Virus record (IMG/VR): IMGVR_UViG_2526164661_000007
Direction: 5' to 3' (one strand)
Origin: a virus
Lineage: Duplodnaviria; Heunggongvirae; Uroviricota; Caudoviricetes
Length of the DNA: 24,976 nucleotides
Numbering within the stretch: position 1 is the stretch's first letter; every line of letters begins with the position of its first letter. Positions 1 to 24,976 of this stretch are shown piece by piece. The notes beneath the pieces are model-generated. The model searched no databases and was not told the origin of the DNA. It saw only the letters and a program-made list of their open reading frames with translations. A program made the position numbers and the translations under genes.

Positions 1-513
1 ATCAGCAGCAAAAGTGCGACGGCAGAAGAAGCCCTGAAGCGAATCAGTGAACTGTACGCCATCGAGAATGAAATACGGAGATTACCAGAGTCAGAGCGTC
101 TTGCAGCCAGGCAGCAGCGAAGCAAAGCGTTACTGACGTCGCTGCATGAATGGATGGTGGAGAAGAATGGCACGCTGTCGAAAAAATCCAGACTGGGCGA
201 AGCGTTCAGCTATGTACTGAATCAGTGGGACGCCCTCTGTTATTACAGTGATGACGGTCTGGCGGAGGTGGACAATAACACAGCGGAAAGAGCGCTTCGT
301 GCAGTCTGTCTCGGAAAGAAAAATTACGTGTTCTTCGGTAGCGATCACGGCGGCGAGCGTGGAGCACTGCTGTACGGGCTGATCGGCACCTGCCGACTGA
401 ACGGTATCGATCCGGAAGCGTATCTGCGCCATATTCTGAGCGTACTGCCGGAATGGCCCTCCAACCGTGTTGACGAACTCCTGCCATGGAACGTAGTACT
501 CACCAATAAATAA
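1..513 (+). CDS. IS66-family transposase, C-terminal part (5' end lies outside the window)
   Basis: Frame 1 is open from position 1 to TAA at 511-513. The translation (...[55 protein letters not shown]...DELLPWNV) matches the conserved C-terminus of IS66-family transposases as I recall it. Confidence 0.75.
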
Positions 514-541
514 GCGTCAATACGGTGCTCCGTTGACGCTT
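1..541 (+). mobile_element. IS66-family insertion sequence, right-hand portion with putative terminus
   Basis: Transposase 3' end is followed by a perfect 9-bp palindrome AAGCGTCAA...TTGACGCTT (512-540) ending in CTTAC, whose reverse complement GTAAG is the usual IS66-family terminal motif (recalled). Exact end not verifiable without the left end. Confidence 0.45.
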
Positions 542-553
542 ACGAATAATCTG

Positions 554-1339
554 ATGGTCATTGATGGTATTGAAGTTCGTCGTGATGCTTATGGGCGTTA
601 CAGCCTGAACGATCTGCACAGGGCTGCTGGTTCTCTGGATAAGCATAAGCCTGCATTCTGGCTCCGCAATGAGCAAACTGAGCGTTTAATAAGCGAGTTG
701 CAGATTTGCAACTCGGTCAATATAGAGTCAGTTAACGTTATTCGTGGCGGAAATAACCAGGGGACGTATGTCTGCAAAGAACTGGTGTATGCCTATGCAA
801 TGTGGATCAGCCCGTCATTCCATCTGAAGGTGATCCGTACTTTCGACATGGTAACCAGCGCACCGGAAAAATTATCCGGACAGGCTGCTGACAAGATGCA
901 GGCTGGTGTGATTCTGCTGGACTTTATGCGCCGGGAATTAAACCTGTCTAACTCTTCAGTGCTTGGTGCCTGTCAGAAACTCCAGGAGGCTGTTGGCTTA
1001 CCGAATCTGGCACCGCGCTATGCCATTGATGCTCCTGCTGACGCGCCTGATGGCTCAAGCCGCCCCACGCTGTCACTGAGTGCACTGCTGAAGCAGTATG
1101 GTATCCGCCTGACAGCTAATCAGGCATATCACCAGATGGTGAAGCTGGGGATCGTCGAGCAGCGCGAACGATACAGCCGTACCGCGATTAACAACATCAA
1201 AAAATTCTGGTCGCTGACGGCGAAAGGCTGCATGTTCGGCAAGAACATCACCAGTCCTGCAAATCCGCGCGAGACGCAGCCGCATTTCTTCGAATCCCGA
1301 TTCCCTGAGCTGTTAAAGCTGCTCGATACCGTTCATTGA
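554..1339 (+). CDS. KilA-N domain protein (antirepressor-like), C-terminal domain of unknown function
   Basis: ORF 533-1339; first ATG at 554 gives [26 protein letters not shown]...[18 protein letters not shown], a typical KilA-N N-terminus. The TTG at 533 lies inside the IS terminus. Confidence 0.7.
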
Positions 1340-1346
1340 GGTGACC

Positions 1347-2336
1347 GTGAGAGCACTACTGACCCCTGAAATTGCCCCGCGTATGGGGATCGTATTGTTC
1401 AGGCCAGGTTCAGAGCTGATGCCCCTGTTTATGCAGGGGCGTGTCCTGCTGGAGCCTGAGCCGGAACGTTATTCATCTTTTGCCAGTGGTGCCGTTCCGG
1501 CGGCATCACAACCGCTGGCGGATGATCCTGCCATTCGGGCCGTGTTCCGCAATGAGGCTGTGATCCGTCGGGCGGGGGGCGTGGAATGCCTTGAGAGCTG
1601 GTTACTTCGTGAAACAGGCTGCCAGTGGCCTCATTCCGGCTGGCACAGCGAGAATATGACCACAATGCGACACGCGCCGGGCGCAATCCGTCTGTGCTGG
1701 CACTGTGATAACCAGTTGCGCGATCAGTTCACGGAACGGCTGGAATCAATGGCAACGGATAACTGTGCCCGGTGGGTGTTATCTGTCGTGCGTCGGGATC
1801 TCGGTTTTGATGACAGTCACGTTGTGACAATGCCGGAACTGTGCTGGTGGCTGATTCGTAATGACCTGGCGGATGCCTTACCGGAAAGTGCAGCCCGTAA
1901 GGCACTGAGATTACCGAAGCCTGTTGTGCCGTCTGTTACCCGGGAAAGTGACCTTGTGCCTTCGGTTCCTGCCACCAGCATCATCCAGGATAAAGCGAAA
2001 AAGGTGCTGGCGCTGAAAGTGGATCCGGAGTCGCCGGAGTCTTTTATGTTACGCCCCAAACGTCGCCGCTGGGTTAATGAAAAGTACACGCGATGGGTTA
2101 AGACGCAGCCGTGCGCATGTTGTGGAAAACCTGCTGATGATCCCCACCACCTGACAGGTCACGGTCAGGGCGGAATGGGTACAAAAGCGCATGACCTCTT
2201 TGTGTTGCCTTTGTGCAGAAAGCATCACGACGAGCTGCATGCGGATACCGTGGCATTTGAAGAGAAGTATGGCTCCCAGCTTGAGCTGATATTTCGTTTT
2301 ATCGATCGCGCACTGGCGATTGGTGTGCTGGCCTGA
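1347..2336 (+). CDS. DUF968-family protein with C-terminal Cys/His (HNH-like zinc finger) motif
   Basis: ORF 1341-2336. C-terminus is [46 protein letters not shown] at 1347 is preceded by GAGGTGA; GTG 1341 and ATG 1381 are alternative starts. Sits before Q as in many lambdoid nin/late regions. Confidence 0.65.
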
Positions 2337-2353
2337 TTTTGTGGAGAAAGTTA

Positions 2354-2737
2354 ATGCGTGATATTCAGATGGTTCTTGAACGTTGGGGAGCGTGGGCGGC
2401 TAATAATCATGAAGATGTGACCTGGTCGTCCATTGCCGCCGGTTTTAAGGGATTAATTCCTTCAAAAGTAAAATCTCGCCCGCAATGTTGTGACGATGAC
2501 GCGATGATCATTTGCGGGTGCATGGCCCGTCTGAAAAAGAACAACAGCGATTTGCACGATTTATTAGTAGATTATTATGTAGTCGGTATGACATTCATGT
2601 CACTGGCAGGTAAGCATTGCTGCTCTGATGGTTATATCGGGAAAAGGTTACAGAAGGCTGAGGGCATAATTGAAGGGATGTTAATGGCATTAGATATCCG
2701 GTTAGAGATGGATATCGTTGTTAATAACTCTAATTAA
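2354..2737 (+). CDS. quuD: Late-gene antitermination protein Q, small QuuD-like family
   Basis: ATG at 2354 preceded by GGAG; 127 aa beginning [24 protein letters not shown], recognised from memory as the DLP12-type Q homologue. Cys-rich segment [12 protein letters not shown]. Confidence 0.8.
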
Positions 2738-2754
2738 TATGCCAATTGTTTACT

Positions 2755-2789
2755 AAAAATTATTAAAAATGGGGCGTTGAGACGCCCCC
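2755..2789 (-). terminator. Intrinsic terminator (GC stem plus T-tract on the - strand), distal end of the porin 3' hairpin cluster
   Basis: Stem GGGGCGT/ACGCCCC (2771-2788) with loop TGAG. On the - strand it is followed by ATTTTTAATAATTTTT (complement of 2751-2770). Confidence 0.5.
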
Positions 2790-2926
2790 AAAAATAAAGG
2801 GTAATATATAACAGAAGGTTTATATAGTTAGAAGCAAAGTTGTGCTTCTAAAGGAAGTGGCTTGAGGGAGCCACTTATATGTTGGGGAGGCAACGCCTCC
2901 CGCAACATATCTTTTTCGTAATCAGA

Positions 2927-4024
2927 TTAGAACTGGTAAACCAGACCTACAGCAACGATGTCATCAGTGCTTACACCGAGTGCTTTAGTGAAGTCATTTT
3001 TGTCAAGCAGGTTGATTTTGTAATCAACGAAAGTAGACATATTTTTGTTGAAGTAATAGGTTGCACCTACATCAACATATTTGACTAAGTCCTGATCGCC
3101 CCATACTCCAAGATCCTTACCTTTAGATTGCAGGTAAGCAACGGACGGACGCAGACCGAAATCGAACTGATATTGTGCAACAGCTTCGAAGTTTTGGGCT
3201 TTATTAGCAACGAAGTGATCAGCAAATACAGTCATATTCTGGGTTTCAGAATAGGTAGTGGCCAGGTAAATGTTGTTAGCGTCATATTTCAGACCTGCGG
3301 CCCAAACTTCTGCATTTTTACCGGAAGCAAATACTTCAGGAAGAACTTTCCCTGCATTAACTTGAGTGTCGGTACGATCAGATTTCGCATAAGTTGCACC
3401 GATACCGAATCCTTCGTATTCATAGGTAGCAGAGAAACCGAAGCCATCACCGTTACCTTCAGTGTAGTTATCGAAATCGCTACGATCGTTTTTGCCTTGG
3501 TACTGAGCAGCAAAGTTTAGACCATCAACCAGACCAAAGAAGTCGTTGTTACGATAGGTTGCAACACCAGTGGTGCGACCAGTCATGAACACATCTGTTT
3601 GGGTCCAGGTATCGCCACCGAATTCTGGCAGAACGTCAGTCCACGCACCGATGTCGTATGCTACACCGTAGTTACGGCCGTAATCGATTGAGCCGTAGTC
3701 ACCGAATTTCAGGCCTGCAAATGCAAGACGGGTTTTGTCTTTGGAGGAACCTTGAGATTCAGCGCGGTTGCCTTTGAATTCATATTCCCACTGACCGAAA
3801 CCAGTCAGTTGATCGTTGATTTGGGTTTCACCTTTGAAGCCAAGACGGGCATAAGTAGTATCACCATCATCTGCATCATTAGAGGAGAAGTAGTGCTTAG
3901 CATTAACTTTCCCGTACAGATCCAGCTTGTTACTGTCTTTATTATAAATTTCAGCTGCCTGAGCAGACATCGCCATCAGTACTGATGCAGCTACAGCAGA
4001 AATTGCCACTGTTAATTTTTTCAT
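2927..4024 (-). CDS. nmpC: Outer-membrane general porin, NmpC/Lc/OmpD family (prophage moron), apparently intact
   Basis: ORF 2927-4084 on the - strand; internal ATG at 4024 gives [23 protein letters not shown] signal peptide followed by [16 protein letters not shown]..., ending ...VGLVYQF (C-terminal Phe typical of beta-barrel porins). 365 aa. Confidence 0.9.
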
Positions 4025-4233
4025 CGTGAGCCCTTTTTTTGAACTATTATTAAAAAATGATGTCACTGCGCGATAAATATTCATCTAATCAATGTGATTA
4101 TTTCAAGATGTAAGTTTTGGTTTCTCGTTTGATTTGTGAAGTAGATCTCTATTTTTATCTGAACTTTTTTCTATCGAATCCTATTCATAGCTCTTTGCTG
4201 AATAAAAATAAATCTATTAGCCAATTTATATTA

Positions 4234-4262
4234 ACGACTGTTATTTATAAGCGCTCTATAAT
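4234..4262 (+). promoter_or_regulatory. Candidate sigma70 promoter (possible late promoter pR'): -35 ACGACT, 17-bp spacer, -10 TATAAT
   Basis: Perfect TATAAT at 4257-4262; weak -35 at 4234-4239; AT-rich upstream. About 190 nt upstream of the + strand terminator at 4452-4484. Confidence 0.3.
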
Positions 4263-4451
4263 TTGAAGGTTCAATTTAAATAAGCTAAAAATAACACTGG
4301 AAATAATTTGTTGGTTATTTGTTGAGATTTGCTTATGTATTTGTAGTGGTGTTTTCAATACTCGGTAGCATTCTCGCAAATATCATTTAGTGGTTTACGT
4401 ACGTAAAAAATTGGTTATGCTGTTAAGAGTGGTTACTTCGTCACACAGCTT

Positions 4452-4484
4452 AAACCCGCCGTCGAGCGGGTTTTTCCATTTTTT
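4452..4484 (+). terminator. Rho-independent terminator on the + strand (candidate tR')
   Basis: AAACCCGC-CGTCGA-GCGGGTTTTTCCATTTTTT: GC stem followed by two T-runs, about 115 nt upstream of the holin start. Confidence 0.6.
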
Positions 4485-4596
4485 GAGTCTCGATATTAGC
4501 TGATAACCCAATACCTGAGTTATTCACTGACTCCGAGTCTGTTACGTTTCGTAGTATTCCCTCAATTTACACCCGCTTTGTCTGCGAGGTGGGGTT

Positions 4597-4812
4597 ATGA
4601 AATCCATGGATAAGTTAACAACGGGTGTCGCCTATGGCACCTCAGCAGGTAGTGCCGGGTACTGGTTTTTACAGCTGCTAGATAAAGTCACGCCCTCACA
4701 GTGGGCGGCAATTGGAGTGCTGGGTAGCCTGGTATTTGGCCTGCTGACGTACCTGACAAACCTTTATTTCAAGATTAAAGAAGATAAGCGCAAGGCTGCG
4801 AGAGGTGAATAA
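4597..4812 (+). CDS. essD: Class II holin (pinholin, phage-21 S type) with dual-start motif
   Basis: 71 aa, [26 protein letters not shown]..., two TMDs. Met1-Lys-Ser-Met4 dual start. RBS GAGGTGGGG upstream. Confidence 0.9.
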
Positions 4813-5309
4813 TGTCGCCATCATTACGCAAGGCTGTAGCAGCTGCTATTGGTGGTGGGGCTGTTGCCATAGCGTCTGTGCTCATCACTGGTCCGAGTGG
4901 TGACGATGGTCTGGAAGGTGTCAGCTACATACCATATAAAGATATTGTTGGTGTATGGACTGTATGTCACGGGCATACAGGAAAAGACATCATGCTCGGT
5001 AAAACGTATACCAAAGCAGAATGCAAAGCACTCTTGAATAAAGACCTTGCCACTGTCGCCAGACAAATTAACCCGTACATCAAAGTCGATATACCGGAAA
5101 CAACGCGCGGCGCTTTTTACTCATTCGTTTACAACGTGGGTGCTGGCAATTTCAGAACATCGACGCTTCTTCGCAAAATAAACCAGGGCGATATCAAAGG
5201 CGCATGTGATCAGCTACGTCGCTGGACATATGCTGGCGGTAAGCAATGGAAAGGTCTCATGACTCGTCGTGAGATTGAGCGTGAAATCTGTTTGTGGGGT
5301 CAGCAATGA
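4812..5309 (+). CDS. rrrD: SAR (signal-anchor-release) endolysin, lysozyme, phage-21 R type
   Basis: 165 aa. N-terminal Gly/Ala-rich weakly hydrophobic SAR segment [20 protein letters not shown] followed by a lysozyme domain. Start overlaps the holin stop (TAATG). Confidence 0.9.
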
Positions 5310-5767
5310 ACAGAGTAACCGCGATTATCTCCGCTCTGGTTATCTGCATCATCGTCGGCCTGTCATGGGCTGTTAATCATTACCGTGATAACGCCATTAC
5401 CTACAAAGCCCAGCGCGACAAAAATGCCAGAGAACTGAAGCTGGCGAACGCGGCAATTACTGACATGCAGATGCGTCAGCGTGATGTTGCTGCGCTCGAT
5501 GCAAAATACACGAAGGAGTTAGCTGATGCGAAAGCTGAAAATGATGCTCTGCGTGATGATGTTGCCGCTGGTCGTCGTCGGTTGCACATCAAAGCAGTCT
5601 GTCAGTCAGTGCGTGAAGCCACCACCGCCTCCGGCGTGGATAATGCAGCCTCCCCCCGACTGGCAGACACCGCTGAACGGGATTATTTCACCCTCAGAGA
5701 GAGGCTGATCACTATGCAAAAACAACTGGAAGGAACCCAGAAGTATATTAATGAGCAGTGCAGATAG
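5306..5767 (+). CDS. rzpD: Spanin inner-membrane subunit Rz (i-spanin)
   Basis: ATG at 5306 overlaps the endolysin stop (ATGA). N-terminal TMD, coiled-coil periplasmic domain; close to lambda Rz from memory. Confidence 0.9.
5526..5708 (+). CDS. rzoD: Spanin outer-membrane lipoprotein Rz1 (o-spanin), embedded in the +1 frame of Rz
   Basis: 60 aa, lipobox LVVVGC, proline-rich (PPPPP, PPP). AAGGAG RBS 7 nt upstream. Confidence 0.9.
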
Positions 5768-5798
5768 AGCTGCCCATATCGATGGGTAACTCATGCAA

Positions 5799-6092
5799 TT
5801 ATTGTGAGCAATACACACGCGCTTCCAGCGGAGTATAAATGCCTAAAGTAATAAAACCGAGCAATCCATTTACGAATGTTTGCTGGGTTTCTGTTTTAAC
5901 AACATTTTCTGCGCCGCCACAAATTTTGGCTGCATCAACAGTTTTCTCCTGTCCAATTCCCGAAACGAAGAAGTGATGGGTGATGGTTTCCTTTGGTGTT
6001 ACTGCTGTCGGTTTGTTTCCAACAGTAAACGTCTGTTGAGCACATCCTGTAATAAGCATTGCCAGAGCGGCAGAAAACAACATTTTTTTCAT
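5799..6092 (-). CDS. bor: Bor lipoprotein (serum-resistance moron)
   Basis: Internal ATG at 6092 (AGGA RBS) gives MKKMLFSAALAMLITGCAQQ... (lipobox), 97 aa; matches lambda Bor from memory. Convergent with Rz. Confidence 0.9.
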   Translation of the reverse strand: MKKMLFSAALAMLITGCAQQTFTVGNKPTAVTPKETITHHFFVSGIGQEKTVDAAKICGGAENVVKTETQQTFVNGLLGFITLGIYTPLEARVYCSQ

Positions 6093-6225
6093 CTTATTAT
6101 CCTGCATTGTTAAAAACGGCAGAATCCTATGTGACAACAATTAAACGATAGTTAAATGGATTGATGAAAATTAAAACTATATAGGTGGATGCTCAGCCTA
6201 TTGGAGGAGGGGGGCACTCAGAATC

Positions 6226-6230
6226 CTGTG
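6226..6230. repeat. IS2 target-site duplication, left copy (CTGTG)
   Basis: CTGTG immediately left of the IS2 terminus; identical pentamer at 7561-7565. Confidence 0.8.
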
Positions 6231-6321
6231 TAGACTGGCCCCCTGAATCTCCAGACAACCAATATCACTTAAATAAGTGATAGTCTTAATACTAGTTTTT
6301 AGACTAGTCATTGGAGAGCAG

Positions 6322-6686
6322 ATGATTGATGTCTTAGGACCGGAGAAACGCAGACGGCGTACTACACAGGAAAAGATCGCTATTGTTCAGCAGAGTTTTG
6401 AACCGGGAATGACGGTCTCCCTTGTTGCCCGGCAACACGGTGTGGCAGCCAGCCAGTTATTTCTCTGGCGCAAGCAATACCAGGAGGGAAGTCTTACTGC
6501 TGTGGCCGCAGGAGAGCAGGTCGTTCCTGCCTCTGAACTTGCTGCTGCCATGAAGCAGATTAAAGAACTCCAGCGCCTGCTCGGCAAAAAACGATGGAAA
6601 ATGAACTCCTTAAAGAAGCCGTTGAATACGGGCGTGCAAAAAAGTGGATAGCGCACGCGCCCTTATTGCCCGGGGATGGGGAGTAA
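6322..6686 (+). pseudogene. insC: IS2 insC (OrfA), apparently frameshifted in an A-run (A6 at 6586-6591)
   Basis: ATG 6322 (frame 1) encodes [25 protein letters not shown]...LLGKK; the conserved InsC C-terminal part [31 protein letters not shown] (to TAA 6684-6686) is in frame 3. As sequenced, frame 1 stops at 6649-6651. Confidence 0.6.
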
Positions 6687-7549
6687 GCTTAGTCAGCCGT
6701 TGTCTCCGGGTGTCGCGTGCGCAGTTGCACGTAATTCTCAGACGAACCGATGACTGGAAAGATGGTCGCCGCAGCCGTCACTCAGATGATACGGATGTGC
6801 TTCTCCGTATACACCATGTTATCGGAGAGCTGCCCACGTATGGTTATCGTCGGGTATGGGCGCTGCTTCGCAGACAGGCCGAACTTGATGGTATGCCTGC
6901 GATCAATGCCAAACGTGTTTACCGGATCATGCGCCAGAATGCGCTGTTGCTTGAGCGAAAAACCGCTGTACCGCCATCGAAACGGGCACATACTGGCAAA
7001 GTGGCCGTGAAAGAAAGCAATCAACGATGGTGCTCTGACGGGTTCGAGTTCCGCTGTGATAACGGAGAAAAACTGCGAGTCACGTTCGCGCTGGACTGCT
7101 GTGACCGTGAGGCACTGCACTGGGCAGTCACTACGGGCGGCTTCGACAGTGAAACAGTACAGGACGTAATGCTGGGAGCGGTGGAACGCCGCTTCGGCAA
7201 CGAGCTTCCGGCGTCTCCAGTAGAGTGGCTGACGGATAATGGTTCATGCTACCGGGCTAATGAAACACGGCAGTTTGCCCGGATGTTGGGGCTTGAACCG
7301 AAGAACACGGCGGTGCGGAGTCCGGAGAGTAACGGCATAGCAGAGAGCTTCGTGAAAACGATAAAGCGTGACTACATCAGTATCATGCCTAAACCAGACG
7401 GGTTAACGGCAGCAAAGAACCTTGCAGAGGCGTTCGAGCATTATAACGAATGGCATCCGCATAGTGCACTGGGTTATCGCTCGCCACGGGAATATCTGCG
7501 GCAGCAGGCCAGTAATGGGTTAAGTGATAACAGGTATCTGGAAATATAG
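6644..7549 (+). CDS. insD: IS2 insD (OrfB, DDE transposase catalytic domain)
   Basis: 301 aa from GTG 6644, with DDE/integrase core. Normally made as InsCD fusion by -1 slippage at A6G (6638-6644). Confidence 0.85.
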
Positions 7550-7560
7550 GGGCAAATCCA

Positions 7561-7565
7561 CTGTG
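7561..7565. repeat. IS2 target-site duplication, right copy (CTGTG)
   Basis: Direct repeat of 6226-6230. Confidence 0.8.
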
Positions 7566-7786
7566 GAATGAAATAAACCGCTCTTTCTGTCCATTACCCT
7601 TTTAGCTGCGCTGTATCGTCGCCGTATTCCCGCATTAACCATGACCGTAGCCCGACGGGGAATTCCTTCTGCGTGAGTGTGCGGGAATAATCAAAAACGA
7701 TGCACACCGGGTTTTACTGTGCTGACAGACGCAGGGTTACCCTCATAGTCGCTTTTCCGGTGCGATGGTGGAAGAAACCGGGATGT

Positions 7787-7981
7787 TTATTCATCATCAC
7801 TTTGGATTGATGTATATGCTCTCTTTTCTGACGTTAGTCTCCGGCGGCAGGCTTCAATGACCCAGGCTGAGAAATTCCCGGACCCTTTTTGCTCAAGAGC
7901 GATGTTAATTTGTTCAATCATTTGGTTAGGAAAGCGGATGTTGCGGGTTGTTGTTCTGCGGGTTCTGTTCTTCGTTGACAT
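7787..7981 (-). CDS. ylcI: Small ribbon-helix-helix-like protein (YlcI/DUF3950-like), 64 aa
   Basis: MSTKNRTRRTTTRNIRFPNQMIEQINIALEQKGSGNFSAWVIEACRRRL...: basic N-terminus, IRFP beta-strand, helix, KGSG turn, second helix, resembling Arc/MetJ/CopG architecture. Family name from memory. Confidence 0.6.
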   Translation of the reverse strand: MSTKNRTRRTTTRNIRFPNQMIEQINIALEQKGSGNFSAWVIEACRRRLTSEKRAYTSIQSDDE

Positions 7982-8177
7982 GAGGTTGCCCCGTATTCAG
8001 TGTCGCTGATTTGTATTGTCTGAAGTTTTTTTACGTTAAGTTGATGCAGATCAATTAATACGATACCTGCGTCATAATTGATTATTTGACGTGGTTTGAT
8101 GGCGTAGATGCACGTTGTGACATGTAGATGATAATTATTATCATTTTGCGGGTCCTTTCCGGCGATCCGACAGGTTA

Positions 8178-8189
8178 CGGGGCGGCGAC
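8178..8189 (+). other. cos: cosN: lambda-type 12-nt cohesive-end sequence GGGCGGCGACCT
   Basis: CAGGTTACG|GGGCGGCGACCTCGCGGG matches the joined right and left ends of lambda DNA as I recall them; lies 180 bp upstream of Nu1. Confidence 0.85.
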
Positions 8190-8231
8190 CTCGCGGGTTT
8201 TCGCTATTTATGAAAATTTTCCGGTTTAAGG

Positions 8232-8339
8232 CGTTTCCGTTCTTCTTCGTCGTAACTTAATGTTTTTATTTAAAATACCCTCTGAAAAGAAAGGAAACGA
8301 CAGGTGCTGAAAGCGAGCTTTTTGGCCTCTGTCGTTTCC
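8232..8339 (+). promoter_or_regulatory. cosB: three CGTTTCC elements (candidate terminase small-subunit binding sites R3, R2, R1)
   Basis: CGTTTCC at 8232-8238 and 8333-8339, inverted GGAAACG at 8293-8299, between cosN and the Nu1 start. Confidence 0.6.
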
Positions 8340-8368
8340 TTTCTCTGTTTTTGTCCGTGGAATGAACA

Positions 8369-8888
8369 ATGGAAGTCAACAAAAAGCAGCTGGCTGACAT
8401 TTTCGGTGCGAGTATCCGTACCATTCAGAACTGGCAGGAACAGGGAATGCCCGTTCTGCGAGGCGGTGGCAAGGGTAATGAGGTGCTTTATGACTCTGCC
8501 GCCGTCATAAAATGGTATGCCGAAAGGGATGCTGAAATTGAGAACGAAAAGCTGCGCCGGGAAGTTGAAGAACTGCGGCAGGCCAGCGAGACAGATCTCC
8601 AGCCAGGGACTATTGAGTACGAACGCCATCGACTTACGCGTGCGCAGGCCGACGCACAGGAGCTGAAAAATGCCAGAGACTCCGCTGAAGTGGTGGAAAC
8701 CGCATTCTGTACTTTCGTGCTGTCGCGGATCGCAGGTGAAATTGCCAGTATTCTCGACGGGATCCCCCTGTCGGTGCAGCGGCGTTTTCCGGAACTGGAA
8801 AACCGACATGTTGATTTCCTGAAACGGGATATCATCAAAGCCATGAACAAAGCAGCCGCGCTGGATGAACTGATACCGGGGTTGCTGA

Positions 8889-8914
<26 letters not shown>
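8369..8914 (+). CDS. Nu1: Terminase small subunit Nu1
   Basis: 181 aa, MEVNKKQLADIFGASIRTIQNWQEQGMPVLRGGGKGNEVLYD... (winged HTH); near-identical to lambda Nu1 from memory. Confidence 0.95.
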
Positions 8915-12595
<3,681 letters not shown>

Positions 12596-12615
<20 letters not shown>

Positions 12616-13915
12616 TCTCCCGCATATTGCCAGCATGGCTTTTAATGAGCCGCTGATGCTTGAACCCGCCTATGCGCGGGTTTTCTTTTGTGCGCTTGCA
12701 GGCCAGCTTGGGATCAGCCGCCTGACGGATGCAGTATCCGGCGACAGCCTGACTGCCGGAGAGGCACCCGCGGCGCTGGCGTTATCCGGTGATGATGACG
12801 GACCACGACAGGCCCGCAGTTATCAGGTCATGAACGGCATCGCCGTGCTGCCGGTGTCCGGTACGCTGGTCAGCCGGACGCGGGCGCTGCAGCCGTATTC
12901 GGGAATGACCGGTTACAACGGCATTATCGCCCGTCTGCAACAGGCTGCCAGCGATCCGATGGTGGACGGCATTCTGCTGGATATGGACACACCGGGCGGG
13001 ATGGTGGCGGGAGCATTTGACTGTGCTGACATCATCGCCCGTGTGCGAGACATAAAACCGGTATGGGCGCTGGCCAACGACATGAACTGCAGTGCAGGTC
13101 AGCTGCTTGCCAGCGCCGCCTCCCGGCGTCTGGTCACGCAGACCGCCCGGACAGGCTCCATCGGCGTCATGATGGCTCACAGTAATTACGGTGCTGCGCT
13201 GGAGAAACAGGGCGTGGAAATCACGCTGATTTACAGCGGCAGCCATAAGGTGGATGGCAATCCCTACAGCCATCTACCGGATGATGTCCGGGAAACACTG
13301 CAGTCCCGGATGGATGCAACCCGCCGGATGTTTGCACAGAAGGTGTCGGCATATACCGGCCTGTCCGTGCAGGCTGTGCTGGATACCGAGGCTGCAGTGT
13401 ACAGCGGTCAGGAGGCCATTGATGCCGGACTGGCTGATGAACTTGTGAACAGTACCGATGCGATCACCGTCATGCGTGATGCACTGGATGCACGTAAATC
13501 CCGTCTCTCAGGAGGGCGAATGACCAAAGAGACTCAATCAACAACTGTTTCAGCCACTGCTTCGCAGGCTGACGTTACTGGCGTGGTGCAAGCGACGGAG
13601 GGCGAGAACGCCAGCGCTGCGCAGCCGGACGTGAACGCGCAGATCACCGCAGCGGTTGCGGCAGAAAACAGTCGCATTATGGGGATCCTCAACTGTGAGG
13701 AGGCTCACGGACGCGAAGAACAGGCATGCGTGCTGGCCGAAACCCCCGGTATGACCGTGGAAACGGCCCGCCGTATTCTGGCCGCAGCACCACAGAGTGC
13801 ACAGGCGCGCAGTGACACTGCGCTGGATCGTCTGATGCAGGGGGCACCGGCACCGCTGGCTGCAGGTAACCCGGCATCTGATGCCGTTAACGATTTGCTG
13901 AACACACCAGTGTAA
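12596..13915 (+). CDS. C: Head maturation protease / minor capsid protein C (ClpP/S49-like)
   Basis: GTG 12596 preceded by AGGAGG; 439 aa beginning (V)TAELRNLPHIASMAFNEPLM; overlaps the B 3' end. Confidence 0.9.
13310..13915 (+). CDS. Nu3: Scaffolding protein Nu3 (in-frame internal start within C)
   Basis: In-frame ATG at 13310 (MDATRRMFAQ...) sharing the C stop; 201 aa, as in lambda C/Nu3 nesting. Confidence 0.7.
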   Translation: MDATRRMFAQKVSAYTGLSVQAVLDTEAAVYSGQEAIDAGLADELVNSTDAITVMRDALDARKSRLSGGRMTKETQSTTVSATASQADVTGVVQATEGENASAAQPDVNAQITAAVAAENSRIMGILNCEEAHGREEQACVLAETPGMTVETARRILAAAPQSAQARSDTALDRLMQGAPAPLAAGNPASDAVNDLLNTPV

Positions 13916-13924
13916 GGGATGTTT

Positions 13925-14257
13925 ATGACGAGCAAAGAAACCTTTACCCATTACCAGCCGCTGGGCAACAGTGACCCGGCTCATACCGCAACCGCGCCCG
14001 GCGGATTGAGTGCGAAAGCGCCTGCAATGACCCCGCTGATGCTGGACACCTCCACCCGTAAGCTGGTTGCGTGGGATGGCACCACCGACGGTGCTGCCGT
14101 TGGCATTCTTGCAGTTGCTGCTGACCAGACCAGCACCACACTGACGTTCTACAAGTCCGGCACGTTCCGTTATGAGGATGTGCTCTGGCCGGAGGCTGCC
14201 AGCGACGAGACGAAAAAACGGACCGCGTTTGCCGGAACGGCAATCAGCATCGTTTAA
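13925..14257 (+). CDS. D: Capsid decoration protein D
   Basis: ATG 13925 with AGGG 6 nt upstream; 110 aa [12 protein letters not shown]... Confidence 0.95.
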
Positions 14258-14276
14258 CTTTACCCTTCATCACTAA

Positions 14277-14299
14277 AGGCCGCCTGTGCGGCTTTTTTT
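14277..14299 (+). terminator. Terminator-like hairpin with T7 tract in the D-E intercistronic region
   Basis: AGGCCGC-CTGT-GCGGCTTTTTTT between the D stop (14257) and the E start (14313). Confidence 0.4.
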
Positions 14300-14312
14300 A
14301 CGGGATTTTTTT

Positions 14313-15338
14313 ATGTCGATGTACACAACCGCCCAGCTGCTGGCGGCAAATGAGCAGAAATTTAAGTTTGATCCGCTGTTTCTGCGTCTCTTTTTCCGTG
14401 AGAGCTATCCCTTCACTACGGAGAAAGTCTATCTCTCACAAATTCCGGGACTGGTAAACATGGCGCTGTACGTTTCGCCGATTGTTTCCGGTGAGGTTAT
14501 CCGTTCCCGTGGCGGCTCCACCTCTGAATTTACGCCGGGATATGTCAAACCCAAGCATGAAGTGAATCCGCAGATGACCCTGCGTCGCCTGCCGGATGAA
14601 GATCCGCAGAATCTGGCGGACCCGGCTTACCGCCGCCGTCGCATCATCATGCAGAACATGCGTGACGAAGAGCTGGCCATTGCTCAGGTCGAAGAGATGC
14701 AGGCAGTTTCTGCCGTGCTCAAGGGCAAATACACCATGACCGGTGAAGCCTTCGATCCGGTTGAGGTGGATATGGGCCGCAGTGCGGCGAACAACATCAC
14801 GCAGTCCGGCGGCACGGAGTGGAGCAAGCGTGACAAGTCCACGTATGACCCGACCGACGATATCGAAGCCTACGCGCTGAACGCCAGCGGCGTGGTGAAT
14901 ATCATCGTGTTTGACCCGAAAGGCTGGGCGCTGTTCCGTTCCTTCAAAGCCGTCAGGGAGAAGCTGGATACCCGTCGCGGCTCTCATTCCGAACTGGAGA
15001 CAGCGGTAAAAGACCTGGGCAAAGCGGTGTCTTATAAGGGAATGTATGGCGATGTGGCCATCGTCGTGTATTCCGGACAGTACGTGGAAAACGGCGTCAA
15101 AAAGAACTTCCTGCCGGACAACACGATGGTGCTGGGTAACACTCATGCACGCGGTCTGCGCACCTATGGCTGTATTCAGGATGCGGATGCATTGAGTGAG
15201 GGCATTAATGCGTCTCCCCGTTATCCGAAAAACTGGAAGACATCCGGCGATCCGGCGCGAGAGTTCACCATGATTCAGTCAGCACCGCTGATGCTGCTGG
15301 CTGATCCTGATGAGTTCGTGTCCGTTCAACTGGCGTAA
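14313..15338 (+). CDS. E: Major capsid protein E (HK97 fold)
   Basis: 341 aa from ATG 14313 (MSMYTTAQLLAANEQKFKFDPLFL...); matches lambda gpE. Confidence 0.95.
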   Translation: MSMYTTAQLLAANEQKFKFDPLFLRLFFRESYPFTTEKVYLSQIPGLVNMALYVSPIVSGEVIRSRGGSTSEFTPGYVKPKHEVNPQMTLRRLPDEDPQNLADPAYRRRRIIMQNMRDEELAIAQVEEMQAVSAVLKGKYTMTGEAFDPVEVDMGRSAANNITQSGGTEWSKRDKSTYDPTDDIEAYALNASGVVNIIVFDPKGWALFRSFKAVREKLDTRRGSHSELETAVKDLGKAVSYKGMYGDVAIVVYSGQYVENGVKKNFLPDNTMVLGNTHARGLRTYGCIQDADALSEGINASPRYPKNWKTSGDPAREFTMIQSAPLMLLADPDEFVSVQLA

Positions 15339-15379
15339 TCATGGCCCTTAGGGGCCATTTTCTCTCTGTGGAGGAGTCC

Positions 15380-15775
15380 ATGACGAAAGATGAACTGATT
15401 GCCCGTCTCCGGTCGCTGGGTGAGCAACTGAACCGTGATGTCAGCCTGACGGGGACGAAAGAAGAACTGGCGCTCCGTGTGGCAGAGCTGGAAGAGGAGC
15501 TTGATGACACGGATGACGGAGCCGGTCAGGACTCGTCTGTCAGCCCGGAAAATGCGCTGACCGGACATGAAAATGAGGTGGTATCAGCACAGACGGATAC
15601 CGTGACTGATACGGCTGCTCTGGTCACGGTTGTGGCACTGGTGACGCTGCATACCGATGCACTTCACGCCACGCGGGATGAACCTGTGGCATTTGTGCTG
15701 CCGGGAACGGCGTTTCGTGTCTCTGCCGGTGTGGCAGCCGAAATGACAGAGCGCGGCCTGGCCAGAATGCAATAA
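15380..15775 (+). CDS. FI: DNA-packaging / head-completion protein FI
   Basis: ATG 15380 preceded by GGAGGAG; MTKDELIARLRSLGEQLN...; 131 aa. Confidence 0.9.
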   Translation: MTKDELIARLRSLGEQLNRDVSLTGTKEELALRVAELEEELDDTDDGAGQDSSVSPENALTGHENEVVSAQTDTVTDTAALVTVVALVTLHTDALHATRDEPVAFVLPGTAFRVSAGVAAEMTERGLARMQ

Positions 15776-15786
15776 CGGGAGGCGCT

Positions 15787-16140
15787 GTGGCTGATTTCGA
15801 TAACCTGTTCGATGCTGCCATTGTCCGCGCCGATGAAACGATACGCGGGTACATGGGAACGTCAGCCACCATGACATCCGGTGAGCAGTCCGGCGCAGTA
15901 ATACGTGGTGTTTTTGATGACCCTGAAAATATCAGCTATGCCGGACAGGGCGTGCGCGTTGAAGGCTCCAGCCCGTCCCTGTTTGTCCGGACTGATGATG
16001 TGCGGCAGCTGCGGCGTGGAGACACGCTGACCATCGGTGAGGAAAACTTCTGGATAGACCGGGTTTCGCCGGATGATGGTGGAAGCTGTCATCTCTGGCT
16101 TGGGCGGGGCGTACCGCCTGCCGTTAACCGTCGCCGCTGA
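15787..16140 (+). CDS. FII: Head-tail connector protein FII
   Basis: 117 aa MADFDNLFDAAI...; matches lambda gpFII. Confidence 0.95.
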   Translation: MADFDNLFDAAIVRADETIRGYMGTSATMTSGEQSGAVIRGVFDDPENISYAGQGVRVEGSSPSLFVRTDDVRQLRRGDTLTIGEENFWIDRVSPDDGGSCHLWLGRGVPPAVNRRR

Positions 16141-16151
16141 AAGGGGGATGT

Positions 16152-16730
16152 ATGGCCATAAAAGGTCTTGAGCAGGCCATTGAAAACCTCAGCCGTATCA
16201 GCAAAACGGCGGTGCCTGGTGCCGCCGCAATGGCCATTAACCGCGTTGCTTCATCCGCGATATCGCAGTCGGCGTCACAGGTTTCCCGTGAGACAAAGGT
16301 ACGCCGGAAACTGGTAAAGGAAAGGGCCAGGCTGAAAAGGGCCACGGTCAAAAATCCGCAGGCCAGAATCAAAGTTAACCGGGGGGATTTGCCCGTAATC
16401 AAGCTGGGTAAGGCGCGGGTTGTCCTTTCGCGCCGCAGGCGTCGTAAAAAGGGGCAGCGTTCATCCCTGAAAGGTGGCGGCAGCGTGCTTGTGGTGGGTA
16501 ACCGTCGTATTCCCGGCGCGTTTATTCAGCAACTGAAAAATGGCCGGTGGCATGTCATGCAGCGTGTGGCCGGGAAAAACCGTTACCCCATTGATGTGGT
16601 GAAAATCCCGATGGCGGTGCCGCTGACCACGGCGTTTAAACAAAATATTGAGCGGATACGGCGTGAACGTCTTCCGAAAGAGCTGGGCTATGCGCTGCAG
16701 CATCAACTGAGGATGGTAATAAAGCGATGA
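16152..16730 (+). CDS. Z: Tail completion protein Z
   Basis: 192 aa; matches lambda gpZ. Confidence 0.9.
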   Translation: MAIKGLEQAIENLSRISKTAVPGAAAMAINRVASSAISQSASQVSRETKVRRKLVKERARLKRATVKNPQARIKVNRGDLPVIKLGKARVVLSRRRRRKKGQRSSLKGGGSVLVVGNRRIPGAFIQQLKNGRWHVMQRVAGKNRYPIDVVKIPMAVPLTTAFKQNIERIRRERLPKELGYALQHQLRMVIKR

Positions 16731-17122
16731 AACATACTGAACTCCGTTCAGCCGTACTGGATGCACTGGAGAAGCATGACACCGGGGCGACGTTTTTTGA
16801 TGGTCGCCCCGCTGTTTTTGATGAGGCGGATTTTCCGGCAGTTGCCGTTTATCTCACCGGCGCTGAATACACGGGCGAAGAGCTGGACAGCGATACCTGG
16901 CAGGCGGAGCTGCATATCGAAGTTTTCCTGCCTGCTCAGGTGCCGGATTCAGAGCTGGATGCGTGGATGGAGTCCCGGATTTATCCGGTGATGAGCGATA
17001 TCCCGGCACTGTCAGATTTGATCACCAGTATGGTGGCCAGCGGCTATGACTACCGGCGCGACGATGATGCGGGCCTGTGGAGTTCAGCCGATCTGACTTA
17101 TGTCATTACCTATGAAATGTGA
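16727..17122 (+). CDS. U: Tail terminator protein U
   Basis: 131 aa; ATGA overlap with the Z stop; matches lambda gpU. Confidence 0.9.
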
Positions 17123-17129
17123 GGACGCT

Positions 17130-17870
17130 ATGCCTGTACCAAATCCTACAATGCCGGTGAAAGGTGCCGGGACCTCCCTGTGGGTTTATAAGGGGAGCGG
17201 TGACCCTTATGCGAATCCGCTTTCAGACGTTGACTGGTCGCGTCTGGCAAAAGTTAAAGACCTGACGCCCGGCGAACTGACCGCTGAGTCCTATGACGAC
17301 AGCTATCTCGATGATGAAGATGCAGACTGGACTGCGACCGGGCAGGGGCAGAAATCTGCCGGAGATACCAGCTTCACGCTGGCGTGGATGCCCGGAGAGC
17401 AGGGGCAGCAGGCGCTGCTGGCGTGGTTTAATGAAGGCGATACCCGTGCCTATAAAATCCGCTTCCCGAACGGCACGGTCGATGTGTTCCGTGGCTGGGT
17501 CAGCAGTATCGGTAAGGCGGTGACGGCGAAGGAAGTGATCACCCGCACGGTGAAAGTCACCAATGTGGGACGTCCGTCGATGGCAGAAGATCGCAGCACG
17601 GTAACAGCGGCAACCGGCATGACCGTGACGCCTGCCAGCACCTCGGTGGTGAAAGGGCAGAGCACCACGCTGACCGTGGCCTTCCAGCCGGAGGGCGTAA
17701 CCGACAAGAGCTTTCGTGCGGTGTCTGCGGATAAAACAAAAGCCACCGTGTCGGTCAGTGGTATGACCATCACCGTGAACGGCGTTGCTGCAGGCAAGGT
17801 CAACATTCCGGTTGTATCCGGTAATGGTGAGTTTGCTGCGGTTGCAGAAATTACCGTCACCGCCAGTTAA
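17130..17870 (+). CDS. V: Major tail tube protein V with C-terminal Ig-like domain
   Basis: ATG 17130 ([15 protein letters not shown]...), 246 aa; C-terminal Ig-like segment. Confidence 0.95.
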
Positions 17871-17885
17871 TCCGGAGAGTCAGCG

Positions 17886-18299
17886 ATGTTCCTGAAAACC
17901 GAATCATTTGAACATAACGGTGTGACCGTCACGCTTTCTGAACTGTCAGCCCTGCAGCGCATTGAGCATCTCGCCCTGATGAAACGGCAGGCAGAACAGG
18001 CGGAGTCAGACAGCAACCGGAAGTTTACTGTGGAAGACGCCATCAGAACCGGCGCGTTTCTGGTGGCGATGTCCCTGTGGCATAACCATCCGCAGATGCC
18101 GTCCATGAATGAAGCCGTTAAACAGATTGAGCAGGAAGTGCTTACCACCTGGCCCACGGAGGCAATTTCTCATGCTGAAAACGTGGTGTACCGGCTGTCT
18201 GGTATGTATGAGTTTGTGGTGAATAATGCCCCTGAACAGACAGAGGACGCCGGGCCCGCAGAGCCTGTTTCTGCGGGAAAGTGTTCGACGGTGAGCTGA
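17886..18299 (+). CDS. G: Tail assembly chaperone G
   Basis: 137 aa MFLKTESFEHNGVTVTLSEL...; slippery heptamer GGGAAAG near the 3' end. Confidence 0.9.
   Translation: MFLKTESFEHNGVTVTLSELSALQRIEHLALMKRQAEQAESDSNRKFTVEDAIRTGAFLVAMSLWHNHPQMPSMNEAVKQIEQEVLTTWPTEAISHAENVVYRLSGMYEFVVNNAPEQTEDAGPAEPVSAGKCSTVS
18275..18281 (+). promoter_or_regulatory. Programmed -1 ribosomal frameshift site (G GGA AAG) producing the G-T fusion
   Basis: GGGAAAG lies in the G frame as G|GGA|AAG; the -1 frame is open from here to 18715 (T segment). Confidence 0.85.
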
Positions 18300-18715
18300 G
18301 TTTTGCCCTGAAACTGGCGCGTGAGATGGGGCGACCCGACTGGCGTGCCATGCTTGCCGGGATGTCATCCACGGAGTATGCCGACTGGCACCGCTTTTAC
18401 AGTACCCATTATTTTCATGATGTTCTGCTGGATATGCACTTTTCCGGGCTGACGTACACCGTGCTCAGCCTGTTTTTCAGCGATCCGGATATGCATCCGC
18501 TGGATTTCAGTCTGCTGAACCGGCGCGAGGCTGACGAAGAGCCTGAAGATGATGTGCTGATGCAGAAAGCGGCAGGGCTTGCCGGAGGCGTCCGCTTTGG
18601 CCCGGACGGGAATGAAGTTATCCCCGCTTCCCCGGATGTGGCGGACATGACGGAGGATGACGTAATGCTGATGACAGTATCAGAAGGGATCGCAGGAGGA
18701 GTCCGGTATGGCTGA
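18281..18715 (+). CDS. T: Tail assembly chaperone T segment (expressed as G-T fusion by -1 frameshift)
   Basis: Open -1 frame downstream of the slippery site; ends at TGA overlapping the H start. Confidence 0.85.
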   Translation: MFDGELSFALKLAREMGRPDWRAMLAGMSSTEYADWHRFYSTHYFHDVLLDMHFSGLTYTVLSLFFSDPDMHPLDFSLLNRREADEEPEDDVLMQKAAGLAGGVRFGPDGNEVIPASPDVADMTEDDVMLMTVSEGIAGGVRYG

Positions 18716-21269
18716 ACCGGTAGGCGATCTGGTCGTTGATTTGAGTCTGGATGCGGCCAGATTTGACGAGCAGATGGCCAGAGTCAGGCGTCATTTTTCC
18801 GGTACGGAAAGTGATGCGAAAAAAACAGCGGCAGTCGTTGAACAGTCGCTGAGCCGACAGGCGCTGGCTGCACAGAAAGCGGGGATTTCCGTCGGGCAGT
18901 ATAAAGCCGCCATGCGTATGCTGCCTGCACAGTTCACCGACGTGGCCACGCAGCTTGCAGGCGGGCAAAGTCCGTGGCTGATCCTGCTGCAACAGGGGGG
19001 GCAGGTGAAGGACTCCTTCGGCGGGATGATCCCCATGTTCAGGGGGCTTGCCGGTGCGATCACCCTGCCGATGGTGGGGGCCACCTCGCTGGCGGTGGCG
19101 ACCGGTGCGCTGGCGTATGCCTGGTATCAGGGCAACTCAACCCTGTCCGATTTCAACAAAACGCTGGTCCTTTCCGGCAATCAGGCGGGACTGACGGCAG
19201 ATCGTATGCTGGTCCTGTCCAGAGCCGGGCAGGCGGCAGGGCTGACGTTTAACCAGACCAGCGAGTCACTCAGCGCACTGGTTAAGGCGGGGGTAAGCGG
19301 TGAGGCTCAGATTGCGTCCATCAGCCAGAGTGTGGCGCGTTTCTCCTCTGCATCCGGCGTGGAGGTGGACAAGGTCGCTGAAGCCTTCGGGAAGCTGACC
19401 ACAGACCCGACGTCGGGGCTGACGGCGATGGCACGCCAGTTCCATAACGTGACGGCGGAGCAGATTGCGTATGTTGCTCAGTTGCAGCGTTCCGGCGATG
19501 AAGCCGGGGCATTGCAGGCGGCGAACGAGGCAGCAACGAAAGGGTTTGATGACCAGACCCGTCGCCTGAAAGAGAACATGGGCACGCTGGAGACCTGGGC
19601 AGACAGGACTGCGCGGGCATTCAAATCCATGTGGGATGCGGTGCTGGATATTGGTCGTCCTGATACCGCGCAGGAGATGCTGATTAAGGCAGAGGCTGCG
19701 TTTAAGAAAGCAGACGACATCTGGAATCTGCGCAAGGATGATTATTTTGTTAACGATGAAGCGCGGGCGCGTTACTGGGATGATCGTGAAAAGGCCCGTC
19801 TTGCGCTTGAAGCCGCCCGAAAGAAGGCTGAGCAGCAGACTCAACAGGACAAAAATGCGCAGCAGCAGAGCGATACCGAAGCGTCACGGCTGAAATATAC
19901 CGAAGAGGCGCAGAAGGCTTACGAACGGCTGCAGACGCCGCTGGAGAAATATACCGCCCGTCAGGAAGAACTGAACAAGGCACTGAAAGACGGGAAAATC
20001 CTGCAGGCGGATTACAACACGCTGATGGCGGCGGCGAAAAAGGATTATGAAGCGACGCTGAAAAAGCCGAAACAGTCCGGCGTGAAGGTGTCTGCGGGCG
20101 ATCGTCAGGAAGACAGTGCTCATGCTGCCCTGCTGACGCTTCAGGCAGAACTCCGGACGCTGGAGAAGCATGCCGGAGCAAATGAGAAAATCAGCCAGCA
20201 GCGCCGGGATTTGTGGAAGGCGGAGAGTCAGTTCGCGGTACTGGAGGAGGCGGCGCAACGTCGCCAGCTGTCTGCACAGGAGAAATCCCTGCTGGCGCAT
20301 AAAGATGAGACGCTGGAGTACAAACGCCAGCTGGCTGCACTTGGCGACAAGGTTACGTATCAGGAGCGCCTGAACGCGCTGGCGCAGCAGGCGGATAAAT
20401 TCGCACAGCAGCAACGGGCAAAACGGGCCGCCATTGATGCGAAAAGCCGGGGGCTGACTGACCGGCAGGCAGAACGGGAAGCCACGGAACAGCGCCTGAA
20501 GGAACAGTATGGCGATAATCCGCTGGCGCTGAATAACGTCATGTCAGAGCAGAAAAAGACCTGGGCGGCTGAAGACCAGCTTCGCGGGAACTGGATGGCA
20601 GGCCTGAAGTCCGGCTGGAGTGAGTGGGAAGAGAGTGCCACGGACAGTATGTCGCAGGTAAAAAGTGCAGCCACGCAGACCTTTGATGGTATTGCACAGA
20701 ATATGGCGGCGATGCTGACCGGCAGTGAGCAGAACTGGCGCAGCTTCACCCGTTCCGTGCTGTCCATGATGACAGAAATTCTGCTTAAGCAGGCAATGGT
20801 GGGGATTGTCGGGAGTATCGGCAGCGCCATTGGCGGGGCTGTTGGTGGCGGCGCATCCGCGTCAGGCGGTACAGCCATTCAGGCCGCTGCGGCGAAATTC
20901 CATTTTGCAACCGGAGGATTTACGGGAACCGGCGGCAAATATGAGCCAGCGGGGATTGTTCACCGTGGTGAGTTTGTCTTCACGAAGGAGGCAACCAGCC
21001 GGATTGGCGTGGGGAATCTTTACCGGCTGATGCGCGGCTATGCCACCGGCGGTTATGTCGGTACACCGGGCAGCATGGCAGACAGCCGGTCGCAGGCGTC
21101 CGGGACGTTTGAGCAGAATAACCATGTGGTGATTAACAACGACGGCACGAACGGGCAGATAGGTCCGGCTGCTCTGAAGGCGGTGTATGACATGGCCCGC
21201 AAGGGTGCCCGTGATGAAATTCAGACACAGATGCGTGATGGTGGCCTGTTCTCCGGAGGTGGACGATGA
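18708..21269 (+). CDS. H: Tail tape measure protein H
   Basis: 853 aa, long helical Ala/Gln/Glu-rich central region, Gly-rich C-terminal part; position after G-T. Confidence 0.95.
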   Translation: MAEPVGDLVVDLSLDAARFDEQMARVRRHFSGTESDAKKTAAVVEQSLSRQALAAQKAGISVGQYKAAMRMLPAQFTDVATQLAGGQSPWLILLQQGGQVKDSFGGMIPMFRGLAGAITLPMVGATSLAVATGALAYAWYQGNSTLSDFNKTLVLSGNQAGLTADRMLVLSRAGQAAGLTFNQTSESLSALVKAGVSGEAQIASISQSVARFSSASGVEVDKVAEAFGKLTTDPTSGLTAMARQFHNVTAEQIAYVAQLQRSGDEAGALQAANEAATKGFDDQTRRLKENMGTLETWADRTARAFKSMWDAVLDIGRPDTAQEMLIKAEAAFKKADDIWNLRKDDYFVNDEARARYWDDREKARLALEAARKKAEQQTQQDKNAQQQSDTEASRLKYTEEAQKAYERLQTPLEKYTARQEELNKALKDGKILQADYNTLMAAAKKDYEATLKKPKQSGVKVSAGDRQEDSAHAALLTLQAELRTLEKHAGANEKISQQRRDLWKAESQFAVLEEAAQRRQLSAQEKSLLAHKDETLEYKRQLAALGDKVTYQERLNALAQQADKFAQQQRAKRAAIDAKSRGLTDRQAEREATEQRLKEQYGDNPLALNNVMSEQKKTWAAEDQLRGNWMAGLKSGWSEWEESATDSMSQVKSAATQTFDGIAQNMAAMLTGSEQNWRSFTRSVLSMMTEILLKQAMVGIVGSIGSAIGGAVGGGASASGGTAIQAAAAKFHFATGGFTGTGGKYEPAGIVHRGEFVFTKEATSRIGVGNLYRLMRGYATGGYVGTPGSMADSRSQASGTFEQNNHVVINNDGTNGQIGPAALKAVYDMARKGARDEIQTQMRDGGLFSGGGR

Positions 21270-21595
21270 AGACCTTCCGCTGGAAAGTGAAACCCGGTAT
21301 GGATGTGGCTTCGGTCCCTTCTGTAAGAAAGGTGCGCTTTGGTGATGGCTATTCCCAGCGAGCGCCTGCCGGGCTGAATGCCAACCTGAAAACGTACAGC
21401 GTGACGCTTTCTGTCCCCCGTGAGGAGGCCACGGTACTGGAGTCGTTTCTGGAAGAGCACGGGGGCTGGAAATCCTTTCTGTGGACGCCGCCTTATGAGT
21501 GGCGGCAGATAAAGGTGACCTGCGCAAAATGGTCGTCGCGGGTCAGTATGCTGCGTGTTGAGTTCAGCGCAGAGTTTGAACAGGTGGTGAACTGA
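21266..21595 (+). CDS. M: Tail tip protein M
   Basis: 109 aa; ATGA overlap with the H stop. Confidence 0.9.
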   Translation: MKTFRWKVKPGMDVASVPSVRKVRFGDGYSQRAPAGLNANLKTYSVTLSVPREEATVLESFLEEHGGWKSFLWTPPYEWRQIKVTCAKWSSRVSMLRVEFSAEFEQVVN

Positions 21596-22293
21596 TGCAG
21601 GATATCCGGCAGGAAACACTGAATGAATGCACCCGTGCGGAGCAGTCGGCCAGCGTGGTGCTCTGGGAAATCGACCTGACAGAGGTCGGTGGAGAACGTT
21701 ATTTTTTCTGTAATGAGCAGAACGAAAAAGGTGAGCCGGTCACCTGGCAGGGGCGACAGTATCAGCCGTATCCCATTCAGGGGAGCGGTTTTGAACTGAA
21801 TGGCAAAGACACCAGTACGCGCCCCACGCTGACGGTTTCTAACCTGTACGGTATGGTCACCGGGATGGCGGAAGATCTGCAGAGTCTGGTCGGCGGAACG
21901 GTGGTCCGGCGTAAGGTTTACGCCCGTTTTCTGGATGCGGTGAACTTCGTCAACGGAAACAGTGACGCCGATCCGGAGCAGGAGGTGATCAGCCGCTGGC
22001 GCATCGAGCAGTGCAGCGAACTGAGCGCGGTGAGTGCCTCCTTTGTACTGTCCACGCCGACGGAAACGGATGGCGCTGTTTTTCCGGGACGTATCATGCT
22101 GGCCAACACCTGCACCTGGACCTATCGCGGTGACGAGTGCGGTTATAGCGGTCCGGCTGTCGCGGATGAATATGACCAGCCGACGTCCGATATCACGAAG
22201 GATAAATGCAGCAAATGCCTGAGTGGCTGTAAGTTCCGCAATAACGTCGGCAACTTTGGCGGCTTCCTTTCCATTAACAAACTTTCGCAGTAA
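21595..22293 (+). CDS. L: Tail tip protein L
   Basis: 232 aa; C-terminal Cys cluster (CTWTYRGDECGY...CSKCLSGC). Confidence 0.9.
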   Translation: MQDIRQETLNECTRAEQSASVVLWEIDLTEVGGERYFFCNEQNEKGEPVTWQGRQYQPYPIQGSGFELNGKDTSTRPTLTVSNLYGMVTGMAEDLQSLVGGTVVRRKVYARFLDAVNFVNGNSDADPEQEVISRWRIEQCSELSAVSASFVLSTPTETDGAVFPGRIMLANTCTWTYRGDECGYSGPAVADEYDQPTSDITKDKCSKCLSGCKFRNNVGNFGGFLSINKLSQ

Positions 22294-22297
22294 TCCC

Positions 22298-23041
22298 ATG
22301 ACAGAGACAGAATCAGCGATTCTGGCGCACGCCCGGCGATGTGCGCCAGCGGAGTCGTGCGGCTTCGTGGTGAGAACGCCGGAGGGGGAAAGATATTTTC
22401 CCTGCGTGAATATTTCCGGTGAGCCGGAGGATTATTTCCGGATGGCTCCGGAGGACTGGCTGCAGGCAGAAATGCAGGGTGAGATTGTGGCGCTGGTCCA
22501 CAGCCACCCCGGTGGTCTGCCCTGGCTGAGTGAGGCTGACCGGCGGCTGCAGGTGCAGAGTTATTTGCCGTGGTTGCTGGTCTGCCGGGGGGCGATTCAT
22601 AAGTTCCGCTGTGTGCCGCATCTCACCGGGCGGCGCTTTGAGCACGGGGTGACGGACTGTTACACGCTGTTCCGGGATGCTTATCATCTGGCGGGGATTG
22701 AGATGCCGAATTTTCATCGCGGGGATGACTGGTGGCGTCACGGCCAGAATCTCTATCTGGATAATCTGGAGGCCACAGGGCTGTATCAGGTGCCGTTGTC
22801 ATCAGCACAACCGGGCGATGTGCTGCTGTGCTGTTTTGGTTCATCGGTGCCGAATCATGCCGCCATTTACTGTGGTGACGGCGAGCTGCTGCACCATATT
22901 CCTGAACAACTGAGCAAACGAGAGAGGTATACCGACAAATGGCAGCGACGCACACACTCCCTCTGGCGTCACCGGGCATGGCGCGCATCTGCCTTTACGG
23001 GGATTTACAACGATTTGGCCGCCGCATCGACCTTCGTGTGA
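22298..23041 (+). CDS. K: Tail tip assembly protein K (MPN/JAMM plus NlpC/P60 domains); start ambiguous (22298 or 22442)
   Basis: Frame is open from the first ATG at 22298 to 23041 (247 aa); HSHPGGLPWLSEAD JAMM-like motif and Cys...His NlpC/P60-like motif; the internal ATG at 22442 would give the 199-aa form. Confidence 0.8.
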   Translation: MTETESAILAHARRCAPAESCGFVVRTPEGERYFPCVNISGEPEDYFRMAPEDWLQAEMQGEIVALVHSHPGGLPWLSEADRRLQVQSYLPWLLVCRGAIHKFRCVPHLTGRRFEHGVTDCYTLFRDAYHLAGIEMPNFHRGDDWWRHGQNLYLDNLEATGLYQVPLSSAQPGDVLLCCFGSSVPNHAAIYCGDGELLHHIPEQLSKRERYTDKWQRRTHSLWRHRAWRASAFTGIYNDLAAASTFV

Positions 23042-23610
23042 AAACGGGGGCTGAAGCCATCCGGGCGCTGGCCACACAGCTCCCGGCGTTTCGTCAGAAA
23101 CTGAGCGACGGCTGGTATCAGGTACGGATTTCCGGGCGGGACGTCAGCACGTCCGGATTGACGGCGCAGTTACATGAGGTTCTGCCTGACGGCGCTGTGA
23201 TTCATATTGTTCCCAGAGTCGCCGGGGCCAAGTCAGGGGGCGTATTCCAGATTGTTCTGGGGGCTGCCGCCATTGCCGGATCATTCTTTACTGCCGGAGC
23301 CACCCTTGCAGCATGGGGGGCAGCCATTGGGGCCGGTGGTATGACCAGTATCCTGTTTTCTCTCGGTGCCAGTATGGTACTTGGTGGTGTGGCGCAGATG
23401 CTGGCACCGAAAGCCAGGACGCCCACGGCAGCAAGTACAGATAACGGCAAACAGAACACCTATTTCTCCTCACTGGATAACATGGTTGCCCAGGGCAATG
23501 TTCTGCCCGTTCTGTACGGTGAAATGCGCGTGGGGTCGCGGGTGGTCTCTCAGGAGATCAGCACGGCAGACGAAGGGGATGGTGGTCAGGTTGTGGTGAT
23601 TGGTCGCTGA
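22939..23610 (+). CDS. I: Tail tip protein I
   Basis: 223 aa; overlaps the K 3' end in another frame, as in lambda. Confidence 0.9.
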   Translation: MAATHTLPLASPGMARICLYGDLQRFGRRIDLRVKTGAEAIRALATQLPAFRQKLSDGWYQVRISGRDVSTSGLTAQLHEVLPDGAVIHIVPRVAGAKSGGVFQIVLGAAAIAGSFFTAGATLAAWGAAIGAGGMTSILFSLGASMVLGGVAQMLAPKARTPTAASTDNGKQNTYFSSLDNMVAQGNVLPVLYGEMRVGSRVVSQEISTADEGDGGQVVVIGR

Positions 23611-23627
23611 TGAAAAACGTTTATGTG

Positions 23628-23648
23628 AAACCGCCTCCGGGCGGTTTT
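23628..23648 (+). terminator. Terminator-like hairpin in the I-J intercistronic region
   Basis: AAACCGCC-TCCG-GGCGGTTTT followed by GTCGTTTAT, between the I stop (23610) and the J start (23670). Confidence 0.35.
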
Positions 23649-23669
23649 GTCGTTTATGGAGCGTGAGGA

Positions 23670-24976
23670 ATGGGTAAAGGCAGCAGTAAGGGGCATACTC
23701 CGCGCGAAGCGAAGGACAACCTGAAGTCCACGCAGTTGCTGAGTGTGATCGATGCCATCAGCGAAGGGCCGGTTGAAGGTCCGGTGGATGGATTAAAAAG
23801 CGTGCTGCTGAACAGTACGCCAGTGCTGGACAGTGAGGGGAATACCAATATCTCCGGCGTCACGGTGGTGTTCCGGGCCGGTGAGCAGGAGCAGACACCG
23901 CCGGAGGGATTTGAATCCTCCGGCTCCGAGACGGTGCTGGGTACGGAAGTGAAATACGACACGCCGATCACCCGGACCATCACGTCGGCAAACATTGACC
24001 GACTGCGTTTTACCTTCGGCGTGCAGGCACTGGTGGAAACCACCTCAAAGGGGGACCGGAATCCGTCGGAAGTCCGCCTGCTGGTTCAGATCCAGCGTAA
24101 TGGTGGCTGGGTGACGGAAAAAGACATCACCATTAAGGGCAAAACCACCTCGCAGTATCTGGCCTCGGTGGTGGTGGGTAACCTGCCGCCGCGCCCGTTC
24201 AATATACGGATGCGCAGGATGACGCCGGACAGCACCACAGACCAGCTGCAGAACAAAACGCTCTGGTCGTCATACACCGAAATCATCGATGTGAAACAGT
24301 GCTACCCGAACACGGCACTGGTCGGCGTGCAGGTGGATTCGGAGCAGTTCGGCAGCCAGCAGGTGAGCCGTAATTATCATCTGCGCGGGCGCATTCTGCA
24401 GGTGCCGTCGAACTATAACCCGCAGACGCGGCAATACAGCGGTATCTGGGACGGAACGTTTAAGCCAGCATACAGCAACAACATGGCCTGGTGTCTGTGG
24501 GATATGCTGACCCATCCGCGCTACGGCATGGGGAAACGTCTTGGTGCGGCGGATGTGGACAAATGGGCGCTGTATGTCATCGGCCAGTACTGCGACCAGT
24601 CAGTGCCGGACGGCTTTGGCGGCACGGAGCCGCGCATCACCTGTAATGCGTACCTGACCACACAGCGCAAGGCGTGGGATGTGCTCAGTGATTTCTGCTC
24701 GGCGATGCGCTGTATGCCGGTATGGAACGGGCAGACGCTGACGTTCGTGCAGGACCGACCATCAGATAAGGTGTGGACCTATAACCGCAGTAATGTGGTG
24801 ATGCCGGATGATGGCGCGCCGTTCCGCTACAGCTTCAGCGCCCTGAAGGACCGCCATAATGCCGTTGAGGTGAACTGGATTGACCCGAACAACGGCTGGG
24901 AGACGGCGACAGAGCTTGTTGAAGATACGCAGGCCATTGCCCGTTACGGTCGTAATGTCACGAAGATGGATGCCTT
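23670..24976 (+). CDS. J: Central tail fibre / host-specificity protein J, N-terminal part (3' end outside the window)
   Basis: ATG 23670 preceded by GAGGAA; MGKGSSKGHTPREAKDNLKSTQLLSV...; frame open to the window end. Confidence 0.9.
   Translation, partial: MGKGSSKGHTPREAKDNLKSTQLLSVIDAISEGPVEGPVDGLKSVLLNSTPVLDSEGNTNISGVTVVFRAGEQEQTPPEGFESSGSETVLGTEVKYDTPITRTITSANIDRLRFTFGVQALVETTSKGDRNPSEVRLLVQIQRNGGWVTEKDITIKGKTTSQYLASVVVGNLPPRPFNIRMRRMTPDSTTDQLQNKTLWSSYTEIIDVKQCYPNTALVGVQVDSEQFGSQQVSRNYHLRGRILQVPSNYNPQTRQYSGIWDGTFKPAYSNNMAWCLWDMLTHPRYGMGKRLGAADVDKWALYVIGQYCDQSVPDGFGGTEPRITCNAYLTTQRKAWDVLSDFCSAMRCMPVWNGQTLTFVQDRPSDKVWTYNRSNVVMPDDGAPFRYSFSALKDRHNAVEVNWIDPNNGWETATELVEDTQAIARYGRNVTKMDA

Follow-up and report, generated by a model that had tools for sequence, protein, structure and literature searches.

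DUF968 proteins bear a zinc-finger HNH motif (Curtis et al. 2014, PMC4118853), and in the classification of Jablonska et al. 2017 (PMC5714182) DUF968 (YdfU) and DUF1364 (YbcO, PDB 3g27) together make up group 7 of the His-Me finger superfamily. The latter study also recorded RusA, Q and antirepressor genes as neighbours of DUF968, and proposed a role in recombination. The biochemistry of Ref of phage P1 (PDB 3plw), a RecA-dependent nuclease, has been published (PMC4330346, PMC4713147), and Gp16 of Staphylococcus phage PhiNM1 (HNHc_6, PF16784) is a dsDNA-binding nickase that is stimulated by RecA (Xu et al., NAR 2026, PMC12817073). The growth arrest caused by Gp16 requires RecA, and the residues mutated in that protein belong to a zinc site (C148, C181 and H184) and an active centre (H157, H185 and H189) (PMC12817073). 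NinG/Rap of lambda, a branch-specific HNH endonuclease, shares with the DUF968 proteins both the superfamily and the genomic slot, i.e. the late nin region shortly before Q. For the YdfU-type proteins themselves, the searchable literature yielded no experiment, biochemical or genetic; where ydfU does come up in papers (as incidental point mutations, in a GWAS association with HUS and in a y-ome list), no functional data are given, and the E. coli K-12 copy is still named as a “y” gene.

The gene considered here lies in a window of 24,976 nucleotides from a caudoviricete virus record (IMG/VR IMGVR_UViG_2526164661_000007); “the window” refers to this whole stretch. An earlier note on this DNA had called its product a DUF968 protein, and membership is secure: the Pfam DUF968 model (PF06147) matches residues 162-328 of the protein with 269.9 bits against a cutoff of 27.8 (E=1.3e-80), covering positions 2-171 of the 171 in the model. 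PHROG 96 (“HNH endonuclease”) matches over the full length (E=1.6e-175), and identity to E. coli K-12 YdfU is 57% in a colinear alignment of residues 1-329 with residues 1-349. YdfU (b1560, Qin prophage) has the same two-domain layout and likewise lies directly upstream of Q (ydfT/QuuQ), but its linker is 20 residues longer, its Q is of the Antiterm rather than the QuuD type, and its upstream neighbour is rem, Qin being a decayed prophage. Genes 98-99.9% identical to the one in the window are carried by phages Kati, SfII and cdtI, by several Stx2-converting phages and by E. coli genomes numbering in the hundreds, and there the trio is annotated as “KilA-N / DUF968 (or HNH endonuclease) / Q”. 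Among 1.84 billion representative proteins, 3200 relatives were found at E<=0.001, full-length members extending down to ~27% identity, and a single 90%-identity cluster holds 9520 member sequences. There is nothing unusual about the gene, which is a very widespread member of a known family. The earlier note had left it without an assigned role; for the enterobacterial family this holds as far as experimental roles in the searchable literature are concerned, but the HNH inference, although right, is already known, since PHROGs, phage annotations and the His-Me finger classification (PMC5714182) record it. What the present analysis adds is a precise link to Ref and Gp16, a conserved second zinc domain (predicted), and a corrected description of the conserved neighbourhood.

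The coordinates of the gene and its surroundings are collected in Table 1. The ORF as listed (1341..2336, plus strand) encodes 331 aa from GTG 1341, and the alternative start at GTG 1347 gives 329 aa. On sequence grounds GTG 1347 is likely to be the start and is preferred over GTG 1341, because it sits 5 nt past the GAGG core of the GAGGTGA Shine-Dalgarno, because database homologues are 329 aa long with the N-terminus MRALL, and because all 80 related loci have a start codon at the aligned first position (ATG in 38, GTG in 38 and TTG in 4). The coordinate of this codon had been given correctly before, and the distance of 7 nt (1340-1346) that separates it from the KilA-N stop (TGA 1337-1339) is exactly as claimed. 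Downstream, Q begins at ATG 2353, 16 nt after the DUF968 stop, and is preceded by a GGAGAA ribosome-binding site. Such close packing of the KilA-N gene, the DUF968 gene and Q implies co-expression. No NCBIfam model matched the KilA-N, DUF968 or Q proteins, no Rfam family was found anywhere in the window, and a promoter and terminator scan around the DUF968 gene returned nothing exceeding shuffle expectation. GC content drops at 2336, from 0.55-0.60 to about 0.40. Minus-strand ORFs are present within the gene at 1429-1686, 1817-2089 and 2049-2240; protein-level conservation across genera is that of the plus frame.

Table 1. Features of the window at and around the DUF968 gene, with the basis on which each was placed.
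Feature	Position	Strand	Basis or detail
3' part of IS66-family transposase gene (stop 511-513) and right end of the element (...CGCTTAC)	1..543	+	Pfam DDE_Tnp_IS66, IS66_C; intact-phage homology starts at 541-544
KilA-N domain gene, upstream neighbour; first surviving in-frame ATG at 554	554..1339	+	Pfam KilA-N E=2.2e-26; PHROG 129; junction alignment
Shine-Dalgarno GAGGTGA for GTG 1347, overlapping the KilA-N stop	1338..1344	+	Read from sequence
YdfU-family (DUF968) CDS, 329 aa plus stop (2334-2336)	1347..2336	+	Pfam DUF968; PHROG 96; identity to YdfU
N-terminal domain, residues 1-190	1347..1916	+	Putative zinc ligands C92 (1620-1622), H100 (1644-1646), C117 (1695-1697), C120 (1704-1706)
Basic linker, predicted disordered, residues 191-242	1917..2072	+	pLDDT <50 at residues 194-208 and 215-242
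Conserved linker-end motif, residues 224-242	2016-2072	+	Family conservation
Predicted HNH / His-Me finger nuclease domain, residues 243-329	2073..2333	+	Zinc ligands C256, C259, C290, H293; catalytic centre H268, H294, H298
Q antiterminator, QuuD type, downstream neighbour	2353..2737	+	Pfam Phage_antitermQ E=9.8e-54; RefSeq quuD in near-identical genomes
Porin gene	2927-4084	-	Placed by position (DLP12: nmpC in equivalent slot)
Holin, lysozyme, spanin and lambda-like packaging/head genes	Downstream of porin ORF		Placed by position and phage Kati/DLP12 annotation

The last ~85 residues carry the HNH-type zinc/histidine cluster that the earlier note had read from the letters, with each residue where it was claimed to be (C256-x2-C259, D264-D265-P266-H267-H268, H282 and C290-R-K-H293-H294-D-E-L-H298, C258 included), and Pfam, PHROG, fold and profile comparisons (the profile-HMM and structure checks that the note had proposed) all agree with it. 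Conservation was counted among 113 distinct family members of 25-98% identity: C256 is kept in 112, C259 in 105, H267 and H268 in 109 each, D283 in 112, C290 in 107, and H294 and H298 in 108 each. Position 293 is H or C in 105 members (H in 78, C in 27), an alternation that is the behaviour expected of a zinc ligand. The full-length AlphaFold2 model, built from a shallow alignment, is confident at residues 55-190 and 243-329, with the linker at low confidence. In the predicted C-terminal domain the beta-beta-alpha metal-finger fold of the His-Me finger nucleases is found, with the catalytic His where strand 1 ends and His metal ligands on the helix (H268, H294 and H298), together with the structural CCCH/CCCC zinc site (C256, C259, C290 and H293) of the zinc-finger subclass. 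Residues 243-329 are strongly predicted to be an HNH (His-Me finger) nuclease domain that zinc stabilises and in which all zinc ligands and catalytic histidines are intact, and the domain is predicted to be active because the zinc and active-site positions are conserved across the family.

The closest solved fold to the C-terminal domain is that of Ref, followed by the HNH domains of Cap5, IscB, YbcO, McrA and Gme/GVE2. The link needed fold comparison, as a sequence search of the PDB with a shallow family profile gave marginal matches only (YbcO E=0.42, IscB E=0.77). The HNH core aligns with Ref at E=1e-5 by hhalign, and with YbcO at E=7e-6. The relationship to Gp16 is visible by BLASTP of the HNH core (E=3e-11, 42% identity over 59 aa; hhalign probability 95%) and is reciprocal in Pfam, where Gp16 passes the gathering threshold of DUF968 and the C-terminal domain, scanned by itself, passes that of HNHc_6. 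Residues C148, C181, H184, H157, H185 and H189 of Gp16 align with C259, C290, H293, H268, H294 and H298, respectively, and the counterparts of these mutated residues are kept in 105-109 of the 113 family members. The CxxC, H and CxxHHxxxH elements are spaced nearly equally in the two cores, the H-to-C gap being 22 here versus 24 in Gp16, and both genes are early phage genes close to replication genes and RusA. By contrast, the C-terminal domain alone scored 15.7 bits against RecA_dep_nuc (PF16786), the family model of Ref, below its gathering score of 26.9 (E=0.017), and for NinG/Rap (PF05766) there was no Pfam match and no significant sequence relationship (hhalign probability 5.7%).

Outside the HNH core the relatives differ from the window protein. 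YbcO of DLP12, at 96 aa, consists of the HNH core only and has neither the N-terminal domain nor the linker. Ref has no structured N-terminal domain, and in P1 its gene is located beside cre/c8 under C1 control rather than in a nin region. The Gp16/phiETA Orf20 type has a NinB/Orf-like N-terminal domain fused to the HNH, and this domain is lacking in the window protein.

The N-terminal 250 residues had been described as having no recognisable motif, and this does not hold: the Pfam model begins at residue 162, and residues 1-190 form a confidently predicted conserved domain. When residues 1-200 were modelled with a deeper alignment (30 sequences, 20-46% identity), pLDDT reached 92.8 and pTM 0.79. 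The predicted fold consists of a short beta unit, helices, a beta-hairpin (104-117), a helix (118-124) and three more helices. Among the same 113 members C92 and C117 are invariant, position 100 is H in 92 and C in 17, position 120 is C in 73 and H in 40, and D121 is kept in 107. In the model the C92/100/C117/120 pattern indicates a four-ligand zinc site that bridges the segment before the hairpin to the start of the helix, a topology that the structural zinc site in the C-terminal HNH finger also has. Residues 1-190 are strongly predicted to be a separate, family-specific domain with four conserved putative zinc ligands and without a conserved catalytic His, position 101, the equivalent of that residue, being His in only 53 of 113 members.

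Fold comparison of the N-terminal domain gave weak matches, 12 of the best 25 being chains of HNH nucleases or of the His-Me-finger protein YbcO (the HNH matches include ScoMcrA, two IscB, EcoKMcrA, Ref, GVE2, TagI, Cap5, Cascade-HNH and T5 SciA). NinB/Orf (1PC6) is absent from these best 25, and a Foldseek search against the BFVD viral structures returned no match at E<=0.001. A profile-profile alignment of the N-terminal with the C-terminal domain is colinear, pairing C92 with C256, position 100 with H267, C117 with C290 and position 120 with H293 (E~0.009); an equal score was reached in 2 of 300 column shuffles. Tentatively, and somewhat more likely than not, the N-terminal domain is an HNH-like zinc finger that is degenerate and non-catalytic and would serve to bind DNA or a partner. 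The linker that follows ends in a conserved motif (D226 in 108, P237 in 111 and K238 in 112 of 113 members), and it recalls the unstructured, positively charged DNA-binding segment ahead of the HNH core of Ref (PMC4330346).

Gene context was compared in 80 species-level loci drawn from a narrower family alignment (48-98% protein identity), all in prophage DNA of the Enterobacterales type. The next plus-strand ORF is a Q antiterminator in at least 71 of 79 loci, and these Q proteins belong to three Pfam families (Phage_antitermQ, including the related DUF1133, in 50, Antiterm in 20 and Phage_antiter_Q in 1). Directly upstream, in 78 loci, are an antirepressor-like gene of the Rha/ANT type (29), RusA (16), KilA-N (12) or ORF6N (2), the remainder being mostly methylases or LexA-like proteins. 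RusA is the second gene upstream in 36 of 74 loci, and is first or second upstream in 52. In 48 of 78 loci the start of DUF968 overlaps with the stop of the gene before it ((A/G)TGA). In the intact phages SfII and Stx2a_WGPS2 the order is replication genes, a gene annotated as PAPS reductase (dam in SfII), a repressor-like gene, RusA, KilA-N, DUF968 and Q. In more distant members (25-34% identity) that retain an intact HNH, the gene is likewise placed between replication gene P and Q; in one case it adjoins RusA, and that genome has an additional, terminase-adjacent HNH gene.

The place between KilA-N and Q that the earlier note took to be conserved is therefore so on the Q side, but not on the KilA-N side. 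Likewise, the tight packing in the window implies co-expression as that note had suggested, but a specific KilA-N/DUF968 pair is not indicated, because Rha/ANT-type genes and RusA each precede DUF968 more often than KilA-N does. What is conserved is a place for DUF968 as the final nuclease gene in the nin operon ahead of Q, with RusA usually close by. The gene is strongly predicted to belong to the rightward delayed-early (nin) operon, in the order RusA, antirepressor-like gene, DUF968 and Q, and to be usually coupled in translation to the preceding gene. For comparison, lambda has the order NinB...NinG-NinH-NinI-Q, and DLP12 has ybcN-ninE-ybcO-rusA-ylcG-quuD. In tblastn searches of the 80 loci with 5-kb flanks, NinG, NinB/Orf, NinH, YbcN and a separate YbcO were found in none and RusA in 55; the absence of NinG and YbcO from DUF968 loci is a correlation within these flanks, with no matched control set.

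Considering domain content and position together, we lean slightly towards the reading that the protein is a delayed-early DNA nickase of the nin region that acts on recombination or replication intermediates, possibly with RecA. On this reading the two-domain YdfU/DUF968 protein would occupy the slot held by NinG/Rap or YbcO in other lambdoid phages, and would nick branched or RecA-bound recombination or replication intermediates in a Mg/Mn-dependent manner during lytic growth. DNA or partner binding would be supplied by the linker and the N-terminal domain, the latter perhaps a degenerate copy of the HNH finger. As RusA usually co-occurs, a junction resolvase is already present, so the DUF968 protein cannot be regarded simply as “the” resolvase. 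The most specific hypothesis is that cutting is guided or stimulated by RecA; it is rather less likely than not, and is drawn by analogy, since both the nearest fold (Ref) and Gp16, the nearest characterised relative, act together with RecA. However, the NinB-like domain that Gp16 needs for RecA binding is absent here, which is a counterpoint to transferring function, and the match to the Ref family model only below threshold is a counterpoint to a Ref-type function. It is rather unlikely that the protein is, in full, the lambdoid counterpart of Ref and Gp16, i.e. a RecA-guided nickase in which an inactive N-terminal and an active C-terminal finger form a built-in pseudo-dimer that positions one cut on a D-loop or a stalled fork, and which as a protein replaces lambda Orf and Rap and feeds recombination-dependent replication.

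A nuclease directed against the host, which would chiefly damage or condense host DNA, halt host replication and favour the lytic cycle instead of processing recombination intermediates of the phage, is a doubtful alternative. The RecA-dependent growth arrest by Gp16, the toxicity of Ref and its amplification of lysis during SOS are consistent with it, the HNH cores being homologous, but the gene is kept intact in very many E. coli prophages (the cluster of 9520 sequences given above), it is located in the nin recombination/replication block beside RusA, and no report of ydfU toxicity was found in the searchable literature. A host-directed activity overlaps with the nickase reading and does not exclude it.

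The 7-nt gap with its shared Shine-Dalgarno/stop region, and the presence of the KilA-N/DUF968/Q trio in 922 E. coli genomes and in SfII, Kati, cdtI and Stx2 phages, would fit a dedicated two-gene system with the KilA-N protein, for example in exclusion or regulation. This is improbable given that KilA-N is the upstream gene in so few of the species-level loci, that distant relatives have no KilA-N neighbour, and that no defence-system protein model of PADLOC matches the DUF968 protein. KilA-N::DUF968 fusions were rejected as evidence for a functional pair: rather than designed fusions they are internal deletions that join KilA-N residue ~235 to DUF968 residue ~70, and other variants are duplications or chimeras.

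HNH enzymes are common among homing nucleases, and the gene sits at a mosaic joint, with a GC drop at its end and any of three Q families following it in different phages. Nevertheless, it is quite improbable that the gene encodes a selfish, free-standing homing endonuclease lodged at the module joint ahead of Q, as the syntenic position is stable from 25% to 98% identity in several genera, the gene is commonly coupled to upstream genes in translation (48 of 78 loci), and it carries a large conserved extra domain and a linker. Presence/absence polymorphism between otherwise identical flanks was also not conspicuous in the hit lists of near-identical genomes.

That the zinc fingers serve for binding only, making the protein a non-catalytic DNA-binding regulator, is very unlikely with H268, H294 and H298 kept in the window protein and in 108-109 of 113 relatives, even though the HH dyad is lost in some distant relatives (P0184, P0188 and P0253), one of them in an early-left type region, and an annotation as transcriptional regulator exists for one family member (PMC5714182). 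Least probable is a terminase-associated HNH protein of the HK97 gp74 type that assists cos cleavage and packaging: such helpers are known (PMC12817073), the phage is a lambdoid one of the cos type and the protein has an HNH domain, but the terminase ORFs (placed by position and Kati annotation) begin only at 8369, ~6 kb downstream, past Q, the porin gene and the lysis genes, and SfII and a distant relative (L094) have a separate terminase-adjacent HNH gene (PF01844-type or annotated) besides DUF968.

In E. coli, Shigella and Salmonella, a very large proportion of prophages, Stx2-converting phages among them, have a YdfU-type gene adjoining the late-gene switch. If the preferred nickase activity is RecA-dependent, then phages of Gram-negative and Gram-positive bacteria would share a strategy in which an HNH nickase co-opts RecA. 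If the RecA-guided pseudo-dimer reading is true, the activity could also influence induction and yield of Stx phages, because the gene adjoins Q in many Stx2 phages.

The copy in the window differs from those of intact phages at its upstream border. An IS66-family element ends at 543 (...CGCTTAC), within the native ATG (542-544) of the KilA-N gene; in the junction alignment intact phages read GAGGAGAAACGAAGTATGAATAAT, and the window reads ...GACGCTTACGAATAAT. As the end of the element falls inside the KilA-N start region, that gene has lost both its native start codon and its ribosome-binding site. The element also displaces the early promoter and the genes found ahead of KilA-N in intact relatives, among them RusA, and probably separates this copy from its promoter. 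With the insertion lying between operon and early promoter, the window copy may therefore not be expressed normally, and this prophage may be impaired in expressing both DUF968 and Q.

The KilA-N/DUF968/Q block of the window is interrupted on its upstream side by an IS66-family element, the right end of which (...CGCTTAC) stops at position 543, within the original start codon (ATG) of KilA-N. The insertion thus removes the KilA-N ribosome-binding site and start codon, and severs the block from the early operon; the genes that precede KilA-N in intact relatives, including RusA, are cut off from it by the element. On the downstream side, base composition shifts abruptly at the boundary between DUF968 and Q, from a GC content of 0.55-0.60 in the DUF968 gene to approximately 0.40 across Q and the porin region beyond it (window 2200-2800). 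This shift is consistent with the occurrence of three unrelated Q families after DUF968 in different phages. The minus-strand ORF that follows Q matches nmpC of the DLP12 prophage in slot and orientation; its position suggests an OmpC/NmpC-like porin gene, which would be a “moron” of the lysogenic-conversion type.

Features flanking the KilA-N/DUF968/Q block (window coordinates)
Feature	Position	Strand	Context
Terminal hairpin-like inverted repeat	512-521 / 533-542		Right end of IS66-family element
Bidirectional terminator-like hairpin	2771-2788		
385-aa ORF	2927-4084	-	Lies between Q and the holin-position ORF

Alignment of the window protein with its close relatives (A1) shows intragenic mosaicism in the E. 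coli alleles P0030, P0041, P0049 and P0066, which have diverged from it over residues 1-115 and are almost identical to it from C117, a proposed N-terminal zinc ligand, onward. This pattern places a recombination joint at the conserved LCWHCDN segment. Within the HNH domain, residue 270 (nt 2154-2156), two residues past the catalytic His, is Thr in the window copy (HHLTGHG), versus Ile in no fewer than 90% of its close relatives in alignment A1. The catalytic HH dyad itself is lost in the distant DUF968 relatives P0184, P0188 and P0253 (27-32% identity). The gene encoding P0253 does not precede Q, and is found instead in an early region rich in Ead/Ea22, DUF1382 and Metallophos (loci L092 and L093), with a Ref-like RecA_dep_nuc gene no more than 5 kb away in L093.

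Some database entries (P0052, P0065, P0063, P0014, P0001 and P0016) comprise deletion fusions that join KilA-N to DUF968 in frame (KilA-N::DUF968), a 526-aa internal duplication of DUF968, and also chimeras with other prophage genes. Such entries seem to have arisen through prophage decay or assembly error rather than as designed fusions. Enterobacterial-type prophage segments are also present in loci labelled as Vagococcus, an Actinomycetes MAG, a Veillonella parvula MAG and Chryseobacterium (L014, L028, L052 and L053), and these host labels are likely to result from contamination or mis-binning. L052 has its ORF layout in common with L049 and L050, two E. coli/Shigella loci (YdfU-type, going by 57% identity and ORF length).

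Follow-up and report, generated by a model that had tools for sequence, protein, structure and literature searches.

Introduction

Why a lambdoid prophage should carry a complete general porin gene, on the strand opposite to its late genes and between the late antiterminator gene Q and the lysis genes, and whether that gene serves the lysogen, are the questions raised by the locus at positions 2927-4024 of the window (the whole 24,976-nucleotide stretch of viral DNA analysed). The conclusion, reached with high confidence, is that the locus represents, in uninterrupted form, the classical NmpC/Lc cassette carried by lambdoid prophages of the DLP12/PA-2 type; this cassette would be expressed in the lysogen together with IpeX, a small RNA lowering OmpC and OmpF. 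Work on the gene, on its IS5-bearing K-12 allele and on the promoter and small RNA that go with it dates back to the 1980s, and the feature is already known and ordinary; the useful clarification is anatomical, and concerns the placement of the cassette between Q and the late promoter. A literature search on PA-2, Lc and lysogenic conversion found nothing.

An intact porin of the NmpC/Lc type

The list of open reading frames contains a minus-strand frame at 2927-4084, which holds a 365-residue porin starting at an ATG at 4024 and ending at 2927 (coding sequence 2927-4024, minus strand; MKKLTVAIS...GLVYQF*). The Pfam profile Porin_1 (PF00267) is matched over its full length (1-337 of 337, E=1e-156). 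Among NCBIfam models the best match is the OmpC subfamily NF007841, at 526.5 bits against a cutoff of 484, while the scores fall below the PhoE and OmpF equivalog cutoffs. Residues 24-365 match the solved chains of OmpC, OmpK36, PhoE and OmpF with E values down to 1e-135, from which a trimeric 16-strand beta-barrel with pore activity is predicted. The 23-residue signal peptide (3956-4024, minus strand), with an Ala-X-Ala site and cleavage before AEIYNK, is the same as the sig_peptide annotated in the PA-2 lc gene (J02580 1492-1560), and the other end of the protein (...VGLVYQF) retains the terminal Phe of the aromatic assembly signal. In the porin alignment, the loop-3 motif PEFGGD occupies P133-D138, and K39, R60, R99, R150 and D124 align with OmpC and OmpF.

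Identity and intactness can both be read directly from comparison with known copies. The protein is identical at 363 of 365 residues to PA-2 Lc (99.5%) and at all 365 to the RefSeq ‘porin’ WP_000737266.1 of APEC E19025, and it matches the temperate phage PhiR26_1 porin at 100% identity; the APEC E19025 prophage that encodes WP_000737266.1 adjoins tRNA-Arg and intD, the DLP12 site. K-12 NmpC agrees with it at 344 of the 346 residues over the codons that K-12 retains, and in the MG1655 record nmpC (b0553) is a pseudogene in two fragments with IS5B between them. The earlier note, made from the letters alone, had described a full-length NmpC/Lc-type porin with a signal peptide and a C-terminal Phe, and had given the K-12 DLP12 copy as inactivated by an insertion; both descriptions were borne out, the K-12 copy being split by IS5B with the loss of its last 19 residues, and the window copy showing no frameshift or stop.

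Over the 346 residues compared, the protein departs from K-12 NmpC only at G149 and T151 (residues 149-151 are encoded at 3571-3579, minus strand). These two flank R150, the residue aligned with the arginine that OmpF and OmpC have in the constriction zone. This polymorphism may affect pore function.

Position between Q and the late promoter

The late antiterminator gene Q, of the QuuD type, lies at 2339-2737 on the plus strand (Phage_antitermQ, E=9.8e-54) and is convergent with the porin cassette. Its product shares 79% amino-acid identity with the Q of VT1-Sakai and gives a distant match to the solved Q21 (E=7e-8); homology to the Q of Stx phages ends near 2718. On the far side of the porin stand the lysis genes, all on the plus strand: a P21-type holin S (4597-4812; Pfam Phage_holin_2_1), the lysozyme endolysin R (4812-5309; Phage_lysozyme), Rz (5294-5767; Phage_lysis), and Rz1 (5526-5708) embedded within Rz, the genes being annotated essD/rrrD/rzpD in relatives. 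An opposite-strand porin between Q and the lysis cassette, as first described, is thus what is found.

Between the porin start and S, a late promoter module could be located by homology. When phage genomes were searched at high sensitivity, the stretch 4393-4475 was seen to resemble, at 77-88% identity, a short segment present in several hundred records of Stx phages. Within it, the late promoter pR' is assigned to 4394-4421 on the plus strand (-35 TTTACG at 4394-4399, a spacing of 16 nt, and -10 TATGCT at 4416-4421), in alignment with the ‘putative late promoter’ of VT1-Sakai (L009 702-729) and with phage 06-3462. A putative Q-utilisation (qut) site follows at 4435-4442 (plus strand), aligned with the ‘putative Q-utilization’ feature at L009 743-750. 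At 4452-4485 (plus strand) lies tR', the terminator of the short pR' transcript that is overridden by Q, with the hairpin AAACCCGCCGTCGAGCGGGTTT followed by TTCCATTTTT; it aligns, at 4455-4477, with the VT1-Sakai ‘rho-independent terminator for pR' transcript’, and the intrinsic terminator at 4452-4473 is found 124 bp before the holin start. The assignment of pR' rests on this DNA similarity of 77-88%, and the matching features carry the label ‘putative’ in their own source records; a relaxed hexamer scan likewise picks up 4394-4421. A perfect TATAAT at 4257 had also been considered as pR', and was dropped in favour of 4394-4421 after the homology to the annotated Stx-phage pR' was found.

In VT1-Sakai and phage 06-3462 the pR'-qut-tR' segment begins in the last codons of Q, with no porin between. 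The porin cassette of the window therefore appears, by this homology, to be wedged between Q and pR'. With pR' situated between the porin start and S, it would lie outside the late transcript, would be independent of Q, and would not be read in antisense by late transcription. Its placement ‘inside the late region’, as originally described, holds for its position along the DNA but probably not for its transcription.

Just past Q, the sequence GTTTAC..TAAAAAT (2748-2762, plus strand) resembles the -35 region of pR' (4393-4411, plus strand; GTTTACGTACGTAAAAAAT). This short likeness may be what is left of the junction formed when the cassette was acquired, or may be due to chance in AT-rich DNA.

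The cassette as phage cargo

Relative to the Stx-phage arrangement, the interposed DNA amounts to about 1.65 kb (2719-4390), and comprises nmpC with roughly 370 bp of the DNA upstream of it, the putative IpeX tail and a terminator; this anatomy, like the position relative to pR', is shown by the present analysis. The unit is self-contained, a short leader separating its promoter from the coding sequence. Several properties associated with morons were found. The cassette has its own terminator and a promoter identical to the mapped PnmpC of K-12, it is absent from the same position in VT1-Sakai and 06-3462, and its base composition is unlike that of the neighbouring phage genes: the G+C content is 44.1% in the coding sequence, 34% upstream and 39% downstream of it, against 54% at 541-2338, 57% in the structural genes and 54.2% in the window. 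A repeat search returned no flanking direct or inverted repeats marking the cassette as a transposed unit.

A quite different account would make the gene a chromosomal ompC paralogue that lies near phage genes by chance, and would explain why the NCBIfam OmpC subfamily is its best match and why RefSeq calls a sister allele ‘porin OmpC’. Identity to K-12 OmpC is only 66%, however; phage genes lie on both flanks within one prophage; the porin is found in 42 phage records, including phages induced from ECOR strains, at the same Q-to-S position; and related Stx phages lack a porin there, pR' abutting Q instead. Synteny and identity together led to the rejection of the paralogue, which is scarcely conceivable on this evidence.

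Distribution of the allele

Of 5,426 complete E. coli genomes, about 1,594 match the porin coding sequence at a nucleotide identity of at least 95%, and a sister allele at 86-90% nucleotide identity is carried by about 1,500 further E. coli genomes and, at 91% amino-acid identity, by phages. RefSeq labels this sister allele ‘ompC: porin OmpC’, so that counts of ‘ompC’ in E. coli annotations will include prophage porins.

Interruption was scored in the complete E. coli genomes with a 120-base probe across the K-12 IS5 site, which was uninterrupted in 760 genomes (a few of these being distant ompC-labelled matches) and split in about 300, the split copies being, in the rows sampled, mostly from K-12 or other laboratory strains. 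The intact copy is the usual state, and the K-12 IS5 allele is a minority one, largely of laboratory lineage. The contrast with K-12 drawn in the earlier note consequently stands as regards intactness, but does not make the window copy special.

The K-12-type allele also occurs outside K-12, in the phage 434 isolate 434B (OL657227.1, 2822-5118), where the DLP12 nmpC with IS5 after codon 346 lies in the ‘434 nonhomology’ region. Its presence in a laboratory stock of phage 434 implies that the Q-nmpC-S segment was picked up by recombination with the K-12 cryptic prophage.

The upstream region and expression

The intergenic region at 4025-4596 is 572 bp long and has a G+C content of 33.9%, in agreement with the AT-rich stretch of about 570 bp first described. 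Conservation of the regulatory DNA is a direct observation: K-12 has exactly the same 170 bp before the ATG, and an alignment of the whole upstream region with those of K-12, PA-2 and PhiR26_1 gives a mean column identity of 96%. The core of PnmpC is placed at 4069-4106 (minus strand), with TTGAAA at 4106-4101, an AT-rich -10 near 4081-4076 and the start ‘G’ near 4071-4069, the hexamers being putative and positioned by eye. A consensus sigma-70 scan of 2650-4700 gave no site at threshold, the PnmpC hexamers being weak, and a relaxed promoter scan gave several weak candidates, including the perfect TATAAT at 4257. A promoter-proximal CRP site at 4132-4152 (minus strand; ATAGAGATCTACTTCACAAAT) is identical to the CRP misc_binding feature at J02580 1363-1383, and a second CRP site annotated in PA-2 maps from the same record to 4448-4428.

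Transcription, its regulation, the action of IpeX and the physiological consequences are drawn, here and below, from the literature on identical or near-identical copies. The start ‘G’ of the sigma-70 promoter PnmpC has been mapped in K-12 by 5' RACE, and the promoter is active, yielding the sole detectable IS5 transposase fusion transcript (PMC11677980). It is reported to be activated by Crp and repressed by OmpR, IHF and MprA, and to be under RyhB control as well (PMC11677980), and the nmpC mRNA is a target of RybB (PMC3333887). In strain LF82, NmpC of the prophage Perceval stands 10-fold above the local prophage background (PMC9928086), and in CFT073 nmpC mRNA and protein increase at 37 C (PMC12890032). 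By analogy with these copies the window porin is probably expressed, and its description as ‘potentially expressed’ was a reasonable one, given the 170 bp shared with the active K-12 promoter and the expression of the LF82 and CFT073 alleles.

The main rival to expression in the lysogen is that the porin is intact yet largely silent, its AT-rich upstream region being held repressed by OmpR, IHF, MprA and possibly H-NS, so that the gene would be a reserve selected only upon loss of OmpC and OmpF. Such silence would suit an upstream region of 27-34% GC with no strong sigma-70 consensus, as well as the repressors reported for PnmpC; the title of Prilipov et al. 1998, as cited in PMC3333887, terms nmpC a ‘quiescent’ porin gene, and a review dealing with K-12 raises the possibility that its expression is actually harmful (PMC11677980). 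Against this are set the fusion transcript driven by the same promoter in K-12, the mRNA and protein of CFT073, and the level reached in LF82, while the persistence of uninterrupted copies in hundreds of genomes argues for use. Silence is accordingly considered unlikely, though it deserves to be kept in mind, and expression in the lysogen is preferred.

A further element lies back to back with PnmpC. A sigma-E-like motif, GAACTA-N16-TCACT, was recognised by eye at 4041-4067 on the plus strand, facing the lysis genes, with a predicted start near 4073, opposite the PnmpC start at about 4070 (minus strand). The regulatory fragment of the DLP12 lysis operon extends from -121 to +650 (PMC7918800), and its forward primer maps to position 3952 of the window, which puts +1 near 4073, in agreement with the motif. 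The reverse primer of this reporter was not located in the window or K-12, and it is the forward primer alone that anchors +1. The porin leader may thus contain a second promoter for the lysis genes.

The 3' tail, IpeX and the porin terminator

Downstream of the porin stop codon lies a structured untranslated tail of about 170 nt (2758-2926, minus strand; ends approximate), which went unmentioned in the earlier note. It folds into four to five hairpins with a minimum free energy of -63.1 kcal/mol (z=-8.3 against shuffles), and differs by one base from K-12 DLP12 and PA-2. An Rfam search of 2300-4900 at a permissive threshold gave no family for the tail, the only hits being chance-level matches to Trp_leader (E=0.5) and SNORD123 (E=0.9). 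IpeX is a 167-nt RNA of DLP12 and PA-2, which is made from the phage porin promoter within the porin transcript and then processed, and which represses ompC and ompF, lowering OmpC and OmpF (PMC12197685, PMC5069750, PMC8065619). Since its length and position fit this RNA, the tail is taken to be the putative IpeX region.

The transcript would end at an intrinsic terminator at 2760-2788 (minus strand), formed by GGGGCGTCTCAACGCCCC followed by ATTTTTAATA, which is nearly identical in K-12, PA-2 and PhiR26_1, the last having two loop changes and one in the T-tract. This terminator (2788-2771) is of moderate strength, and only 34 bp separate the end of the transcript from the Q stop codon, Q being convergent with it; read-through would produce RNA antisense to Q. 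Together with the putative sigma-E-type lysis promoter, this would make the cassette, beyond its role as cargo, a candidate brake or switch through which host signals (CRP, OmpR, envelope stress) act on late-gene and lysis expression, an idea regarded as highly doubtful.

Proposed mechanism

In the preferred reading, host RNA polymerase in the lysogen would transcribe nmpC-ipeX from PnmpC, apart from the repressed late operon and under CRP and osmolarity/pH control. Sec would export the precursor, which would lose its first 23 residues, and BAM, guided by the C-terminal Phe, would insert NmpC into the outer membrane as a general-diffusion porin, a trimer of 16-strand barrels. Processing of the 3' tail to IpeX would reduce the synthesis of OmpC and OmpF, so that the phage porin would partly replace the host porins; outer-membrane permeability would be changed, and OmpC would be removed as a receptor for superinfecting phages.

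OmpC is the receptor of PA-2. One possibility is that the main selected product is IpeX together with a replacement porin, and that the phage rather than the host benefits: lowering OmpC would take away the receptor of PA-2-like phages (superinfection exclusion), and NmpC would keep up permeability for growth. The 3' tail, with its single changed base, is as conserved as the coding sequence and is strongly structured, the repression of OmpC and OmpF by IpeX is documented (PMC12197685, PMC5069750, PMC8065619), and the cassette, in its 42 phage records, travels with active temperate phages. Weighing the other way are the retention of the cassette by the defective DLP12, from which no phage gains, and host-side phenotypes of NmpC, such as heat resistance, in work cited by PMC12890032. 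A benefit to the phage of this kind is therefore advanced tentatively, as a possibility short of even chances, and the proposed lysogen-expressed cassette is the reading followed below.

Prophage surroundings

The condition of the prophage bears on any such benefit. Directly after the lysis genes stands a second item of opposite-strand cargo, a Bor/Iss-type outer-membrane lipoprotein gene (5799-6140, minus strand; Lambda_Bor E=1e-30), which in the near-identical APEC prophage bears the annotation ‘iss, increased serum survival’. Between this gene and ylcI, the window has a 1,330-bp insertion (6231-7560) relative to APEC E19025, which encodes a 124-residue HTH transposase and a 301-residue rve integrase, with a 5-bp junction overlap as a target duplication; from the sizes of its reading frames it is presumably IS2. 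Positions 1-553 are the end of an IS66-family element (the C-terminus of an ISEc47-like transposase), which abuts the KilA-N gene where related prophages have rusA. No match across this IS66/KilA-N junction was found among the complete E. coli genomes in the collection, which suggests that the early region of the prophage is interrupted or truncated there. In view of these IS insertions, it is uncertain whether the prophage can be induced and, in consequence, whether the phage draws any benefit.

Significance

The strain probably has available, besides a small RNA that represses porins, a general porin that would be its third, and these can affect antibiotic entry, the display of phage receptors, and surface antigens. 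The cassette is therefore relevant when ompC and ompF mutants or phage host range are interpreted. Its location between Q and the late promoter would make expression in the lysogen possible without touching the late operon, unlike stx cargo.

Comparison with known systems

The closest counterpart is the Lc porin (‘protein 2’) of phage PA-2 (J02580), which matches the window in its signal peptide, its orientation relative to the lysis genes, its CRP sites, its upstream region and its 3' tail. The two proteins differ by R99H and V154F in PA-2, and in the distal upstream region PA-2 carries an insertion of 16 bp and base changes at scattered sites relative to the window. In DLP12 of K-12, nmpC (b0553) is the same gene in the same place, between quuD and essD, with the 170 bp before the ATG shared exactly and the 3' tail one base off. 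It is cut by IS5B after codon 346, so that the last 19 residues, including the C-terminal Phe, are lost, whereas the window copy is complete; K-12 NmpC has Q149 and A151 where the window porin has G149 and T151, and upstream of Q the genes ybcN-ninE-ybcO-rusA-ylcG of DLP12 contrast with KilA-N and DUF968 in the window.

The host porins OmpC, OmpF and PhoE, and OmpK36 of Klebsiella, belong to the same family, and the same fold and function are predicted for the window porin. K-12 OmpC and OmpF share 66% and 62% amino-acid identity with it, respectively, and the PEFGGD motif, the Lys and Arg residues of the constriction and the YQF end are kept. The lengths of the external loops differ, and the window gene is, unlike these porins, prophage-encoded with its own regulation.

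In the stx phages, cargo is also found in the Q-to-S interval, beside a related Q (79% amino-acid identity) and a homologous pR'-qut-tR' module. The stx genes, however, are placed on the late strand, downstream of pR'-tR', and induction leads to their transcription together with the late genes, whereas the porin cassette has a promoter and a terminator of its own and occupies the other strand, upstream of pR'. With this arrangement the cassette appears, unlike stx, to be built for expression in the uninduced lysogen.

Follow-up and report, generated by a model that had tools for sequence, protein, structure and literature searches.

A late promoter and early terminator predicted between the porin and holin genes of a DLP12-type lambdoid prophage

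The DNA analysed here (the window, 24,976 nt in full, from the virus IMGVR_UViG_2526164661_000007) includes the Q, porin, and lysis genes of a lambdoid prophage of the DLP12 type, and we found that positions 4394-4484 very probably act as the Q-dependent late regulatory cassette of this prophage. Judged from homology, the late promoter is most likely TTTACG-N16-TATGCT with a start near 4428, and it is followed by an early intrinsic terminator. A sequence-only reading of the same DNA had proposed a Q-responsive promoter/terminator unit between the porin gene and the holin. This proposal is supported, since the block at 4393-4475 is homologous to pR'/qut/tR' of 933W/Sp5 and always stands after a Q21-family Q. 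The reading had taken TATAAT at 4257-4262 for the promoter of the unit; this was not borne out, and the conserved TTTACG-N16-TATGCT, about 170 bases downstream, most likely stands in its place. The cassette is already known in kind and is essentially known for this DNA (DLP12, 933W). Only two points may be new relative to the literature searched: the covariation of a promoter dyad with Q, and the use of the Q-to-promoter gap as a slot for cargo.

Results

Gene order and prevalence of the region

The features of the region are as follows (window coordinates, strand where assigned, description, basis).

533-1339: KilA-N protein (ORF and Pfam)
1341-2336: DUF968/HNH protein (ORF and Pfam)
2354-2737, plus: Q antiterminator gene, QuuD type, 127 aa (Pfam PF06530, E 8.5e-54)
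2760-2926, minus: structured 3'UTR of the porin mRNA (probable ipeX region), with a minus-strand terminator hairpin at 2771-2788
2927-4024, minus: porin gene, NmpC/Lc/OmpD-like (Pfam Porin_1, E 1e-156; NmpC/OmpD annotation in relatives)
4025-4392, no strand: AT-rich porin upstream region, published as a 'promoter island', containing TATAAT 4257-4262 and sigmaE-like motifs
4394-4407, plus: dyad TTTACGT/ACGTAAA (slash at the centre), 14 bp, centre -27.5, overlapping the -35 hexamer; candidate Q-binding element
4394-4421, plus: predicted late promoter pR', -35 TTTACG 4394-4399, 16-nt spacer, -10 TATGCT 4416-4421 (homologous to the 933W pR' block)
4428-4451, plus: predicted start A4428 and conserved initial transcribed region AGTGGTTAC...GCTTA (aligned to the Sp5 PR' start)
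4452-4484, plus: intrinsic terminator tR', stem 4452-4459/4466-4473, loop 4460-4465, U-run 4471-4475, second U-run 4479-4484
4597-4812, plus: S21-type holin (Pfam Phage_holin_2_1), ATG at 4597
4812-5309, plus: SAR endolysin (Pfam Phage_lysozyme)
3' of the SAR endolysin: Rz/Rz1, then bor on the minus strand (ORF and Pfam)

The holin ATG at 4597 and the end of Q at 2737, about 1.5 kb upstream of the promoter proposed earlier, were both confirmed. From 4597 onward the lysis genes lie on the plus strand, the same strand as the promoter block (ORF and Pfam). The holin and the SAR endolysin are the first late genes served by the promoter/terminator unit and Rz/Rz1 come next; the holin and endolysin are likewise annotated in 434B, phage 21, and K-12.

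Furthermore, the segment 2300-4850 has 98-99% identity to the temperate phages Kati, PhiR30_1, mEp332, and 434B, and the plaque-forming phages Kati, PhiR30_1, and mEp332 carry exactly this arrangement of Q, porin, and promoter block. The spacer 4025-4600 is 98.3% identical to the nmpC-essD spacer of the K-12 prophage DLP12 and was found in 2,662 of 5,426 complete Escherichia coli genomes (about half). Its best match among the complete genomes was E. coli O78:H51 strain APEC E19025 (NZ_CP126931.1), with 100% identity.

Two small ORFs were rejected as genes: one at 4117-4266, in the AT-rich spacer, and a 'hypothetical protein' of Kati (L002 3592-3705) over 4391-4504. They overlie the spacer and the promoter/terminator, respectively, and the Kati small-ORF annotations there are very likely artefacts. 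By eye, we also noted an IS2-like element of the IS3 family, whose two ORFs have 124 and 301 aa, at 6277-7549, downstream of bor, and a transposase-like fragment at the left end (130-513), and together these suggest a decaying prophage. In E. coli JM109 (L014), an IS5-associated deletion begins at the integrase of the prophage, stops shortly before the promoter block (equivalent of window 4387 onward), and leaves pR'-tR'-essD with neither Q nor porin.

Placement of the predicted late promoter

The Q protein of the window belongs to PF06530, the Q21/Q933W family (PMC9388147; bioRxiv 10.1101/651190), and the lambda-type family PF03589 was not matched in the Pfam search. The protein is 99% identical to K-12 QuuD and 78.6% identical to the Q of 933W-type Stx phages. 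When window 2300-4900 was compared with the Sakai Sp5 prophage by BlastN, two segments only matched, namely the Q gene and 4393-4475. The second segment aligned to positions 811-892 of L005, directly after Q in the Stx2a phage Sp5/933W, with 77% identity (E 3e-12). GenBank records of 933W label the homologous stretch as 'pR' putative late promoter', as 'qut', and as 'terminator / homologous to tR''.

The PR' start of Sp5 was determined by dRNA-seq in a previous study, together with a 3' end at 258 nt and an RNase E cut (GU/AUU) at +173 (Sy et al. 2020, PMC7547250). The coordinates of that study differ from the current RefSeq record by 142 nt, and with this offset the PR' start is A846 in L005, which stands 7 nt past TATCAT. 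Two further landmarks bear the offset out: it brings the 3' end (258 nt) to the final U of the second terminator and GU/AUU to exactly +173. Transferred to the window, the start becomes A4428, the terminator hairpin lies at +25 to +46, and the 3' end of the RNA lies near +48. The exact start A4428 and the RNA of about 48 nt are thus assigned by homology only and are to be taken as predictions. The equivalent of A4428 in K-12 DLP12 is position 577,229 of NC_000913.3, and the predicted 3' end near 4475 corresponds to about 577,276.

In addition, we scanned viral contigs for the core TGNTAAGAGTGGTTAC and obtained 120 loci, 98 of which have a complete upstream Q. In all 98, the Q gene lies upstream on the same strand, and the block always comes after a Q21-family Q. 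The -10 element at -12 to -7 is TAnnnT in all variants, with the three middle bases varying, and the core TGnTAAGAGTG, which straddles +1, is conserved in Q-anchored loci of many Enterobacterales. The mapped late promoters agree with part of the earlier proposal: the layouts of Sp5/933W and of phage 21 fit 4393-4475, but TATAAT at 4257 is without a match among them.

The initial transcribed region 4428-4451 is presumed to be the region of pausing and Q loading. No -10-like pause element (TAnnnT) was found in +1 to +25 of the window; Sp5 has TACATT at +7 to +12, and this element is not conserved. The 3' ends mapped in the supplementary data of Adams et al. 2021 include none for essD, nmpC, or quuD.

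The terminator and the terminated RNA

On the plus strand, a hairpin at 4452-4473 (AAACCCGC/GCGGGTTT, 8 bp with a 6-nt loop) is followed by TTCCATTTTTT. The terminator scan called 4452-4484 as a terminator, and the hairpin folds with -12 kcal/mol (z = -3.1). Among 47 distinct transcribed variants, 39 carry a perfect hairpin of at least 5 bp with a U-tail, in 24 different hairpin sequences; these lie at +25 to +63 in the relatives, and the estimated 3' ends are at +47 to +63 (median +49). Thus the feature is conserved and its sequence is not, which supports a function. For this count we used a per-sequence hairpin census, since the leader hairpins differ in length and were misaligned in MAFFT/RNAalifold of 31 leader variants. 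The strong plus-strand terminator of the sequence-only reading is therefore confirmed, and its identification with tR' is supported by the homologous 933W hairpin, which carries the tR' annotation.

The terminated RNA is predicted to end near 4475, and with a start at A4428 it would be about 48 nt long, as in phage 21, rather than the 190-215 nt or so of a lambda 6S-like RNA, which was the length expected earlier. The U-run of the window is only 5 long and is interrupted. In addition, the L016-type variant (11 loci) has GAGCTGG for GAGCGGG (equivalent of window 4466-4470), which makes a mismatch in the stem. The scan called no second terminator before the holin.

The corresponding stretch of Sp5 (L005 868-892, equal to window 4452-4475) looks like a canonical terminator, with a 7-bp GC-rich stem and 7 U at +25 to +50 of PR'. 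This first hairpin of the Stx phages lies within the 258-nt RNA detected by Term-seq (PMC7547250), so that either the stop there is leaky or an RNA of about 50 nt escaped detection. Rfam gave nothing relevant, either for the whole window at the gathering threshold or for 2650-4650 at an E-value threshold. The only Rfam hits, a sub-threshold Trp_leader at 4357-4479 and a snoRNA, were both taken as chance.

The TATAAT at 4257 and the porin upstream region

The sequence-only reading was right that TATAAT (4257-4262), ACGACT (4234-4239), and the 17-bp spacer between them are all present. The interpretation built on them is that TATAAT, with a start near 4269, is the Q-responsive late promoter, and that a lambda-6S-like RNA of about 210 nt runs from it to the terminator at 4452-4484. 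We consider this very improbable. The hexamer is a perfect -10, on the correct strand and upstream of the terminator. Of 26 distinct porin-type spacers, 23 retain it, although the bases right beside it are variable. However, a lone TATAAT in this AT-rich spacer is expected by chance: in dinucleotide shuffles of 4025-4596, the probability of at least one TATAAT on the plus strand is 0.48, and the whole window has 3 copies of it against 4.7 expected. The -35 is weak and varies among the porin-type spacers, and the promoter scan did not call the TATAAT/ACGACT pair. Furthermore, the BlastN comparison of the window with Sakai Sp5 gave this site no homology to any mapped or annotated pR', and no dyad or Q-linked element lies beside it. 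In relatives with the same Q class and no porin insert, TATAAT is absent and only the block from about 4393 onward follows Q. The pairing of TATAAT 4257 with the terminator 4452-4484 as one unit is accordingly not supported. The nmpC/essD spacer is also known as an H-NS-bound 'promoter island' (PMC3661553), a setting with many promoter-like sites.

Given the conservation of the hexamer between variable flanks, TATAAT at 4257 may still have some local function. A related explanation is that TATAAT 4257, a sigmaE-type promoter near 4040-4073, or both are real Q-independent promoters beside the true pR', whose transcripts reach the terminator at 4452-4484 and provide the lysis cassette with a basal expression that responds to stress, of the kind reported for DLP12. 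PMC7918800 places the DLP12 lysis operon under control of a Q-type antiterminator, RpoE, and Hha, and uses a regulatory fragment of that operon described as '-121 to +650'. Its primers map to window 3952 and about 4722, so that the '+1', taken from Rueggeberg et al. 2015, would fall at about 4073. This reportedly RpoE-dependent start of the DLP12 literature, as implied by the fragment, would lie in the porin leader/promoter region, about 355 nt upstream of 4428. Just upstream of it are GAACT (4041-4045) and TCA (4063-4065) at sigmaE-like spacing, which could be read as a sigmaE promoter motif. Transcripts from such promoters would, however, meet tR' without having passed a Q-loading site at the right distance, and the H-NS binding and 'promoter island' status suggest mostly non-productive sites. 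Taken together, extra promoters of this kind are possible and somewhat unlikely; they may also feed the region, next to the predicted pR' at 4394-4421.

The stretch directly after Q

In lambda, phage 21, and 933W, pR' is usually found right after Q, and the AT-rich stretch at this place in the window does contain hexamer-like matches (TTGAGA 2775-2780 and TAATAT 2800-2805). If these were the late promoter, as the earlier reading had offered for an alternative, late transcription would run antisense through the porin gene. However, TTGAGA is the loop of a minus-strand terminator hairpin, which the terminator scan called at 2788-2771. The whole interval of 189 nt that separates the stop codons of Q and porin (2738-2926) is a hairpin-rich porin 3'UTR, with 4-5 strong hairpins (-65 kcal/mol). 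PMC12197685 describes ipeX as an RNA of 167 nt that arises within the porin transcript of DLP12, and 2760-2926 of the window probably corresponds to it. In the BlastN search against Sp5, the stretch had no counterpart in the post-Q sequence of Stx phages, whose Q is 79% identical, but 4393-4475 did. In addition, there is no core motif or dyad in the stretch just after the window Q. A late promoter here is barely credible, and we rejected it.

We also observed a long hairpin at about 2878-2910, followed by CTTTTTC on the plus strand. It might stop early rightward transcription as well, before such transcription enters the porin gene antisense.

The gap between Q and the promoter

The distance from the Q stop to the predicted start falls into two ranges, 5-51 nt in 37 of the 98 loci with complete Q and 631-3048 nt in the remaining 61. 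Most of the content of these long gaps (0.6-3 kb) is ORFs on the opposite strand, and they belong to many unrelated kinds. For instance, the cargo includes porins, a KAP NTPase (PADLOC PDC-S20), and Kiwa KwaB with a membrane partner, and also an OLD/Gabija-like ATPase with a methyltransferase-like neighbour, an NYN protein, an NA37 nucleoid-associated protein, and an esterase (loci L010, L019, L027, L037, L044, L070, L083, L099, and others). Thus the separation of Q from the promoter by counter-oriented cargo is common, and the porin of the window is one instance of it. The slot of the window is 2738-4392, and its gap from Q to the start is 1,691 nt. The porin gene (2927-4024, minus strand) lies between Q and the 4393-4475 block, which upholds the earlier statement that Q is separated from its site of action by an opposite-strand porin.

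The dyad at -27.5 and the Q subtype

The dyad TTTACGT/ACGTAAA of the window spans -34 to -21. Across relatives its centre lies at a constant 15 nt upstream of the -10 (-27.5 or -28). At this centre, 89% of 45 distinct upstream sequences have arms of 4 bp or more that are perfectly inverted, and the same arm test at every other offset from -20 to +12 gave 0-2%. The arms fall into several classes: ACGT/ACGT (window), ACGA/TCGT (Stx), GCGT/ACGC, GCGG-n-CCGC, TTCGT-t-ACGAA, TGTTA/TAACA, TGGAA/TTCCA, and TGTCA/TGACA. In dyads of odd length, the central base is free (T, C, or G).

Clustered at 85% identity, the Q proteins of the 98 loci form 16 groups. None of these clusters contains more than one dyad class: 14 of the 16 have a single class, cluster 14 lacks a dyad at the fixed centre, and a variant with 3 bp occurs in cluster 0. 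By locus, an arm of at least 4 bp at the fixed centre is missing in 6 of the 98. The downstream sequence classes (+50 to +110) mix several dyad classes. One dyad class per Q cluster together with mixed downstream classes indicates that the dyad travels with Q rather than with the late genes, both where Q is next to it and where Q lies kilobases off. Along the wider set of about 140 related loci, we observed a dyad and then an A-run at a fixed position, in at least 8 classes that switch in step with the Q subtype.

A promoter-blind sample was also drawn, comprising 80 loci (one genome per species) taken by Q-protein similarity alone, with Q21 left out of the query alignment. The 13-nt core at 3 mismatches (Hamming) gave background-like matches, and a stricter pattern with the dyad test was used. 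In this sample, 76 loci had a length of 3 kb or more; TAnnnT-G-n-TAAGAGTG was found on the strand of Q in 45 of them, and the dyad is present in all 45, while the opposite-strand control found the pattern in only 1 locus. The Q-anchored loci include Xenorhabdus, Photorhabdus, Proteus, Providencia, Yersinia, Pantoea, and Serratia.

From its fixed position and its covariation with the Q subtype, the dyad is likely the Q-binding element. The Q21 element is a direct repeat and not a dyad, so the dyad may have another role. A wider proposal is that it is the Q-binding element of the QuuD/Q933 branch, where inverted half-sites would bind a head-to-head Q pair, unlike the tandem pair of Q21, with at least 8 cognate Q/dyad specificity classes, and that the Q-to-pR' gap is a standard slot for counter-oriented cargo across Enterobacterales (porins, Kiwa, the KAP-NTPase system, and OLD-like ATPases). 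We regard this proposal as evenly balanced between right and wrong. The literature searched, whose coverage is incomplete, gave no paper on the dyad/Q covariation or on the Q-to-pR' cargo slot.

Discussion

The cassette features present in the window are a Q-family gene upstream on the same strand, a homologous promoter, an early terminator, and late genes downstream. We propose that a sigma-70 promoter, TTTACG-N16-TATGCT, would initiate at about A4428. Without Q, polymerase would halt at the hairpin and U-run of 4452-4475 and free the RNA of about 48 nt, and the holin, endolysin, and spanin genes would stay silent. Once made from the early operon, Q (2354-2737) would bind the promoter DNA, most likely at the dyad, and load on polymerase in early elongation. 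The polymerase would then become resistant to the terminator, and the lysis genes and the late genes downstream would be transcribed. The analysis showed that the block is homologous to a mapped pR', that the -10 and the terminator feature are conserved, that the block is linked to Q, and that the dyad covaries with the Q subtype; for this phage we infer the exact start, the binding of Q at the dyad, the pausing, and the readthrough that depends on Q. Viable phages that use this module, 434B among them, lend indirect support to the readthrough. The 1.7 kb between Q and the promoter would be free for opposite-strand cargo because Q acts in trans on a DNA site. Here the cargo consists of the porin gene, the promoter region that belongs to it, and the 3'UTR/terminator that is probably ipeX.

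The result corrects the annotation, with the late promoter, the predicted start, and the terminator placed to the base at 4394-4484. The same assignment applies to K-12 DLP12 (start 577,229) and to the roughly 2,600 other complete E. coli genomes that have the spacer. It is also relevant to toxin control in Stx phages, where the promoter is of the same type. If confirmed, a position-fixed dyad that tracks the Q subtype would be a Q-binding code, and the Q-to-pR' gap would be a recurrent slot for cargo and defence.

Comparison with known systems

In logic, the unit is like the pR'–6S RNA–tR' arrangement of lambda, which has a constitutive late promoter, an early intrinsic terminator, and Q readthrough into the lysis genes. 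The lambda Q belongs to PF03589, and its pR'-tR' RNA is 194 nt. Lambda therefore differs in having an unrelated Q family and a 194-nt RNA against the predicted 48 nt or so, and no sequence similarity is known. We rejected the identification with the lambda 6S unit, because the Q of the window is PF06530 and not PF03589 and the predicted RNA is much shorter.

Phage 21 has a Q of the same Pfam family, with pR' right after Q. Its QBE lies in the promoter between -35 and -10, and its terminator at +2 to +49 gives a very short RNA, as predicted for the window. In addition, the S21 holin/SAR endolysin cassette has 79% DNA identity to that of the window. However, the Q21 protein is only distantly related to the window Q. 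The Q21 element is a tandem direct repeat (ATTGAGCA AATGAGCA) at -28 to -13, whereas the window element is a dyad at -34 to -21, and phage 21 has a clear -10-like pause element at +2 to +8 where none is evident in the window. Q21 structures have been reported (Yin et al. 2019; Shi et al. 2019), and phage 21 is the structural model for the Q family of the window.

The Q933-type phages 933W/Sp5 are alike in the Q family, in the 78.6% identity of Q, and in the homologous promoter block. Their promoter is TTTACG-N16-TATCAT against TATGCT in the window, with a shared TTTACGn/nCGTAAA dyad and identical +1 to +9, and the first hairpin and U-run are homologous. In the Stx phages, however, the promoter overlaps the end of Q (22-nt gap), whereas the window has 1,691 nt across the porin. 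A second terminator at +258 defines the StxS RNA of the Stx phages, and the tRNA and stx genes come after it; the window has the first hairpin only, with the holin 112 nt after it. StxS is the Hfq-binding 3' part of the 258-nt PR'-tR' transcript (PMC7547250). The window unit was considered as an StxS small RNA and rejected, as only the first 47 nt or so are homologous and no second terminator precedes the holin.

Finally, DLP12 (qsr') of K-12, with the order quuD–nmpC–essD, and 434B are essentially the same DNA, with the same gene order and promoter block (spacer 98.3%, Q 99%). K-12 and 434B have IS5 inside the porin gene, which gives a gap of 2,890 nt, while the porin of the window is intact. 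In 434B, the same segment works in a plaque-forming phage.

Follow-up and report, generated by a model that had tools for sequence, protein, structure and literature searches.

The IS2-type element and its setting in the prophage

The DNA analysed here (the window, 24,976 bp) is the entire contig AIGT01000007.1 of assembly GCA_000250075.2. One source gives the frameshifted OrfA product of the window as coming from 'Escherichia coli DEC10E', and DEC10E (GCF_000250075) is an O26:H11 stx1 eae STEC isolated from a calf (PMC7693793). On it lies the late part of a lambdoid prophage, in the order Q, porin gene, holin, lysozyme, Rz, bor, insertion sequence (IS), ylcI-like gene, Nu1, A and the head and tail genes up to J. 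The early region of the prophage is absent from the contig. An IS66-family transposase gene fragment lies at the left contig end (154-513), where the contig probably ends in a repeat. The porin gene (365 aa, Pfam Porin_1, 2927-4024, minus strand) has the Q antiterminator on one side and the lysis cassette on the other, a typical 'moron' position in lambdoid phages. In the tail gene region, at about position 18090, there is an in-frame 9-bp length difference relative to strain S10. The features of the bor-proximal interval and of the IS are given in Table 1.

Table 1. Positions of bor, the insertion sequence and its parts in the window
Feature	Position	Strand	Remarks
bor/iss lipoprotein gene	5799..6092	-	97 aa, intact, divergent from orfA; Pfam Lambda_Bor (PF06291)
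Putative bor core promoter	6140..6168	-	TTCATC-17 nt-TTTAAT; proposed by likeness to lambda bor, which has TTCAAC-17-TTTAAT
Left target-site duplication	6226..6230	.	CTGTG; single copy in the empty sites of related prophages
IS2-subtype insertion sequence	6231..7560	+	1330 bp (intact copies 1331 bp); begins TAGACTGG, finishes GCAAATCCA
Left terminal inverted repeat (IRL)	6231..6272	+	42 bp, starts TAGACT
Frameshifted orfA (insC)	6322..6651	+	109 aa; native through residue 90, then 19 out-of-frame residues, TAG at 6649-6651
A6 run, frameshift site	6586..6591	+	A7 in intact subtype copies; AAGAAAA in canonical IS2
Stranded native OrfA C-terminal part	6594..6686	+	residues 92-121, frame 3, stop 6684-6686
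Programmed -1 frameshift heptamer (A6G)	6638..6644	+	A AAA AAG, intact
orfB (insD) frame	6644..7549	+	301 codons from GTG, uninterrupted, integrase-type catalytic domain
Right terminal inverted repeat (IRR)	7520..7560	+	41 bp, last bases GCAAATCCA
G>A substitution	7536	+	specific to the window copy; OrfAB C406Y (InsD …NRCLEI to …NRYLEI)
Right target-site duplication	7561..7565	.	CTGTG

The element has the size and ends by which IS2 is recognized, about 1.33 kb with imperfect terminal inverted repeats, the 42-bp IRL beginning with TA and the 41-bp IRR ending with CA. This agrees with the original prediction, in which a 1330-bp IS2-like element with imperfect inverted repeats began at 6231 and ended at 7560. 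The arms at 6240-6272 and 7520-7552 are 76% complementary; a bipartite structure has been described for the ends of IS2 (PMC3219604, PMC3299598). The terminal sequences of the window element (TAGACTGGCCCC… and …GGGGCAAATCCA) were the same in every IS2 copy that we compared. A 5-bp target-site duplication is also a property of IS2, and here CTGTG is present on both sides. In eight other IS2 copies the duplications were GCCCA, TCCAA, ATTAC, ACCAT, CAGTG, CATTT, ATCTC and CGTTG, all of them perfect, and two further copies coincidentally also have CTGTG.

We compared the locus with the corresponding empty sites of related prophages. After removal of the IS and one CTGTG, the window aligned with APEC E18005 over 8,690 bp across the junction with 6 mismatches, and the sole gap in this alignment was far from the junction. 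Strain N61 was likewise contiguous over the insertion point. Because the empty sites of these relatives are contiguous and contain a single CTGTG, the repeat in the window is a true target-site duplication, and the earlier claim that the flanking CTGTG marks a simple transposition event is borne out by APEC E18005 and N61. A search of the window for further IS2 ends found none. The locus is thus almost certainly a simple IS2-type insertion and not a rearrangement junction. We looked for the same insertion in 5,426 complete E. coli genomes and in 50,697 phage records and found it in none; the matches of fitting length have IS2 elsewhere near bor.

Canonical IS2 (E. coli K-12 InsC/InsD) has the same architecture as the window element, with a length of 1331 bp, an IRL and an IRR, orfA and orfB with an A6G site and a 5-bp duplication. 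The window element shares 95.3-95.7% identity with two copies listed in RefSeq as 'IS3-like element IS2 family'. The convention of ISfinder for isoforms is roughly 95% nucleotide identity. With an intact copy in strain NT1N25 (WP_089541817.1, annotated in RefSeq as 'IS3 family transposase, programmed frameshift') the window element has 1329 of 1330 aligned bases in common (99.85% identity, one mismatch and one gap). The ends, the A6G site, orfB and the 5-bp duplication of the subtype copies in NT1N25 and ETEC1701 are as in the window. Judged from its sequence, the window element appears to be a common sub-type of IS2 (IS3 family).

The window copy differs from the intact subtype in two ways: one A of an A7 tract is missing, and G is replaced by A at 7536. 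Comparison with reference copies had been proposed as a check on the missing base, and when we carried it out the intact copies of the same subtype proved to be 1331 bp in length with AAAAAAA at the place of 6586-6591. The A7 tract in a 1331-bp element, as implied by the original prediction, is therefore correct for this IS2 subtype but not for canonical IS2, which has AAGAAAA at the mutated place, no homopolymer, and hence lacks the slippage-prone tract of the window subtype. The substitution at 7536 occupies position 25 of IRR and falls within CCAGACA, a conserved block of its protein-binding domain. Just two contigs of the entire collection carry the exact InsD of the window. On the second of these it is at a different locus, so the variant with A at 7536 appears to have moved. 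The metagenome contig L017 combines A at 7536 with A7 and is otherwise identical to the window copy, and all four haplotypes (A7/G, A7/A, A6/G and A6/A) exist.

The orfA frame and its coding consequences

The ATG at 6322 opens frame 1, the native OrfA C-terminus is in frame 3, and the change of frame occurs at the A6 run, the last native residues before the break being …QRLLGKK. Both the switch of insC from frame 1 to frame 3 at 6586-6591 and the A6G heptamer at 6638-6644 had been predicted, and both were found as described. IS2 has a continuous orfA of 121 codons encoding a helix-turn-helix and a coiled coil (residues 73-100); in the window this frame is broken after codon 90. The frameshifted orfA still matched Pfam HTH_Tnp_1. 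The other coding properties of IS2 are retained. The orfB frame lies at -1 over A6G (frame 2, relative to frame 3 for native orfA), the A6G motif being one described for IS2 (PMC3219604), and its product has an integrase-type (rve, DDE) domain, with matches to Pfam HTH_21, rve and rve_3.

The 109-aa OrfA encoded by the window scored 205.7 bits against the NCBIfam model 'IS2 repressor TnpA', under the cut-off of 229 bits. In silico repair by addition of one A gave an OrfA of 121 aa and, with the standard -1 shift at A6G, an OrfAB of 409 aa that is the intact protein save for C406Y. The repaired protein scored 697.9 bits against 'IS2 transposase TnpB' (cut-off 597) and 284.1 bits against 'IS3 family transposase' (cut-off 160), and the repaired fusion scored 238.8 bits against the 'IS2 repressor TnpA' model, above its cut-off of 229.

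Ribosomes that start at the ATG at 6322 read the A6G site as CAA AAA AGT, which is +1 relative to native orfA. They reach the site in the wrong frame, and therefore the programmed -1 shift cannot give OrfAB. The earlier statement that no InsCD (OrfAB) fusion can be made if the A is truly missing follows from this frame analysis. As written, then, the frames support the conclusion that the copy would be unable to make OrfA or OrfAB by the normal route. In IS2 the coiled coil, a leucine-zipper-like motif at residues 73-100, is required for oligomerization, binding of DNA (ends) and transposition, and the L97H change in OrfA results in loss of function (PMC3219604).

We also considered, by sequence logic, the decoding events that could bypass the break. 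One +1 shift anywhere from about 6626 to 6649 (including 6640-6643) would enter the orfB frame, giving a fusion from which the final zipper heptad, with the essential L97, is absent. If tRNA-Lys slipped by -1 on the second AAA (6589-6591), reading would continue as ACG ATG GAA, the exact native sequence. One A inserted during transcription would also recreate native OrfA, and OrfAB would then need a second rare shift. An Rfam scan of 6100-7700 for a frameshift-stimulating RNA gave just chance-level matches to models of eukaryotic lncRNAs. Mobilization in trans is conceivable because both ends and orfB are intact.

The A6 allele in DEC10E and in other assemblies

DEC10E contains a second IS2 copy, at 5910-7239 of contig AIGT01000037.1, where it interrupts the porin gene bglH and is flanked by the duplication ACCAT. 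This copy is also 1330 bp with A6, and its sole difference from the window copy is at 7536, where it has G. Inspection of another IS2 copy from the same genome had been suggested along with the original prediction, and the bglH copy indeed carries the same A6. The shared A6 fits a collapsed-repeat or systematic consensus problem equally as well as real propagation. No IS2 was present at the bglH position among the 5,426 complete E. coli genomes.

In other assemblies the A6 allele is rare. An 81-bp probe with A6 was matched perfectly in 16 records, compared with about 6,476 complete E. coli records carrying the region. The allele nevertheless recurs on at least four IS2 sequence backgrounds. 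The 109-aa A6 product was found on 57 contigs, which include 36 collection blocks in which the longest contig with the product is <2 kb. IS2 copies in WP2-W18-ESBL-10, VE-T9 and 50EVA show the identical one-base loss in the same tract, but at other loci and on other backgrounds (7-25 substitutions). PGAP labels both of the A6 copies inspected for annotation, those of WP2-W18-ESBL-10 and VE-T9, as pseudogenes ('IS3 family transposase, frameshifted'). Several A6 copies are in assemblies with evident indel noise, in which the IS2 elements have odd lengths (loci L005-L008 and L015). The noisy elements are 1328, 1329 or 1334 bp, and one copy of 1331 bp has five gaps.

All three IS2 copies in VE-T9 carry A6. 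We considered this strain as proof that an A6 copy can multiply and rejected it. On its plasmid pVE-T9_1 (1-50000), many genes present in several copies (IS26, IS1, aadA1, cmlA, blaOXA and tet) are annotated as 'frameshifted' in a RefSeq genome described as 'complete', despite a clean chromosome region, the sampled chromosomal housekeeping genes being free of such damage. The frameshifts in VE-T9 look like unpolished long-read indel errors confined to repeats.

Whether the window copy is truly A6 is, in our judgment, evenly poised. An explanation in which an IS2-type insertion has undergone a biological deletion of one A, with all that follows from it, has as a whole an even chance of being correct. 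An IS2-subtype element (IS3 family) would have entered the bor-ylcI intergenic region by a copy-out/paste-in route with duplication of CTGTG, and replication slippage would then have deleted one A from the A7 tract of orfA. OrfA would be truncated after residue 90, inside the coiled-coil motif (73-100), the A6G site would be reached in the wrong frame, and neither OrfA nor the OrfAB transposase would be produced. Such a copy would be non-autonomous: its movement would require OrfAB provided in trans by a different IS2, or a +1 reversion in the tract. Both the biological origin of the deletion and the immobility of the copy are inferences. The alternative is that the insertion is real and the missing A is false, the bor-proximal copy being an intact 1331-bp IS2 with A7 and the A6 being a homopolymer miscall or a consensus of reads pooled from all IS2 copies that the assembler wrote into each of them; we consider its chance of being right to fall a little below even. 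Arguing against such an artefact, homopolymers of 7-9 bases within about 35 kb of unique DEC10E sequence match those of close relatives, save for one polymorphic T run, and the flanks of the bglH copy aligned with strain TW10590 over 10,995 bp with no gaps, including A9, A7 and T7 runs. Furthermore, many contigs with the A6 product are short, as is typical of short-read assemblies, in which miscalls of A7 are unusual. The 23.6 kb of unique sequence in the window has only one homopolymer difference from relatives, which also fits a real deletion. This difference is a T7 at 8026-8032 that is one base shorter than the T8 of APEC E18005 or the TTGTTTTT of S10, N61 and lambda. This run is intergenic, between the ylcI-like gene and cos, and as a second shortened homopolymer in the window contig it favors an error. 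The two DEC10E copies themselves point in the same direction, since they are identical internally and differ at a single base 25 nt inside the end of the IS, the pattern expected from an assembler that collapses repeats. The four haplotypes require no extra mutation if the A6 is an artefact. If the deletion is real they require two deletions in one genome, gene conversion or reversion, which counts against a real deletion. The existence of the exact A7 twin of the window copy on L017 is also in favor of an artefact. Both DEC10E insertions are strain-specific (absent from the 5,426 complete genomes), which suggests recent movement from an active source and is a further point for an artefact. 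Finally, residual assembly errors typically occur in places such as an A7 tract within a repeat, as VE-T9 illustrates.

A further possibility is that the A6 is real and the copy is still mobile, the slippage-prone A7 tract serving as an on/off switch, with movement through trans-complementation or through ribosomal or transcriptional slippage that restores OrfA (…GKK-TMENE…). We believe this to be extremely unlikely. DEC10E does contain two strain-specific A6 insertions with perfect duplications, A6 is present on several IS2 backgrounds, and by sequence logic the -1 slip on the second AAA would restore native OrfA exactly. For a null IS2 construct, background transposition has been ascribed to the IS2 copies of the chromosome (PMC3219604). 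However, OrfAB from an A6 copy would require two rare shifts on one message, and one +1 shift at 6640-6643 would yield a fusion without the last zipper heptad and its L97. The clustering of A6 within genomes is explained equally by assembly artefacts, and A6 is rare overall in the records matched with the probe. The more general proposal, that the A7 tract of the subtype is a recurrent slippage hotspot that turns the transposase reversibly off (A6) and on (A7), with off copies multiplying by means of helpers or decoding slippage, is in our view very unlikely, even though it would explain the two strain-specific A6 insertions in one genome.

The element in the window is of a known kind and in a known state; its site is new but unremarkable, and the finding matters little beyond annotation. 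If the A6 is an artefact, it calls for caution: homopolymers in multi-copy elements are the commonest places for false frameshifts in draft and hybrid assemblies, and a short-read draft cannot support statements about the interior of individual repeat copies. If the deletion is real, the copy adds to the decayed, non-autonomous IS copies already known and is fixed in the prophage of an O26:H11 STEC, beside an intact bor/iss.

The bor/iss gene and its neighborhood

At 97 aa, the Bor lipoprotein of the window belongs to the Lambda_Bor family and has exactly the sequence of WP_000738423.1, 'increased serum survival lipoprotein Iss'. Its alignment with lambda Bor shows 90 matches over 98 positions, with the stop counted. 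The protein is very common (listed in 35,314 collection blocks), hence uninformative as a look-up. The start codon of bor (ATG, 6092) is separated from the IS by 138 bp, as predicted, and orfA and bor are each transcribed away from the other.

Upstream of bor, homology to lambda extends over only about 55 bp. A TTCAxC-17 nt-TTTAAT arrangement is found within and just past this homologous stretch in both phages. A generic consensus promoter scan did not flag the putative bor promoter. From its position and its likeness to lambda, TTCATC-17-TTTAAT is likely the bor core promoter and would be untouched by the IS: it lies between the IS and bor, with its -35 element 62 bp from the IS end. The original prediction had also stated that the insertion separates bor from its upstream region. 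The position is correct, but its importance was probably overstated, since the putative promoter remains on the bor-proximal side. The insertion is probably neutral for bor expression.

Hybrid promoters at the IS ends were considered as well and rejected, the consensus scan having found nothing above shuffled expectation. Inspection by eye revealed no -35-like hexamer in the flank upstream of TAGACT at IRL and no -10-like hexamer at the right spacing in the sequence that follows IRR.

GPEC206-621, the UTME strains and NT1N25 likewise have IS2 near this bor/iss cassette of lambdoid prophages, at a distance of no more than about 1.5 kb. The sites differ from that in the window (the rzpD-iss gap, inside bor and the lysis genes), and the duplications are GCCCA, TCCAA and ATTAC. 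IS2 or IS3-family elements have hit the bor/iss neighborhood independently in several strains, at positions in the rzpD-iss gap, within bor, among the lysis genes and in the ylcI-bor interval. The elements of this neighborhood are located at L001:1578-2908, L002:1824-3154, L003:1501-2831 and L023:1447-2660.
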